Origin: a virus
IMG/VR virus record: IMGVR_UViG_3300023174_000112
Coordinates: 26,133 to 90,132 of that record
Direction: 5' to 3' (one strand)
DNA: 64,000 nucleotides
The position numbers and the translations under genes are program-made. Under the pieces are notes generated by a model. The model did not search any database and had not been told where the DNA came from. It worked only from the letters and a program-made list of their open reading frames with translations. Positions 1 through 64,000 of this stretch are shown piece after piece; within the stretch, counting starts at the first letter, position 1, and the number at the start of each line of letters is the position of its first letter.

Positions 1-3000
1 CAGCCAATGCTGTAACTGCTGGGTCAGTCAGTGCAAGTGGCAATGTCACTGGCGGCAATGTATTAACCGGTGGATTGATTAGTTCTACTGGTAACATCAC
101 AGGCAGCAATGTCAACACAGGCATTGTCAGCGCCACAGGCAATGTTGTTGCTGGCAACTTGAATGCAGCTGGATTGAGTCTAAGTTCAAATGTTGTATCT
201 GCACTCAATGTCACAGGCAATATTGCTGGTGCAAATGTAACCACACCGGGATTGATTAGTGCCACAGGCAATGTCACAAGTGGCAACGTCAACACTGGCA
301 TTGTCAGTGCAACTGGCAACATTATTGGTGGAAACTTAAATGCAGTTGGATTGAGCCTAAGTGGCAATGTTATCAGTGCATTGAACGTAACTGGCAATGT
401 CAATGCTGGCAATGTCAATGCCACAGCAAACATTTATACTGATGGATACATTTACGCCAACACAGAAATTGGTGGTGCTAACATAATATCACCTGGATTT
501 GTAAGTGCTAATGGCAACATCATTGGTGGCAATGTCAAAACTGGTAATTTAAGCCTAAGTGGCAATGTATTGAGCGCTATCAACTCAACATCAAATATCA
601 CCACAAGTGCTAACATTGCAGCCAACTACTTTATTGGTAACGGGTCACAGTTAACTGGACTGCCAAGTCCTAATAAAATTTACAACGGCACCTCAGAAGC
701 CAACATTGGTACTGCAAACGGCAATGCCAATATTTCTATAAACGGCACATCAAATGTTGCTGTGTTCAGTCAAGACGGACTGGCGGTAACAGGAACTGTT
801 TCCTCTAGTGGTAACATTACCACAGGCGGTTCTATTATCACAGGCGGTACTGGCACTGGTAACATCACAGGTGCCAATGTTGTTTCGGCAATCACATTGA
901 GTGCCACAGGCAATGTCATTGGCGGAAATGTCAATGCTGGCCAATTGTCTGTAAGTGGCAATGTAATCAGTCCATTGGATGTGACAGGCAATATCACCGC
1001 AGGTAATATCATATCTGTGGCTGCTGTTTCGGGTGCAAGTGTTAGTGCAAGTGGCAACATCACTGGCGGCAATTTGAATGCTGCTGGGTTGAGTTTAACC
1101 AGCAATGTTGTCAGTGCATTGAATGTCACAGGTAACATAGCTGGTGGCAATGTAACTACACCTGGACTGATCAGCGCTACAGGCAACGTCACTGGTGGTA
1201 ACGTAAATGCAACCAACTTGAGTCTGAGTGGTAACGTTGTCAGTGCATTGAATGTCACTGGCAACGCCACAGCAGGTAATATTATATCTATTGCTGCTAT
1301 TTCAGGTGCTAGTGTCAGCGCAAGTGGTAACATCACTGGCGGCAATGTCAACACTGGTATTGTCAGTGCCACAGGCAACATTGAAGGTGGCAACATCAAT
1401 GCAACAACATTGAGTGCTACAGGCAATGTCAATGGCGGCAATGTCAACACCAACAATGTTGTTGGTACCGGTACTACAATCAAATCTACAGGCGATTTGA
1501 ATCTGAGTGCAACTGGCAATGTTGTTGTCAATAGTTACATTAACAATGTAACAACTCCTGTGCAAGACTCTGACGCAGCCAACAAAGGCTACGTTGACTC
1601 AGTGGCGCAAGGACTTGACCCCAAAGCATCAGTGGCTTATGCCACAACTGGTGCATTGCCAGCTTATACCTACAACAATGGTACAAGTGGAGTTGGTGCT
1701 ACCATCACTGCCAACACCAATGGTGCTTTGAGCATTGACAGCTCATCGCCTGGCGTCACAAATCGTGTGTTGGTTAAAAATGAAACAGGTGCTAATGCTC
1801 CTTACAACGGCATCTATGTGGTCACTGACACAGGTGGCGCAGGCTCACCATTTATATTGACCCGGGCCAGCGACTTCAATCAGCCTAGTGAAATTCCAAG
1901 TGCGTTTACTTTTGTTGAAGATGGTCCTACAAATGCTGACACTGGTTGGGTATGTACTACTAATGCTCCAGTCACTATTGGAACAACAAACATTGTATTT
2001 TCTCAGTTCTCTGGTGCAGGACAATACACAGCCAACACCTCAGCTGGTTTGAGCCTAACTGGTACAGTATTCAGTGCCAAAGTTGACCAAAATACCACTG
2101 CATTTGATGGGTCAGGCAACATCATTGTCAAGGCCAATGCAAATCTTACAACACCCAATATTGGTGCGGCCACTGGTACAAGTTTAAGCACCACTGGCAA
2201 CATCACTGGCAATGTGTTGATTGGTAACACAATCAGTACCACAGGCAATGTGATTGCAGGTAATTTGAATGCCGCTGGATTGAGTTTGAGCTCAAACGTT
2301 GTCAGCAACTTGAATGTAACTGGCGTTATTGCTGGTGCTAACGTAACAACACCTGGACTGGTTTCAGCCACAGGCAACATCACGGGTGGCAACGTCAACA
2401 CTGGCATTGTCAGTGCTTCAGGCAATGTTCAAGCAGGCAATTTGAATGCCGCTGGATTGAGTTTGAGCTCAAATGTTGTGAGTGACTTGAATGTTACCAG
2501 CAACATCACTGGTGGTAATGTACAGGCTGTCTCATTGTTGAAGACCAATAATTTCAGCATCAGCGGCAATGTCACCGGTGATTTGTTGCCCAGTGCCAAC
2601 ATCACATATGATTTGGGTAGCAGTACACAACGCTGGAAAGATTTGTGGTTGTCTGGCACTAGCATCAAACTAGGTGCACAGACAATATCAGCCAATGCTA
2701 CAGCAGTCAGTGTTGGCGCCACAACTGATATTGCAGCCAACAATGTCACAGCAGTAAGTCAGGTAAGTGGTGCCACAGTCAGTGCAAGTGGCAACGTAAC
2801 CGGTGGCAACGTATTGACTGGTGGATTGATTAGTGCCACAGGCAACGTAACTGGTGGCAATTTGGTCACTGGTGCGGCAGTCAGTGCTGGTAGTGTCAGT
2901 GCAAGTGGCAACGTAACTGGTGGCAATATTGTAACCAGTGCCGCAGTCAGCGCCGGATCAGTTAGTGCAAGTGGCAATGTAACCGGTGGCAATCTAAACG

Positions 3001-6000
3001 CCGCTGGACTAAGTTTGTCAAGCAATGTTGTATCTGCACTCAATGTCACAGGTGACATTGCCGGTGCTAACGTAACAACACCTGGACTGATCTCAGCCAC
3101 AGGCAACGTAACTGGTGGCAACATTGTAACCAGTGCCGCTGTAAGTGCTGGTTCTGTGAGTGCAAGTGGCAATGTAACCGGTGGCAATCTGAATGCCTCA
3201 GGATTGAGTCTAAGTGGCAATGTGTTGAGTGTGATTAATAGCACTTCAAACATCACCACAACTGGCAATATTGCTGCCAACTACTTGTTGGGTAACATTG
3301 CATACGCAAATGGTTACAGTGCCAGCAAAATTTACAATGGCGTCAGCGAAGTCAACATTGGCATTGCCAACGGCAATGCCAATATCAGCATAAACGGCAG
3401 CTCAAATGTTGCTGTGTTCAGCACAAGTGGTTTGGACATCACTGGTACAATAAGTGCCAATGGTAATATCACTGGTGGCAATCTGAATGCAACCAACTTG
3501 AGCCTAAGTGGCAATGTGGTGAGTGCATTGAACATCACTGGCAATGCCACAGCAGGTAACATTATATCTGTGGCAGCTATCTCGGGGGCCAGTGTCAGCG
3601 CAAGTGGTAATGTTCAAGCAGGCAACGTCAATGCCACTGGACTGAGCCTAAGTGGCAATGTGGTGAGTGCATTGAACATCACAGGCAATGCCACAGCAGG
3701 CAACATCATATCTGTGGCAGCTATTAGTGGTGCAAGTGTCAGTGCAAGTGGCAACATCACAGGTGGCAACGTCAACACCGGTATTTTGAGCGCCACAGGC
3801 AACATTGAGGGTGGCAACATCAATGCAACCACACTGAGTGCCACAGGCAATGTCAATGGTGGCAATGTCAATACCAATAGTATTGTTGGTACCAGCACCA
3901 CAATCAAGTCCACAGGTGATTTAAATTTGAGTGCTACAGGTAATGTTGTGGTCAACAGCTACATCAACGGCGTCACAGCCCCTGTACAAGACACAGATGC
4001 AGCCAACAAAGCCTATGTTGATTCAGTTGCACAAGGACTGGATGTCAAAGCATCAGTGCTTTATGCTACAACCACTGCACTGCCTGCTTATACCTACAAC
4101 AATGGCACAGCAGGAGTAGGCGCAACCATCACTGCTAACGCATTTGGTACTTTGAGCATTGACAGCTCATCACCCAGTGCCACAAGTCGTGTGCTGATCA
4201 AGAACGAAACAGGAGCCAATGCACCTTACAACGGTATCTATTTGGTCACCAACGCTGGTGGTGCTGGTGCTGCATTTGTTCTGACTCGTGCCACTGATTT
4301 TGATAACGGATCTCCATCTGGAGAAATTCCTGGCGCATTTACTTTTGTTGAAGATGGTCCTACCAACGCCGACACTGGTTGGGTGTGTACTACCAATGCT
4401 CCAGTCACAGTGGGCACAACAAACATTGTGTTTGCTCAGTTCTCAGGTGCAGGACAATACACAGCCAACACTTCTGCTGGTTTAAGTCTAATTGGTACGC
4501 AGTTCAATGCCAAAGTTGACAACAACACCACAGCGTTTGACGTATCAGGCAATATCATTGTCAAAGCCAGTGCCAATTTGACCACACCCAACATTGGTGC
4601 TGCCACAGGTACTAGCCTAAGCACCACTGGCAACATCACTGGTGATGTGGTAATTGGTAATGTGATCAGCACAACTGGCAACGTAATTGCTGGCAATTTG
4701 AATGCTGCTGGTTTGAGTCTAAGCTCAAATGTTGTTAGTAATCTAAATGTCAGTGGCAATGTTGCTGGTTCAAATATCACAACTCCTGGATTGATCTCTG
4801 CCACAGGCAACGTCACAGGTGGTAATGTTATTACCAGCGCCGCAGTCAGTGCAGGTTCAATGAGTGCAAGCGGCAACATCACTGGTGGTAATTTGAATGC
4901 TGCTGGATTGAGTTTGTCAAGCAATGTTGTCAGCAACTTGAATGTCACAGCAAATATTGCTGGTGGCAATGTAACCACCGCTGGACTGGTTTCAGCCACA
5001 GGCAACATCACCGGCGGCAATTTAATCACCAGTGCTGCCGTCAACGCAGGCAGTGTCAGTGCAAGTGGCAATGTCAATGGTGGCAACATCATATCTGCCG
5101 CAGCAATATCAGGCGCAAGTGTTAGTGCCAGTGGCAACGTTGACGGCGGTAATGTCAATACAACAATATTGAGTGCCACAGGCAACATCATTGGCGGTAA
5201 CTTGAATGCTGCTGGATTGAGTTTGTCAAGCAATGTTGTCAGCGCATTGAATGTAACAGGCGCCATCGCTGGCGCAAATGTAACAACTCCTGGACTGATT
5301 AGTGCTACAGGCAATATCACTGGTGGCAACTTGATTACCAGTGCTGCTGTCAGTGCTGGTAGTATCAGTGCAAGTGGCAACGTTGACGGCGGTAATGTCA
5401 ATACAACAATATTGAGTGCCACTGGCAACATCACAGGTGGCAATGTCAATACTGGTATTTTGAGTGCCACAGGCAATGTTCAAGCAGGCAATGTAAATGC
5501 AACCAACTTGAGTCTGAGCGGCAATGTTGTGAGTGCATTGAATGTCACAGGCAATGCCACAGCAGGCAACGTCATATCTGTTGGTTCTGTCAGTGGTGCA
5601 AGTGTTAGTGCAAGTGGCAACATCACTGGTGGTAACGTATTAACTGGTGGATTGAGCCTGAGTGGCAATGTGTTGAGTGTTATCAACTCAACTTCAAACA
5701 TTACCACAAGTGCAAACATTGCTGCCAGCTACTTTATTGGTAATGGTAGCCAATTGACTGGAGTGTCAGCTAATACTGCCAAGAGAATTGCAAATGGCAC
5801 ATCAAACGTAGACATAGCTGTGGCCAATGGTAACATTACTACCGGTGTAAACGGCACAGCAAACGTTGTAGTAGTAGCTGACTCAGGACAATATGTTACC
5901 GGATTGATTTCAGCAAGTGGTAATGTGACCGGTGGCAACTTGATCACTGGTGCTGCGGTCAGTGCTGGTAGTGTTAGTGCAAGTGGCAACATCACTGGCG

Positions 6001-6623
6001 GCAATTTGAATGCAGCTGGATTGAGTCTAAGCTCAAATGTTGTGAGTGCATTGAATGTCACAGGCGACATTGCTGGTGCAAATGTGACCACACCAGGTCT
6101 AATTTCTGCAACTGGCAATATTGCTGGCGGTAACGTCAACACTGGCATTTTGAGTGCAACTGGCAATATTGTTGGCGGTAACTTGAATGCGGTGGGATTG
6201 AGCCTAAGTGGCAATGTCGTTAGCGCATTGAACATCACTGGCAATGCCACAGCAGGCAATATTATATCTGTTGGGGCTGTCAGCGGTGCAAGTGTCAGCG
6301 CAAGTGGTAATGTTATAGCAGGTAACTTGAATGCAGCTGGACTGAGCCTGAGTTCAAACGTTGTGAGTGCATTGAATGTCACAGCAAACATTGCTGGTGG
6401 CAACATTACCACAGCTGGATTGATTTCAGCAACCGGCAACATCACTGGTGGCAACATCAGCATTATTGGCAACACCGTATCAACCAGCACCAGCACTGGT
6501 GCGCTGATTATCACAGCCAGTGGAGGATTAGGAGTTGGTGGCGCAATTTATGCTACTCAAATTTTTGATGGTGGATCTCGTGTACTAACTGTTGACAGCA
6601 CAGTTGATGGCGGTACTTTCTAA
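1..6623 (+). CDS. Giant repetitive tail fibre / virion adhesin (5' end lies outside the window)
   Basis: Frame is open from base 3. Built of SATGN(I/V)TGGN and GLSLSSNVVSALNV repeats, YFIGNGSQLTG motifs and two copies of a DAANKxYVD-containing fibre domain; ends in VDGGTF. Confidence 0.85.
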   Translation, partial: ANAVTAGSVSASGNVTGGNVLTGGLISSTGNITGSNVNTGIVSATGNVVAGNLNAAGLSLSSNVVSALNVTGNIAGANVTTPGLISATGNVTSGNVNTGIVSATGNIIGGNLNAVGLSLSGNVISALNVTGNVNAGNVNATANIYTDGYIYANTEIGGANIISPGFVSANGNIIGGNVKTGNLSLSGNVLSAINSTSNITTSANIAANYFIGNGSQLTGLPSPNKIYNGTSEANIGTANGNANISINGTSNVAVFSQDGLAVTGTVSSSGNITTGGSIITGGTGTGNITGANVVSAITLSATGNVIGGNVNAGQLSVSGNVISPLDVTGNITAGNIISVAAVSGASVSASGNITGGNLNAAGLSLTSNVVSALNVTGNIAGGNVTTPGLISATGNVTGGNVNATNLSLSGNVVSALNVTGNATAGNIISIAAISGASVSASGNITGGNVNTGIVSATGNIEGGNINATTLSATGNVNGGNVNTNNVVGTGTTIKSTGDLNLSATGNVVVNSYINNVTTPVQDSDAANKGYVDSVAQGLDPKASVAYATTGALPAYTYNNGTSGVGATITANTNGALSIDSSSPGVTNRVLVKNETGANAPYNGIYVVTDTGGAGSPFILTRASDFNQPSEIPSAFTFVEDGPTNADTGWVCTTNAPVTIGTTNIVFSQFSGAGQYTANTSAGLSLTGTVFSAKVDQNTTAFDGSGNIIVKANANLTTPNIGAATGTSLSTTGNITGNVLIGNTISTTGNVIAGNLNAAGLSLSSNVVSNLNVTGVIAGANVTTPGLVSATGNITGGNVNTGIVSASGNVQAGNLNAAGLSLSSNVVSDLNVTSNITGGNVQAVSLLKTNNFSISGNVTGDLLPSANITYDLGSSTQRWKDLWLSGTSIKLGAQTISANATAVSVGATTDIAANNVTAVSQVSGATVSASGNVTGGNVLTGGLISATGNVTGGNLVTGAAVSAGSVSASGNVTGGNIVTSAAVSAGSVSASGNVTGGNLNAAGLSLSSNVVSALNVTGDIAGANVTTPGLISATGNVTGGNIVTSAAVSAGSVSASGNVTGGNLNASGLSLSGNVLSVINSTSNITTTGNIAANYLLGNIAYANGYSASKIYNGVSEVNIGIANGNANISINGSSNVAVFSTSGLDITGTISANGNITGGNLNATNLSLSGNVVSALNITGNATAGNIISVAAISGASVSASGNVQAGNVNATGLSLSGNVVSALNITGNATAGNIISVAAISGASVSASGNITGGNVNTGILSATGNIEGGNINATTLSATGNVNGGNVNTNSIVGTSTTIKSTGDLNLSATGNVVVNSYINGVTAPVQDTDAANKAYVDSVAQGLDVKASVLYATTTALPAYTYNNGTAGVGATITANAFGTLSIDSSSPSATSRVLIKNETGANAPYNGIYLVTNAGGAGAAFVLTRATDFDNGSPSGEIPGAFTFVEDGPTNADTGWVCTTNAPVTVGTTNIVFAQFSGAGQYTANTSAGLSLIGTQFNAKVDNNTTAFDVSGNIIVKASANLTTPNIGAATGTSLSTTGNITGDVVIGNVISTTGNVIAGNLNAAGLSLSSNVVSNLNVSGNVAGSNITTPGLISATGNVTGGNVITSAAVSAGSMSASGNITGGNLNAAGLSLSSNVVSNLNVTANIAGGNVTTAGLVSATGNITGGNLITSAAVNAGSVSASGNVNGGNIISAAAISGASVSASGNVDGGNVNTTILSATGNIIGGNLNAAGLSLSSNVVSALNVTGAIAGANVTTPGLISATGNITGGNLITSAAVSAGSISASGNVDGGNVNTTILSATGNITGGNVNTGILSATGNVQAGNVNATNLSLSGNVVSALNVTGNATAGNVISVGSVSGASVSASGNITGGNVLTGGLSLSGNVLSVINSTSNITTSANIAASYFIGNGSQLTGVSANTAKRIANGTSNVDIAVANGNITTGVNGTANVVVVADSGQYVTGLISASGNVTGGNLITGAAVSAGSVSASGNITGGNLNAAGLSLSSNVVSALNVTGDIAGANVTTPGLISATGNIAGGNVNTGILSATGNIVGGNLNAVGLSLSGNVVSALNITGNATAGNIISVGAVSGASVSASGNVIAGNLNAAGLSLSSNVVSALNVTANIAGGNITTAGLISATGNITGGNISIIGNTVSTSTSTGALIITASGGLGVGGAIYATQIFDGGSRVLTVDSTVDGGTF
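1373..4752 (+). repeat. Internal duplication of a ~315-codon block (about 1373-2320 and 3798-4752) in fibre 1; related copy at about 10220-10975 in fibre 3
   Basis: Near-identical peptides in both copies (DAANKxYVDSVAQGLD, FTFVEDGPTNADTGWVCTTNAPVT, NLTTPNIGAATGTSLS). Confidence 0.9.
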
Positions 6624-6632
6624 ATTGGAACT

Positions 6633-6670
6633 AACTCTGGCGCTCAAAATATTGCCAGAGTTGCTTCTTT
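6633..6670 (+). terminator. Hairpin, probable terminator after fibre 1
   Basis: aactctggc (6633-6641) pairs with gccagagtt (6654-6662), followed by a T-rich tract. Confidence 0.55.
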
Positions 6671-6677
6671 AAAGTGA

Positions 6678-6683
6678 TAAGTA
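6678..6683 (+). promoter_or_regulatory. T4-type late promoter variant (TAAGTA), 6 nt before ATG 6690
   Basis: gaTAAGTAcaccgtATG; no SD sequence. Confidence 0.6.
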
Positions 6684-6689
6684 CACCGT

Positions 6690-8774
6690 ATGACTAACAC
6701 AGTATTAATCAAACGCTCAGCCACAGCAAATGCAGTGCCCACGTCAGGGCAGTTAGCCAACGGCGAAATTGCCATAAATTACGCCGACGGCAACTTGTTT
6801 TTTAAAGATTCTGGCGGATCAGTACAAACACTGGCCAGCCAAAAATTTGTTTCAGTTTCGGGCAACATCACCGGTGGCAACGTCAACACTGGCATTGTCA
6901 GTGCCACAGGTAATGTCACAGCAGGCAATCTAAATGCTGCCGGATTGAGTTTGAGCTCAAATGTTGTTGGTGCATTGGTATCTGCCGCAAATATCACCAC
7001 AACTGCCAACATTGCAGGTGGGTATTTTATTGGCAACGGCTCACAACTGACCGGATTGCCTGCGTCATACAGCAATGCCAATGTTGCCACACTGCTCTCT
7101 AATTTTGGTTCAAACGTCATTTCAACAACTGGAAATGTCACAACTGGTAACCTGACAGTCAACGGCAACATCACTTATGTCAACAGCAATGTTGTTACCA
7201 TAAACGACAAATTTATCAATGTGGCCAACAATGCAGCCACTGCCGGTGCTGCCAATGGCGGTGGACTGGGGGTAGGCCCTGTGGACGCTGAATATGCCAC
7301 ACTTACATTCAACAATGGTACCACAGCCTGGAACACCAACATTCCACTCAGTGTCAACGGCAATGTTGCCGGCAGTTACTTTGTGGGCAATGGATCAGCG
7401 TTGACCAGTATCACAGGTGCCAATGTTACTGGTACTGTGGCCAATGCTACCTATGCGGTCAGTGCTGGTAGTGCTGGATCAGCTATCACAGCAGAACAAA
7501 TAACCTATGCCATTCAATCCAATATCACAGGAGTTGGCACACTGGGCAATTTGAGTGTGTCGGGCAACACCACAGTTGGTAACTTGAGCACTGGTGGATT
7601 TGTATCAGCCACAGGCAACATCACCGGCAGTTATTTCATTGGCAATGGTTCATTGTTAACAGGCATTGCCGTATCAAGTTATGGCAATGCCAATGTGGTG
7701 GCCAATCTTGCCGCACTGGGTAGCAATCCAATATCAACTACTGGCAACGTAACTGGTGGTAACGTATTAGGCGGAGCCAACGTTAATGCCACACTGTTTA
7801 CAGGTACCACTGTGTCAGTAACTGGCAACATCACTGGTGGTAACGTATTAGGCGGAGCCAACGTTAATGCCACAACACACACCGGTACCACTGTTTCAGT
7901 AACTGGTAATATAACTGGTGGTAATATTTTAGGTGGAGCCAACGTCAATGCCACCACACACACAGGCACTACAGTAAGTGTAACTGGTAATATCACCGGC
8001 GGTAACATATCCACTGCTGGTATATTGTCTGGAGCAAATAATTTCATAATCAACGCACCCAGCCCAAGTGCTGAAGGTGCGCAGATTGTTATGGCCTGGG
8101 CCAATATTAGTGGATTGGTTGGACAAGCCAATTCTACTTGGAATCTTGATGTTGATGCCACCAACAACTTCCGTATTTTTTATCAAAATGCCACAGGTGG
8201 TACAGCAGTTCCGATCACTATCACACAAAGTACCAATGCTATAAGCATGATTGGCGCACTGTCAGCGGCCAGTCTGTCAGTATCCACTGGCAACGTTACT
8301 TTAGGCAACATTGTCAATGCAGGCGCCAATGGGGTGGGTAATATTGGAACAGTAGGCGGATATTTCAACACTGTGTTTGCCAAAGCCACATCAGCACAAT
8401 ACGCTGACTTGGCAGAATATTACTCAGCAGACGCTGAATATGAACCTGGAACTGTGGTTAGTTTTGGTGGCGTTCAAGAAATCACAATGTGTACAGCAAT
8501 CAATGATCCACGGGTAGCCGGGGTAATATCTACAAATCCTGCGCATGTGATGAATTCAGGACTTGACAGTGAACATGTGGCCACAGTGGCTCTGACCGGG
8601 CGAGTGCCTACCTTGGTAATAGGCCCAGTATTGCCTGGTGATATGATGGTTTCAGCAGGCGGCGGCCGAGCAAAAGCCTGTGCAACTCCTGCCATGGGCA
8701 CAGTGATCGGAAAGGCCTTGCAAGCACACCCTGGTGGACAGGGTGTAATTGAAGTTGTAATTGGCAGAATATAA
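6690..8774 (+). CDS. Tail fibre with N-terminal attachment domain and C-terminal peptidase-G2-like autocleaving chaperone
   Basis: N-terminal IKRS...LANGEIAINYADGNLFFKD; same G/N repeats as fibre 1; C-terminal SAQYADLAE..GTVV..VAGVISTNPA..VALTGRVP..IGKAL. Confidence 0.8.
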   Translation: MTNTVLIKRSATANAVPTSGQLANGEIAINYADGNLFFKDSGGSVQTLASQKFVSVSGNITGGNVNTGIVSATGNVTAGNLNAAGLSLSSNVVGALVSAANITTTANIAGGYFIGNGSQLTGLPASYSNANVATLLSNFGSNVISTTGNVTTGNLTVNGNITYVNSNVVTINDKFINVANNAATAGAANGGGLGVGPVDAEYATLTFNNGTTAWNTNIPLSVNGNVAGSYFVGNGSALTSITGANVTGTVANATYAVSAGSAGSAITAEQITYAIQSNITGVGTLGNLSVSGNTTVGNLSTGGFVSATGNITGSYFIGNGSLLTGIAVSSYGNANVVANLAALGSNPISTTGNVTGGNVLGGANVNATLFTGTTVSVTGNITGGNVLGGANVNATTHTGTTVSVTGNITGGNILGGANVNATTHTGTTVSVTGNITGGNISTAGILSGANNFIINAPSPSAEGAQIVMAWANISGLVGQANSTWNLDVDATNNFRIFYQNATGGTAVPITITQSTNAISMIGALSAASLSVSTGNVTLGNIVNAGANGVGNIGTVGGYFNTVFAKATSAQYADLAEYYSADAEYEPGTVVSFGGVQEITMCTAINDPRVAGVISTNPAHVMNSGLDSEHVATVALTGRVPTLVIGPVLPGDMMVSAGGGRAKACATPAMGTVIGKALQAHPGGQGVIEVVIGRI

Positions 8775-8841
8775 TGAACACAACTTTAAATCTCATTTTG
8801 ACGCTAAATATACCAGTTACTAAAATACAGGAAGAACAAGT

Positions 8842-9003
8842 ATGTCATCAGGACCTTTAACATTTGGACCCGGGATTGTGATTGAAGCCGGCGGCATTCA
8901 AGCAGGCCCAGATGTCATTGTGATAAATTTTGAGTATCTTATAACCGAAACCGGCGATTTTTTAATGACTGAAGCTGGTGAGTATTTAGGCACCGAACAA
9001 TAA
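8842..9003 (+). CDS. Small acidic fibre-associated protein (53 aa; not in ORF track)
   Basis: MSSGPLTFGPG...LITETGDFLMTEAGEYLGTEQ; TAAATA at 8805 and AGGAAG SD upstream. Confidence 0.7.
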   Translation: MSSGPLTFGPGIVIEAGGIQAGPDVIVINFEYLITETGDFLMTEAGEYLGTEQ

Positions 9004-9013
9004 TAGGAATATC

Positions 9014-12000
9014 ATGACAACAGTGGCAATTTCAGCCTTACCGGCAACAAATACAGTAGATGCAACCACAGTTGCTCCAGTGGTTTACAATGGTTCAACA
9101 TACAAAGCCACACTGACAACACTAGGTGCGTTTATCAATACCAATGCTGCCACAGTGTCAGCTAGTGGTAATATCACAGGTGGCAACTTAAATGCTGCTG
9201 GATTGAGCCTAAGCAGCAATGTTGTATCAGCACTCAATGTGACAGCAAATATTGCTGGCGGCAATGTAACAACCCCTGGACTGATCAGTGCCACTGGCAA
9301 CATCACAGGTGGCAACATTTTAGGTGGTGCCAACGTCAATGCTACTACACATACAGGTGCCACAGTTTCAGTAACTGGCAACATCACTGGTGGCAACTTA
9401 AATGCCGCTGGGTTGAGCCTGAGTTCAAACGTTGTGAGTGCATTGAATTCTACATCGAATATCACCACTTCGGCCAACATCAGCGGCAGTTATTTCCTGG
9501 GCAATGGTAGTCAATTAACTGGTATTGACGCCACTAGCATACAAAACGGCACCAGCAACGTGCGTGTGCTAAGTTCAGGTGGCAATGTTTCAGTTGGTAT
9601 TGGTGGAACATCAAATGTGGCAGTGTTTGCTACCACAGGTGAATATGTCACTGGTGAGATAAGTGCAAGTGGTAATGTAACCGGTGGCAACTTGATCACA
9701 TCAGCAGCCATTTCAGGTGCAAGTGTCAGTGCGTCAGGCAATGTCACAAGTGGCAATTTAAACGCCGCAGGGTTAAGTTTGTCAAGCAATGTTGTTTCCG
9801 CACTCAATGTTACAGCAAACATTGCTGGTGGCAATGTACGCGGCTCAAGTTTGACTGGTAACGTAATATCAGTATCAGGCAATATCACTGGTGCCAATAT
9901 CATTGGGATTATTGCAGCTGGTTCCAACGCAATCACCACAACTGGCAACATCACCGGTGGTAACTTGATCACTGGTGCCGCGGTCAGTGCTGCTTCTGTG
10001 AGTGTCAGTGGCAATATCACTGGCGGCAATATAGATGTTGGCACAGGCAACATCACTGGTGGCAACATCAGTCTCAGTGGCAACAGCATTCCTGCCAATT
10101 TATTAACTGGTGGTGTTGTCAGCGCCACAGGCAATGTCACTGGCGGCAACATCATTGGTACCACAGCAGTTGTGGTGCCCACAGTTCGCAATACCGCTGC
10201 ACTCACAATCAGCACCAGTGCAGGCAATTTGAATTTGAGCCCAACTGGCAATATTGTGGTCAACAGCAAGTACATCAATGGTGTCACAGATCCTGTGCAA
10301 GATCAAGACGTTGCTACTAAAAAATATGTTGATAATTTTGCCACAACTGGCATTGCATATCACACTCCAGTGGCAGCAGCCACCACTACAACAATGGCCG
10401 CTGCTACAGGTGGTACAATCTCATACACTCAACCTAATGGTGCAGGCAATGGCGTTGGTGCATTGTTGACCACAACTGGTGCATTCAACTTGATTGACAC
10501 TGCTAATGTGCAGACTGTTGGAACACGTATCCTGGTCAAGAATGAAGCCAATGCTGTATACAACGGGGTGTATACCTGGGCCAATGCCACCAACATTGTT
10601 CGCGCCACTGATGCAGACGAATACGGACCAGACTCAATCATAGCGTTGAGTATAAATGATTATTTCTTTACCTCAGGCGGCAACGTCAATGCAGGTTCTG
10701 CTTTTGTGGTCAGCGAACCCTCGGGCACAATCACTTTTGGCACCAGCAACATCACATTCAGCACTTTTAGTACCAGCCAAGTGTACACAGCCAACACTTC
10801 AGCTGGTGTCAGCCTAAACGGCACAGTGATCAATGCCAAAGTTGATGGCACCACAACTGCATTTGACGGCGGCGGCAACATTGCCGTTAAAGCGTCGGCT
10901 GTATTGACCACTCCCAATATTGGTGCTGCCACAGGTACAAGTTTAAGCGTCACTGGCAACATCACAGGTGGCAACGTTAATGTAAGCAGAATTGTGAATG
11001 GCACCAGTGAACTTGCTATTGCTGCCAACGCCAACACCACAATCAAAGTAGGTGGCGATGTGGCAGCAGTATTCAGCGGATCACTGCTTGATTTGAGCCA
11101 ATTGCCCGGCTACCGTATCAGCGCAACTGGCAATATTTCAGGCGCCAACTTGAACGTTGCATCCGGCGGCAAGGTTGGTGTGGGCACAGCCACTCCTGAT
11201 GCAGCAGTTACGATTGTGGCCACTCCACAAACTGTGGTTTACCCAATAACTGGCAACAGTACTGCAGAGGGTACAGACTTGCACATTTCTGGTTCTAACA
11301 GTACAATCACCCGCATCACACAAGATGCATTTGGTACCTCAAATTATCCAGCATTCACTGGACGATCTTCCAGAGGCACAGCCGCCGCACCCACTCAATC
11401 ACAACTCAATGACGTGTTGAATCAGTTCACTGCACGTGGTTTCAGCAATGGTACACTGCAATTTGGCAATGCATCATCTGGACGATTGGACGTTGTTGCA
11501 GCTGAAGCCTTCACTGATACCAGCAGAGCTACCAAGTTGATAGTGTATACCACTCCAGTTGGTTCTATTACACCAGTTGCCACTGCGCTGTTTGACAGCA
11601 CAGGTGCATTCAGTGTAACAGGCAACATCACCGGTGGCAACGTAATTACCGGCGGAGCATTGAGTGCGGCATCATTGAGCCTAAGTGGTGCCAGTCAAGC
11701 AGCCAGTTACAGTGCAGGCACTGGCAACATCACTGGTGGCAACATTGTCAACGGAGGTGCCAACGGTGTAGGCAACATTGGTAATGCCACAACTTATTTC
11801 AACACAGTGTTTGCCAAAGCCACATCAGCACAATACGCTGACTTGGCAGAAAAATACACAGCTGACGCAGAATATGCATCAGGCACTGTGTTGAGTTTTG
11901 GCGGCGCCCAAGAAGTCACTGTAACGTTGATTGACGCAGATCATCGTGTGGCAGGTGTTGTGTCCACCAATCCTGCTACCATCATGAATGCAGGTCTAAT

Positions 12001-12208
12001 TGGTGAACATGTGGCCACAGTGGCACTAACTGGTCGTGTACCATGTTCAGTAACAGGCACAGTGCGCAAAGGCGACAGCATGGTGTCAGCTGGCAATGGT
12101 GTTGCTAGAGCAGAAGCCAATCCTGCTGTAAGCACAGTGATTGGTAAAGCTCTTGCTGATTTTGACGGCGAGTCAGGCGTGATTGAAATTGTAGTTGGAC
12201 GAGTCTAA
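9014..12208 (+). CDS. Tail fibre with C-terminal peptidase-G2-like chaperone
   Basis: AGGAA SD; shared repeats, DVATKKYVD motif, and the same C-terminal QYADLAE domain as 6690..8774. Confidence 0.8.
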   Translation: MTTVAISALPATNTVDATTVAPVVYNGSTYKATLTTLGAFINTNAATVSASGNITGGNLNAAGLSLSSNVVSALNVTANIAGGNVTTPGLISATGNITGGNILGGANVNATTHTGATVSVTGNITGGNLNAAGLSLSSNVVSALNSTSNITTSANISGSYFLGNGSQLTGIDATSIQNGTSNVRVLSSGGNVSVGIGGTSNVAVFATTGEYVTGEISASGNVTGGNLITSAAISGASVSASGNVTSGNLNAAGLSLSSNVVSALNVTANIAGGNVRGSSLTGNVISVSGNITGANIIGIIAAGSNAITTTGNITGGNLITGAAVSAASVSVSGNITGGNIDVGTGNITGGNISLSGNSIPANLLTGGVVSATGNVTGGNIIGTTAVVVPTVRNTAALTISTSAGNLNLSPTGNIVVNSKYINGVTDPVQDQDVATKKYVDNFATTGIAYHTPVAAATTTTMAAATGGTISYTQPNGAGNGVGALLTTTGAFNLIDTANVQTVGTRILVKNEANAVYNGVYTWANATNIVRATDADEYGPDSIIALSINDYFFTSGGNVNAGSAFVVSEPSGTITFGTSNITFSTFSTSQVYTANTSAGVSLNGTVINAKVDGTTTAFDGGGNIAVKASAVLTTPNIGAATGTSLSVTGNITGGNVNVSRIVNGTSELAIAANANTTIKVGGDVAAVFSGSLLDLSQLPGYRISATGNISGANLNVASGGKVGVGTATPDAAVTIVATPQTVVYPITGNSTAEGTDLHISGSNSTITRITQDAFGTSNYPAFTGRSSRGTAAAPTQSQLNDVLNQFTARGFSNGTLQFGNASSGRLDVVAAEAFTDTSRATKLIVYTTPVGSITPVATALFDSTGAFSVTGNITGGNVITGGALSAASLSLSGASQAASYSAGTGNITGGNIVNGGANGVGNIGNATTYFNTVFAKATSAQYADLAEKYTADAEYASGTVLSFGGAQEVTVTLIDADHRVAGVVSTNPATIMNAGLIGEHVATVALTGRVPCSVTGTVRKGDSMVSAGNGVARAEANPAVSTVIGKALADFDGESGVIEIVVGRV

Positions 12209-12221
12209 CTGCAACACCCAC

Positions 12222-12252
12222 AAAAAAACCCGCTTAGGCGGGTTTTTCTTTT
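12222..12252. terminator. Bidirectional intrinsic terminator
   Basis: aaaaaaacccgc-ttag-gcgggttttt between convergent genes; the NUDIX stop codon lies in the loop. Confidence 0.85.
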
Positions 12253-12653
12253 TCCAACAATGCAATTTTGTCTTGCACAGCTTCTATGTTCATGGTTGAC
12301 CATAATCCTGGGTGCATTGGTCTAGGCCACTGCCCAGGATCAATCCAGGCATAGCCCAGGTGTTCGTAGTTCAACACCGGCACAAATTCGTCAGCTACTA
12401 CACAAACCCAGGTATTGTATTCAAATTGTCCGTCGGCACTTGTGAATTTTTCCAAAGGAACCAGGCGTGTATACTCAGGAAAAAATCCCAGCTCTTCTAT
12501 GCACTCACGTTCCATGGCACCCAGCAAGGTTTCTCCAGTTTCCACCTTGCCTCCGGGCAGTCCCCAAGCACCTGGGTGTCTGTCATCGTTGCGCAACAAA
12601 TAAAGATACCTGCCGGTGGCACTGCTACGAAACCAAACTCCCACTGCTTTCAA
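12234..12653 (-). CDS. NUDIX hydrolase
   Basis: Nudix box GGKVETGETLLGAMERECIEELG; probable TTG start overlapping the upstream TGA. Confidence 0.9.
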   Translation of the reverse strand: MKAVGVWFRSSATGRYLYLLRNDDRHPGAWGLPGGKVETGETLLGAMERECIEELGFFPEYTRLVPLEKFTSADGQFEYNTWVCVVADEFVPVLNYEHLGYAWIDPGQWPRPMHPGLWSTMNIEAVQDKIALLEKEKPA

Positions 12654-14050
12654 AGCACAATGCTCCAAGTTCCGCCATCGTATACCCCTTGATAGCTTTT
12701 GATCCACTGTGTTCCGGTCCACTCGTATTGTGTGCCAGTGTGTATGTTGGTAACATAATTTGCAGTGGACTGATCACTGGACACAAACACCACACGCCAA
12801 CGTGCGCCATCAAATTCAATGATGTCATTGGCCGATGCTACCAGTGGTTGTCCACCAGTACCAGCCCAGGCCGTGGGATTGGCTGGATTGGCATGATCGC
12901 CAGTGCCCTCAGTCAACAAATATCGTTGTCCCAACAGCGCACTGTCTAAGCCGTCACCAGGTCCACTCAACAGCGGATTGATAATGGCATCAATTGGTGC
13001 CAAGGTATTTTGTGGTGCAGTATCTGGGTCCACGTCAAAAATCACCAGTCGGTCATCATTGGGGTTGATTACAATGGTGCCCACAATCACTGATCCGTCG
13101 GCTTGGTCTAAACGTATTTGACTGATGCCTGGACGATACACGCCATAAGCACTGATCAACGCAGGCCACAACAAATTGCTGCCAGCCACAATTTGCGTGG
13201 GTACCAGGGTGTCTAAACTGCCGTCGGGCACTATGGTGGGTGCGTACAAACACTGTATTTGATTTTCAATCACAACCAGTTTGTAGTTCCATGGAGTAAC
13301 TAATAGTCGTGTGCCCAGCAACAAATCATTGTTGGTAATGGCATCATTCAAATCGCCTTGAGCATCGTACATTGACGCAACAACACGTTCCACCACACCC
13401 AATTTCTTGACCTTGGCCGGTGGAGATAACCAAATTGGCATGCTAAATGTCAAAGTAGCAATATCAATGGGATTTTCTGTGCCAATGGGCACAGTACGAC
13501 TTGACCATACTGTTCTGTCCAGGTACATCACACTCAAACTGGTCCAGTCAATGTAGTTGTCTGTGCTTTGAATTTCCAAACTGGGATTGAACAGCGTCAA
13601 AATCTGTTCCAGTAACTGCAATTTCTGATTGGTGTTTGACGTCCATATGTCCACATTGACAGTGAGTTTGAATGGCACAGGCATGAGTCGTTCAACTGTG
13701 AATGCATTGCCTTGTGTGGTTTCGTAACTTTCAGTCACACTGTCATAAGTGCGTTGTCGTACATTGATCTTGCTCACAAAGTATGGATCTTGTGTGCGAC
13801 TTTGTTCGTAGTCCAGGCCGGTGATGTAAAAAGTTATCAACGGAGTTGATGGCAAACTGTTGCGACTGTTTTCTTGTATGATGGTTTGTGCGTTGCGAGT
13901 AGCGTCACCATAGCGCACAGGCACACGGATCAGCGCGGCATTGTTTACCCCGTCATTTTCGTTGCCGTATTCAATTTGAAAACCTGAAAACACTCTTGTG
14001 ATTTGCAACAAGAATCGGCGTATTTGGGCATCATAAAAAAATTGTTGCAT
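12650..14050 (-). CDS. gp15: Tail sheath stabiliser/completion protein, T4 gp15-like, with C-terminal extension
   Basis: FFYDAQIRRFLLQITRVFS..RVPVRYG..PVPFKL..KLQLLEQILTLFNP pattern; next to the gp14-like gene. Confidence 0.7.
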   Translation of the reverse strand: MQQFFYDAQIRRFLLQITRVFSGFQIEYGNENDGVNNAALIRVPVRYGDATRNAQTIIQENSRNSLPSTPLITFYITGLDYEQSRTQDPYFVSKINVRQRTYDSVTESYETTQGNAFTVERLMPVPFKLTVNVDIWTSNTNQKLQLLEQILTLFNPSLEIQSTDNYIDWTSLSVMYLDRTVWSSRTVPIGTENPIDIATLTFSMPIWLSPPAKVKKLGVVERVVASMYDAQGDLNDAITNNDLLLGTRLLVTPWNYKLVVIENQIQCLYAPTIVPDGSLDTLVPTQIVAGSNLLWPALISAYGVYRPGISQIRLDQADGSVIVGTIVINPNDDRLVIFDVDPDTAPQNTLAPIDAIINPLLSGPGDGLDSALLGQRYLLTEGTGDHANPANPTAWAGTGGQPLVASANDIIEFDGARWRVVFVSSDQSTANYVTNIHTGTQYEWTGTQWIKSYQGVYDGGTWSIVL

Positions 14051-14053
14051 AAG

Positions 14054-15427
14054 TTAACTTGACTTTTGTCCTGGTTGTGTTAGCGGGAAAGGCTTGGGTG
14101 ATTTACCACCATCTTGATTGCCGTTGTCAGCCTTGGGTCGCAGTATTTCGCTGAGACTCTGGCGACTGGGAATGTTGCCTTGATCAGTTGTGTTCACAGT
14201 GTATGTATTGTTTACAAAGGTACTGCGTAAAGTATTGTTGGTAGGCCCATTGTTGAGATTGGTACGCACATTGTCCTCAATTTTGATCCATCTTGTGCCA
14301 TCGTAACGGAACAGTCTATTTGGCATGTAATCCAATCGCAAAGCATAATCTCCAGCCACAGGGTTCAGTGGGAAACTCACACCTGGAGTGACTGGCAAGC
14401 CATTTGGTGCCTGACCATCCCCAGTGAGATAGCCCATGGTATAGCCTTCTCCACGCGGTGTCACATTCATGCCACCTTGTGTTCCGTCCACAGTGTCGCC
14501 AGACTGGTTGGTCAATGACACAGGATTGGCTGGCTGTCCATCCAGTAGTGTGGGCACAATGTAGAACTTGGTAACATCATAACCTGACAGCGGAACGTCA
14601 GCATCTGCTTGAATCAGGATGGCATCATTGATTTGTGTGTCTTTATCGCGAGTGCCCTGGATGTCACTGATTGTGGCAGGAGTGTATGGCTTCCAAAATT
14701 CTGTGTTGTTGATATCTGTGTCAGCAGGAGTATTTTTCTGTGCTTGATAGTAGGTATCGCCATAGTTCACAATAGTGCCAGCAGGATAAAAATTGCCCGG
14801 ATCCCAGATGTTTTCTTGTACAAATGGCTTGTTGGTAATTTGTGCAAACTCTTGTTGATCTTTCATTGGTGTGCATTTTACACGCCACAAGTGAGGCAAC
14901 CAAGTTACTGAAAATCCTTCACTTGCAAAGTCAGCATCTTGTATCACATAGTATCTAGGCAATGCTCTGGGGATGTCCTGATTCAGCGGATGATAGTCTT
15001 TCAAATTGGGAATCTCTATCACATCACCGTTCATGAGCTTGCGACCAAATGTGTCAATCATGGTGTTGTAGTGAAACGTCATGAATATGGTGTCGTTGTT
15101 CAAGAACAAGCCAAATTGTGTCAAGTCAAAGTCCACATCTTGTGTGTTGTACACACCGCGCATGACATACACATCTGGATCATAGATCCTGTCACGGTTT
15201 TCTAGCAACAGCAAGTCTTGAATGTTCAGCACATCTACATCTGCGTAGGTAGGTTGTGTGGCATCAAAGTTTCCTGAGAATGCAGAATCCTCGCCTCCAG
15301 CTTGTGGTCCCATGTAGCGATGGATGTAAATATCAAGGCCACCAACAGTGTACATTTCACGTATGGTGCGGTCCAGGAATTGGTAATCTCTGGTGCGATT
15401 TGGGCGGTATAGGGATAAGCGTGGCAT
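14054..15427 (-). CDS. gp14: Neck/head-closure protein, T4 gp14-like
   Basis: MPRLSLYR..REMYTVGGLDIY..LTQFGLFL..GDVIEIP; perfect TATAAATA 4 nt before the ATG. Confidence 0.65.
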   Translation of the reverse strand: MPRLSLYRPNRTRDYQFLDRTIREMYTVGGLDIYIHRYMGPQAGGEDSAFSGNFDATQPTYADVDVLNIQDLLLLENRDRIYDPDVYVMRGVYNTQDVDFDLTQFGLFLNNDTIFMTFHYNTMIDTFGRKLMNGDVIEIPNLKDYHPLNQDIPRALPRYYVIQDADFASEGFSVTWLPHLWRVKCTPMKDQQEFAQITNKPFVQENIWDPGNFYPAGTIVNYGDTYYQAQKNTPADTDINNTEFWKPYTPATISDIQGTRDKDTQINDAILIQADADVPLSGYDVTKFYIVPTLLDGQPANPVSLTNQSGDTVDGTQGGMNVTPRGEGYTMGYLTGDGQAPNGLPVTPGVSFPLNPVAGDYALRLDYMPNRLFRYDGTRWIKIEDNVRTNLNNGPTNNTLRSTFVNNTYTVNTTDQGNIPSRQSLSEILRPKADNGNQDGGKSPKPFPLTQPGQKSS

Positions 15428-15465
15428 TCTATATTTATAGTACTTTGGGTTTACCGTCAAGCGGG

Positions 15466-15520
15466 TTGACCAATAATTCCCAAAATGCTATAATACGGAC
15501 TTAACAACAAAGGAGCCAAC
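15466..15520 (+). promoter_or_regulatory. Early sigma70 promoter repeat 1 plus GGAGCCAAC RBS
   Basis: TTGACC-aataattcccaaaatgc(17 nt)-TATAAT; aaGGAGCCAACaATG. Confidence 0.85.
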
Positions 15521-15521
15521 A

Positions 15522-15791
15522 ATGAGTGATTTAGTTACCGATTTGCACAGCGAGATGATCAACAGTGTAGCACCAAATTACAGTATCAATTATGAAGCAG
15601 AGGCTCTTGCTAGTTTTGAAGACTCAGGTTATGACTTGATGGAAGCACTTGAGACTCGTGCTACAGACTTTATTGCAGAGACAACTGGGGCAGATGTGCG
15701 CGAGGACTTGGGTGGGCTCACAGTATTTTTCCGTGGTAATACTTTGGTTGCATTTTACGATTACGAGCGATTTAAAGGGCATGTGTTCTAA
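15522..15791 (+). CDS. Hypothetical early protein
   Basis: 89-aa ORF with its own promoter and SD. Confidence 0.8.
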   Translation: MSDLVTDLHSEMINSVAPNYSINYEAEALASFEDSGYDLMEALETRATDFIAETTGADVREDLGGLTVFFRGNTLVAFYDYERFKGHVF

Positions 15792-15798
15792 TACCCTG

Positions 15799-15815
15799 AG
15801 CCCGAAAGGGCTTTG
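15799..15815 (+). terminator. GAAA-tetraloop hairpin, possible terminator
   Basis: agccc-gaaa-gggct followed by tt. Confidence 0.5.
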
Positions 15816-15817
15816 GG

Positions 15818-15867
15818 TTGACCAATAATTGCCATTCTGCTATAATTACATATAATTTAAGGAGCCC
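15818..15867 (+). promoter_or_regulatory. Early sigma70 promoter repeat 2 plus GGAGCC RBS
   Basis: TTGACC-aataattgccattctgc(17 nt)-TATAAT; aaGGAGCCctgATG. Confidence 0.85.
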
Positions 15868-15869
15868 TG

Positions 15870-17003
15870 ATGAACGCAACACGAGCCGCTGTCAAGCCAT
15901 TGAACCCTCGCAGTCCTGATACCAAGTACACAGGGCTGGAGCCCACATGGCGTGTGCAACCCACAGATGACCGCACCAGTCAAATGAGTTCGGCATTTTC
16001 GTGGTACAATTACTTCTACGGCAAAAAAGATGCACGTGAAATGCTGGTAGCATATTTAGAAAGCCATGGACGCCGAGCAGATGTTCGTGCATTAAAAGGA
16101 GTGCCAGATCACGCTATACGACTGACCACTGCATGGTTGTGCCGTATGAGCATGGTGGGATTGGAACTAACAGACACTGAGACAGTGCGATTGGAAGGCT
16201 ACATTCAGGAAATACTAAAATCACGTGAACCCGAAGTGGTACAACAAGAAGTGGTAGCAGTGGCCAAACCCAACATTCAAGACCGGTTGCGAGAAAAGGT
16301 ATCGGAATGTGCCGGAGAGCTGGATGGCATGTTTGATGAGTTTGTTGTTGCTGGCGCTAAAATGTCAGCAGACTACAAACCAATCACAGTTATCCGTGGA
16401 CTGAATGTAGCACCGCAGATGATTTCGGACATTGCAAATATTTGGAAAGCCAAATTGTCAGAGTTTGAAACTGTGATTGAGGGCAAAGATGCACAGTTGG
16501 TAGAAGGCTACAGTCACCTCAGCAAAATCCAAATGCGTAATCTTGTGAAGTTCTGTGAAGCAGTGATCAATGACTGCGGCGCTTATGTGCAGATCAAGAA
16601 AGTTGAACGCAAGCCACGCAAGGTCAAGGCAGTGCCACCTGAGAAACGTGCCGCAAAATTCAAAGTGCTCATGGACTTTGCTGAGCTCAAACTCAAAGGC
16701 CTGCCAGCCGCAAGTCTTGTGGACAAAGCCGAAGCATGGTTGTACGATACCAAGAAGCGCAAGTTGATACATCTTGTTGCTGACAGCCACACACAGGCAT
16801 TCACTGTGAAAAGCAACAGCATCATTGGTTTCAGCACCATAGAGACCATGCAGAAAACTGTGCGCAAACCAGCAGATGTTGTCAAGGCTGTGCAAGCCGC
16901 AGGCAAGCCAGCGGCACGTAAGATCTACAAAGACCTTACCACAACAGAAACCCCGTTCAATGGACGCGGCACAGAGAATTTGATGGTGCTCAAAGCCTGG
17001 TAA
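15870..17003 (+). CDS. Hypothetical early protein (basic C-terminal domain)
   Basis: 377-aa ORF with promoter and SD; phage-typical codon usage. Confidence 0.8.
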   Translation: MNATRAAVKPLNPRSPDTKYTGLEPTWRVQPTDDRTSQMSSAFSWYNYFYGKKDAREMLVAYLESHGRRADVRALKGVPDHAIRLTTAWLCRMSMVGLELTDTETVRLEGYIQEILKSREPEVVQQEVVAVAKPNIQDRLREKVSECAGELDGMFDEFVVAGAKMSADYKPITVIRGLNVAPQMISDIANIWKAKLSEFETVIEGKDAQLVEGYSHLSKIQMRNLVKFCEAVINDCGAYVQIKKVERKPRKVKAVPPEKRAAKFKVLMDFAELKLKGLPAASLVDKAEAWLYDTKKRKLIHLVADSHTQAFTVKSNSIIGFSTIETMQKTVRKPADVVKAVQAAGKPAARKIYKDLTTTETPFNGRGTENLMVLKAW

Positions 17004-17010
17004 GTAGTAC

Positions 17011-17955
17011 ATGCTCGAAAACACTAGATATTTGCTGGACAAGGTCGAATTTTACATCACGAATGTTTGCAACTTAAATTGTGATCAGTGCAACCGATTC
17101 AATGATTATAAATTTACCGGATGGCAACGTTGGAGTGACTATGAGGCCATTCATCAACGTTGGGCTAAATTGATTGACATCAAGCACCTGGTTATCCTTG
17201 GTGGCGAGCCGTTGCTCAATCCTTCTATAAATGAATGGATAACAGGATTAGGCAACATATGGAAAAGGCCGATACAGATCTTAACCAACGGAACACGATT
17301 AAATCAAACACCGGGACTTTATGAAACATTGCTGTCCTGGGATCCAGACCCCACACACCTAAAGCATTGGATTGGTATCAGTGTTCACAATATGGCAGAC
17401 ATGGATTTTTATGTACAAGAAGCCAAAAAATTTCTTCACGGAGATATACAAACTTCAACAGATAAAGCAACCATATATGGAGCTGATTTGGCACTAGTGG
17501 ACGAGAACGGCGTTCGAGTACATTTTTGGATACAAGACAATTTTTACAATGCCGCAGTTACCAACAATAACAACGGCGAGTTAACATTGTTCAACAACGA
17601 TCCAGAACTGGCACACCGACACTGTGGATTTGTACAATGGAAAAACTATCATTTTATACGTGGTACTTTGAACAAGTGCGGTCCTGCCCCATTGTTTCCT
17701 GAGTTTGATCAACAACATCCACTGGCCATCAGCTCAGCTGATCGTGAACTGATCAATGCATATCGGCCCTACATCATAGATCAAGTGGAACAGCAAGGCA
17801 CTGATATTCTAAAGACAATTGACGACATGCTGCCTCAATGCAAATTTTGCCCAGTGCCTGCAGATATGAAATATCGACAAATTCATGCTACACTGAAAAA
17901 TAAAACAATTCCTATATCGCAAATCAAAGCAAAAGAACTGCAGGAATTGCAATAA
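17011..17955 (+). CDS. Radical SAM protein
   Basis: CNLNCDQC, GGEPLL and TNG motifs plus C-terminal Cys (CGF, KCGP, CKFC); TAAGTA 4 nt upstream. Confidence 0.9.
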   Translation: MLENTRYLLDKVEFYITNVCNLNCDQCNRFNDYKFTGWQRWSDYEAIHQRWAKLIDIKHLVILGGEPLLNPSINEWITGLGNIWKRPIQILTNGTRLNQTPGLYETLLSWDPDPTHLKHWIGISVHNMADMDFYVQEAKKFLHGDIQTSTDKATIYGADLALVDENGVRVHFWIQDNFYNAAVTNNNNGELTLFNNDPELAHRHCGFVQWKNYHFIRGTLNKCGPAPLFPEFDQQHPLAISSADRELINAYRPYIIDQVEQQGTDILKTIDDMLPQCKFCPVPADMKYRQIHATLKNKTIPISQIKAKELQELQ

Positions 17956-17975
17956 ATACAGGGACTTGGAGTCCC
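17953..17975 (+). promoter_or_regulatory. Late promoter plus SD-sequestering hairpin
   Basis: TAAATA-ca-gggact-tgg-agtccc-ac-ATG; GGAG lies inside the hairpin. Confidence 0.6.
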
Positions 17976-17977
17976 AC

Positions 17978-18748
17978 ATGCCAGAACAGCAACAACAATC
18001 ACTGCCCACACTGAAGCAGAACTTAATCGAATATGTCAAGCTACAGTTGGGCGGCGACATAATTGATTTAGAATTAGACCCCTCACACTACGAAGCGGCT
18101 TATCAAAAAACCATTGGCACTTACCGCCAACGAGCCAACAATGCCTATGAAGAAAGCTACAGTTTCATGCAGTTGGTCCAGGACGTTAACATTTATGAAC
18201 TGCCACAAGAAGTCATAAGTGTGCGACAAATCTTTCGCAGAACATTTGGCGACAGTTCAGGTCCGTTTGCATCAAACTTTGATCCGTTTGCACAAGCTTC
18301 GGTCAACGTTTATCTAATGAACTTCAACGTGGCAGGTGGCTTGGCCACTTACGATTTCTACAGTCAATACATTGAACTGGCTGGTCGTATGTTTGGCGCA
18401 TTCATGGCCTACACATACAATCCCGTGACAAAGAAACTGCAACTGATCCGTGACCCCAAAGGCTCAGGCGAAACTGTGTTGCTGTGGAGTTATAACTTGA
18501 AGCCTGAATTTAACTTGTTGAGCGATTATCAAATTAGTCAATGGATCCGTGATTACATGGTGGCCAACTGCAAAATGATCATTGGCGAAGCACGTGAGAA
18601 ATTTGGCACCATTGCTGGACCGCAGGGCGGCGGAACCTTAAATGGCGCTGCCATGAAGACTGAAGCACAGACTCAAATGGACGCTCTCATTGAACAACTC
18701 AAAATGTACGTGGACGGTTCACAGCCACTCACCTGGGTCATTGGATAA
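17978..18748 (+). CDS. gp13: Neck protein, T4 gp13-like
   Basis: YVKLQLGGDIIDLELD..WIRDY..IGEAREKF..GPQGGGTLNG pattern. Confidence 0.8.
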   Translation: MPEQQQQSLPTLKQNLIEYVKLQLGGDIIDLELDPSHYEAAYQKTIGTYRQRANNAYEESYSFMQLVQDVNIYELPQEVISVRQIFRRTFGDSSGPFASNFDPFAQASVNVYLMNFNVAGGLATYDFYSQYIELAGRMFGAFMAYTYNPVTKKLQLIRDPKGSGETVLLWSYNLKPEFNLLSDYQISQWIRDYMVANCKMIIGEAREKFGTIAGPQGGGTLNGAAMKTEAQTQMDALIEQLKMYVDGSQPLTWVIG

Positions 18749-18752
18749 GGAA

Positions 18753-19454
18753 TTGACAATAATAAAAGATGTATTGATTGTAGGGTGCAGTTTTGTTCAT
18801 GCCTTGCAGAATATTAATTACTCAAGAATTGATCGATACGGATCTTGTGCGGCATCAAATACCAGCATTGCGTCAAGAGTAATGTATCAACTTGCCCAGC
18901 AAGAATATAAAAAAGTAGTTGTAATATGGTCCGGAATTAATCGACTCAGTGTCCCGGTAGATGTTGAGTTACACAAGTTATACCAACTTGATAGGGATCC
19001 TTACACGTTTTATGACAATCAAGATCCAATGGTATGGTATCACAGCGGTGGAATACTAGCCGCTGAGGTTCACTCAAATATTCCAAAGTTTATTAAAAAC
19101 TATTTTAAAGCTCAATATAAAACAGTTTCTCCTCGTTACTTAACAGATCAAACATTACAAAACATTATTGGAGTTCAGTCGTTGTTGGAAAATAAAAAAA
19201 TCAAGTACGAGATGAACTTTATATACGATATACACAAAGATTATTCAACATTTAGATGGGGATACTCATTGGGAAAAATTGATACCAGTTCTCCATTGTA
19301 TACCGCAGTGAACTGGGATAAGATTACTCAACACACCAGCCTATATGAATGGGCAAAATTACACGGTCATCTGGCAGATGATCAGTGGCATATTACGTCA
19401 AACGGAATGATCAAATGGTTTGAGTCTGATTTGGGAATAGACTTACTCTCTTAG
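18753..19454 (+). CDS. Hypothetical protein, SGNH/GDSL-like fold (start uncertain)
   Basis: VGCSF motif near the N-terminus, WSG..R, and C-terminal DxxH; AT-rich. Confidence 0.6.
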   Translation: MTIIKDVLIVGCSFVHALQNINYSRIDRYGSCAASNTSIASRVMYQLAQQEYKKVVVIWSGINRLSVPVDVELHKLYQLDRDPYTFYDNQDPMVWYHSGGILAAEVHSNIPKFIKNYFKAQYKTVSPRYLTDQTLQNIIGVQSLLENKKIKYEMNFIYDIHKDYSTFRWGYSLGKIDTSSPLYTAVNWDKITQHTSLYEWAKLHGHLADDQWHITSNGMIKWFESDLGIDLLS

Positions 19455-19455
19455 A

Positions 19456-19484
19456 TAGACACGTATCTAATATCCTGCTATAAT
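19456..19484 (+). promoter_or_regulatory. Sigma70-type promoter, 5 nt before ATG
   Basis: TAGACA-17 nt-TATAAT-caatc-ATG. Confidence 0.7.
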
Positions 19485-19489
19485 CAATC

Positions 19490-20008
19490 ATGGACTTGAT
19501 GATTGACATTGAAGGTTTGGCCACAGGCCCTGAAGCAACAATCTTAACCATTGCGGCCCAGGCGTTTGATCCTCTTGGCGCTGGCTACTACAAACAGCAG
19601 TATTATGCCAGGGTTGATCTTGAAAGCCAAGAAACACGTACCATTGAACAAGGCACTATTAATTGGTGGGCCACTCAAGGCGCCGCACAAGACGAAGCCT
19701 TTGCAGAAGATGGTCGTATACCCTTGGACCAAGCACTAGATGAATTGCACAAGTTGTGTTGGAAATGCAATCGTATCTGGATGAACGGACCCACCTACGA
19801 CGCCAACATACTTGAGCATGCTTACAAGAGTTATGGTAAGCCTTTACCTTGGCAATATTATAAGATACGTGATGCACGAACAGTGTACAGTTTATATCCA
19901 GGGTTGCCCAAACCTGCGACCAGCCACCATGCGCTGGAAGACTGCCGCAGACAAATCGACATGCTGCAAGCCACTCTTAAACATTTAAACGTTACTGAAT
20001 TGGCCTAA
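19490..20008 (+). CDS. DEDDh 3'-5' exonuclease (Rv2179c-like)
   Basis: LMIDIE, NGPTYD, RDART and HHALEDC motifs. Confidence 0.85.
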   Translation: MDLMIDIEGLATGPEATILTIAAQAFDPLGAGYYKQQYYARVDLESQETRTIEQGTINWWATQGAAQDEAFAEDGRIPLDQALDELHKLCWKCNRIWMNGPTYDANILEHAYKSYGKPLPWQYYKIRDARTVYSLYPGLPKPATSHHALEDCRRQIDMLQATLKHLNVTELA

Positions 20009-21944
20009 TCCAGTTTCCTGTGCCTTGCCAGGGAAATTTGAAAACAAAATCTTTTCCGAATTCACCAGGTGGATGATCCTGTCCATGAATGAAAATTTCA
20101 TGGTCAAAGTCGGCATGCCAATCACCGTTGATATCTATTTTAAATAGGTACCTGGCTTTGTAGTAACTGTTCATCCTTGGTAAATTAAATACGCCTAGTT
20201 CTTGTGTGTCGTACTCAGGATCAAATTTTAAATCTAATTCATATGGACCCAAGGCCAACCATAGCACTCTTAGCAAAGGCCAAATTTCGTTGACCACAGT
20301 GGCATTCAATGGATGGTCAGTTATTTTGATAATATCAAAATCAAACTGTTCGTAAGGTATGTCAGTGATAATGTTTGCTGGATCATATGTTAATGTATAG
20401 TGCTCGGGCTTTTCCAGGCCTGGCCGCTCATTCATAGTATGAAAACCATGTCTGCGATTTTTTATCAAATGGTTCAAAATAACATTGACACATTTATAAC
20501 GTATCAACCGTTGAAAAATAGTGTTGGTAAAATCATTACTACGCCATTGATGAGTCATTTGATGCTCTGAAATTCCAAACTTTGATCGTTCATAGTTCAA
20601 TGGAGTATCCATGCCAATTTGACAAGTACCAAAACTCCGACCAAATATGTTATAATTTCGAGTGCGCCATAGCAGTGTCATGGTATCTGCTACATCATTG
20701 TAGCCTTCGCCAGGGAACCCCACAAACCAATTGGTGTGACACTGAATGCCTGCCTTTGTAAAATCTTTTAAGTTTTGTTCAACTGCATCTCTCTTAACAT
20801 TCTTTTTCATTAGATCAAGCACACGCTGGCTACCAGATTCGATACCAAAGCTCAACATGCCGCACCCACCTTTTTTGAGAATTTTGATATACTCGAGATC
20901 CATTCGCCCGTCACATCTTGCATATCCCATCCAGTGCAAGTAAATTTTACGGTCAATTAATCCTTGGGCAAATTCTTTTAATTCTTTTAAATTGCCGTTG
21001 ACCAAGCTATCAATAAACCATACACTGGTAATTCCAAGGGTGTTGTATTGATATTCCAGTTCATCTAATATGTTGGTTGCTTGCCTACCCCGATATCTCC
21101 AAAAAGTGGTTTCGCTACAAAATTGACACTTTGCCACACATCCTCGACTGAGTTCGGCACTCACGCCTTTTTGGTTATACATTGATAGATCAAAATCGCT
21201 GTAGTCTGGGTATGGTAAACTGTCAAGATCTATTCTGATACTTTTGTCATGCACTAGAAATTTTTCATCAATCTTGATACCAGATTCAATTTTTTCCATT
21301 AAATCTAAGAATACCACTTCTCCTTCGCCCACTACAATATGATCTATTATGCTGGTATCTTCAATTTTTTCTTGTATGGCAGTTGGACCACCTGCAATTA
21401 TAACAATATCAGGTAAAAGGATACGCAGTTGTTGAATCATCCATTTTGTGGCTTTGTTGGTAGTGGTAAAAATACTAAATCCCATGACATCGGGTTTGAA
21501 TGCCACAATTTTTTCCAAGTATTCATTCAACAGGGGTTCGATCATTGGATGTATTTCGGTATAATAATCATCGTTGGTCCACTTCCAATCCTTGTACCCG
21601 CCCCAATAAGTTTTGTCAAATTTTGAATAGCATGCGGCATTTATATCATATGACACAGTTGCAAATCCACTGGCTCTACTGAGTGCAGTGATCCTGGCCA
21701 AGTTATATGGAGGAATGTACGGGGCCCACTCAGGCAGTAGAGCCAATGCCAACCGTGTTTTTCTAGTAGATTGATGATTGATAACAGGTTGAATGAGATT
21801 TTTTTGTGGTGTTGATTTTCTGAGATTGGCCAGCTGCAATGCCTTGAGCATGGCCATATCCCGAGCGCCACCATCGGTGGTTTCAACTAATTTTGTGAGA
21901 TCTGGAGCAGCCGCAGACTGTATATCAAAAATCTTATTATTCAT
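19992..21944 (-). CDS. Cobalamin-binding radical SAM enzyme (class B methyltransferase-like)
   Basis: B12-binding region (PDVMGFS, IIAGGP, VVGEGE), SRGCVAKCQFC, FGIESGSQRVL, GFPGE; TAAATA 4 nt upstream. Confidence 0.9.
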   Translation of the reverse strand: MNNKIFDIQSAAAPDLTKLVETTDGGARDMAMLKALQLANLRKSTPQKNLIQPVINHQSTRKTRLALALLPEWAPYIPPYNLARITALSRASGFATVSYDINAACYSKFDKTYWGGYKDWKWTNDDYYTEIHPMIEPLLNEYLEKIVAFKPDVMGFSIFTTTNKATKWMIQQLRILLPDIVIIAGGPTAIQEKIEDTSIIDHIVVGEGEVVFLDLMEKIESGIKIDEKFLVHDKSIRIDLDSLPYPDYSDFDLSMYNQKGVSAELSRGCVAKCQFCSETTFWRYRGRQATNILDELEYQYNTLGITSVWFIDSLVNGNLKELKEFAQGLIDRKIYLHWMGYARCDGRMDLEYIKILKKGGCGMLSFGIESGSQRVLDLMKKNVKRDAVEQNLKDFTKAGIQCHTNWFVGFPGEGYNDVADTMTLLWRTRNYNIFGRSFGTCQIGMDTPLNYERSKFGISEHQMTHQWRSNDFTNTIFQRLIRYKCVNVILNHLIKNRRHGFHTMNERPGLEKPEHYTLTYDPANIITDIPYEQFDFDIIKITDHPLNATVVNEIWPLLRVLWLALGPYELDLKFDPEYDTQELGVFNLPRMNSYYKARYLFKIDINGDWHADFDHEIFIHGQDHPPGEFGKDFVFKFPWQGTGNWIRPIQ

Positions 21945-22010
21945 AGCGTATTTACAGCAATTGGATAACTATGATATTGTTTCTTTATTTGAAAGATGTT
22001 AATATACACT

Positions 22011-22667
22011 ATGAGTAAAATTATTGGCGTTTGTGGATTTATTGGTTCAGGCAAAGATACCATTGCAGATTATCTTGTAAATTTACATCACTTCCGTAGA
22101 GAAAGTTTTGCCAACACACTCAAAGACGCTGTGAGTGCTGTGTTTGGCTGGGACCGGACCATGCTGGAGGGCCGCACCAAGCAAGCCCGTGAATGGCGTG
22201 AACAAGTGGATCCTTGGTGGGCCGAACGTCTGGGAATACCACACTTGACACCACGTTGGATATTACAAAACTGGGGCACAGAAGTATGCCGCAAAAATTT
22301 TCACGATGACATTTGGATTGCCAGCTTGGAAAACAAACTACGTGCCAGCACCGACGACATTGTTATAAGCGACTGCAGATTTCCCAACGAAATAGCAGCC
22401 ATCAAAAAAGCTGGTGGGCGGGTGGTGCGTGTGGTACGTGGCGCTGAGCCTGAGTGGTATGGCGCAGCCGTGAGCCGCAATCGTGGACCCAACGGCAACT
22501 CAAGCTGGGCACTCAGTGGCAGGAAACTAGAACAACTGGGCATTCATGACAGTGAAACAGCCTGGGTAGGCACACGATTTGATGCTGTGCTAGACAACAA
22601 TGGTACCTTGGAAGACCTATATCAGCAGGTCAAGCGTCTGGCTCAAGATCCCCCGGCCGCCAAATAG
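22011..22667 (+). CDS. gp1: Deoxynucleoside monophosphate kinase
   Basis: GFIGSGKDT P-loop, SFANTLKD, TPRWILQNWGTE, ISDCRFPNE. Confidence 0.9.
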   Translation: MSKIIGVCGFIGSGKDTIADYLVNLHHFRRESFANTLKDAVSAVFGWDRTMLEGRTKQAREWREQVDPWWAERLGIPHLTPRWILQNWGTEVCRKNFHDDIWIASLENKLRASTDDIVISDCRFPNEIAAIKKAGGRVVRVVRGAEPEWYGAAVSRNRGPNGNSSWALSGRKLEQLGIHDSETAWVGTRFDAVLDNNGTLEDLYQQVKRLAQDPPAAK

Positions 22668-22974
22668 TTTCAACACGTGAAATTTCTTCCACACAATTCC
22701 TGCACACTGTGCGAAGATTTTTCAAAGCTGAATTGTTGAGATCTCCATCCACATGATAAACCAGCAGTTGACTGATAATTCTAGCCCTGAACCCACATCG
22801 ATCACATGTGGGTTTTTTCTTGTATCCTGAGGATTGCCAACGAGGCACTGGCGGCTTTAGTTTTTTTCTTTTTTTGATGCAAGTGGTACACTGAGATCGA
22901 TAATACACTCGATCGTATTTGTGGTAAGCAATGGCTCGGTGCCGGATTTTACAAACGCTACACATGGGTCTCAT
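22630..22974 (-). CDS. Zn-finger/HNH-like protein
   Basis: Four CxxC pairs and VYHVDGDLNN..NL..VCRNC; TAAATA 5 nt upstream. Confidence 0.7.
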   Translation of the reverse strand: MRPMCSVCKIRHRAIAYHKYDRVYYRSQCTTCIKKRKKLKPPVPRWQSSGYKKKPTCDRCGFRARIISQLLVYHVDGDLNNSALKNLRTVCRNCVEEISRVETIWRPGDLEPDA

Positions 22975-23037
22975 ACGGTTATTTATCATACGGACCTATA
23001 TATAGGCCGCCGTAACACACCTTTTTTTGGATATACC

Positions 23038-23045
23038 TATAAATA
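23038..23045 (+). promoter_or_regulatory. T4-type late promoter TATAAATA
   Basis: Exact consensus upstream of the sheath gene, with AAGGAAG SD. Confidence 0.75.
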
Positions 23046-23070
23046 TCTACAACTTGAAAAGGAAGCAATC

Positions 23071-26000
23071 ATGGCACTAACATCACCAGGCGTAGAAGTA
23101 GTAGTAATTGACGAAAGTCAGTATATCCCTTCTGCGGTAAACACAGTACCCTATTTTTTAATCGCCACTGCACAGAACAAAGCTGATGCAGCCGGCGTAG
23201 GCGTTGCAGCCGGCACAACTGCTGCTAATGCAAACAAAGTTTATCTCATTACCAGTCAGCGAGATTTGGCAGCCACTTATGGTGTGCCATTCTTCTACAA
23301 CACCACAACTGGCACACCTATCAACGGATACGAACTCAACGAATATGGTTTGTTGGCAGCGTATTCTGCACTGGGAGTTACAAACCGTGCATATATTCAA
23401 CGTGTGGACATTGATTTGACAGAACTCACTGCAAGTTTGAGTCGTCCCACAGGCAATGCCAACAATGGTTCTTATTGGTTGGATGCCAGCACCAGTCTTT
23501 GGGGCATTTTCCAATGGAATCAAACCACCGCTGCATTCACAAATCAAGTGCCCATGGTACTCACCAGCACAGCTGATGTTGTAGATGCGGCCACTGAAGA
23601 CTACACTCCTTTGCAAACTATTGGTAGCATTGGTGACTATGCAGTCAGCGCAGTCAGCACCGACAATCAAACATATTACAAACGCGGTGGCCCTACTGCT
23701 ACTGAAACTAGTGTCACCGCATTGAGCAATCTTTACAACACCTGGGTACTGGTGGGCAGTGATAATTGGAAAACTTCTTGGCCCGCAGTGCAAGGAACAA
23801 ATTCAGTTAGCGTTGCATTGACCAATGGTTACAACATGTATCTCAATGGTCAGTTGGTCACAGTTGGCGCAGGTGGTACGGCACTTACTGTTGCTGGATT
23901 TGCAACAGCCATCAACAATGCCAACATCACAGGCGTGTATGCAGCCTCTATCAGCAACAAGCTCACAATTTATGCTGATTCAACTGCAAGCAACGACGGA
24001 TCAACTGCTAACGGTGGCGTTGTTTCAGTTATTGCTGGTCCCAATGGTGGTACTTCTTTGTTGACAACATTGGGTATTGCAGATGCTGAATATCGTGCTC
24101 CAAGTTATTTGCCAGGATACAGCTATCAAGCACCACGTTGGTCATCAACTCAACCACAACCAGCACCCACAGGTAGTGTGTGGCAAAACATCAGCTCAGC
24201 AGGCAACGGTATGAGTTTGAAAGTCAAAACATACAGTGCCGCATTGGATACATGGGTACCACAAGTCAGCAACGTTTACGGCAATGACGCTGAAGCCAAC
24301 TACACACTTGACCCCACAGGCGGCGGCAGAAACATTCCAGTAGGCACAACTTATGTGCAATGGGGTGTATTAGACTATGTTGATAACCAGCCCGTTTCGG
24401 CTTTTACTTTGCTTGAAAGAAATGCTCTAGGAGCCACTGTAATTACAGGTGACACTGTGCCTACCACCTTTATAAGTGGTAACAGTTTTAACTTGGCTGC
24501 TTCCCAAGCCGGCTCATCTGCATACATTGACTATACAGTGACTTTGGCTGGCACAACAGTCAGTGCATTTATCAATGCTGTGAGCGCTGCCAACATTCCT
24601 TATGTTAGCGCATCTGTTAATACTGCTGGTAACATTGTGTTTACACACAGCCAAGGTGGATCAATTTATTTGTTGAATGTCACTGGCACGCCAATTACAA
24701 CTGCAGGCTTTACATTGAGCACTACCAATGTAAGACAATCTTCCTACAATGCCACTGAATTGGTTTTGAGTAATTGGGTTACCGCACCTGAATTCACTTA
24801 TACTGCCAGCGACACTGCACCAGATCAAAATCCTGCAGACGGACGTTTGTGGTATTACAGTTCAGTGGATGACGTTGACATCATGATCCAAGAAAATGGA
24901 GAGTGGATGGGTTATCAAAACGTAACCAACGACACACGTGGCTTTGATTTGACATTGACCAATGCATCTGGTCCTATTGTTGCAGCAACAGCACCTACCA
25001 CACAAAACAACACAGCCGAAAGCCCATTGCAATACGGTGACTTGTGGATTGACAGCAGCGACTTAGAAAACTATCCCATGTTGTATCGTTGGGAACAAGT
25101 CAGTGGTGTTGATCAATGGGTGTCAGTCAACACTACAGATCAAACATCATCAAATGGTATTTTGTTTGCTGATGCACGTTGGGCACCAAACGGCACAACA
25201 GATCCAGTGGCAGATCCATTCCCGACCATTGTGAGTTTGTTGACCAGTGACTATTTGGACTTGGATGCGCCTGATCCTGCACTGTACCCCCAAGGTATGT
25301 TGTTGTGGAACACACGCCGTTCAGGGTACAATGTCAAGAGCTTCCAATTGAACTATTTCAATTCAACCACATTCCCTGATGATATATTGCCCACAGTGAC
25401 CAACACATGGCTCACAACGTCAGGCAACAAAGCTGATGGTGCAATGTATGCTGGTCGTCAGGCACAACGTGCATTGATTGTGGCTGCAATGAAATCAGGT
25501 CTTGATACAAGTTTAACAGCAAGAGAAGAGCAAAATCAATTCAACTTGATTGCGGCTCCTGCTTATCCTGAACTGGCACCAAACATGGTTGCACTCAGCA
25601 ATGAACGTGCCAACACACTGTTTGTGGTGGGTGATACTCCCATGCGTTTGGCGGCCAACGGAACTGACCTGGTCACTTACGCCACAGACAACGGTGGATT
25701 AGGATTACCAACAGGAGATGGATTGGTCATTGGATCGCCTTACTCTGCTGTTTTCTATCCTTCATGTCAGACCACAGACTTGTCAGGCAACATAGTTGTA
25801 CAACCGCCAAGTCACATGATGATACGCACAATCTTGCGCAGTGATGCTGTGAGTTATCCATGGTTGGCTCCTGCTGGCACACGTCGTGGTGTGATTGACA
25901 ATGCCACAGCAATTGGTTATATCCAATCAGCCACTGGTGAGTTTGTACAAACCGCCATTGGACAAGGCTTGCGTGATGTGTTGTATTCATACAATATCAA

Positions 26001-26400
26001 TCCAATTACATTTATTCCAGGAGTTGGTATCACTAACTTTGGTAACAAAACACGCCAAGCCACCAACACTGCATTGGATCGTATCAACGTTGCTCGACTG
26101 ATTTGTTTCTTGCGTGGTCGCTTAGAAGAAATTGGCAAACAGTATTTGTTTGAACCCAACGATCAAATCACACGCAATCAGATCAGCAATACCATCAACA
26201 GTTTGATGATTGACCTTGTGGCTAAACGTGCCTTGTACGATTACTTGGTGGTGTGTGATTTGAGCAACAATACTCCATTCCGCATTGACAACAATGAACT
26301 ATGGGTTGACGTAGCTATTGAACCAGTGAAAGCTGTGGAGTTTATCTATATTCCACTGCGCATCAAGAACACTGGAGAAATCAGCGGTGTGGCAGCATAA
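23071..26400 (+). CDS. gp18: Tail sheath protein
   Basis: MALTSPGVEV N-terminus; C-terminal PWLAPAGTRRG, INPI, FGNKT, LDRINVARL, LFEPND, VEFIYIP. Confidence 0.95.
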   Translation: MALTSPGVEVVVIDESQYIPSAVNTVPYFLIATAQNKADAAGVGVAAGTTAANANKVYLITSQRDLAATYGVPFFYNTTTGTPINGYELNEYGLLAAYSALGVTNRAYIQRVDIDLTELTASLSRPTGNANNGSYWLDASTSLWGIFQWNQTTAAFTNQVPMVLTSTADVVDAATEDYTPLQTIGSIGDYAVSAVSTDNQTYYKRGGPTATETSVTALSNLYNTWVLVGSDNWKTSWPAVQGTNSVSVALTNGYNMYLNGQLVTVGAGGTALTVAGFATAINNANITGVYAASISNKLTIYADSTASNDGSTANGGVVSVIAGPNGGTSLLTTLGIADAEYRAPSYLPGYSYQAPRWSSTQPQPAPTGSVWQNISSAGNGMSLKVKTYSAALDTWVPQVSNVYGNDAEANYTLDPTGGGRNIPVGTTYVQWGVLDYVDNQPVSAFTLLERNALGATVITGDTVPTTFISGNSFNLAASQAGSSAYIDYTVTLAGTTVSAFINAVSAANIPYVSASVNTAGNIVFTHSQGGSIYLLNVTGTPITTAGFTLSTTNVRQSSYNATELVLSNWVTAPEFTYTASDTAPDQNPADGRLWYYSSVDDVDIMIQENGEWMGYQNVTNDTRGFDLTLTNASGPIVAATAPTTQNNTAESPLQYGDLWIDSSDLENYPMLYRWEQVSGVDQWVSVNTTDQTSSNGILFADARWAPNGTTDPVADPFPTIVSLLTSDYLDLDAPDPALYPQGMLLWNTRRSGYNVKSFQLNYFNSTTFPDDILPTVTNTWLTTSGNKADGAMYAGRQAQRALIVAAMKSGLDTSLTAREEQNQFNLIAAPAYPELAPNMVALSNERANTLFVVGDTPMRLAANGTDLVTYATDNGGLGLPTGDGLVIGSPYSAVFYPSCQTTDLSGNIVVQPPSHMMIRTILRSDAVSYPWLAPAGTRRGVIDNATAIGYIQSATGEFVQTAIGQGLRDVLYSYNINPITFIPGVGITNFGNKTRQATNTALDRINVARLICFLRGRLEEIGKQYLFEPNDQITRNQISNTINSLMIDLVAKRALYDYLVVCDLSNNTPFRIDNNELWVDVAIEPVKAVEFIYIPLRIKNTGEISGVAA

Positions 26401-26443
26401 TGAAACGGGGGCCTGATTACCAGGCCTCCATTTCAGGTAAATA
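26401..26443 (+). promoter_or_regulatory. Intergenic hairpin followed by late promoter TAAATA
   Basis: tgaaa.ggggcctg-attac-caggcctc.tttca, then TAAATA at 26438 and AGGAG SD. Confidence 0.65.
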
Positions 26444-26465
26444 AACACAACAGGAGATATAACAA

Positions 26466-27101
26466 ATGCCATCAGCATCACTAAACAATATGACAGTACC
26501 ATTGGCCAGCGATCAAAGCGCTAGTAGCCAAGGTCTGTTGATGCCCAAACTCAAATATCGCTTTAGAGTGAGTTTTGAAAATTTTGGACCACAAAGTGCA
26601 ACCCCAGTAACTGAATTAACCAAACAAGTGATAAGTTTTACTCGCCCTAACTTGACCTTTGAAGAAATTGCATTGCCTATTTACAATTCAACACTGAAAC
26701 TGGCTGGACGTCATTCATGGGCCGACTGCACATGTTCAGTGCGTGATGACGCTGGTGGTAACATTACCACTTTGATCGGACAGCAAATGCAGAAACAAAT
26801 GGACTTTTTGGAAATGAGTTCGGCTGCATCCGGCATCGATTACAAATTCACAACCAAAGTTGAAGTACTTGACGGCGGCAATGGTGCCACTGCTCCAGTG
26901 GTATTGGAAACATGGGAACTGTATGGTTGTTACCTCAAAGGTGCCAACTACGGTGACTTGAACTACGGCACTAACGAAGCAGTCACAGTAGAAATGACCA
27001 TTGCTTACGACAACGCCAATCAAAGCCCAACTGGTGTTGGTGTTGGTACAGGATTTGGACGTACTATTGCAGGTGCTGTTACAGGTGCCGGTCAGGCTTA
27101 A
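26466..27101 (+). CDS. gp19: Tail tube protein
   Basis: Follows the sheath gene; PKLKYRFRV..RP..AGRHSW..WELYGC..L.Y..YD pattern. Confidence 0.85.
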   Translation: MPSASLNNMTVPLASDQSASSQGLLMPKLKYRFRVSFENFGPQSATPVTELTKQVISFTRPNLTFEEIALPIYNSTLKLAGRHSWADCTCSVRDDAGGNITTLIGQQMQKQMDFLEMSSAASGIDYKFTTKVEVLDGGNGATAPVVLETWELYGCYLKGANYGDLNYGTNEAVTVEMTIAYDNANQSPTGVGVGTGFGRTIAGAVTGAGQA

Positions 27102-27103
27102 AC

Positions 27104-28351
27104 ATGTCAAATTTTGGACAAGACTTCCTCAAAGGGGTCACCCAAGGGATTGACTTCAAAAGTTTTGGCAAAAATGTAGTCGAAGGATTCATAGGCAACG
27201 ATGTCTTGCGTGATTACACTCACGCAAGCAAAACTTTTACCACCAACGCCTACGAACTCAAACCAAGATTTAAGTTTTTATTTCATGTCAGCTTCACGCT
27301 GAATGTCACCGAGATTCCTTATTTGAATGGTGCATTCAGTGCCGACGATCAAATGAATCTCAGTCTCACAGTAAAAACTGTTGACCTCCCCAAGTTTACC
27401 ATCGAAACTGACACACTGAACCAGTACAATCGCAAAAGAATTATACAGAAAAAACTCAAGTATGAGCCAGTGAATATAACATTTCATGACACCAGCAATG
27501 ATTTGGTGCGTAAAATGTGGTATTACTACATGAGCTACTACTACAAAGATCCATCAAACCGATACCTAGATCCCAACAACAACAATGGCACCAATGGTGC
27601 CAGTAGCTTGCGACAAGCAGGCTTTGGCTACAACGATCGAGACATCTACGACCGACAACGCATTGGCAATGTCAACGACTGGGGTTACATTGGCGAAGCC
27701 TACAACGATGGCAACACTACTGGTACCACTGGCAAACCCCCATTTTTCAGAGACATCAGAATTTACGGCATGGACCAACGCAAGTTTGCTGAATATGTTT
27801 TGATCAATCCATTGATTACCAGTTGGTCCGGTGACACATACAGTTATGCCGAAGGTGGCGGCATCATGCAGAACACCATGACCGTAGACTATGAAACAGT
27901 GAAATACTATTCAGGTGCTGTAGGCTCGGCACAATCTGGCGGAGATCCAAATGTGCAAGGATTTGCCACTGATGCACACTATGACAAAACAGTCAGCCCC
28001 ATTGCTAGGCCTGGCGCCAATGCCACAGTGTTTGGCCAAGGCGGCCTGTTGGAAACTGGTGCCGGAATCATTGGCGACCTGCAAAGTGGTAGTGTGCTGG
28101 GCTTGATTGGTGCCGCGCAAAAAGCAGCACGTCTCAATCAAACATTCAAAGGCAAAAATCTTGGCAGCCTGGCTGCCAGTGAAGCTGTGAGACTAGGAAC
28201 ACAAACCATTCAACAAGGTGTCACACCAGGTGGTGTCAGAGCAGTGGCCAACAAAGTTGATGGATGGATATTCCCCACGCCACAAAACACTGGACAAAAT
28301 GGATCAGCTCAAGGCAGAACCAATCCCAACCCATTGACAAATCAGAGATGA
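27104..28351 (+). CDS. Tail-tube-fold protein (tube initiator/baseplate, gp48/gp54-like)
   Basis: VKTVDLPKF..NQYNRKR..YEPVNITFHD..YETVKY; lies next to the tube gene. Confidence 0.6.
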   Translation: MSNFGQDFLKGVTQGIDFKSFGKNVVEGFIGNDVLRDYTHASKTFTTNAYELKPRFKFLFHVSFTLNVTEIPYLNGAFSADDQMNLSLTVKTVDLPKFTIETDTLNQYNRKRIIQKKLKYEPVNITFHDTSNDLVRKMWYYYMSYYYKDPSNRYLDPNNNNGTNGASSLRQAGFGYNDRDIYDRQRIGNVNDWGYIGEAYNDGNTTGTTGKPPFFRDIRIYGMDQRKFAEYVLINPLITSWSGDTYSYAEGGGIMQNTMTVDYETVKYYSGAVGSAQSGGDPNVQGFATDAHYDKTVSPIARPGANATVFGQGGLLETGAGIIGDLQSGSVLGLIGAAQKAARLNQTFKGKNLGSLAASEAVRLGTQTIQQGVTPGGVRAVANKVDGWIFPTPQNTGQNGSAQGRTNPNPLTNQR

Positions 28352-28707
28352 GTACTGTAAATTACACCAATCCCAACACAGACTTGTCTGTGAGAATTTT
28401 TGACAGCTTCTATGACTATGATGTCAATATTCCCGCTGACGAATATGATGTGGTACACACTTATTTTTTAAGTGTGATGACCACCCGGCAAGCTGCTGGA
28501 AACTTTACTGTGAGTTTGTTCAGAGTAGCACAAGACACTGGCATTAACCCACTGACATTGTTGAAAGAATTTCAAGGTCTCAATGGCACAAATCTCAGTG
28601 CAAGTTTAGCCTATTATCTCAACAGTATTCGCAGTAGAGCTACACTGTTGGGGGTTGGAGCTCCTGTGACTCCAAACTTTTATCAGGCTAGAAATGTATT
28701 GGTATGA
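28348..28707 (+). CDS. Hypothetical virion/morphogenesis protein
   Basis: ATGA overlaps with both neighbours. Confidence 0.7.
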   Translation: MSTVNYTNPNTDLSVRIFDSFYDYDVNIPADEYDVVHTYFLSVMTTRQAAGNFTVSLFRVAQDTGINPLTLLKEFQGLNGTNLSASLAYYLNSIRSRATLLGVGAPVTPNFYQARNVLV

Positions 28708-29135
28708 GTCACTGGGCACAAGGACCGTACACAGTAATTAACCGCGAAAAATACGTGGGCAATGGCACACCACGTTATAGATCTGGGTGGGAACTCAGCT
28801 TCATGAAGTTTTGCGATAGCAATGATCATGTGTTGCAGTGGGCAAGTGAGAGCATTGCTATTCCGTATCGTCATCCACTCACAGGCAAGATGACACAGTA
28901 CATTCCAGATTTTTTGATCACGTATCGTACCAGCAACAACACAATCAAAGCCGAGTTAATCGAAATCAAGCCTAAAAAACAAAGCGTGGTAGAATCAAAA
29001 ATGAGTGCCAAAGATCGTGCTGTAGTGGCAATAAACTACGCCAAATGGGATGCAGCCACCAAATGGGCACGCCGCAACGGGCTGATGTTTAGAGTCATCA
29101 CTGAGAACGATATGTTTCACAACGGCCGAGCTTGA
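28704..29135 (+). CDS. gp4: Head completion nuclease, T4 gp4-like (TnsA-like fold)
   Basis: KYVG..YRSGWE..WASE..IPY..YIPDF..EIKP..KWDAA..FRVITE. Confidence 0.9.
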   Translation: MSHWAQGPYTVINREKYVGNGTPRYRSGWELSFMKFCDSNDHVLQWASESIAIPYRHPLTGKMTQYIPDFLITYRTSNNTIKAELIEIKPKKQSVVESKMSAKDRAVVAINYAKWDAATKWARRNGLMFRVITENDMFHNGRA

Positions 29136-29149
29136 CCCATAAATAGGGC

Positions 29150-29671
29150 ATGACTCGTAAACTGGAAGAACTATTTGATTTGCCCACAACAGAACAGGCC
29201 GAAGTAGCAGCCGCAGTTGATGCCATCAGTCGTGACGATGTGCGCACTCAACTACAAACCCTGGATGAAACCATAGACAAAATTGATTCTGCCTTGCCCG
29301 GAGTGCGTGGCCTAGAAGCCAATGACGAAGAAATGGACAATCTAGCAGACTTGGCCAAAAGCAGTTACAATGATCTCATGGATCTTGGTATGCAAGTGGA
29401 CTCAAGATTTGCCAGCGAAATCTTCAGTGTAGCCAGCAACATGTTGGGACATGCCATCACAGCAAAAACAGCCAAGATGGACAAGAAGCTGAAAATGATT
29501 GACTTGCAGTTGAAGAAGATGCGGCTGGATCAGCAACAAAGTGTGATAGATGCCAAGGCCGCAGATGCCGGCGGCGAAGCCATGCAAACAGCACAGGGCA
29601 TGGTGCTGAGTCGCAATGATCTGCTGGAACGACTGTTGGCCAGCAAAGATCAAAAAGATAAAAAAGAATAA
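29150..29671 (+). CDS. Putative terminase small subunit
   Basis: Helical protein with SRFASEIFSVA..KLKMIDLQ and a C-terminal SRNDLL; position in the packaging region; late box 4 nt upstream. Confidence 0.5.
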   Translation: MTRKLEELFDLPTTEQAEVAAAVDAISRDDVRTQLQTLDETIDKIDSALPGVRGLEANDEEMDNLADLAKSSYNDLMDLGMQVDSRFASEIFSVASNMLGHAITAKTAKMDKKLKMIDLQLKKMRLDQQQSVIDAKAADAGGEAMQTAQGMVLSRNDLLERLLASKDQKDKKE

Positions 29672-29691
29672 ATATGTTACAGGAACCTGAT

Positions 29692-30300
29692 ATGAAAAAT
29701 TTTGCCCATTACCTAGCCGAAAGCGAACGTACCTACAACTATCGTATCAAACTGCTGGGTAAACCACCTGGCGATTTGGTGTCGCAGTTGAAGAAAAAGC
29801 TGGATCAATTTGATCCTGTAAAGATGGGTGATCCCAAGACTACCCCTATACAGATCATACCCACTGACTTTCCCAATCACAAAAATGATTCGGTCACAAT
29901 GTTTGATGTCAGTTTCAAGTATCCAGCCATTGAGCCACAGATCAAACAACTGGCACAGTTGTTGGGTTTTGACCCCAATCACATCATCATGCAGACCACA
30001 CCACACGTGGATGGCCTGGTGGATGAGTACGAACAAATTGATGCTGAAAACAAAGACCTGTTGGGTGACACTGATTACCCTGCTCCTGACGCAGAACAAC
30101 GTGCATTGAGCAAAGACTACTCAACTGGTCCTTATGACCATGCTGTGTTGAAAAATGCATACCGCAGTGACTTCACCATTGCTGGTGGTAAAACACCACC
30201 TGCTAAAACCACAAATGATATTGCTCAAGGCGATAAGAGCCCAATGACCAAGATCAATCGTCCACCCAAGCCAGCTACTGGCGCCAACCCAAGAGGATAA
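29692..30300 (+). CDS. Putative internal head protein
   Basis: N-terminus MKNFAHYLAE resembles a T4 capsid-targeting sequence; TAAATA at 29669. Confidence 0.6.
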   Translation: MKNFAHYLAESERTYNYRIKLLGKPPGDLVSQLKKKLDQFDPVKMGDPKTTPIQIIPTDFPNHKNDSVTMFDVSFKYPAIEPQIKQLAQLLGFDPNHIIMQTTPHVDGLVDEYEQIDAENKDLLGDTDYPAPDAEQRALSKDYSTGPYDHAVLKNAYRSDFTIAGGKTPPAKTTNDIAQGDKSPMTKINRPPKPATGANPRG

Positions 30301-30304
30301 TACA

Positions 30305-32809
30305 ATGACATTTTTTTATGATTTAAACAAAAAGCTAGACAGCATTCGCGAAAAGCCTGAAGTCACACACAAACAATTGAATGAACGTGACGAAGGCAAG
30401 CCAGGCAAAAACTTTGCCAAAATTGCCAAGGATGCTGGTGACCGTTATGGCAGCAAGGCTGCTGGTGAACGTGTGGCTGGTGCTGTGCGCAACAAACTCC
30501 GAGATCAAGGCAAGTTGGAAGAAGAAGGCATGAGCCGTGCTGCCAAAGGCTATGAAAAGTACGGCCGAGAAGGCATGGAAGCCTTGGCCAAAGCCGGACG
30601 CGAAGGCAAATCTCTTGACCCTGTTAGAAAAAAATACGACAAGTATGACGAAAGCCAACAAGTTGATGAGATCAGTGATGAACTAGCAAACAGAGCCGCT
30701 CAAGGTAGACGAGACCAATTTGATGCTGCCAAAAAGAAAAGTCAGGCTGCAATCAATGCTGAACGAAACACTGTTGGCGGTTCTGAGGATGAAAAATGGG
30801 CCAGATGGGATAATTCTTTAGCTCTAAACAATGCTACAAATCAAGCAGGTGTAAAGATGGGTCAAAATATGCAGTTGCAAAAGTCCAGACTGGCACGTCA
30901 AGCTAATGCTGCTGTGGCTGAAGGTGGATCCTACTTGAACTATGCAGATTCCCATGATGAAAATGTTCGTGCTGGAAAAAAACCAGCTGCACCCACAGCA
31001 CCAAAGCCACAAGGCGTAATGGACAAAATGAAAAGTGTTGGCAAGAAAGTTGCTGGCGGTATCAACAAACTAGTTGGCCATGGTTCAGATGAAGAGATGC
31101 GTAAAGACGTGCAACGCAAAGCAGGTGCCGCTGTCACAGGCAAAATGCCACAACAAGTCAAAGAAAAAATGTCACCAGCAAAACAAAAAAGTTTTGCAGC
31201 ATTAGCACCTCCCACAGACAAAATTACTTTTGCTGACAAAATTGCCGGTGCCAAAAAAGAAGTTGACGAAATGCTGGGCCAAGTGGCTGCCGAAGCCATG
31301 CGCAATGCAGTCGGCGGCGGTCAAGGTCGTAATGCTGCCATGGACGAAGAACGTTCCAAAGGCACCGCGTTTGACATGAGCACACCAAGAGCTACCAAGC
31401 CCAAAGTTGGCAGCATTGAACGTGGTCACAAACACGACATCAAACACACAGCTACAGGCCGTATGGTCACACGTCGTGTAGACGACCAAGGCAACAGTGT
31501 AGGCGCTGATGATGATTCAGATACACAAGCAGGGCCACGTGGACGTGGCAGACCAAAAGGCACTAAGGGTGCTATTGGCGCCAAAGGACCCAGCGGCCGG
31601 TCAAAGTTAATGACCAAAGAAGGTGCAAATCAAGGCCAAGCACAACAAATTGTTGATGATCTTGCTGAACTCCGAGCAATGGCAAAGCAAGCACAACGTG
31701 GCGGCGAATTTCCACAAGGATTTGCCAGTCAGTTGGAGGTTGCACTGTATGCGGCAATGACATTGATCAAGAATCAACAGTCAGGCGATGCACAAGTTCG
31801 CGAAGAGTCTACAACCAAAAAAGACGACCGTGCTGAAAAGGCTGGTAAAAAGGTCACTAAAGACATCGAGTACGATGAAGGTCACAAAGGTAAAGATGAC
31901 AACAAAGCTGAAAAGGCTGGCAAAAAGGTCACCAAAGACATTGAGTACGATGAAAAGAAAAAAGACAAAGAAGAAGAAGAAGTTGATGAGTCAACTACCA
32001 GTGGTTCGATTGCTACCAGCACTACCACCAAAGGCAGCAAAGGCGGTGTGTACGGCAAAGGCATTTATGACTCAATGAACTTTGAGTTGGAACAAATGAT
32101 TGCTGAATCAATGAGCATTAACATGAGTGATTCAACTGAAGGCAACAAAAGCCTTACAGTAACAGCCACTGATGATGACGCACTGAAACTGGGCATGATG
32201 TTGAAAAATTCCGGACTGGGTGGCGGAGATTCACACAGTGGTGACATGCACTCACATGAAGAGTCATGCCCCACATGTGGCATGGAAGATTGTGGCTGTG
32301 GCGATGTGCAAGAAGCAGTGGACGAAAATGCACCTGACTGGCCCACAAACACAGAAACTTCAGACAATGCGATGCAATACTCGGGTGGCTTGAACAAGCC
32401 CAAAGCAAGTGGCATGGCTACTGTTCCTGTCACAGACGTTAGTGTAGATGGAGAAGATATGTTTGGAAAACAAGCCAATGAAGATGCACTACGTAGAATG
32501 ATGGAAATGGCTGGTATCAAACAAGCTGAACTTGAGCCATGGAAAGAGACCATGAAGGAAACAGCCGACGACGTCTGCAATGATTGCCACAAAGATCCTT
32601 GCGAGTGCGATGAGAGTGTGGAAGAAAGCATTCAACGCATGCGAGAAATTGCCGGAATCAAGGAAGCCAAAAAGCCAGACTTTTTGGACATGGACAAAGA
32701 TGGCGACAAAAAAGAGCCCATGACCAAGGCCATCAAGGACAAAGAAGAAAAGAAAGTTGATGAAAGCATTTTTGCTTTGACCAACCAATGGAAAGCATAC
32801 CGGGGGTAA
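30305..32809 (+). CDS. Large charged low-complexity protein, putative prohead core/internal polyprotein
   Basis: Many (L/V/I/M)-x-E sites, a K/D/E-rich tandem repeat, an RGRGRP motif and a DxDxDG motif. Confidence 0.65.
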   Translation: MTFFYDLNKKLDSIREKPEVTHKQLNERDEGKPGKNFAKIAKDAGDRYGSKAAGERVAGAVRNKLRDQGKLEEEGMSRAAKGYEKYGREGMEALAKAGREGKSLDPVRKKYDKYDESQQVDEISDELANRAAQGRRDQFDAAKKKSQAAINAERNTVGGSEDEKWARWDNSLALNNATNQAGVKMGQNMQLQKSRLARQANAAVAEGGSYLNYADSHDENVRAGKKPAAPTAPKPQGVMDKMKSVGKKVAGGINKLVGHGSDEEMRKDVQRKAGAAVTGKMPQQVKEKMSPAKQKSFAALAPPTDKITFADKIAGAKKEVDEMLGQVAAEAMRNAVGGGQGRNAAMDEERSKGTAFDMSTPRATKPKVGSIERGHKHDIKHTATGRMVTRRVDDQGNSVGADDDSDTQAGPRGRGRPKGTKGAIGAKGPSGRSKLMTKEGANQGQAQQIVDDLAELRAMAKQAQRGGEFPQGFASQLEVALYAAMTLIKNQQSGDAQVREESTTKKDDRAEKAGKKVTKDIEYDEGHKGKDDNKAEKAGKKVTKDIEYDEKKKDKEEEEVDESTTSGSIATSTTTKGSKGGVYGKGIYDSMNFELEQMIAESMSINMSDSTEGNKSLTVTATDDDALKLGMMLKNSGLGGGDSHSGDMHSHEESCPTCGMEDCGCGDVQEAVDENAPDWPTNTETSDNAMQYSGGLNKPKASGMATVPVTDVSVDGEDMFGKQANEDALRRMMEMAGIKQAELEPWKETMKETADDVCNDCHKDPCECDESVEESIQRMREIAGIKEAKKPDFLDMDKDGDKKEPMTKAIKDKEEKKVDESIFALTNQWKAYRG
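31832..31954 (+). repeat. 48-bp imperfect direct repeat x2 (AEKAGKKVTKDIEYDE)
   Basis: Copies at 31832-31879 and 31907-31954. Confidence 0.9.
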
Positions 32810-32812
32810 ACT

Positions 32813-33001
32813 ATGAGTTCAAACAACATGATGAGACCTTACAGTGAAGTGGCAGCAGAAATTGCACAGCGCAATGCCAACAACTATGTGCCACCTGCTG
32901 TGCCATCAGTGAAACAAACACCTGTGGAAATTCCAGGTGTTATGTATCAAGCACGAGAACTATTTCAACCCATAGTCTCCAACACTCAAGGTGACAAATA
33001 A
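32813..33001 (+). CDS. Hypothetical protein
   Basis: 62 aa; TAATG coupling to the next gene. Confidence 0.65.
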   Translation: MSSNNMMRPYSEVAAEIAQRNANNYVPPAVPSVKQTPVEIPGVMYQARELFQPIVSNTQGDK

Positions 33002-33327
33002 TGGCTGTTCAAGTAGTTAATTCAGCAAGCAACGTGGCCTGGACCGCAGACAAAGTAGAATTTGCCACCACCGCAGCCAATGTGACTTTTCAAGTTAGTT
33101 TGACTCAAACAACTTATCAACAGTCCAATGGCACACCGGCCAACACCAGTATGCCAACTGGCAACTTGTACGCCAATGCCATTGTTGTGCCAGGTAATTC
33201 AGTGCAAACATACTATGTGGGTGCAGGCAACTATCTAAACATTGTGACAGGCACTGGTTTCACTGCCACAGCAATGGGCACCACTACATCAGGAACAAGT
33301 GGCGTATACGGATCAACATCAACTTAA
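33001..33327 (+). CDS. Hypothetical virion protein
   Basis: T/S/G/N-rich, beta-strand-like composition. Confidence 0.7.
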   Translation: MAVQVVNSASNVAWTADKVEFATTAANVTFQVSLTQTTYQQSNGTPANTSMPTGNLYANAIVVPGNSVQTYYVGAGNYLNIVTGTGFTATAMGTTTSGTSGVYGSTST

Positions 33328-33329
33328 TC

Positions 33330-33704
33330 ATGAGAGCCACTGAGTTCCTTGTTGAAAAGCAAGAAGGTAAAATCCGACATAGATACCATCAGGCCACTCG
33401 TGGCTTGAACAAATTTCGTGATCCAGGTGGCTATGATCGTACCTATGAACTCAACCGCGTGATGATGGCAGTGGCCTGTGCTGACGGCACAGATGCTCCA
33501 ATAGACATGGACTCAGCCAGTTGGGTGGGCAAATACAACACAGCACATCCCTACACTGACCAAGAAGCCAAGATGATGAAGCAGGCTTTCAAAGCAGTGG
33601 GCAGTGAAACACATGACATGAACCATGGGGACAATCGCAGTCAAGAACCAGATGACACCAACACCACCAGTCTGTTGAAAGCGTTCAAAGGATATCCCCG
33701 ATGA
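33330..33704 (+). CDS. Putative internal head protein (paralogue 1)
   Basis: Begins MRATEFLVE and ends KAFKGYPR. Confidence 0.7.
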   Translation: MRATEFLVEKQEGKIRHRYHQATRGLNKFRDPGGYDRTYELNRVMMAVACADGTDAPIDMDSASWVGKYNTAHPYTDQEAKMMKQAFKAVGSETHDMNHGDNRSQEPDDTNTTSLLKAFKGYPR

Positions 33705-34093
33705 GAGCTCACGAATTTCTTACCGAACAAGCAACGTTGCCTGCTGAACAAGCAGATCCCATGCGTTATACCTATGTAATTCCTGGCCTCAGTGCAGCCG
33801 ATCCTTATCGCAACTATCGATTTGGTGTGGCCATGGCACGAGCAAGAAGTGATGCTGGCGCTGATGATCACTCAATAGATCCTTTTAAACCAGCCTGGAG
33901 TCCAGAAACAGCATTTGGAGAACACGGAGTGGTTGTGGGTATGAATAGCAGTATTGAGCAAGTTATTGATCAAGCATTGACAATGACCAACACTCCCGGC
34001 GGCAAAAAAATAGTAAGCACTCCCACAAGCACAGAACCCAACTTTGTTGATGTACAAAGCCCAGTAAAAGCCTTTGCTGGCTACCCTCGTTAA
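33701..34093 (+). CDS. Putative internal head protein (paralogue 2)
   Basis: Begins MRAHEFLTE and ends KAFAGYPR. Confidence 0.7.
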   Translation: MRAHEFLTEQATLPAEQADPMRYTYVIPGLSAADPYRNYRFGVAMARARSDAGADDHSIDPFKPAWSPETAFGEHGVVVGMNSSIEQVIDQALTMTNTPGGKKIVSTPTSTEPNFVDVQSPVKAFAGYPR

Positions 34094-34157
34094 ACTTCTC
34101 ACCTTTTTATAATAGTCCTTGTTTCGCTAAATAAAGCAACTTAGGAATATTTAGATC

Positions 34158-34763
34158 ATGGCTAATCCGCCTCCACCATATGACAACATCACAGGCATAA
34201 GCCGTGCTGTAATGAAGGACAACGCACAAGAAACTATTGGTGCATACAACGGTGTTGCACGACCCAGCGAACTTGTGGTTGATCAACTCACACAAAACTT
34301 ATATGTGGGCAACACCAACGGCAATCTAAACTTGATAGCATTTGGCTCTGGGGTCTCAACTCCAACAGCATTTGACCCACAATGGACCGACGGCAGCAGC
34401 ACCACTGCTGGTTCAACAGTCACAGCATCATACACATTGATGGGACCGCTGTGTTATTTTCAAATTTATGTAGACTTTGCAACCTGTACCAACTTTGGCA
34501 CATTGGGGTATCAAATCACTTTGCCATTCCCGTCTGCGCAGACCATACGCATGGCCAATGGCACCTTGCATCAAACATCGGGCACAGGCAGTCCAGCAAA
34601 TTTTCACATTGCTGGCATCACCGACATAGACGTCAGTACCACAGTTCACAAACTGTATTATTCAGGCAGCACCACAGACCTAGCCTGGAAATACAACACA
34701 CCAGTCAACGCTACCAACACTGGCAGCCACTTTGACCTCTGTGGCATCTACCAAATAGCATAA
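34158..34763 (+). CDS. Hypothetical virion/decoration protein
   Basis: TAAATA at 34128 plus AGGAA SD; C-terminal beta domain with a YQITLPF motif. Confidence 0.7.
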   Translation: MANPPPPYDNITGISRAVMKDNAQETIGAYNGVARPSELVVDQLTQNLYVGNTNGNLNLIAFGSGVSTPTAFDPQWTDGSSTTAGSTVTASYTLMGPLCYFQIYVDFATCTNFGTLGYQITLPFPSAQTIRMANGTLHQTSGTGSPANFHIAGITDIDVSTTVHKLYYSGSTTDLAWKYNTPVNATNTGSHFDLCGIYQIA

Positions 34764-34776
34764 TATAAATACCCAT

Positions 34777-35583
34777 ATGAAAAAACTACTATTTGTGCTG
34801 TTGCTCACAGCCTTTCAATCAGCACAGGCCTGGGATCAAACTGCCCCTCTAGCAGTGGACCACTGTAAAGCCCACAATCCTTATGGTTGGGCACAGACTA
34901 GCAAACCGGTCACAGCCATTTGTCGTAGAGCATACTTTGTTGCTTATGATGCAGCCGCAAAGATTCCCAACTATGTCACATACACATTGACACCACCCAA
35001 TGCACTAGGCTGCTGGCCAAGAACCAATGCGTTTGTGGCTGATGCTAGTGTAGCCAATGGACCACGTCCAGATGACTATGCTGGCACCGGCTACGACAAA
35101 GGTCATGCTGCACCTGATGGTGACTTATCATGGGACCAACAAGTGGAATACGAAAGTTTCTTAATGACCAACATGTATCCACAACTGGGTGGACTTAATC
35201 GTGGCATTTGGAAACTGCTGGAAACTTCAGTGCGTGGCTGGACTGTGCAACAAAATCAAGCCTACACAATCTATGTGGGTGCAGTATACAACACAGCCAC
35301 TGATAAGAAAATTGGCAATGGTGTTGTTGTGCCACATGGTTTCTACAAGATTGTGATCAACAACCAAACAGGTGCCATGGCTGGTTGGTACTTCCGACAC
35401 GAAGGTGGACAGGGCAATGATTTGACCAAGGCTCGTGCAGCCATATCGGCTATAGAAAACAAAGCCGGAGTGAAGTTTGCTTATCCTGCCAATGCCCGGG
35501 AACTGCCCATTGGCAGCGAATGGCCCGTGGACTTTGGCGCACTCACAACGGCCAAACGTGCCAAATGCAAAAACAGTGACTGA
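34777..35583 (+). CDS. DNA/RNA non-specific endonuclease (NucA/EndoG family) with signal peptide
   Basis: YDKGHAAP, SFLMTNMYPQ, LNRGIWKLLE, VVPHGFYK; N-terminus MKKLLFVLLLTAFQSAQA. Confidence 0.9.
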   Translation: MKKLLFVLLLTAFQSAQAWDQTAPLAVDHCKAHNPYGWAQTSKPVTAICRRAYFVAYDAAAKIPNYVTYTLTPPNALGCWPRTNAFVADASVANGPRPDDYAGTGYDKGHAAPDGDLSWDQQVEYESFLMTNMYPQLGGLNRGIWKLLETSVRGWTVQQNQAYTIYVGAVYNTATDKKIGNGVVVPHGFYKIVINNQTGAMAGWYFRHEGGQGNDLTKARAAISAIENKAGVKFAYPANARELPIGSEWPVDFGALTTAKRAKCKNSD

Positions 35584-35585
35584 GC

Positions 35586-35714
35586 ATGATTCACTATCAC
35601 TTGTATCACGCCGCTTGGACAGCGGCGTTTGCATGGTTGATATGGCAACATGGTTGGATTCCGTTTGTCGTAGCGTATCTGGTCATTGGCACCATTTGTT
35701 TCTGGCGAGCCTGA
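35586..35714 (+). CDS. Small aromatic-rich membrane peptide (42 aa; not in ORF track)
   Basis: MIHYHLYHAAWTAAFAWLIWQHGWIPFVVAYLVIGTICFWRA fills the intergenic gap. Confidence 0.5.
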   Translation: MIHYHLYHAAWTAAFAWLIWQHGWIPFVVAYLVIGTICFWRA

Positions 35715-35731
35715 TTCACCGTAAATAACGC

Positions 35732-36892
35732 ATGTCTAACTTTTATTGTGCCGCGCCCTGGCGGGGACTGCATATCAATCCCCGAGGCGATGTCAAAACC
35801 TGCTGTGCTGGTGACCCCAACATGTTGGGCAACCTCAATGATCATAGCATTGAACAAATACTCAATAGCAATTTAATGACTGAGATACGTGCCAGTCTCT
35901 CACAAGGACAAGCACACGAATACTGTTCAAACTGTGTGCGAGCAGAACGGTTTGGCGCAGACTCAGAACGTGCCTGGCACAACAATGTCAATCCTGACTT
36001 TGATTACAGCACCGCAGGCGATCAATACCATTATCCTGTGATTGTAGACGTGCGTTGGAATACCACATGCAATTTGAGTTGCAACTATTGTGGCGAAGCA
36101 TGCAGTAGTAAATGGGCAGGAATCAAAAACATACCTTTTAAATCTGGTGCTAGGCCCTACTATGAACAAGTGTGTGACTTCATTGAACAACACTATGAAC
36201 ACATACACGAAGTTGCGCTAGTGGGCGGCGAGCCGTTGTTGCTGCCAGAGAACGATCGACTACTGGATGTTATCCCAGACACTGCTATTGTCACACTGAT
36301 CACTAACTTGAATGTGGATTTACAAACAAACAAAATATTCCGTAAATTAGCACAGCGCAAAAGAGTTGGCTGGAGCATGAGCTTTGACAACATAGACCAA
36401 CGTTTTGAATACGTACGACACGGCGGCAACTGGATGGTGTTGCAAGAAAACTTAAAGACCATACAACAGTTAATGAAGTCACAAGGACAGTGGGGCGGTG
36501 TTCATGCAGTGTACAACATGTACAATGCCACACGCATTTGTGAATTCAGACAGTTTGTGCAAGATGCAGGCGCCACTGTATTATGGCAAAACTTGTTTCA
36601 ACCTGAGTACTTGGATCCGTTCCTGCACGGACCTGAGTTAGCTGATTTGGCTGCACAAGAAATTGAAAATTTCTATGCCATGAATATAGCAACACCAGCT
36701 GAACGCCAATTCTTTGATCAGGCATTAAATAATTATCGTGCAATAAAACAAGAACGTCCTGGGATAACACAGCAGTTCCGCCAGCACATACATGACAACG
36801 AATCCAAGTATCATACTGATACTGCTGGTAAGTTCAAACAGTTATGGCCTGAATTAGCAGAAAGAATATTGAATGATATCGCCACCAAATAA
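35732..36892 (+). CDS. Radical SAM protein with N-terminal SPASM/twitch-like domain
   Basis: YCAAPW..GDVKTCC..CSNC; CNLSCNYC; GGEPLL; TAAATA 4 nt upstream. Confidence 0.92.
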   Translation: MSNFYCAAPWRGLHINPRGDVKTCCAGDPNMLGNLNDHSIEQILNSNLMTEIRASLSQGQAHEYCSNCVRAERFGADSERAWHNNVNPDFDYSTAGDQYHYPVIVDVRWNTTCNLSCNYCGEACSSKWAGIKNIPFKSGARPYYEQVCDFIEQHYEHIHEVALVGGEPLLLPENDRLLDVIPDTAIVTLITNLNVDLQTNKIFRKLAQRKRVGWSMSFDNIDQRFEYVRHGGNWMVLQENLKTIQQLMKSQGQWGGVHAVYNMYNATRICEFRQFVQDAGATVLWQNLFQPEYLDPFLHGPELADLAAQEIENFYAMNIATPAERQFFDQALNNYRAIKQERPGITQQFRQHIHDNESKYHTDTAGKFKQLWPELAERILNDIATK

Positions 36893-38459
36893 AAATTTAG
36901 AAACGGTGCTGGTCAAAGCACCACACCGTAAAGAAGTATACACTGAAGATGAACTACTAGAGTTTGCGGCCTGTGCTGACCCTGTCACAGGTCCATTGTA
37001 CTTCATGGATAATTTCTTTTTTATTCAGCATCCCACACGCGGCAAAATGCTGTATCATCCGTTTGAATATCAAACCAGACTGATAGAAACCTATCACAAC
37101 TATAGATATTCAATAAGTCTAATGCCTCGACAAACAGGCAAGTCAACTTCGGCAGCCGGGTACTTGTTGTGGTACGCTATGTTTGTGCCAGACAGCACAA
37201 TTTTAGTGGCTGCACACAAATACACAGGCGCACAGGAGATCATGCAACGCATTAGATACGCATATGAACTGTGTCCCAATCATATTAGGGCCGGTGCCAC
37301 TAGTTACAACAAGAATTCACTAGAGTTTGAAAATGGAAGTCGTATTGTGGCACAGACCACAACTGAAACAACCGGACGGGGTATGAGTATTTCACTCTTG
37401 TACGCTGATGAGTTCGCATTTGTGCGACCCACTATTGCCAGGGAGTTTTGGACTTCTATCTCACCCACACTGGCCACAGGTGGTAAAGCTATTATTACAA
37501 GCACTCCCAACAGTGATGAAGATCAGTTTGCGTACTTGTGGAAAGGTGCCAACAAAACTGAAGATGAACATGGCAACACCACAACACTGGGCATCAATGG
37601 ATTCCGTGCTTTTAGAAGTGACTGGCGTGAACACCCTGACAGAGATGAGCAATGGGGACTGGAGCAACTGGCACAACTAGGCGAAGACCGATTCCGCCGA
37701 GAGATGGAATGTGAATTTGTTATCAATGATGAGACCTTGATTGCTCCTACCAAACTGTTGGATCTAGAAGGGGTAGAACCCAATCGCCGTACTGGGCAAG
37801 TGCGTTGGTATAAAACTCCGGTCAAAGACAAGATATACATTGTGGCCTTGGACCCTAGCTTGGGCACAGGTGGCGACCCCAGTGCTATACAAGTGTTTGA
37901 AGCAGACACAACAGAACAAGTGGCTGAGTGGCGACACAACAAAACAGACATTCCCACACAGGTCAAACTGTTGGCAGACATTGTGAACGAGCTGTACGAA
38001 ATCACCAAGGACGACAAAAAGATTTACTACTCAGTGGAAAACAACACCATTGGTGAAGCCGCGTTAATCTCAATCAACGAGTACGGTGAGGAAAACATAA
38101 AAGGGTATTTTCTATCAGACAATTCAGTCACAGGTACCACAGGGCGCAGATTCCGCAAAGGTTTTAATACCACCAACAAAGCCAAGCTCACGGCCTGTAA
38201 TAAATTCAAAATTCTTGTGGAATCTGGGCGTATGAAACTGTACAGTAGGCCGCTAATCAGTGAGCTCAAAACTTTTGTTGCGTCAGGCGGCAGCTACGCA
38301 GCCAAACCTGGAGAAACAGACGATCTTGTGATGAGTTCACTGTTGGTCACACGCATGTTGATGATGTTGCAGACTTATCACGCAGAATTAGACACACAAA
38401 TGAAAGATCACGGCGATAACATCATTGAACCAATGCCGTTCATATCAATGCTACGCTAA
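36873..38459 (+). CDS. gp17: Terminase large subunit
   Basis: PRQTGKST Walker A, LLYADEFAF Walker B, ITSTPN, ALDP and ETDDLVM nuclease residues. Confidence 0.95.
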   Translation: MISPPNKNLETVLVKAPHRKEVYTEDELLEFAACADPVTGPLYFMDNFFFIQHPTRGKMLYHPFEYQTRLIETYHNYRYSISLMPRQTGKSTSAAGYLLWYAMFVPDSTILVAAHKYTGAQEIMQRIRYAYELCPNHIRAGATSYNKNSLEFENGSRIVAQTTTETTGRGMSISLLYADEFAFVRPTIAREFWTSISPTLATGGKAIITSTPNSDEDQFAYLWKGANKTEDEHGNTTTLGINGFRAFRSDWREHPDRDEQWGLEQLAQLGEDRFRREMECEFVINDETLIAPTKLLDLEGVEPNRRTGQVRWYKTPVKDKIYIVALDPSLGTGGDPSAIQVFEADTTEQVAEWRHNKTDIPTQVKLLADIVNELYEITKDDKKIYYSVENNTIGEAALISINEYGEENIKGYFLSDNSVTGTTGRRFRKGFNTTNKAKLTACNKFKILVESGRMKLYSRPLISELKTFVASGGSYAAKPGETDDLVMSSLLVTRMLMMLQTYHAELDTQMKDHGDNIIEPMPFISMLR

Positions 38460-38469
38460 ATACACCACT

Positions 38470-40659
38470 ATGACAATGGAAGCATTACCTCAAGATTTAG
38501 CAGATTTCTTGGTCACAAAGAACTTTGACCCAGAATACTTTGACGAACAAGGCCAACCCGCTGAAGCAGGTGACGCCAAAACTATGAAATTTGACTATGT
38601 TGCTGGCACTGGCAAAAACTACGGAACAGCAGTGGTTGTGATTGCTGACAACGAGCTCAGCTTGTTCTACGGTGACAATCTGGGCAGGGGCATGGAGCCT
38701 GAAGACAAACAAGAGTGGTTTGAATTCTTGGAACAACTCAGCAACAAAGCAGCCAGCCATTCAGCAACCTGGAGCCCAAAGGATATCAATCAACTCAAAC
38801 ATACTCTAGCTGGCATTGCTGCCATCAAAGAGGGATTGTTTGAAGGATACTATGGCAACCGCAAGGTCAGCTACATGGGTGAACAGACTCAAGCCAGATT
38901 GGTAATCCAACACAATCGAGTATTAGGCGAAAATGACAAACGTTTCCGTTATGTAGAAAGTTTGTTTATTGAAACAGCAGATCAAGAACGTTTTAGACTG
39001 TCATTCAAAAGTCTAGCAGGTGGCCGAGCCATGTTGGAACATGTGCGCCAAGGCGGACGTCCATACGATGTACGTGGCAACCACATCACAGAGATTGTGA
39101 GCGAAATGGCTGTACTGAGTCGATTCAATCGTGCGCAACACAATCGTGTTTACGAAGGCGTCACCCAAGAACTGGTGGAAAGCGCAAAGCAATACTATCA
39201 CAACCTACAAGAAACAATGAAGCATCTTGGCAGCTCACGTGGCTATCAAGCATACTTTGAAACCTGGGCTCCTGACCAAACCGGTGAGGCCGAAGCTCTG
39301 GTAGAAAATCTACGCGATTTGTTTGTGGAACAAACATTGGACGCTAGAATTGAAGCTGCCTTGCCCACACTGGCCAAGATACAACAACAAGGAAACAACA
39401 TGAAAGAAGCACAAATTTTTGAAAACTGGATCAACAATCTCAGTGAAGGCACCTGGGCATTGCCAGACACTCCTGAATCACAAGAAAAACTCAACCAGCT
39501 GATGAGTGCTGAATTGATTGTTGGTCCAGATGCTACCAATGCCACAGAGTTGTTGTATGACATTGTGGGCGATGACGAGTTGTTTGACATACTAAACGAC
39601 TTAGCCGATCGTTCAGAAGGCCGTGCCAATATTTGGGACGACTCAGATGTACAACGCAGACTGGCTGAACTGGGTATACAAACTCCTCAGAGCACACAAG
39701 CAGAACCGGCTGACGTGCCACAAGACACAGCACCGGCAATGAAAGAAGACTTTACTAGTTTTGGGGACAAACATACCGGTGCCTATAGAGATAATTTTGA
39801 ACTTTGGATCACAACAAAAGGTTTATACAACTACGAAGATGAACTGTTGGGGTATTTTGATAAGTTTGTTGACGGTGGCGGATCACCAAGCACAGCCGGT
39901 CAACAGTCAGTTGAAACCTGGAAGCAGAGAATGAAAAGAGACGGCGAAAGTGTTCAAAAAACCGACGATGTGGCGGAAGGCGACAACATGAGTACATTTG
40001 TGGAAGATCGTGAATTGTCTACCATGCTGAAATATGCTGGCGTGCCCATCAAAGAAAATGTACTGACAGACTCAACTGGCAGCACCTTGGAACACATCAA
40101 AGACACATTCAAACGTGATGTCAAAGACTTTACACAAAACGGTGACATGAGTGATGCATTGTATGACGCACTGTATGACTACTATTTTGATGACATGCCT
40201 TATGGCACAAAGAAAGCCAGAGATGGCGACCCAATGGAGTGGGTGGCAGATCGCTTTGCACAAGACATTGATCTTGATGAAGGTTGGAAAGGTGCATTGG
40301 CCGGTGGACTTGCTGGTGCAGGATTAGGCAGTGTGGTCCCGGCACTGGGCACAATAGCCGGCGGCATTGCTGGTGCCTACGCAGGACACAAAATTGGTGA
40401 CCAAGGAATCAGTGACCCAGACAAAGAATGGAAATCTCCTGAGCCAAAGAAACCAGTCGGCGAATGCAACTACACCATGGAAGGCGAATACTGCCCAGAA
40501 CACGGTTTGGCCGAATGTGGCGGCATGTACGAGGGTGTAGATGATCCAATCAATTACAATGCAGCAATGACCGGAAGTTACTACGAAGGCAAAGAAACCG
40601 AAATACAAGAAGGCGATGCACTTCTGGCAAGAATAAAATCACTGGCTTTGCTCAGATGA
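38470..40659 (+). CDS. Large acidic virion protein, putative internal/ejection protein
   Basis: Late box made from the terL stop codon; x-x-E processing-like sites; glycine zipper near the C-terminus. Confidence 0.65.
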   Translation: MTMEALPQDLADFLVTKNFDPEYFDEQGQPAEAGDAKTMKFDYVAGTGKNYGTAVVVIADNELSLFYGDNLGRGMEPEDKQEWFEFLEQLSNKAASHSATWSPKDINQLKHTLAGIAAIKEGLFEGYYGNRKVSYMGEQTQARLVIQHNRVLGENDKRFRYVESLFIETADQERFRLSFKSLAGGRAMLEHVRQGGRPYDVRGNHITEIVSEMAVLSRFNRAQHNRVYEGVTQELVESAKQYYHNLQETMKHLGSSRGYQAYFETWAPDQTGEAEALVENLRDLFVEQTLDARIEAALPTLAKIQQQGNNMKEAQIFENWINNLSEGTWALPDTPESQEKLNQLMSAELIVGPDATNATELLYDIVGDDELFDILNDLADRSEGRANIWDDSDVQRRLAELGIQTPQSTQAEPADVPQDTAPAMKEDFTSFGDKHTGAYRDNFELWITTKGLYNYEDELLGYFDKFVDGGGSPSTAGQQSVETWKQRMKRDGESVQKTDDVAEGDNMSTFVEDRELSTMLKYAGVPIKENVLTDSTGSTLEHIKDTFKRDVKDFTQNGDMSDALYDALYDYYFDDMPYGTKKARDGDPMEWVADRFAQDIDLDEGWKGALAGGLAGAGLGSVVPALGTIAGGIAGAYAGHKIGDQGISDPDKEWKSPEPKKPVGECNYTMEGEYCPEHGLAECGGMYEGVDDPINYNAAMTGSYYEGKETEIQEGDALLARIKSLALLR

Positions 40660-40661
40660 CA

Positions 40662-40798
40662 TAAATACACTTGACACGTAGACAAGAAGCGCATATACTA
40701 CTACAGTGTTTGCGCTTTTTTGTTTGTGTCACAGGCAACAGAGATCTAAACATTTAGATAGGCAACATAACATAGGCAACTTATTAAGGAGAAAAACT
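40662..40798 (+). promoter_or_regulatory. gp32 control region: late box, sigma70 promoter, overlapping terminator and AGGCAAC x3 leader
   Basis: TAAATA 40662; TTGACA 40671-17 nt-TATACT 40694; aagcgca/tgcgctt stem plus T run; AGGCAAC at 40733, 40760 and 40774; AAGGAG SD. Confidence 0.7.
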
Positions 40799-41785
40799 AT
40801 GGCATCATTAGCAGAAATCAGAGCACGTTTACAGGCAGCAGAAGGCAACAAAGGTGGCGGACAAACAGGTGGAGACAATTCAATCTATCCACACTGGAAC
40901 ATGGAAGAAGGGCAAAGTGCAACACTGCGATTCCTTCCCGACGCAAATACCAAAAACACATTCTTCTGGCAAGAACGAGCAATGATTCGTTTACCTTTTG
41001 CTGGCATCAAAGGCGAAGGAGATAGCAAACAAGTGTACGTGCAAGTACCTTGTGTGGAAATGTGGGGCGAAGCCTGTCCCATCTTGGCAGAAGTGCGTAC
41101 CTGGTTCAAGGACAAGAGCCTTGAAGAAATGGGTCGCAAATACTGGAAGAAACGCAGTTACATCTTCCAAGGCTTTGTGCGTGAGAACCCACTGAGCGAA
41201 GACAAAACACCAGAAAATCCCATCCGACGTTTCATCATCGGACCTCAGATTTTCACCATCATCAAAGGCGCATTGATGGATCCTGAGCTGGAAGAATTGC
41301 CCACAGACGTTTTACGTGGCCTGGACTTCCGCATCACCAAAACTGCCAAAGGTGGTTTTGCTGACTACAACACAAGCAAATGGGCACGTAAGGAATCAGC
41401 ATTGACCGAAGCTGAACAGGCAGCCATTGCTACACATGGCTTGTATGACTTGAGCACATTCCTGCCCAAGAAGCCTGGCGATGTTGAACTCCGAGTCATC
41501 AAAGAGATGTTCGAGGCTTCAGTAGACGGACAGCCTTACGACACAGAACGTTGGGGCCAGTACTTCCGTCCTGCAGGTGTAACAGCACCTGGTGGTAGCG
41601 CAGCCAGCACTGATGAAGATGCGCCTGCAGCCAAGCCTGCACTCAAAGTGGCAGCACCCACACCAGCAAGTGACTTTGACGAAGATGACACTCCTACAGC
41701 AGCCGCACCAGTGGCCAAGCCTGCAGAAGCTGGAAAAAATGCCCAGGACATCCTGGCCATGATCCGTAGCCGTCAAGCCAAGTAA
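40799..41785 (+). CDS. gp32: Single-stranded DNA-binding protein
   Basis: LRFLPD, CVEMWGEACPI, YWKKRSY, GLDFRITKT..GFADYNTSKW and an acidic tail; lies upstream of uvsX. Confidence 0.9.
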   Translation: MASLAEIRARLQAAEGNKGGGQTGGDNSIYPHWNMEEGQSATLRFLPDANTKNTFFWQERAMIRLPFAGIKGEGDSKQVYVQVPCVEMWGEACPILAEVRTWFKDKSLEEMGRKYWKKRSYIFQGFVRENPLSEDKTPENPIRRFIIGPQIFTIIKGALMDPELEELPTDVLRGLDFRITKTAKGGFADYNTSKWARKESALTEAEQAAIATHGLYDLSTFLPKKPGDVELRVIKEMFEASVDGQPYDTERWGQYFRPAGVTAPGGSAASTDEDAPAAKPALKVAAPTPASDFDEDDTPTAAAPVAKPAEAGKNAQDILAMIRSRQAK

Positions 41786-42411
41786 TGCGCACAGCTCTGG
41801 ACACAGAGCTGTTTCCAGATTGTAAAGTGGTAGAAATGCCACTTTACAATCAATGGATTTACTCGATTCAAAAAAACGGAAGCAGCAGTTTAAGAATTCA
41901 ACAGTCAAGAGACAATCTTGCTGTGTTTGTCAACGACAAAATAAATGATCTTGACTTTGTAGATGTGTACATTAGAGAGCCCCGAGACAGATACATAAAT
42001 GGTATCAACACCTATTTGCAATTTCTCAAGCGCGATCATCCTGAATTAGATTACAACACTGCGTTTTGGTTTGCTCGACGTTACAAATTTTTAAACACAC
42101 ATTACTTGCCACAATTTCATTGGATAGCAAATCTCAGCAGATATTTGCACAGTGGTGCAAAAATACGTTTTAGAAACTTTCAAGACTTTGGCAAAGTAGC
42201 TCGTATCAATGCCAAGCCCACTGGAGTCACTGCACCCAGTGATGATTTTATTAAAACGCTGTTTAAAGACGACGTGGATGTTGAATTTTGGTTGTTTCTG
42301 GATCAAATTTTATGGGACCTATGTGGTCAAGAATTGTCTTGGCAACAACTGTTAAATCATTATCAGGATCACCATCCTAATATTATAAAAAATGTATTGC
42401 CCAAGACTTGA
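41785..42411 (+). CDS. Sulfotransferase-like protein
   Basis: IQKNGSSS (5'-PSB-like), IREPRDRY (3'-PB-like) and HYLPQ motifs. Confidence 0.65.
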   Translation: MRTALDTELFPDCKVVEMPLYNQWIYSIQKNGSSSLRIQQSRDNLAVFVNDKINDLDFVDVYIREPRDRYINGINTYLQFLKRDHPELDYNTAFWFARRYKFLNTHYLPQFHWIANLSRYLHSGAKIRFRNFQDFGKVARINAKPTGVTAPSDDFIKTLFKDDVDVEFWLFLDQILWDLCGQELSWQQLLNHYQDHHPNIIKNVLPKT

Positions 42412-43360
42412 TCATTTTGTAAGATTCAACCCCAATGGTACAGTGAGCCGTTGTGGTCACATGACTCAAGCACCTGAGTTTTCTTCATTGGAAGAAATGG
42501 AACAAAGTATGTGGTTGCGCAATGCCAAATTGAGTTTTCACAAAGGTATTTGGCCCAGTGAATGCAGTAGGTGTAAACAAACAGAATCAATCAACAGTAC
42601 CAGCATTAGACTCAATGCTGTGAGCTTTGATCAAAAACAAACCAGACAAGATTATTTGACTGTGGGCGGTGTGTTGGACAATGTGTGCAACAGTGCATGT
42701 CAAACTTGTAATGAAAATTTGAGTACAAAGATTGGCAGTTTAAAGTCTCGAGATCATGTTCGTATTGACAACAGCATTCGCTTTTGGTCATTGCCTCTGG
42801 ATCGTGTGGTACACCTAGACATCAACGGTGGTGAACCCAGCGCCAGTAAAAATTATCGTCACATACTGAAAAATATTCCAGCCAATGTCACCAGTGTTAG
42901 AATCAACACCAATTGTTCTGTGGTAATGACCGAAGTTGAAGATCTAGTCAAGCGTGGTATCGAAGTCACAGTCACAGTGAGCCTGGATGGAATTGGTAAA
43001 AAACACGACTACATTCGCTGGCCCATTGCATGGGAAGAATTTGAAAGCAACCTGCTGGCTTATCAACACATGAACATAGATTTAAACACATGGACCACTG
43101 TGAGTGCATTGAACATTAGAGATCTAAAGAATATTTTTTCTTATGTACAACAGCATAAACTAAAACATTCTTGGGCGTTGTTAGAAAATCCACCGGTGTT
43201 AAATGTAAAATACAGCAACCATATGACAAGATCTGCAGATGTGCCAGATGAACTAAAGTCCGTTGTGGCTTCAGCAGAGGATAACACTGTTGAACTGCAA
43301 TTATTTACACTGGCACAAGATCAGTTACGTGGCATTAAATTATGGGATTACTATCAATGA
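42392..43360 (+). CDS. Radical SAM protein with N-terminal Cys domain
   Basis: MYCP..GTVSRC..CSRC; CNSACQTC; GGEP; SLDG. Confidence 0.9.
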   Translation: MYCPRLDHFVRFNPNGTVSRCGHMTQAPEFSSLEEMEQSMWLRNAKLSFHKGIWPSECSRCKQTESINSTSIRLNAVSFDQKQTRQDYLTVGGVLDNVCNSACQTCNENLSTKIGSLKSRDHVRIDNSIRFWSLPLDRVVHLDINGGEPSASKNYRHILKNIPANVTSVRINTNCSVVMTEVEDLVKRGIEVTVTVSLDGIGKKHDYIRWPIAWEEFESNLLAYQHMNIDLNTWTTVSALNIRDLKNIFSYVQQHKLKHSWALLENPPVLNVKYSNHMTRSADVPDELKSVVASAEDNTVELQLFTLAQDQLRGIKLWDYYQ

Positions 43361-43932
43361 AAATAGCCATAACTGGACACACAGCTGGAATAGGACAGGC
43401 ATTTGCAACTATTTTACAAAGTCGTGGTCATGACATTGTGGGATTGAGCAAACGAAACAGTGACAACATTAGAAATATTCCCAAGATCCTGGAAAAAATC
43501 ACACCGTGTGATTTGTTCATAAACAATGCACAAGCTGGATATGCACAAACTGAATTGTTGTATGCAGTGTGGGAAGCCTGGCAAGATCAACCAGGCAAAC
43601 ATATTTGGTGTATAGGTACAATGATGACATTGATACCAGTTGCCCCACCAGTTGCAGGGCAAGGTGACATGGCCATGACCATGTATAGGAATCAAAAAAA
43701 CACATTGGATGATGCAGTGGCTCAGTTAAGATACAAAAAACATTTACCAGTAATCACCATGATCAGACCAGGCAGTGTGGCCACACAACCTGGACAAACT
43801 GCTGAATGGCCACATTGCGATGCACATGCCTGGGCCAATACAATAATCACTACCATGATAAATGCCAACGAACAAAGCATGCTATTCAATGAGTTGGCAT
43901 TGATGTCGGCAAAAAACAAGATACCTCTATAA
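43357..43932 (+). CDS. Short-chain dehydrogenase/reductase
   Basis: ITGHTAGIG, FINNA, YRNQK (YxxxK) and RPG motifs. Confidence 0.85.
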   Translation: MKIAITGHTAGIGQAFATILQSRGHDIVGLSKRNSDNIRNIPKILEKITPCDLFINNAQAGYAQTELLYAVWEAWQDQPGKHIWCIGTMMTLIPVAPPVAGQGDMAMTMYRNQKNTLDDAVAQLRYKKHLPVITMIRPGSVATQPGQTAEWPHCDAHAWANTIITTMINANEQSMLFNELALMSAKNKIPL

Positions 43933-45089
43933 TGAACAGTCGAGAATATCTAACAAATCGTGCATTTTGCCCTGTGCCGTGGACCAGCATCATGTACAAT
44001 TTTGATGGCTCAGTTAAGAATTGTATTCGCAGTGCCGCACCAATTGGTAATATCAGAGACTCTGATATAGAACAAATACTTGGCAATGATTATCTGATCA
44101 AAGCAGACATGCAAGCTGGGCAAAAGTTTGCTCGATGTAATCCCTGCTACGACCTAGAGCAAGAAAAAAACAATTTCAACATCATAAGTGATCGTGTGTT
44201 TTATCTCAAAGAATTGCGCGATGTCGATCACACCTTGTATGACACCATGAACTTTGCATTGCACACCGTGGACATACGTTGGAGTAATCTTTGTAATTTT
44301 GCCTGTGTCTACTGCAATCCAGATTTTAGCAGCAAGTGGGCCAGCGAGCATGGTGTTGTTATGCTGACGCCGGTAGATCAACAAGTTGAAAAATTCAAAC
44401 AATACATTTTTAAACATGCACCACAACTGAAACATGTGTATTTGGCCGGCGGCGAACCATTATTGATGAAAGAGAATTTGGAATTTTTGGAGTTGTTAAA
44501 ACAGGTCAATCCCAATGTGAACTTGCGTATCAATACCAATTTGAGCAAAGTAGACACTAAAATTTTTGAATTGATTTGTGAGTTCAAAAATGTGCATTGG
44601 ATTGTAAGTGTGGAAAGTATGGAATCAGAATACGAGTACATCAGGCACGGTGGTTCATGGACAGATTTTTCGGCAAATCTCAAATCAATTCAACAGTTGC
44701 CACATAAAATTACTTTTAACATGCTACATTTTTTGTTGAATTACATGAGTATCTTTGAGTGTGTGGAATTTTTACAAAGCATGGGATTTCACGACAACAG
44801 TTTTGTAATTGGGGCACTGTTGAAGCCCGATTACCTAAACATTAGACATCTGCCAGAAGATGTGTTAAACTCTGTAAAAGATAAATTAAAACAAAAGATC
44901 AATCAACAACCAGGCTATCTGTTGGAGAATGGTTTTAGAAATGTGTTGGCATACTTGGATCAACCCATAGAGAAAAATTTGTCAAATTCATTTGAACAAT
45001 TAAGTATCATGGATAAACGACGTAAACTAAACAGTAGAACAATTTTTAAAGACTTATACAAGGAAGAAAATCATGGGAAAACCATTTGA
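43932..45089 (+). CDS. Radical SAM protein with N-terminal SPASM/twitch-like domain
   Basis: FCPVPW..GSVKNC..CNPC; CNFACVYC; AGGEPLL. Confidence 0.92.
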   Translation: MNSREYLTNRAFCPVPWTSIMYNFDGSVKNCIRSAAPIGNIRDSDIEQILGNDYLIKADMQAGQKFARCNPCYDLEQEKNNFNIISDRVFYLKELRDVDHTLYDTMNFALHTVDIRWSNLCNFACVYCNPDFSSKWASEHGVVMLTPVDQQVEKFKQYIFKHAPQLKHVYLAGGEPLLMKENLEFLELLKQVNPNVNLRINTNLSKVDTKIFELICEFKNVHWIVSVESMESEYEYIRHGGSWTDFSANLKSIQQLPHKITFNMLHFLLNYMSIFECVEFLQSMGFHDNSFVIGALLKPDYLNIRHLPEDVLNSVKDKLKQKINQQPGYLLENGFRNVLAYLDQPIEKNLSNSFEQLSIMDKRRKLNSRTIFKDLYKEENHGKTI

Positions 45090-46131
45090 CGTAAGCAAGT
45101 TCCGTAAGGAAATTACAAAAAGCATTGACGGATTAAGCATTGGCTTTAATGATCCAACAGACTGGATCTCAACAGGCAACTATGCGCTAAACTATTTGAT
45201 CTCAGGAGACTTCAATCGTGGCATTCCCCTGGGCAAGGTCACAGTGTTTGCTGGTGATTCGGGCGCAGGCAAGAGTTATATTTGTTCAGGCAATATTGTT
45301 AAGAACGCACAGGAGCAAGGTATCTTTGTGGTGTTGATTGACAGTGAGAATGCATTGGATGAAGACTGGCTCAAAGCACTGGGTGTGGACACTAGTGAAA
45401 GCAAACTGTTGAAACTTTCAATGGCCATGATTGACGATGTGGCAAAAACTATTTCTACATTCATGAGCGATTACAAAGCCCTGCCCGAAGGCGAACGTCC
45501 CAAGGTCATGTTTGTGATTGACAGTTTGGGCATGTTGTTGACTCCCACAGACGTTAACCAGTTTGACGCTGGCGAAATGAAGGGTGACTTGGGTCGTAAG
45601 CCCAAAGCACTCACAGCATTGGTGCGTAACTGTGTCAACATGTTTGGCTCATACAATGTGGGTTTGGTTTGTACCAATCACACATACGCCAGCCAAGACA
45701 TGTTTGACCCTGATGATAAAATCTCCGGAGGTCAAGGTTTCATTTACGCCAGTTCAATTGTGGTGGCCATGAAAAAGATGAAACTCAAAGAGGACGAGGA
45801 CGGCAACAAAGTGTCAGACGTCAATGGTATTCGTGCAGGTTGTAAAGTCATGAAAACACGCTATGCCAAGCCGTTTGAAGGCGTGCAAGTCAAGATTCCA
45901 TACACAACAGGCATGAGTCCTTATTCAGGCTTGACTGACTTGATTGAGAAAAAAGAGTTGCTCAAGCGTGAAGGCAACAGTTTAGTGTTTACCACCAGCG
46001 AAGGTGAAATTATCAAGAAGTTCCGCAAAGCCTGGGAAAAGAATGATGATGGTTGTTTGGACAAGGTCATGATTGACTTCAAGAACATCAAGACAGAGGT
46101 AAGTACAGCCGACACCGCGGAGGAAGAATAA
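45073..46131 (+). CDS. uvsX: RecA-like recombinase
   Basis: GDSGAGKS, DSE, VIDSLG, NHTY and SGG motifs. Confidence 0.95.
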   Translation: MGKPFDVSKFRKEITKSIDGLSIGFNDPTDWISTGNYALNYLISGDFNRGIPLGKVTVFAGDSGAGKSYICSGNIVKNAQEQGIFVVLIDSENALDEDWLKALGVDTSESKLLKLSMAMIDDVAKTISTFMSDYKALPEGERPKVMFVIDSLGMLLTPTDVNQFDAGEMKGDLGRKPKALTALVRNCVNMFGSYNVGLVCTNHTYASQDMFDPDDKISGGQGFIYASSIVVAMKKMKLKEDEDGNKVSDVNGIRAGCKVMKTRYAKPFEGVQVKIPYTTGMSPYSGLTDLIEKKELLKREGNSLVFTTSEGEIIKKFRKAWEKNDDGCLDKVMIDFKNIKTEVSTADTAEEE

Positions 46132-46394
46132 TGTCAGCAGAAGTAGCAAGCGAAATTTGGGGCGAGTTAAAACGATACGTTAATGTAGTAGATCGCATGG
46201 AGGCTGCCGAAAGCATTGTGGCCATCCTGATTGATCATGACCACGATGTAGACGAAATCAAAGATGCCTTCAAAGGCGATTCAGACATCAAAAAAGCCTT
46301 GACTGCATACTTGGACAACGACAAGGATTATGCAGAAGAAGAGGAAGAAGAGCTGGACGAAGAGGACAACTACAATCAAGAAGATGACTATTGA
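46131..46394 (+). CDS. Small acidic hypothetical protein
   Basis: TAATG coupling to uvsX; E/D-rich tail. Confidence 0.75.
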   Translation: MSAEVASEIWGELKRYVNVVDRMEAAESIVAILIDHDHDVDEIKDAFKGDSDIKKALTAYLDNDKDYAEEEEEELDEEDNYNQEDDY

Positions 46395-47565
46395 AAGAGA
46401 TTATTATTGTTCTTACAAGTTTAAATATCTAAAAATTGATCTTGTATCAAACAAAACTCTTAATTGTCATGCGGCAAAATCTCATGCTATTGATTTTGCT
46501 TGGTTAGAAAAAAATCCAGGACAACTGTTCAATACTGATACAAATGTGTCTGAAAGACACATGATGTTGTTGAATCAACGCAATGCCAGTTGTGAACAAA
46601 ACTGTTGGCCCCTGGAAGACAAAGGTGCAGTGAGCGCACGATTATGGCAACATGGACAAACAAAAACTCATACTGATGTTCATGCACAACCAGAAATACT
46701 TGAAATAAAATTAAACGATGATTGTAATTTGTCGTGTTCTTATTGTTGCAAAGACTTTAGCAGTGCCTGGCGCAGAGAATTAGCAGAGCAAGGCAACTAC
46801 AGCGTCGACACCGGTGACGAAAGATTTCAACTGACACAGTACGATAAAATCATGATGAAAGTCAGCCAACGAGAAGTCAAAGGTACTTCAAAATTTCAAA
46901 CGTTGATGTCTGAAATAAAAAGTTTCAGTCACGATCTCAAAGAAGTAGTTGTCACGGGCGGAGAACCTTTGCTGGACAATCAATTGTTTGATGTATTAGA
47001 TGCGGTATCAGCCACATCAGCTGTGATCAACATTTACACCGGGCTAGGAGTGGAACTCCAAAGATTTCAACGCATGATAGATAAAATCAAACAGACACCC
47101 AACGCAATGATATCCATCAGCGCTGAATGCACGGACAAATTCTATGAATTCAATCGTTATGGCAACACATGGCATGAATTTTTAAATCGCGTAGAGATTG
47201 TAAAATCCAGCGGAATTGATTTCAGGTTCAGCACAGCAATTACCAATCTCACTGTCTTTGATTTGCCAGCATTTATTCGACAGTTCATTGATCAACGAAT
47301 AGGATTGGTATTTGCCAATCATCCTTACATGATGGCACCTTATGTGTTAGATGTTGAAAGTAAAAAACTGATCTTAAAAGATATTCAGTCATTGCCAGAT
47401 CATTATCAGGAACAGATTGCACAGTCTATACAGGCCGATCCCAGCGAATCTCAACGTCAACAAATGTCAGAATTTTTAAAAGAATATGTGACTCGTAGAA
47501 ATCTTGATGTGAACATTTACCCAAAAAGTTTTTTAGAATGGTTGGACATACATGTGGTACAGTAA
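46384..47565 (+). CDS. Radical SAM protein with N-terminal Cys domain
   Basis: YYCS..NCH..CEQNC; CNLSCSYC; TGGEPLL. Confidence 0.9.
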   Translation: MTIERDYYCSYKFKYLKIDLVSNKTLNCHAAKSHAIDFAWLEKNPGQLFNTDTNVSERHMMLLNQRNASCEQNCWPLEDKGAVSARLWQHGQTKTHTDVHAQPEILEIKLNDDCNLSCSYCCKDFSSAWRRELAEQGNYSVDTGDERFQLTQYDKIMMKVSQREVKGTSKFQTLMSEIKSFSHDLKEVVVTGGEPLLDNQLFDVLDAVSATSAVINIYTGLGVELQRFQRMIDKIKQTPNAMISISAECTDKFYEFNRYGNTWHEFLNRVEIVKSSGIDFRFSTAITNLTVFDLPAFIRQFIDQRIGLVFANHPYMMAPYVLDVESKKLILKDIQSLPDHYQEQIAQSIQADPSESQRQQMSEFLKEYVTRRNLDVNIYPKSFLEWLDIHVVQ

Positions 47566-48004
47566 AGTTGTAGCAGATCTTGGCAATATACCTGACTTCA
47601 TTGCACATTTTGAAAATGAACTGCAAGACGCCAAGCGTGATTGCAAGATTGGTGGCCTGGTAGAAAAGAACATCACCGCACTGCCAGGCATAACTGAACA
47701 CAGATTTAACCAACTGCAAGAGATTGAAGCTGTGTTGAACTATCTCAACATACAACTGCGCAAAATACGCAGACGACATTTTCAAAAGTATCTAGAAGGA
47801 TATGCCCGTGCGCTGACCAGTCGTGACGCTGAAAAGTATGTGGATGGTGAAGAAGAAGTTGTGGACTTTGAAACCATCATCAACGAAGTGGCATTACTAC
47901 GCAACCGTTGGTTGGGCATAATGAAAGGCCTGGACACCAAACAGTGGCAAATGGGTCACGTGGTCAGACTGCGAACAGCAGGCATGGAAGATATCACAGT
48001 ATGA
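47552..48004 (+). CDS. uvsY: Recombination mediator
   Basis: Helical 150-aa protein, KYLEGY.RAL..RDAEKYVDGE..KGLD.KQWQ; lies near uvsX. Confidence 0.8.
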   Translation: MWYSKVVADLGNIPDFIAHFENELQDAKRDCKIGGLVEKNITALPGITEHRFNQLQEIEAVLNYLNIQLRKIRRRHFQKYLEGYARALTSRDAEKYVDGEEEVVDFETIINEVALLRNRWLGIMKGLDTKQWQMGHVVRLRTAGMEDITV

Positions 48005-48633
48005 ACTCGTACATAGACAATCCGGATAAAGGTGCAGATGACTCAGCACAGTGGGCTAGAAAATGGACCACAGACAAATACATTGCCAAAAGACGTGCCA
48101 ACTTTGAAACAGTTGATGCTTACTTGAATCAGCCCATTGGTCGATTGTTAGACATCGGCTGCGGCTTTGCTTGGGAATCACGTTGGTTTGGAGAAAAGTA
48201 TGGCACCGAACTGTGGTTGCTGGATGGTGATCAAAAACAGAACACCAACAAACCCGACACTGCTTCTTATGGTAATTGGAATGAGACATCTGATGCACTG
48301 TATTTTTATCACAGTTTTGATTTTTTAGATGCCAAACTGCAAGAGCTTGGTACAAAAAATTACCACCTGGTTGATGCCAACAGCATCAACATACCTGCAG
48401 ATGTTAAATTTGATGTAATAACTTCGTGGCTCAGTTGCGGACATCACTACCCTGTAAAGACCTATATTGATCTGATGAAAAAACATTCTCATGAACACAC
48501 ACGCATCATCCTGGACATACGATGCAAAGGTACCAGCACTAATTTTATAGGTGTGGACGGGTTTGAAATTGTCAATGTAGTATCAAACGCTGGCGGCAAA
48601 AAACGAGCCACTGTGGAAATAAAGTTGCTTTAA
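48001..48633 (+). CDS. Class I SAM-dependent methyltransferase
   Basis: LLDIGCG motif I; KFDVITSWLSCGHHYP. Confidence 0.8.
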   Translation: MNSYIDNPDKGADDSAQWARKWTTDKYIAKRRANFETVDAYLNQPIGRLLDIGCGFAWESRWFGEKYGTELWLLDGDQKQNTNKPDTASYGNWNETSDALYFYHSFDFLDAKLQELGTKNYHLVDANSINIPADVKFDVITSWLSCGHHYPVKTYIDLMKKHSHEHTRIILDIRCKGTSTNFIGVDGFEIVNVVSNAGGKKRATVEIKLL

Positions 48634-48747
48634 ATGACTGATCAAGAACGCTGGCAAAGAGACTTGGCAGAAATGGAATTCTTTTTGCTAATATTCTTTA
48701 TTGAAGCCTGGACGGGTTTTTGGTGGTGTGTGAGTCATGTCAGTTAA
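48634..48747 (+). CDS. Small membrane peptide (37 aa; not in ORF track)
   Basis: MTDQERWQRDLAEMEFFLLIFFIEAWTGFWWCVSHVS; starts immediately after the upstream stop. Confidence 0.5.
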   Translation: MTDQERWQRDLAEMEFFLLIFFIEAWTGFWWCVSHVS

Positions 48748-48755
48748 ATATTCAC

Positions 48756-49523
48756 ATGAAAATTGTAATTGTCACGGGTGGATTTGACCCACTGCATTCC
48801 GGGCACATAGCCTATTTCCAAGCAGCCAAGGCCCTGGGGCACAGACTGGTAGTTGGACTCAATTCGGACGACTGGTTGGTACGCAAAAAAGGCCGACCAT
48901 TCATGCCCATGACCGAGCGCAGAGCCATTGTGGAAAATCTCTCCATGGTGAATCGTGTGATTGAGTTTGATGACTCTGATGACAGTGCTCGGGATGCTAT
49001 ACGCCTGGCCAAATTGTACTATCCCATGCCTGGTGCCAAGTTTATCTTTGCCAATGGCGGCGATAGAACACAAGACAACATTCCTGAAATGTCAGAAATC
49101 AACGTGGAATTTGTTTTTGGTGTTGGCGGCGAAAACAAAAAGAATTCTAGTTCGTGGATATTGGAAGATTGGAAAAAACCCAAGACCGAACGTACCTGGG
49201 GTTACTATCGTGTGTTGCATGAAGTCGGACCTTATACCAAACTCAAAGAACTCACTGTAATGCCCAAGACCTGCTTGAGCATGCAACGCCATGACAGTCG
49301 TGCAGAATTTTGGTTTGTGGCCGAAGGCAATGCCACAGTGTACACACTAGATGAGGCCAGTACAGATCAAGAAGTCAAATGTCACTTGACTGTGCATGAA
49401 AACACATTTATTGCTGTAAATGAATGGCATCAATTGTGCAATGAAAGCGATCAACCGTTGAAGTTGATTGAAATCCAATACGGTGAACGCTGTGTTGAAG
49501 AGGACATTGAACGCAAACCATGA
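48756..49523 (+). CDS. Cytidylyltransferase-family (TagD/RfaE-like) domain fused to a PMI-type-II cupin
   Basis: GGFDPLHSGH (HxGH), NGGDR, NSSS; RTWGYY..LSMQRH..RAEFW..WHQL..EIQYG..EEDIER. Confidence 0.9.
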   Translation: MKIVIVTGGFDPLHSGHIAYFQAAKALGHRLVVGLNSDDWLVRKKGRPFMPMTERRAIVENLSMVNRVIEFDDSDDSARDAIRLAKLYYPMPGAKFIFANGGDRTQDNIPEMSEINVEFVFGVGGENKKNSSSWILEDWKKPKTERTWGYYRVLHEVGPYTKLKELTVMPKTCLSMQRHDSRAEFWFVAEGNATVYTLDEASTDQEVKCHLTVHENTFIAVNEWHQLCNESDQPLKLIEIQYGERCVEEDIERKP

Positions 49524-50209
49524 CACCTATACCTATCTTTGTGGGTTACGATCCTAGAGAAGCTGTGGCATATCATGTGTGCGTGAACAGCATTATCAGA
49601 CATGCCAGTCAGCCAGTGGCCATTGTGCCTGTGGCCTTGAACTTGTTTCAAGACTATGATGAAACACACACTGACGGCAGCAATCATTTTATCTACACAC
49701 GGTTCCTTGTGCCACACTTGATGGACTATCATGGTTGGGCCATATTCATTGACGGTGATATGATTGTACGTGACGACATTGTAAAACTGTGGAATCTACA
49801 AAGTCCTTACAATGATGTCATGGTTGTCAAACACGATTACAAAACAAAGATGACTGAAAAGTACCTGGGTTCAAAGAACGAAGACTATCCAAGAAAAAAC
49901 TGGTCAAGCGTGATACTATGGAACTGTAACAGTTATCCCAATCGCCAACTTACTCCTGAATTTGTGCAAAGCAAGCCTGGCAGTTTCCTGCACAGATTTA
50001 GCTGGTTAGATGATACTCGTATAGGCGAATTACCCCCAGAATGGAATTGGTTGCCTGATGAATACGGGCCAAACCCCGATGCCAAGCTCTTGCACTACAC
50101 CTTGGGCACTCCATGCTTTGATGAATTCCATGATACACCACAAGGTGAAGAATGGCACCACGAACGCACACTAACCGATTACTGTCAGCAAAGAACACAC
50201 AATGAATGA
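49520..50209 (+). CDS. GT-A fold glycosyltransferase (GT8-like)
   Basis: IFVGYDPRE, FIYTRFLVP, FIDGD (DxD), YPRKNWSS, WNWL, LHYTLGTP. Confidence 0.85.
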   Translation: MTPIPIFVGYDPREAVAYHVCVNSIIRHASQPVAIVPVALNLFQDYDETHTDGSNHFIYTRFLVPHLMDYHGWAIFIDGDMIVRDDIVKLWNLQSPYNDVMVVKHDYKTKMTEKYLGSKNEDYPRKNWSSVILWNCNSYPNRQLTPEFVQSKPGSFLHRFSWLDDTRIGELPPEWNWLPDEYGPNPDAKLLHYTLGTPCFDEFHDTPQGEEWHHERTLTDYCQQRTHNE

Positions 50210-51191
50210 TTGGGAACTGGAAGACGAAACATCATATCTGCCGCCAGCGAAGCCAGCGCCGCATGAATTTGATTTGTTACCACCTGAGGTTAAAAAAATA
50301 CTCCATGACATAGTAAAGTATCGAGTAGACCCAGCGGGAGATTATTATGGTATGAATTTTGATGTGATAGCTGAAAAGATTCGTGCATTAGACACACAGG
50401 CCATACATGCCATCGAAAGCGAATACAGATATGAAAGAAAAGGTCACATGTACGATCCCATCTTAGAAAGTTTTGTGCGAGGTTGCGGTGGGCAAATAAC
50501 CACCTGGAGCAAAACAGAGTCAATGCCTACTCCAATAGTGTTGCGAGGAATTACCAAACGCAAACAAATGGACGCATGCCGAACCATGGGCAAAGACTTT
50601 TATTATATAGACACCGGATACTTTGGCAACGGTAAGAAAAAACTTTATCATAGAATTACAAAGAATGATGTGCAAAATTTTGGACCTGTGATTGACCGCC
50701 CCAGTGATAGATTTGCCCGCACCGGTATTCAGCTCAAAAAAGTACGTGCAGATGGCAGCAAAATATTGTTGGCTCCGCCCAGTCAAAAGTTGTTGAACCT
50801 GTATGACATAGACCTTGAACAATGGTTACAACAAACACTGGCAGAAATCAGCGCTCATACAGATCGTGAAGTAGTGATACGCCGCAAACAAGGGCGCAGT
50901 GTTCGAATCAATGATGACACAATAGAAATGGCCCTGGACCAAGACATTTATTGTTTGATAACTTATTCCAGCATTGCTGCTGGCGAAGCCATACTGCATG
51001 GCAAGCCAGCTATCACACTTGGACCCAATGCCGCTGCCGCTGTGTGCAGTACTTCAATCTCTGAAATAGAATCAATACGACGACCCGGCCTTGATGAAAT
51101 TGCAACCTGGGCACATCACATGGCCTACTGCCAATTTACGGAAGCAGAAATGCGCGATGGCACAGCTTGGAGAATATTGCAAGGTGGTTGA
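50202..51191 (+). CDS. KpsS/KpsC-like (capsule synthesis) putative glycosyltransferase
   Basis: IDTGYF..RI; C-terminal TYSSIAAGEAILHGKP..LAY/QF..E motif shared with three paralogues. Confidence 0.6.
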   Translation: MNDWELEDETSYLPPAKPAPHEFDLLPPEVKKILHDIVKYRVDPAGDYYGMNFDVIAEKIRALDTQAIHAIESEYRYERKGHMYDPILESFVRGCGGQITTWSKTESMPTPIVLRGITKRKQMDACRTMGKDFYYIDTGYFGNGKKKLYHRITKNDVQNFGPVIDRPSDRFARTGIQLKKVRADGSKILLAPPSQKLLNLYDIDLEQWLQQTLAEISAHTDREVVIRRKQGRSVRINDDTIEMALDQDIYCLITYSSIAAGEAILHGKPAITLGPNAAAAVCSTSISEIESIRRPGLDEIATWAHHMAYCQFTEAEMRDGTAWRILQGG

Positions 51192-52125
51192 TTGTGTGGT
51201 TTACATCAGTTCAGTGGCCAACGTTCGCAAACACACAAGAAAGATTGAATGCTTGGAAAGTTTTGCTGAAGGGGTACGTGCCACAGGCAATTCAGTTGTG
51301 ACCGAATGGGAACACCGATACACACCCAGCCGACTGGCAGTGATGTTGGGCTGGGCCACCACAAACACAGGTGGTCGAAACATTGTGTTGCGCAAACAAA
51401 TCATTGCAGATCAACGTCGACTTGGCAATCACACCATGTGCATTGACGCCAGTTGTTGGAAGTATCTTGACGAGCAAGGCAGTTATCTACGCTACAGTCT
51501 CAACGGACCATTTTATGACCGTGCAGAGTATGCCAATCGCAACAGCACTGATGCCAAATGGCAGGAAATAAGTCAGACCTTGGGAGTGACTTTGCAAGCA
51601 CATCAGCGCAACGTCAACGGACACATACTGATCTGTATGCAACGTGATGGCGGCTTTGCAATGAAAACGCTGAGTCCCATGGATTGGTTGCAAAACAAAA
51701 TACACGAGATTAGGTCAGTCACACAACGTCCCATACACATTAGACCACACCCCGGCAAATACAACATGCAAGACTTCAATGCGTACAGTGGAAGAGACGC
51801 AAAAAGACAAAGCATTACCTTGATTGATCCCAGTCGAAGCCGACTGTTAGACAATTTACAAAATGCACACTCAGCAGTGTTTTTTAACAGTTCAGCCAGT
51901 GTGGCAGCGGCGTGTGCTGGCATACCTGTGTTTGTGGATGATGCCAGTTGTGTGGCATGGACAGTGGCCAATCATGATATCGCCAAGATTGAAACACCTG
52001 CTGAGTTTTCTCGAGAGCAATGGATATATGATCTAGCCGCTGCTCATTGGAGTGATGAAGATGCACGACAGGGCCGCATCTATCAAAAATTCTTGCCTTA
52101 TTTGACTTCCACAGTAACGTCATAG
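51184..52125 (+). CDS. KpsS/KpsC-like putative glycosyltransferase
   Basis: ILICMQ, IRPHP, FNSSASVAAACAGIPVF. Confidence 0.6.
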   Translation: MVDCVVYISSVANVRKHTRKIECLESFAEGVRATGNSVVTEWEHRYTPSRLAVMLGWATTNTGGRNIVLRKQIIADQRRLGNHTMCIDASCWKYLDEQGSYLRYSLNGPFYDRAEYANRNSTDAKWQEISQTLGVTLQAHQRNVNGHILICMQRDGGFAMKTLSPMDWLQNKIHEIRSVTQRPIHIRPHPGKYNMQDFNAYSGRDAKRQSITLIDPSRSRLLDNLQNAHSAVFFNSSASVAAACAGIPVFVDDASCVAWTVANHDIAKIETPAEFSREQWIYDLAAAHWSDEDARQGRIYQKFLPYLTSTVTS

Positions 52126-52655
52126 ACTTGGCCCACGACGCCAGGCCATTTTTGACTTTTATCAAACACAGCAATTTCTTCTTTGACTATGGTCACATTC
52201 ATGTTGGCCAACAGTTGTTTGCGCCACCAGTCTGGTGATTCCACAATCAAGTGAGCATTGCGACCATCAGGCAAGTGTTTTTTTGCAGGATAGCAAGCAA
52301 TTCTAAACCATCCGGCAACAATTATTCGGTCACTGATCAACTGCAACGTGCTGGCCAGGTGTTCTGGTTCTATGTGCTCAAACACATCAGCACTGACCAC
52401 TGCATCAAATGATCTTTTGGGCATGCGATTGTGTTCAGGATTTCCTGGATCGTAACCTTCCACACGTATGTTGGGATATGCTTGTGAAATACTGGCCATC
52501 AAGGCACCGTGCCCGCAGCCAAAATCCATGATACTGGTAGGCAGATACTGATCAATAAATGGGCTGATGGCTCCCAGCATTTTGCTACCTCTGACAAATT
52601 GTCCTTGGCTGTGCATTTTGGCCAGTTGTGCTTGATATTCAGGATCAATTATCAT
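52098..52655 (-). CDS. Class I SAM-dependent methyltransferase
   Basis: MDFGCGHG, YDP, DVFEHI, GRNAHLI. Confidence 0.85.
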   Translation of the reverse strand: MIIDPEYQAQLAKMHSQGQFVRGSKMLGAISPFIDQYLPTSIMDFGCGHGALMASISQAYPNIRVEGYDPGNPEHNRMPKRSFDAVVSADVFEHIEPEHLASTLQLISDRIIVAGWFRIACYPAKKHLPDGRNAHLIVESPDWWRKQLLANMNVTIVKEEIAVFDKSQKWPGVVGQVYDVTVEVK

Positions 52656-53329
52656 CGGTGATTTACTTCCACAAACTCATACTTACCAACAAATGTTTCT
52701 GGCACATCTTGCCAAGTACCGGACAACTGATCATCCATCCACTCTGGGTAGTAAGGTCGATCCTTGAACCACCAAAACAAATCACTGCCTGACCAATTGG
52801 CATAGTATTTTTTAAAAAATTCTCGTGTTCTGGGTTCACAAAAATAATCAGGGTCATACATGGTCTTTTTGTCTTTGGCTTGTCGTTGAAAATTTATACC
52901 AATAAAACAAAATTTTCCAGCATGTTGTTCTAACATTTCGCGGACCCAAGTCATATCGTCATCGGGTATACTGTTTAATACCTGTGTGCATATCACCCCG
53001 TCAAACTTTTTGTTTTTTGGAGGTTTCCGATTTAGTCCCTTGACGCATGGATCATATTTGAATACTTTGACCCCAAGGTATTGATCAAATGTTTGCCACT
53101 GGTCTATGGGCAACTCTTCGCCTGGTTCAGCACCATAAGGCAAAGGTTCAGTGTACTGTAATCCTTTGCCGCAGCCGTAGTCTAGTATGGTCTTGGCACC
53201 ATATCGAACCACTAGGTCTTTGATCTTTTTTTGATATTTGATAACATCGTAGCCCGCCCAGCTTTTGTTTTCTTGTTGAAACTGAGTGCCCAGTTTGACA
53301 CTTTTCTTGTAGTAAGAACTCACCGCCAT
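52652..53329 (-). CDS. Class I SAM-dependent methyltransferase (paralogue)
   Basis: LDYGCGKG, YDP, FDGVICTQVL. Confidence 0.8.
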   Translation of the reverse strand: MAVSSYYKKSVKLGTQFQQENKSWAGYDVIKYQKKIKDLVVRYGAKTILDYGCGKGLQYTEPLPYGAEPGEELPIDQWQTFDQYLGVKVFKYDPCVKGLNRKPPKNKKFDGVICTQVLNSIPDDDMTWVREMLEQHAGKFCFIGINFQRQAKDKKTMYDPDYFCEPRTREFFKKYYANWSGSDLFWWFKDRPYYPEWMDDQLSGTWQDVPETFVGKYEFVEVNHR

Positions 53330-53970
53330 CCCATGATCCAATCGTCACGCACTTGATCTAGTTTGATCATGCCCCATTCTTGCAACAGCGCCACTGCCGC
53401 AAACTGTCCGTATTGCTTGCTGTATGCATCATGTGGTTTTTGTTCTATCACTACTACAGGTCTGCAACGGCAAATGGTTTGTTCTGCACCTTGCAATATG
53501 CGATACTCGTAACCTTCGCAGTCAATTTTGATATAACTCACATCATGAAAATTCAGCGTATCCAGTCGAACCACTTGCACATCGCCGGTGCCCATGGTAG
53601 CAGGATCAAGATGGCTGTGTCCTGAATTATCTTCAGTGATGATCATGGTTCCTTGTGTGTCTTGATCGCCCAAGGCAATTGGTTGAACTTCAAAGTTCTT
53701 GCCTTGCACATTGTGCTCTAAACATTCTCTAAACACAGCCACTGGTTCAAATGCTATCACACGTTTGAAACTGCCAACAAAGTCGCGGCTCCACAAGCCC
53801 ACATTGGCACCAATGTCCAGGGCCAGGTCTCGATTTTTACACAGTTCAATACTTCGTCGACGCACAGCAACTTGATATTCAGCTGGGAGACCTTTGTCCA
53901 CACTTTTCTTCAACATTCGCGGAAGGTGTGTTTCAAAGTCCGGGAATTTCCATCCATAATGCTCAACCAT
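53320..53970 (-). CDS. FkbM-family methyltransferase
   Basis: LDIGANVG, AFEP, ALG, IKIDCEGYE..GA. Confidence 0.9.
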   Translation of the reverse strand: MVEHYGWKFPDFETHLPRMLKKSVDKGLPAEYQVAVRRRSIELCKNRDLALDIGANVGLWSRDFVGSFKRVIAFEPVAVFRECLEHNVQGKNFEVQPIALGDQDTQGTMIITEDNSGHSHLDPATMGTGDVQVVRLDTLNFHDVSYIKIDCEGYEYRILQGAEQTICRCRPVVVIEQKPHDAYSKQYGQFAAVALLQEWGMIKLDQVRDDWIMGWR

Positions 53971-54766
53971 TTAATATCTCCTCAGTTTGTTTAATTATAC
54001 GTTCGGCTGTGCCGTTTTTGAATTCGCTGATATGAAACTGAGCATAGGCCAAGTGATTGGCCCAGGCCTGTATCTGGTCTGTATCTGGAAACCACGGTGT
54101 TTCAATTTGTGCTAAATCCAAATTGGCCACAGGACGAGCTGCATTGCACGGAGCCAGCACAAACACAGGTGTGCCAGCCAACACAGATTCGGTTGCGGCA
54201 ATGCTGTTGAAGGTGACCACAGCGTGTGTATCAGTCATTGATTGCTCTACACGATTTGTTTTTCTTTCATTGCGGCTGCGAGTGCGTTCACGAACAACAA
54301 TGGGTCGATCTGTGTGTTGTTTGATGGTGTCAATGGTTTGCGTGAGCCAGACATCTAATTCTATGCCGTAAAATTTGCAAGGCTTTTCATCAGGAGCAAC
54401 AATCAGTATTGAACTGCCACGCCGCCGACGTGATATTTCAAGTCCTAGTCGGTGCCATCTATCACTGGCTCGGGGTATCACTTGATCGTGTTGCAAGTTG
54501 TTGGGCACAACGCGATGCCACAGTTTCCATCCATGTGGGTTGTTGAATCCTGGCCGATTGCCCAGGTATCCAGAGTCCATGTACCTAAATGGTCGCCCAT
54601 CAGCCCAGCATTGTTTGATGATCTTGTGTTTCATTATGCCACGCAACATCAAGGGTTCTGTGCTGTCCTCATAGCGCCATGACTCCAATGGTGTGGGCTG
54701 TTGTCCTAGTCCATGCGCATACATGTCAATGTATTCGTCATCGCCATTCTTGCTGAGAAAAATCAT
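53963..54766 (-). CDS. KpsS/KpsC-like putative glycosyltransferase
   Basis: MDSGYL; VTFNSIAATESVLAGTPVF; LAYAQF..E. Confidence 0.6.
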   Translation of the reverse strand: MIFLSKNGDDEYIDMYAHGLGQQPTPLESWRYEDSTEPLMLRGIMKHKIIKQCWADGRPFRYMDSGYLGNRPGFNNPHGWKLWHRVVPNNLQHDQVIPRASDRWHRLGLEISRRRRGSSILIVAPDEKPCKFYGIELDVWLTQTIDTIKQHTDRPIVVRERTRSRNERKTNRVEQSMTDTHAVVTFNSIAATESVLAGTPVFVLAPCNAARPVANLDLAQIETPWFPDTDQIQAWANHLAYAQFHISEFKNGTAERIIKQTEEILNG

Positions 54767-55566
54767 CTCCAGTAACTTTCGTTTCTTTTGACTCGTAAAT
54801 CAGATGACCGACTCTTACCCAGACCTTTGCGTTCGCCTTTGAGGTGATCAATATACGCACCCCATTCGCAATTGATCAGTGGATGACCTTCGCCCATTTG
54901 CAAGTGTGCTGTCCAATTTAGTTCACGCAAGGCGTGTCGTTTTCTCACTGCGTCAAACACATAACTGTCATGCCATTCGTCTAAAGTAAAGATTCCTTGG
55001 TCAGCATCATCATACATGTGTTGGAAATCTTTTAACCAGAATCGCACCGCGGGTTGAGTAATGTGCATGCCATACAGGCCACATTCGGTAAATTTTTTAC
55101 TGCGTCCAGCAAAACAAAGATCGGTCGAATCTGGAAAAAACTCTGCCAACTTTTGAACAGTCATTGGGCTGTGGCACACCATGTCAGCATCCATCCAAAT
55201 CAACCACTCTGTTGTGGCATGTTCAGCGGCATGAAATATAGCATACACTTTGTGAGCAAATCTCACAGCATGCCATTTGAATCCTTTGCCTGCATCTTTT
55301 CTTTTTGATCTAATAGGATCTGCTGTGACATCACCATTGGCCTTGGGCACGTTGCGCCAGGTGTTTTTAAATGCAACCAACTCAGGACTTGACCCTTCTA
55401 AATTCAACACCTCTAAATTGGGTGCTGTTTCGGTCACACGACAACCTTCAGCATACACTTTGAGCAACACATCTTGTGGCCATGTTTGTAAAAAAGTTTC
55501 AATCATACGCCGTCCGTATTTCTCATGACCGCTGGCATTAAAGGTGGTAACTACAGTGTATTTCAT
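54763..55566 (-). CDS. GT-A fold glycosyltransferase
   Basis: VRFAHKVYA, IWMDAD (DxD), EWHDSYVFD, HLKG; TAAATA 5 nt upstream. Confidence 0.75.
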   Translation of the reverse strand: MKYTVVTTFNASGHEKYGRRMIETFLQTWPQDVLLKVYAEGCRVTETAPNLEVLNLEGSSPELVAFKNTWRNVPKANGDVTADPIRSKRKDAGKGFKWHAVRFAHKVYAIFHAAEHATTEWLIWMDADMVCHSPMTVQKLAEFFPDSTDLCFAGRSKKFTECGLYGMHITQPAVRFWLKDFQHMYDDADQGIFTLDEWHDSYVFDAVRKRHALRELNWTAHLQMGEGHPLINCEWGAYIDHLKGERKGLGKSRSSDLRVKRNESYWR

Positions 55567-55579
55567 CGGTGTATTTACA

Positions 55580-56431
55580 GTGATCAAAACCATAGCCTAT
55601 TTTCCTGCTCAGTGTGCAATGAATTCAAAATCTGTGATGGCAGCTTTTTTGGATTGTTGCCAAGCCGCGGGCATACAAACAAGAGAAAATGCCTGGGACG
55701 CAGATGCCGCTGTGATTTGGTCAGTGCTGTGGCACGGTAGAATGCGGCCAAACAAAGCAGTGTATGAGCACTATCGCAGTCAAAACCGACCAGTGATAAT
55801 CATTGAAGTGGGGGCATTGTATCGTGGCGAAACATGGAAAGTGTCTGTGAATCATATTACCAGTGCAGGATATTATGGACATCAGGAAAACTTGGATCGC
55901 AACCGCCCTGCACAATTACGCATAAGTTTGGCCAATCAGACCACTCCGAGTCCCGAAATTATCATTGCCGCACAGCATCAACGCAGTTTACAAGTGGCCG
56001 GCATTGACAGCATGGAATCTTGGATACTGACGCAAATTCAACTGTTGCGAAACTCAACCGATCGTCCCATACGTATAAGACCACACCCAAGGTCACCCGT
56101 AAATTTGTCAAGGTTACCTGCAGGAGTCAGCATGGAACAACCAAGACCTGTGCCCAATACCTATGATGGATTTGACATGCACTTCAATTGTCATGCAGTG
56201 GTGAACCTCAATTCAGGACCAGGCATACAGGCAGCAATTTCAGGTTGCAGGCCTGTTGTGGATCAATCAAGTTTGGCATATCCTGTGGCAGTGGGATATG
56301 CGGACATTGAACAACCTTATGAAGTAGACAGGGAAGCCTGGTTGATCAAGATATGCCACACTGAATACACAGTACAAGAACTACGAGAAGGACTATGGCT
56401 AAAAAGAATCCAATCCGCACTAACAACATAG
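55580..56431 (+). CDS. KpsS/KpsC-like putative glycosyltransferase (start uncertain)
   Basis: IEVG, AAQ, IRPHP, NLNSGPGIQAAISG. Confidence 0.6.
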   Translation: MIKTIAYFPAQCAMNSKSVMAAFLDCCQAAGIQTRENAWDADAAVIWSVLWHGRMRPNKAVYEHYRSQNRPVIIIEVGALYRGETWKVSVNHITSAGYYGHQENLDRNRPAQLRISLANQTTPSPEIIIAAQHQRSLQVAGIDSMESWILTQIQLLRNSTDRPIRIRPHPRSPVNLSRLPAGVSMEQPRPVPNTYDGFDMHFNCHAVVNLNSGPGIQAAISGCRPVVDQSSLAYPVAVGYADIEQPYEVDREAWLIKICHTEYTVQELREGLWLKRIQSALTT

Positions 56432-57138
56432 TCGATTGTGCGTGTGTGATACATAGTTCAGGATACAGTTGGACTTATGTAGAACACTTGTACAACATGT
56501 TGACACGTAATTTACCACAAGGCATAAGATTCCATGTGTACACAGAACATGATCGATCAGTGCCGCCGCACATGATCAAGCATTGCTTGACTGAGTGGGA
56601 AGGTATTTCGGGCCTGAAACGATCATGGTGGTACAAAATGCAGTTGTTCAATCCTGAACATCATCAAGGCAACATGTTGTATTTTGATCTTGATTGTGTA
56701 ATAATAAATGATTTGAGTTGGATCACAGCGTTGCACACAGACTACTTCTGGACCATTAGGGATTTTAGATATTTACAAAGTGCTGGTTTTAGTGGAATGA
56801 ACTCTAGTGTGATGTGGTGGAACGTGAACAAATTTGCACACATATGGCACGACTTTGAAAAGCTCAATGTCAACGATGTCACACGCCGGTACCAAGGCGA
56901 TCAAGATTACATAGGTGCAGTACTGTCTCCCACTCAGCGTAGACATTTTGAACAACAGCATTTGCAAAGCTGGCGTTGGCAAGTGGCTGATGGCGGATTT
57001 GATTTTGCAAAAAGAAAACCCAAGCTGCCTGGCACAGGCGCACAGGTCAGCGGCGATGCCAGTATACTGGTATTCCACGGCCGTCCCAAACCGCACGAAT
57101 GCTTGGATTATCCAGTGGTTGCTTCGCACTGGCGATAG
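56395..57138 (+). CDS. GT-A fold glycosyltransferase
   Basis: YSWTYVEHL, WWYKMQLF, YFDLD (DxD), NSSVM, GDQDYI, FHGRPKP. Confidence 0.85.
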   Translation: MAKKNPIRTNNIVDCACVIHSSGYSWTYVEHLYNMLTRNLPQGIRFHVYTEHDRSVPPHMIKHCLTEWEGISGLKRSWWYKMQLFNPEHHQGNMLYFDLDCVIINDLSWITALHTDYFWTIRDFRYLQSAGFSGMNSSVMWWNVNKFAHIWHDFEKLNVNDVTRRYQGDQDYIGAVLSPTQRRHFEQQHLQSWRWQVADGGFDFAKRKPKLPGTGAQVSGDASILVFHGRPKPHECLDYPVVASHWR

Positions 57139-57139
57139 T

Positions 57140-57213
57140 AGTACTTAGGTAGTACTTGACCAATAATTCCCAAAATGCTATAATTGTGGCTTACAAACAA
57201 ACAGGAGCCAGCC
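57140..57213 (+). promoter_or_regulatory. Early sigma70 promoter repeat 3 plus GGAGCCAGC RBS
   Basis: TTGACC 57156-17 nt-TATAAT 57179, identical to repeat 1; AGTACT-N5-AGTACT upstream. Confidence 0.85.
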
Positions 57214-57423
57214 TTGGGATATCGTGTAGTTGACACCCTAGACGTCATGCGTGACAAATACGGCCCTCGCAAGGGCTTGGAAGGCCCGTTCAACTTCAGT
57301 GGTCGTGTGTTGTATTATGACAACAAACAGGGCCAGTACTACGATCCTACTACTGACTTCTACGTAGAGCAAGCAGAAATGGATGCTATCAACACCCGTT
57401 TCTTTGAACAGTTCAAAAAGTAA
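57214..57423 (+). CDS. Hypothetical early protein (TTG start)
   Basis: SD 4-5 nt before TTG; GLEGPF..GRVLYYD..GQYYDPTTDFY. Confidence 0.75.
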   Translation: MGYRVVDTLDVMRDKYGPRKGLEGPFNFSGRVLYYDNKQGQYYDPTTDFYVEQAEMDAINTRFFEQFKK

Positions 57424-57496
57424 TACTCTAGTAGTACTTGACCAATAATTCCCAAAATGCTATAATAACCACATACAAAGCAAAAAGGAGCCAGCA
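57422..57496 (+). promoter_or_regulatory. Early sigma70 promoter repeat 4 plus GGAGCCAGC RBS
   Basis: TTGACC 57438-17 nt-TATAAT 57461, identical to repeats 1 and 3. Confidence 0.85.
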
Positions 57497-57679
57497 ATGC
57501 AGATCACCACAGCAATCAAACAAATACAAAAAGAAGCAGACTTCATGGGCATGGGCCTGTTGGAAACTTTGCAAGATATCCAAAAGCACGGCAAGATGCT
57601 TTACTGTGAAAAAACAATGGAAGCATTTGTTGTTTTTGTGCAACAAGGACAAGAACTGTTTGCCCCGGTTGACCAATAA
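57497..57679 (+). CDS. Hypothetical early protein
   Basis: 60 aa with its own promoter and SD. Confidence 0.75.
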   Translation: MQITTAIKQIQKEADFMGMGLLETLQDIQKHGKMLYCEKTMEAFVVFVQQGQELFAPVDQ

Positions 57680-57742
57680 TCCAACATTTGCTATAATAGA
57701 CACATAAACAGTAAACAACAACGCATTTCAAAGGAGCCAACA
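57669..57742 (+). promoter_or_regulatory. Early sigma70 promoter repeat 5 plus GGAGCCAAC RBS
   Basis: TTGACC-aataatccaacatttgc(17 nt)-TATAAT; aaGGAGCCAACaATG. Confidence 0.85.
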
Positions 57743-58771
57743 ATGAGTGCAATTCGAGTTATCAAAGGTGAGTATCGCAACAAACCCGTTCGCAATATCG
57801 CTTTCAATCTTGTGTCAGGTTATCAAACTGGCGCCAAAGGTAATTTTGTGACAGTAGAAAACAATGGGACATTTCCTAATTGTCCCGACACCATCCGTAT
57901 CAAAGTCAACAACATTAAAGACATCGAGTATGTCAATGGAGAAGAAGTGAGTAACAACAACACCGTGGCATTTGTTGCCCCCCAAGCAGAGACTGAAACT
58001 GAAGATCAAATTATGACTCGTATTCGCGAGCGTTTTGACATCCTGAATGAGATGACAAAGGCTTGTGTCAACGGTGACATCCGTGCTATGATTGTATCGG
58101 GTCCTCCCGGAGTGGGCAAGAGCTTTGGCGTTGAGCGCGAGATCGAAAAGGCCACACTGTTTGACAAATTAGCAGGCAAGCGCCTTCGTGCCGAAGTTGT
58201 CAAAGGTAGTGCAACACCTATTGGTTTGTATCAAACCTTGTACAAGTATTCAGATGCCAATTGTGTGTTGGTGTTTGATGACTGTGACAGCATTTTGCTC
58301 GACGACGTGGCCCTGAACTTGCTGAAGGGTGCCTTAGACAGCGGCAAGAAACGTACTATTTCATGGTTGTCAGAATCCAGTGCTCTGCGCCGTGAAGGCA
58401 TTCCTGATCGTTTCGAATTCAAAGGCAGTGTTATCTTTATCACCAACTTGAAGTTTGACACAATGAAGAGTCAAAAATTGCGTGATCACTTGGATGCATT
58501 GCAATCACGCTGTCACTATCTTGACTTGACACTGGACACCATGCGTGACAAAGTGTTGCGTATCAAACAAATTGCCAAAGACGGCGTGTTGTTTGCAGAC
58601 TATGATTTTGAAGAGTGTGTGCAAGACGAGATTGTTGAGTTCATGGAAGCCAATCAGAATCGTTTGCGTGAGATGAGCCTGCGCATGGCGCTGAAGATTG
58701 CAGACTTGCGCAAGAGCTTTTCAGGCAATTGGAAACGCATGGCAGAAACTACATGTATGAAGAGTGCCTAA
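57743..58771 (+). CDS. AAA+ family ATPase
   Basis: GPPGVGKS Walker A, VLVFDDCD Walker B, FITN sensor, ALQSR arginine finger. Confidence 0.85.
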   Translation: MSAIRVIKGEYRNKPVRNIAFNLVSGYQTGAKGNFVTVENNGTFPNCPDTIRIKVNNIKDIEYVNGEEVSNNNTVAFVAPQAETETEDQIMTRIRERFDILNEMTKACVNGDIRAMIVSGPPGVGKSFGVEREIEKATLFDKLAGKRLRAEVVKGSATPIGLYQTLYKYSDANCVLVFDDCDSILLDDVALNLLKGALDSGKKRTISWLSESSALRREGIPDRFEFKGSVIFITNLKFDTMKSQKLRDHLDALQSRCHYLDLTLDTMRDKVLRIKQIAKDGVLFADYDFEECVQDEIVEFMEANQNRLREMSLRMALKIADLRKSFSGNWKRMAETTCMKSA

Positions 58772-58772
58772 T

Positions 58773-58922
58773 ATGACAGCCTGGGACATTGTCAATCTTA
58801 TGTTTGCGTTTTTTAGTGCATACATAGCCTTGGAATGTTTCCGGTCCGGCGTAACATTTTGGGGTTGGTTTAATTTATTTGCCAGTGCCTCAAATGCGGC
58901 ATCGTTGGTTGCAAGGATCTAA
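58773..58922 (+). CDS. Small membrane protein (49 aa; not in ORF track)
   Basis: MTAWDIVNLMFAFFSAYIALECFRSGVTFWGWFNLFASASNAASLVARI. Confidence 0.55.
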   Translation: MTAWDIVNLMFAFFSAYIALECFRSGVTFWGWFNLFASASNAASLVARI

Positions 58923-58923
58923 C

Positions 58924-59013
58924 ATGGCTTGGCTTGCTGTGCTACTGTTGGTGATTGTAGGTGAGCCTTGGTTAGCATTGATGTTGGCATTTCTTATTTT
59001 GATACTTGAATAA
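58924..59013 (+). CDS. Small membrane peptide (29 aa; not in ORF track)
   Basis: MAWLAVLLLVIVGEPWLALMLAFLILILE; tight 1-nt spacing to the previous gene. Confidence 0.5.
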   Translation: MAWLAVLLLVIVGEPWLALMLAFLILILE

Positions 59014-59083
59014 GAGTTTTACCCCGGGGATTGGTTGGCTCCGCCCCGGGTTTTTACACAGGGACTTCGGTCCCTGTTTTTTT
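59014..59083 (+). ncRNA. Candidate 3'UTR-derived antisense sRNA (stem-loop plus terminator)
   Basis: cccgggg/ccccggg stem with a 14-nt loop ATTGGTTGGCTCCG complementary to the early-gene RBS GGAGCCA(A/G)C. Confidence 0.5.
59058..59083 (+). terminator. Intrinsic terminator with UUCG tetraloop
   Basis: acagggac-ttcg-gtccctgt followed by a T run. Confidence 0.9.
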
Positions 59084-59110
59084 GACTTTTGTTTTGCAAG
59101 AGTATATACT
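59082..59110 (+). promoter_or_regulatory. Sigma70-type promoter, 5 nt before ATG
   Basis: TTGACT-17 nt-TATACT-gtgtt-ATG. Confidence 0.7.
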
Positions 59111-59115
59111 GTGTT

Positions 59116-59973
59116 ATGTCTCAGCGTCTTGTAATTAAATTAGACAACAATTTTGAATTGTGTTTTAACATAAGAAGCACACCCTTGGCCGAGTTGTGGC
59201 TTGAACGTATGCATCAACGTCATGCCTGGCCCATGGACAATCCAGATCGATTCTATGGCTTTGGCACTGTTCAACAAGAACAACAACGTGCAGTTGATAT
59301 GATCCAACAATGCATTGCCACAATAAATAATCATAGACCAATTGTTGATCGTGAGTTTGAGTACACACAAGATGGTCTTAATTACTTGCACAATATATTT
59401 GAACGCTATCACGGGCTGTTGGATCAACAAACATCTGAATATTGGCACTCAGCACCTGACACAGTTAGACAAGCCTTGGCCAATTTAAACTTAGCAGTGC
59501 ATCGAGCCGAAGCCGCACAGCGTTCTCCAAGGCCAGAATTTATCTGTACTTGGTTCGGTATGCCTAAAACACAATGCTTATCCTCAGAACTACAACATCA
59601 GTATGGCGAGCCAGCAATTAAATTTGGAACAGTATATCTAAACTATTGTGAAATTGGTAAGACCGTGGAAGACTTGACCCGAGACAATGATCAGTACATA
59701 GGCGAAGAGGCATTTCGACCTTTTGGACATTACAGTGCTGATTTTTTTGTTGCATTTTATGACTTGGACTTGACATCGATGTATCCTCGTATTCAAAATT
59801 ACATTGAATCTCAACAAAACTTTTTCAACAAGTATAATATATACAATGCCTACAACATCCAAGCAAGCCCGTTGCGTTTTCCTGTGGCAGATTTAGAATG
59901 TACAACCGGTCAAGAACAATTGATAACTCAAATAAGGTCACGACAACTTGTGCGTGAAGTAACTGTACAATGA
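59116..59973 (+). CDS. Hypothetical protein
   Basis: 285 aa; LNYLHNIFE..LN..VH..E..YLNYCEIGK; ATGA overlap with uvsW. Confidence 0.75.
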   Translation: MSQRLVIKLDNNFELCFNIRSTPLAELWLERMHQRHAWPMDNPDRFYGFGTVQQEQQRAVDMIQQCIATINNHRPIVDREFEYTQDGLNYLHNIFERYHGLLDQQTSEYWHSAPDTVRQALANLNLAVHRAEAAQRSPRPEFICTWFGMPKTQCLSSELQHQYGEPAIKFGTVYLNYCEIGKTVEDLTRDNDQYIGEEAFRPFGHYSADFFVAFYDLDLTSMYPRIQNYIESQQNFFNKYNIYNAYNIQASPLRFPVADLECTTGQEQLITQIRSRQLVREVTVQ

Positions 59974-61439
59974 AACGATGCACCATACAAATACGTGACG
60001 AAGTAAACATCAAGATTGAAGGCCTGGACTTGGATGCTCGCAAGTCTTTGGTCAATGCTTTCAAATATGAAAACCCTGCGGCACGTTATCTGCCAGCGGT
60101 GAGACTGGGACGGTGGGATGGCAAGGTAGCATACTTTCAACTGGGTGGATCAACTTATGTGAACCTGTTGCCTGAGATCATGCCCATATTGGAAAAGTTT
60201 GATTATGATGTTGAGCTGGATGATCAACGCGACTACTCAAACACATTCAACTTTGAGTCAGTAACTGAAACAAGTTTTGAGCATGTGAAGTGGCCCCGGA
60301 CACACCCGGCTGCAGGCGAACCCGTCATGTTGCGTGACTATCAAGTGGAGATCATCAACAACTTTTTGGCCAATCCACAGTGCATACAAGAAGTGGCCAC
60401 TGGTGCAGGCAAGACTATTATGACTGCGGCCTTGAGCAATGCTGTTGCCCCCTATGGTCGGAGTATTGTGATTGTGCCCAACAAAAGTCTTGTGACACAG
60501 ACCGAAGCAGACTATATCAACATGCAACAAGACGTTGGTGTGTACTTTGGCGACAGAAAAGAATATGGTCGTCAGCACACAATATGCACATGGCAAAGTC
60601 TAAACAACCTGTTGAAGAACACCAAGGCAGGCATCGGCGACTGCACCATTGGTGAGTTCCTGGAGGATGTTGTGTGTGTTATTGTGGACGAAGTACACAT
60701 GGCCAAAGCAGACGCACTGAAAACACTGTTAACAGGTGTAATGGCCACAGTGCCAATTCGCTGGGGTTTGACTGGAACTGTGCCCAAAGAAAAGTTTGAA
60801 AGCCAAGCCTTGTTGGTCAGTCTTGGTCCTGTGATTGGCCGGCTCAGTGCCAGCGAACTGCAACAACAAGGTGTGCTGGCCAACTGTCATGTGAACATTG
60901 TGCAGTTGATTGATCACGTGGAGTATAAAGATTACCAAAGCGAACTTAAATACCTACTTGAAGAATCTGGACGCTTGGATACCATGGCCGATCTTGTGCG
61001 CAATGTAAATGAAACTGGCAACACCCTGGTGCTGGTGGATCGTACTGAATGCGGTAGACAACTGGTTGCACGGTTGGGTGACAAAGCAGTGTTTGTGTCG
61101 GGCGCCACCAAAGGATCAAAGCGGCAAGCAGAATATGATGAAGTGGCCGACGCAACAGACAAAATCATCGTGGCCACATATGGTGTGGCAGCGGTTGGAA
61201 TTAACATACCTCGAATATTCAACCTTGTTCTTGTGGAGCCTGGCAAAAGTTTTGTTAGAGTCATCCAGAGCATTGGCCGTGGTATTAGAAAAGCAGAAGA
61301 CAAAGATCACGTCCAAATCTGGGACATAACATCGACATGTAAATTTGCCAAGCGTCATTTGACCAAGCGCAAACAGTTCTACAAAGAAGCCAACTACCCC
61401 TTCACACAAGAAAAACTTGATTGGATGACGTTAGGTTGA
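59970..61439 (+). CDS. uvsW: SF2 DNA helicase
   Basis: LRDYQ, ATGAGKT, DEVH, GLTGT, GINIP and QSIGRGIR motifs. Confidence 0.92.
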   Translation: MKRCTIQIRDEVNIKIEGLDLDARKSLVNAFKYENPAARYLPAVRLGRWDGKVAYFQLGGSTYVNLLPEIMPILEKFDYDVELDDQRDYSNTFNFESVTETSFEHVKWPRTHPAAGEPVMLRDYQVEIINNFLANPQCIQEVATGAGKTIMTAALSNAVAPYGRSIVIVPNKSLVTQTEADYINMQQDVGVYFGDRKEYGRQHTICTWQSLNNLLKNTKAGIGDCTIGEFLEDVVCVIVDEVHMAKADALKTLLTGVMATVPIRWGLTGTVPKEKFESQALLVSLGPVIGRLSASELQQQGVLANCHVNIVQLIDHVEYKDYQSELKYLLEESGRLDTMADLVRNVNETGNTLVLVDRTECGRQLVARLGDKAVFVSGATKGSKRQAEYDEVADATDKIIVATYGVAAVGINIPRIFNLVLVEPGKSFVRVIQSIGRGIRKAEDKDHVQIWDITSTCKFAKRHLTKRKQFYKEANYPFTQEKLDWMTLG

Positions 61440-61464
61440 CATTTGTCACATAACCCTGTATTAT
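61436..61464 (+). promoter_or_regulatory. Sigma70-type promoter, 6 nt before ATG
   Basis: TTGACA-17 nt-TATTAT-aacaac-ATG. Confidence 0.65.
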
Positions 61465-61470
61465 AACAAC

Positions 61471-61971
61471 ATGCGAATACTAACACTTGACAACATCCAT
61501 TACGACCTAGATCATCTGCCCGAAGAAGTAGATGACATGCGATTTGCCATACTAGATAACTCAAACCCACAAGAGCCAGACTACCATTTTATTCCACTAA
61601 TCTTTTTAGAGAGTTTCAATGCTCCTGCACTTGTGCTACGTATTGGTGAGAACACCATAAAGATGCCCATGGATTGGCAAATACTCATAGGCGAACCCGA
61701 AATAGGTGACTTAGAAGTGTTGCCGCTGACATCCATAAACGATCGTGGCTTTAGAGTGTTTCAATTCAATCCACTCACAAGTTTTCGTCCAAGTTTTCCA
61801 GACATTGAAATATTAGATGTGTATCATGAAGTATCGTGGTATGCACCCAAATTAAAGAATGGGCAGTTACTTGCAGTGCCCTTGAACGATGATCCGGATC
61901 CTGACTGTGTGTACTTTGTCAAAGACGTCAGTCGCAACTGTGAGATAGTAGACTACAACAAAGCATGGTGA
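61471..61971 (+). CDS. Hypothetical protein
   Basis: 166-aa acidic ORF. Confidence 0.8.
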   Translation: MRILTLDNIHYDLDHLPEEVDDMRFAILDNSNPQEPDYHFIPLIFLESFNAPALVLRIGENTIKMPMDWQILIGEPEIGDLEVLPLTSINDRGFRVFQFNPLTSFRPSFPDIEILDVYHEVSWYAPKLKNGQLLAVPLNDDPDPDCVYFVKDVSRNCEIVDYNKAW

Positions 61972-61974
61972 TTT

Positions 61975-62121
61975 ATGCCTTACACTGAACCACAAATATT
62001 TGAAATCGTCAATCGCTTGGCCAAGATTTACTTGGAAAGTTACCCAGAAGATCGGGAAGGTTTGGAACGTTTCCTGCGCTGGGCACACATTCAATATGGC
62101 TACAAGTATGGGAACTCTTAA
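61975..62121 (+). CDS. Small hypothetical protein (48 aa; not in ORF track)
   Basis: MPYTEPQIFEIVNRLAKIYLESYPEDREGLERFLRWAHIQYGYKYGNS fills the gap. Confidence 0.6.
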   Translation: MPYTEPQIFEIVNRLAKIYLESYPEDREGLERFLRWAHIQYGYKYGNS

Positions 62122-62407
62122 ACCTGGTGCCACTCTCATTTACGAACGTGTGGGCAACGAAGTCTATGCCCGCGAAGCTGGTGCCGACCCCAGGACCAGA
62201 CAGCTTGTGGGCTACAGTTACGATCCTGTGACTGGGCACCAAATTGATTATACCAAACAAACATCAGATGGAGATAGATTGTTTGACCGTCTGCAGGAAG
62301 ATAAAATGTGGGGCGATATTCGGCGACTGGCCCGGACCAATCCAACTTTACAAGACGCTGTGGATCGTGTTATAATGATATACAAACTAATCAAAGTAGA
62401 CAAGTGA
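62108..62407 (+). CDS. Hypothetical protein
   Basis: MGTLKPGATLIYER..; GTGA overlap with the next gene. Confidence 0.7.
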   Translation: MGTLKPGATLIYERVGNEVYAREAGADPRTRQLVGYSYDPVTGHQIDYTKQTSDGDRLFDRLQEDKMWGDIRRLARTNPTLQDAVDRVIMIYKLIKVDK

Positions 62408-62856
62408 GCGACAAATTAAACATTGTGAATGAGATGCGACAATTGGATCGCAAAAACAGAAACTTCTATCGTGATCTCACAGACGAGGAACGCAAGAAGT
62501 TTTCAAACTACCTTATGATTCGTTGGGCGTCATGTGTAGAAGGATCTCGAGAGATGCAAGAGTTTTATTTGATCTCCACCAACGAGCGATTGAACAAACA
62601 CTTTTTCAACATCAATAAACACCCTGAATTGCAATGGTTGTGTGCTACCACAGTGAGTCCAGACATGGGCACACCCAGACACAACTGGATTTCACCCAAG
62701 AAAAAAGAAGCAGGTGCAGGGGCAAGTGCCGTCAAAAAGCAACTGGCAGAGTTGTTTCCCACATACAAAGAAGATGAAATAGCCATGCTGGCCGCAATGA
62801 CCACAAAGAAAGAACTTGATCAATACATCCGAGACCATGGCCGAGACACTAAGTGA
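62404..62856 (+). CDS. Hypothetical protein, possibly clamp-loader small subunit (gp62-like)
   Basis: KFSNYLMIRWAS..N..HPELQW..WI..KK pattern is reminiscent of gp62; not certain. Confidence 0.45.
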   Translation: MSDKLNIVNEMRQLDRKNRNFYRDLTDEERKKFSNYLMIRWASCVEGSREMQEFYLISTNERLNKHFFNINKHPELQWLCATTVSPDMGTPRHNWISPKKKEAGAGASAVKKQLAELFPTYKEDEIAMLAAMTTKKELDQYIRDHGRDTK

Positions 62857-63526
62857 ACTCACTTGCGGCTACTGCAAGAAAACATTTCGACGTGCAGAAA
62901 GTCTTGTGGTGCATTTGTGTGAACCCAAACGTCGACGTCAAGAACGGTCAGAGCGTGGAGTTGAACTGGGCTTTCAATCCTATTTGAGATTCTATGAGAT
63001 TGCACAAGGATCAGCACGACTCAAAACATTTGATGACTTTGCAGACTCACCGTACTACAAGGCCTTTGTAAAGTTTGGCAGGTACTGTGTGGCTACTCGG
63101 GCAATCAATCCCAGACAGTTTACAGAGTGGTTGCTCAAGCACAACAAAAAGATTGACAACTGGGCATCAGACAAGATCTACACAGAATACCTGTTGGATT
63201 ATTTAAAGGTGGAAGCAGTGGCAGATGCATTAGCACGAGCAGTGGAGTTTGGTATAGACTGGAGTGAAAAACATTCAGCACCTGCCCATGATTGTTTGCG
63301 TTATGGCAGCACTCATGCCATGTGCTATGCTGTGACAACAGGACGTATTAGTCCTTGGGTGATATACAACTCAGAGTCAGGACAGAAGTTTCTAGGTGAA
63401 CTCACAGCCGATCAGGTCTCAATGATATGGCCTTACATAGATTCAGACATATGGCAAAAGAAATTCTCAGATTATACTGCAGACACAGAATACGCACGAG
63501 AAATTTTACGACAAGCAGGATGGTAA
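62837..63526 (+). CDS. Hypothetical protein with N-terminal C2HC zinc finger
   Basis: CGYCKKTF..LVVHLC; GRISPW. Confidence 0.75.
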   Translation: MAETLSELTCGYCKKTFRRAESLVVHLCEPKRRRQERSERGVELGFQSYLRFYEIAQGSARLKTFDDFADSPYYKAFVKFGRYCVATRAINPRQFTEWLLKHNKKIDNWASDKIYTEYLLDYLKVEAVADALARAVEFGIDWSEKHSAPAHDCLRYGSTHAMCYAVTTGRISPWVIYNSESGQKFLGELTADQVSMIWPYIDSDIWQKKFSDYTADTEYAREILRQAGW

Positions 63527-63527
63527 C

Positions 63528-63887
63528 ATGATCAAATCAATAATGAGCATGGGCAAGTACGTCACAGTGGGCGGTGGTAACAGTGCCAGCAACTACATCA
63601 ACACCGGTGCTGGCATGATGGGCGTGGGCGACCTAAGATTCAACACCAGCACTCAACAAATTGAATTCTACAACGGCCAGAGTTGGCAAACATTTATTAT
63701 GGCACAGGCCACTGTGGGGCTTGCTGGTCATGCCGAATCAGCTATTGACTGGGCATTGAATAAAATGGAACAAGAAAAGGAAGCTCTACGCATGGCCGAA
63801 CAGTATCCGGCTGTGGCCGATGCCTTGGGTGCTGTGCGTGAAGCCGAACAGCAATTGAAAATGGTTGTGGCGCTGTGTAGAACATGA
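63528..63887 (+). CDS. Hypothetical protein
   Basis: 119-aa ORF; GDLRFNT..IEFYNGQSW motif followed by a coiled coil. Confidence 0.75.
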   Translation: MIKSIMSMGKYVTVGGGNSASNYINTGAGMMGVGDLRFNTSTQQIEFYNGQSWQTFIMAQATVGLAGHAESAIDWALNKMEQEKEALRMAEQYPAVADALGAVREAEQQLKMVVALCRT

Positions 63888-63930
63888 GTGCAGAGTATCT
63901 ATGATATTGATGTTGCTGATAAATATTATT

Positions 63931-64000
63931 ATGAATTTTATTGACAACAAATATACATTATGGTATCAACATCTTATTGCAACTAGGAAGAATCGAGTTC
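63931..64000 (+). CDS. Start of a probable HNH homing endonuclease (runs off the window)
   Basis: MNFIDNKYTLWYQHLIATRKNRV resembles the NKYxxWY..I N-terminus of phage HNH endonucleases; AT-rich; TAAATA 5 nt upstream. Confidence 0.45.
   Translation, partial: MNFIDNKYTLWYQHLIATRKNRV

Follow-up and report, generated by a model that had tools for sequence, protein, structure and literature searches.

A hairpin loop at an operon's 3' end co-varies with the ribosome-binding site of the operon's own NrdC.10-like ATPase gene in uncultured T4-like phages

Near the end of an early phage operon, between its last gene and its terminator, lies a GC-rich hairpin with a large loop complementary to ribosome-binding sites (RBSs) of the same genome. 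Which sites does this loop address, one gene or many, and to what effect? The first-pass annotation proposed that it recognizes an RBS shared by all early genes. The window analyzed here, 64 kb long, forms the right-hand part of a 90-kb viral contig that CheckV rates as 26% complete, implying a genome of ~350 kb; matches to a UvsW-like helicase and an NrdC.10 homolog place its source among the T4-like giant phages.

The ATPase operon and its 3' element

The operon that ends in the hairpin is read from the + strand and comprises the following features:

57669..57697, + strand: early promoter that drives the ATPase operon, of sigma70 type with an extended -10 (TTGACC, 17 nt, TG-n-TATAAT; 11 of 12 matches)
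57733..57741, + strand: target site GGAGCCAAC, Shine-Dalgarno (SD) plus spacer, 1 nt before the ATPase ATG; kept unchanged in every class A relative and co-varying with the seed elsewhere
57743..58771, + strand: P-loop/AAA ATPase, 342 aa, first gene of the operon (phrog_1250, E 2.7e-84; Pfam AAA)
58773..58922, + strand: small ORF of 49 aa without a family match, variable cargo between the ATPase gene and the element
58924..59013, + strand: small hydrophobic ORF of 29 aa, last of the operon, with a similar MAW..-type peptide in relatives
59023..59050, + strand: hairpin H1, 7-bp GC stem and 14-nt loop; the stem co-varies in 76 relatives
59034..59042, + strand: GUUGGCUCC, the anti-RBS seed within the H1 loop; aligned class A relatives all carry GGTTGGCTCC, and matching seeds substitute in other classes
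59058..59083, + strand: intrinsic terminator T2, 8-bp co-varying stem, UUCG loop and seven U
59082..59110, + strand: promoter (TTGACT, 17 nt, TATACT) of the transcription unit that follows, with an overlap into the T2 T run; TTTTTGAC is conserved in relatives

Transcription probably starts near 57704, and the leader is 39 nt long and A/C-rich. Within the window, no terminator-like site separates 57743 from 59023, and the -35 hexamer TTGACT of the following promoter already begins within the T run of T2. The ATPase is a homolog of T4 NrdC.10 (36% identity, E 9e-51), and P-loop proteins of this type occur in more than 1300 phage records; a search for its function among PDB sequences and in NCBIfam returned no match. 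Very hydrophobic peptides of the form MAW(I/L)(G/A)V.. are conserved just 3' of the ATPase gene (window 58924-59013; L034:5034-5126, L030:2134-2220), and the remaining small ORFs between gene and element are gained and lost among relatives.

The first-pass description of a GC hairpin with a 14-nt loop, followed by a separate UUCG terminator after the operon's last gene, agrees with the sequence. In H1, 59023-59029 (CCCGGGG) pairs with 59044-59050 (CCCCGGG) around the loop 59030-59043, ATTGGTTGGCTCCG, quoted also as AUUGGUUGGCUCCG; after a seven-base spacer comes the T2 hairpin (59058-59077, ACAGGGAC-TTCG-GTCCCTGT) with its seven T. The element region folds at -37.9 kcal/mol (z = -5.1). T2 is an intrinsic terminator with compensatory stem changes among the 76 aligned relatives (columns 56-73: UA 37, CG 26, GC 10). 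In the same alignment, the H1 stem reads CG 41, UA 23, UG 8 and AU 4 at columns 10-39 and includes UG in 5 at columns 9-40. Because such U.G intermediates would be C.A mismatches on the opposite strand, they fit a + strand RNA alone. The accompanying statement that H1 is dispensable for termination survives at the level of the family, since the T run after H1 is not conserved in relatives (CTTTAT, CTTTGTGG), but not for the window itself, where H1 is followed by TTTTT and could itself terminate.

The element comes in two builds. Most lineages carry the seed in a loop closed by a GC-rich stem; about a dozen others (L077, L089, L097, L100, L149, L161, L164/165, L173, L217, L228) have it single-stranded, adjoining the 5' side of a small hairpin. 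Both builds continue with a conserved U-rich spacer (YUUUA, between H1 and T2) and a terminator with a U tail. Whatever the cargo, the element keeps its orientation and its position directly 5' of the intrinsic terminator, while it lies anywhere from 16 to about 2100 nt beyond the ATPase stop codon, with differing small ORFs in the interval. In class A, the largest class of relatives described below, H1 stems vary round an invariant seed (CCCCGGG, CCCGGGC, CCTGGGC, CCTAGGC, GTTTGGG, GTTCGGG). One class A subgroup (L032:5470-5500, L047, L052, L062) carries an extra small hairpin adjoining the 5' side of H1, AACC-CTCCAA-GGTT, whose CUCCAA loop is a generic anti-SD-like CCUCC word. Scanned over the whole window, Rfam covariance models gave no match at the gathering score, and a tRNA scan was also empty; the best sub-threshold Rfam match over the element is STnc290, which reaches 21 bits where the gathering score is 60 (E 0.5). 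The element is a new structured RNA motif, absent from Rfam.

Everything that the first-pass annotation states about the sequence, including the complementarities reported for the window, was confirmed. GGAGCCAAC stands 1 nt ahead of an ATG both at 15512 and at 57733, and the loop word GTTGGCTCC (59034-59042) complements it exactly; GGAGCCAGC, a change tolerated through G.U pairing, precedes the starts at 57214 and 57497; GGAGCC precedes the start of gene 15870; and the 9-mer also lies inside coding sequence at 7773, 7854 and 7935, to which we add copies at 25863- and 50768-. Overall, 8 copies were found against 0.42 expected. Besides the ATPase RBS, the sites at gene starts are:

15512..15520, + strand: second perfect match GGAGCCAAC, at the RBS of the 89-aa gene 15522; possible extra target, in this lineage only
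57204..57212, + strand: GGAGCCAGC at the RBS of gene 57214, one G.U with the seed; not a conserved target, as the RBSs of homologs vary freely
57487..57495, + strand: GGAGCCAGC at the RBS of gene 57497, one G.U with the seed; likewise not a conserved target, with freely varying RBSs in homologs

When 4305 candidate start regions were ranked by duplex energy with the loop, four early starts fell within the top seven. Of the 12 terminator-like sites in the 90-kb contig, only this element has at least 8 nt complementary to an upstream RBS. Near-identical sigma70 promoters (TTGACCAATAAT..TGCTATAAT) precede all five GGAGCC leaders, and among 58 large non-overlapping ORFs GGAGCC stands at the RBS of 15870 and 57743 only.

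Two further repeats of early initiation sequences were seen. Five near-identical promoter cassettes (TTGACCAATAATTCCCAAAATGCTATAAT and close variants; 15466-15494, 15818-15846, 57156-57184, 57438-57466 and 57669-57697) are each followed by an A/C-rich leader and a GGAGCC Shine-Dalgarno, looking as if the cassette spreads or is homogenized among early genes. A 20-nt initiation region, AAAGGAGCCAACAATGAGTG, which includes the first two codons, is identical at 15509-15528 and 57730-57749, in unrelated genes 42 kb apart; leader cassettes may have recombined, or both genes may be under selection for one kind of control.

Co-variation of the ribosome-binding site and the seed

Relatives of the ATPase gene were collected in four IMG/VR scans, which yielded 304 loci in which the gene is complete, and 160 gene sequences that are unique and accompanied by a 3' element; some loci had been fetched repeatedly under different identifiers, and counts are therefore given on unique sequences where it matters. 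ATPase identity across these relatives is 72-100%, and a nucleotide search of phage GenBank sequences found no near relative. The element was located independently of the RBS, as the 36-45 nt that lead up to the first downstream intrinsic terminator.

In three quarters of the relatives (class A), the RBS is GGAGCCAAC(C) and the element (G)GTTGGCTCC is invariant. Across the 160 unique relatives the RBS 9-mer takes 21 forms, and outside class A the RBS and element words change together, as in the following pairs:

RBS GGGCTAGTAA, element TTACTAGCCC
RBS GGGCTAGAAA, element TTTCTAGCCC
RBS GGAGTTGGC, element GCCAACTCC
RBS GGAGCGAAA, element TTTCGCTCC
RBS CAGGAGCTAAC, element GTTAGCTCCTG
RBS AAGGAGCTAG, element CTAGCTCCTT
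RBS GGAGCAACA, element TGTTGCTCC
RBS CAGGAGCTAA(C), element (G)TTAGCTCCTG
RBS GGAGCAA, element TTGCTCC
RBS AGGAGCUGA, element UUAGCUCCU, paired via one G.U

In 13-15 of the 20 non-A variants, the variant's own 3' element pairs better with the RBS (7-11 bp) than the ancestral seed would (4-6 bp); three others retain the ancestral seed with a single RBS change, and two are mismatched by one base. When the elements of 17 classes were permuted among RBSs, the sum of the longest Watson-Crick helices was 142 for cognate pairs and 103 +/- 5.8 (maximum 133) for permuted ones, and none of 100,000 permutations reached the observed helix sum or, likewise, the observed duplex energy. G.U pairs between RBS and seed occur in L045, L219 and L304-type loci and at 57204 and 57487 of the window. 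On a tree of the ATPase protein, the RBS variants turn up at scattered positions between class A clades and require no fewer than 23 changes, a count that rests on a single-protein tree and that recombination could inflate; the scatter and the number of changes thus speak for many independent events. Since complementarity, unlike identity, is not inherited by descent, the matched changes of RBS and seed represent repeated compensatory events. The first-pass annotation had suggested, as a check that could refute it, a comparison of the loop with the early RBS motif in related phages; the outcome is a strong co-variation with the RBS of the ATPase gene, and the idea of pairing withstands the check. 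Together, this co-variation, the permutation result and the + strand co-variation of the H1 stem make it very likely, on comparative sequence grounds, that RBS and 3' element pair as RNA.

The relation has exceptions. In L222-L227, on contigs of up to 342 kb, the RBS AGGAGCCAG faces the loop CTAGCTCCT with a mismatch at one position (C opposite A), a pair that could be caught between two matched states or be relaxed. L173 is also mismatched, and L169/L283 and L317 show no element. In view of such mismatched or element-less lineages, the pairing is not indispensable.

Target range and alternative explanations

Does the seed serve one gene or an early regulon? As first proposed, a stable sRNA derived from the 3'UTR would act in trans on the RBSs of the whole early gene set and time the transition from early to late expression. 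The window itself agrees with this proposal in several respects: four early leaders can pair over 9 nt with the loop, two perfectly and two via one G.U; GGAGCC lies downstream of all five strong early promoters; and the element has the build of an Hfq-type sRNA (seed, U-rich spacer, terminator with U tail), the seed lying unpaired on the 5' side in about a dozen lineages, and the leaders are rich in AAC repeats. Four relatives moreover carry a terminator and a promoter between the ATPase gene and the element (see below), and in class A loci GGAGCC is found in 65 of ~160 upstream early-promoter leaders as against 0 of 23 promoters downstream of the element. The relatives nevertheless argue against a regulon-wide reach. 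Under an invariant class A seed, the homologs of 57214 and 57497 drift to varied words after GGAG (GGAGTCCAAA, GGAGTCTGGC, GGAGCACAAG, GGAACACAAG and others), and in non-A classes their RBSs do not track the seed. Each locus of classes B to E holds the target 7-mer a single time, at the ATPase RBS, and in the 43-74 kb contigs of other classes no target word was found at any other RBS. At RBSs, near-complete relatives hold 1 to 3 copies of the word in 300-350 kb: in a class A relative of 349 kb that is 97% complete, the 9-mer stands at an RBS in 3 of 19 copies, the rest being Gly-Ala-Asn codons of fibre-like genes, and in a 300-kb relative the ATPase copy is the only one at an RBS. The element itself is present once per genome in 300-350-kb relatives. 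Searches of four non-A contigs for homologs of the gene 15522 protein found none, and the few seen elsewhere have upstream sequence without the RBS word. Targeting of an RBS common to all early genes is thus not borne out, the conserved and co-varying partner being the operon's own ATPase RBS only, and with drifting RBSs at 57214 and 57497 and a non-A target word confined to the ATPase RBS, an early-to-late timer of the whole regulon lacks support; we consider it unlikely. By the same comparisons, the conserved relation is one-to-one, between the operon's first gene and the operon's 3' end, and 15512 and similar extra matches may be secondary targets in this lineage.

A different possibility is that the two 9-11-bp words act at the DNA level as an inverted repeat, be it as protein sites, recombination sites or the ends of a mobile cassette; they do flank a segment of 1.1-3 kb whose inner cargo varies among relatives. 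This we regard as very improbable, given that the left copy always lies at SD distance from the ATG with its GGAG/GGGG core kept, inside the transcription unit, and that the right copy always lies in or just 5' of a hairpin co-varying through U.G, directly before a terminator. The G.U pairs between the two sites would be mismatches in DNA, more than 20 specificities would demand more than 20 protein specificities, and the ORFs of the segment encode the ATPase and small peptides, with no transposase or recombinase seen in the cassette. That a loop close to a terminator complements a common RBS word by chance, without any function, might be suspected from the coding copies of the 9-mer in Gly-Ala-Asn repeats and from the frequency of GGAG-complementary CUCC in loops, yet the co-variation in many independent lineages, the contrast of an invariant loop with varying stems and the permutation test leave this a negligible probability. 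In L022/L034-type relatives, a minus-strand gene abutting the hairpin was considered and rejected, as small plus-strand ORFs occupy the space; the TTCAT..CTCC string there is 3' untranslated sequence.

Proposed action and relation to known systems

We propose, with a probability of roughly 0.8, that a dedicated anti-RBS element at the operon's 3' end limits translation of that operon's NrdC.10-like ATPase. The 9-11-nt seed would base-pair with the SD-to-start-codon region of the ATPase mRNA (57733-57743), mask a site that the 30S subunit requires, and thereby lower ATPase translation and probably mRNA stability. The pairing covers the SD to position -1/+1 with a calculated duplex energy of -17 to -25 kcal/mol; because such a helix is far stronger than an SD/anti-SD contact, occlusion of the 30S site would be its natural consequence. 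Its effect, judged from the position of the pairing, would be repression. As the seed is transcribed last, repression would start only after full transcription: ribosomes would load while the operon is being transcribed and be excluded once the seed is made, leaving each transcript a limited window of translation. The control would then be a delayed self-limitation of one gene, with the length of the cargo between the ATPase gene and the seed setting how long the window lasts.

Self-limitation of this kind could operate within one mRNA or between copies, and the two are not exclusive. For pairing in cis, to which we give about an even chance, speak the strict one-to-one relation and the constant placement in the same transcription unit and orientation, as well as published evidence that long-range anti-SD pairing within an mRNA works (PMC3868564, PMC12697547). 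Pairing in trans, by a released 65-nt 3' fragment acting on other copies, seems to us somewhat less probable than that; the sRNA-like build, the AAC-rich leaders and a U-rich stretch adjoining the 5' side of H1, which could be an RNase E site, agree with it. In L044, L075, L197 and L213, the stretch between ATPase gene and element includes a terminator-like hairpin as well as a new promoter, so that pairing there would be largely in trans. The inserted cassette of these loci (L044:4630-5620, L075:5020-6000; also L197, L213) contains the hairpin AACCCTGT-CTAGC-ACAGGGTT with a T run, a separate promoter (TTGACTAGTAAT..TAAACT) and a gene that begins MSYTSVDGWYDH; complementarity of the element to the ATPase RBS is retained.

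In full-mRNA and two-RNA cofolding (RNAcofold) of 57743 and 15522, the SD-loop helix is absent from the minimum-energy fold, which is uninformative because nearest-neighbour cofolding cannot place a helix in a closed hairpin loop; for 57214 and 57497, RNAcofold predicts pairing only by opening H1. A steric point weighs against the pairing: a helix of 9-11 bp within a 14-nt loop is tight. The operon's last small ORF also holds a second, partial anti-RBS word, TGTTGGC (58982-58988), and it is with this word, not with the H1 loop, that the SD region pairs in the minimum-energy fold of the full-length mRNA, a pairing that may be chance. Contigs assembled from metatranscriptomes contain parts of relatives' ATPase genes at 90-95% likeness and barely reach 59027-59077; RNA ends and strand are not resolvable in such contigs.

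The more than 20 matched RBS/seed variants might even form a specificity code between competing phages, a reading that we hold to be speculative and improbable. The 3' fragment of a resident phage would act in trans on a co-infecting relative of that phage's class and silence the relative's NrdC.10-like ATPase, and relatives with a changed RBS and a re-matched seed of their own would escape. If true, lytic giant phages would possess an RNA-based incompatibility system comparable to the heteroimmunity of P1/P7, and the switching of the pair at least 23 times within a narrow clade would have an explanation.

The closest known parallel is icaR of Staphylococcus aureus, whose 3'UTR contains an anti-SD motif that pairs with the mRNA's own SD and prevents initiation (Ruiz de los Mozos et al. 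2013, PMC3868564). The phage element shares with it a 3'-end anti-SD directed at the SD of a gene of the same mRNA, in a dedicated one-to-one relation, and complementarity of the icaR type is indeed present here (9-11 nt, co-varying). By sequence syntax, target and element lie on one RNA in most loci, the exceptions being the four with an intervening terminator-like hairpin and promoter. It differs in belonging to a phage, in a longer seed (9-11 nt, reaching the start codon) carried in a hairpin loop just before the terminator, in the extra ORFs between target and seed, and in its more than 20 matched variants. The c4 antisense RNA of phages P1/P7 is made in the same operon and not opposite its target, and its loops pair with the ribosome-binding region of a downstream gene, blocking translation (PMC12197685). 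Pairing of a loop with an RBS of the same operon, with matched changes of RNA and target that define specificity types, is common to both. Here, however, the element lies downstream, at the operon's 3' end, whereas c4 precedes its targets and is released from the leader by processing; c4 serves lysogenic immunity in temperate phages through control of an antirepressor, the present element an ATPase target in a lytic T4-like phage, and the two have no similarity in sequence or structure.

CpxQ, SroC and DapZ exemplify Hfq-dependent enterobacterial sRNAs derived from 3'UTRs, whose seeds target the ribosome-binding regions of other mRNAs. In them as in the phage element, the 3' end of an mRNA supplies a short seed and, after it, a Rho-independent terminator ending in a U tail, but they act on the mRNAs of other genes, whereas the sole conserved target here is the first gene of the parent operon. 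In Bacillus subtilis, anti-SD-like words can fold back on an RBS from a position hundreds of nucleotides downstream; initiation is then inhibited, expression falls and decay is faster (Gill et al. 2025 preprint, PMC12697547). Both cases involve pyrimidine-rich downstream words that pair with an RBS; there, such words are harmful accidents depleted from genes, whereas here a single such word is maintained by selection, follows the RBS in its evolution and sits in a dedicated structure.

How far does the element extend beyond the present clade? No such complementarity was found between the leader of T4 nrdC.10 and its downstream spacer, and the one Mosigvirus examined showed no such pairing of RBS and 3' end. 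In the Pseudomonas phage PA5oct (MK797984; L266:2140-2170 and 3320-3360), for which RNA-seq exists, the RBS region of the ATPase homolog is AGGAGTAGCAT, and a hairpin AGTAGCA-AGG-ATGCTACT 20 nt after the stop codon has a 3' arm complementary to 8 nt of the RBS. This 8-nt match, located in a stem, is too weak for PA5oct to be counted as a further case; it gives a weak hint of a related arrangement outside the lake clade. With no such pairing in T4 or Mosigvirus and only this hint from PA5oct, the element looks like an invention of this freshwater clade of uncultured T4-like phages.

To our knowledge, phylogenetically proven natural pairings of a bacterial-type mRNA's 3' end with its own RBS are very rare; icaR, the textbook case, is based on experiments in one genus. 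The phage element, which we regard as a well-supported candidate for 3'-end anti-SD control of its own operon, adds compensatory-mutation evidence more than 20 times over, in uncultured 350-kb T4-like phages. Its natural RBS/anti-RBS pairs, probably orthogonal, are candidate parts for translational control, and it suggests that evolution can turn long-range anti-SD pairing, recently shown to be a hazard avoided by genes, into a means of regulation. For the T4 family, the element points to tight dosage control of the conserved ATPase NrdC.10.
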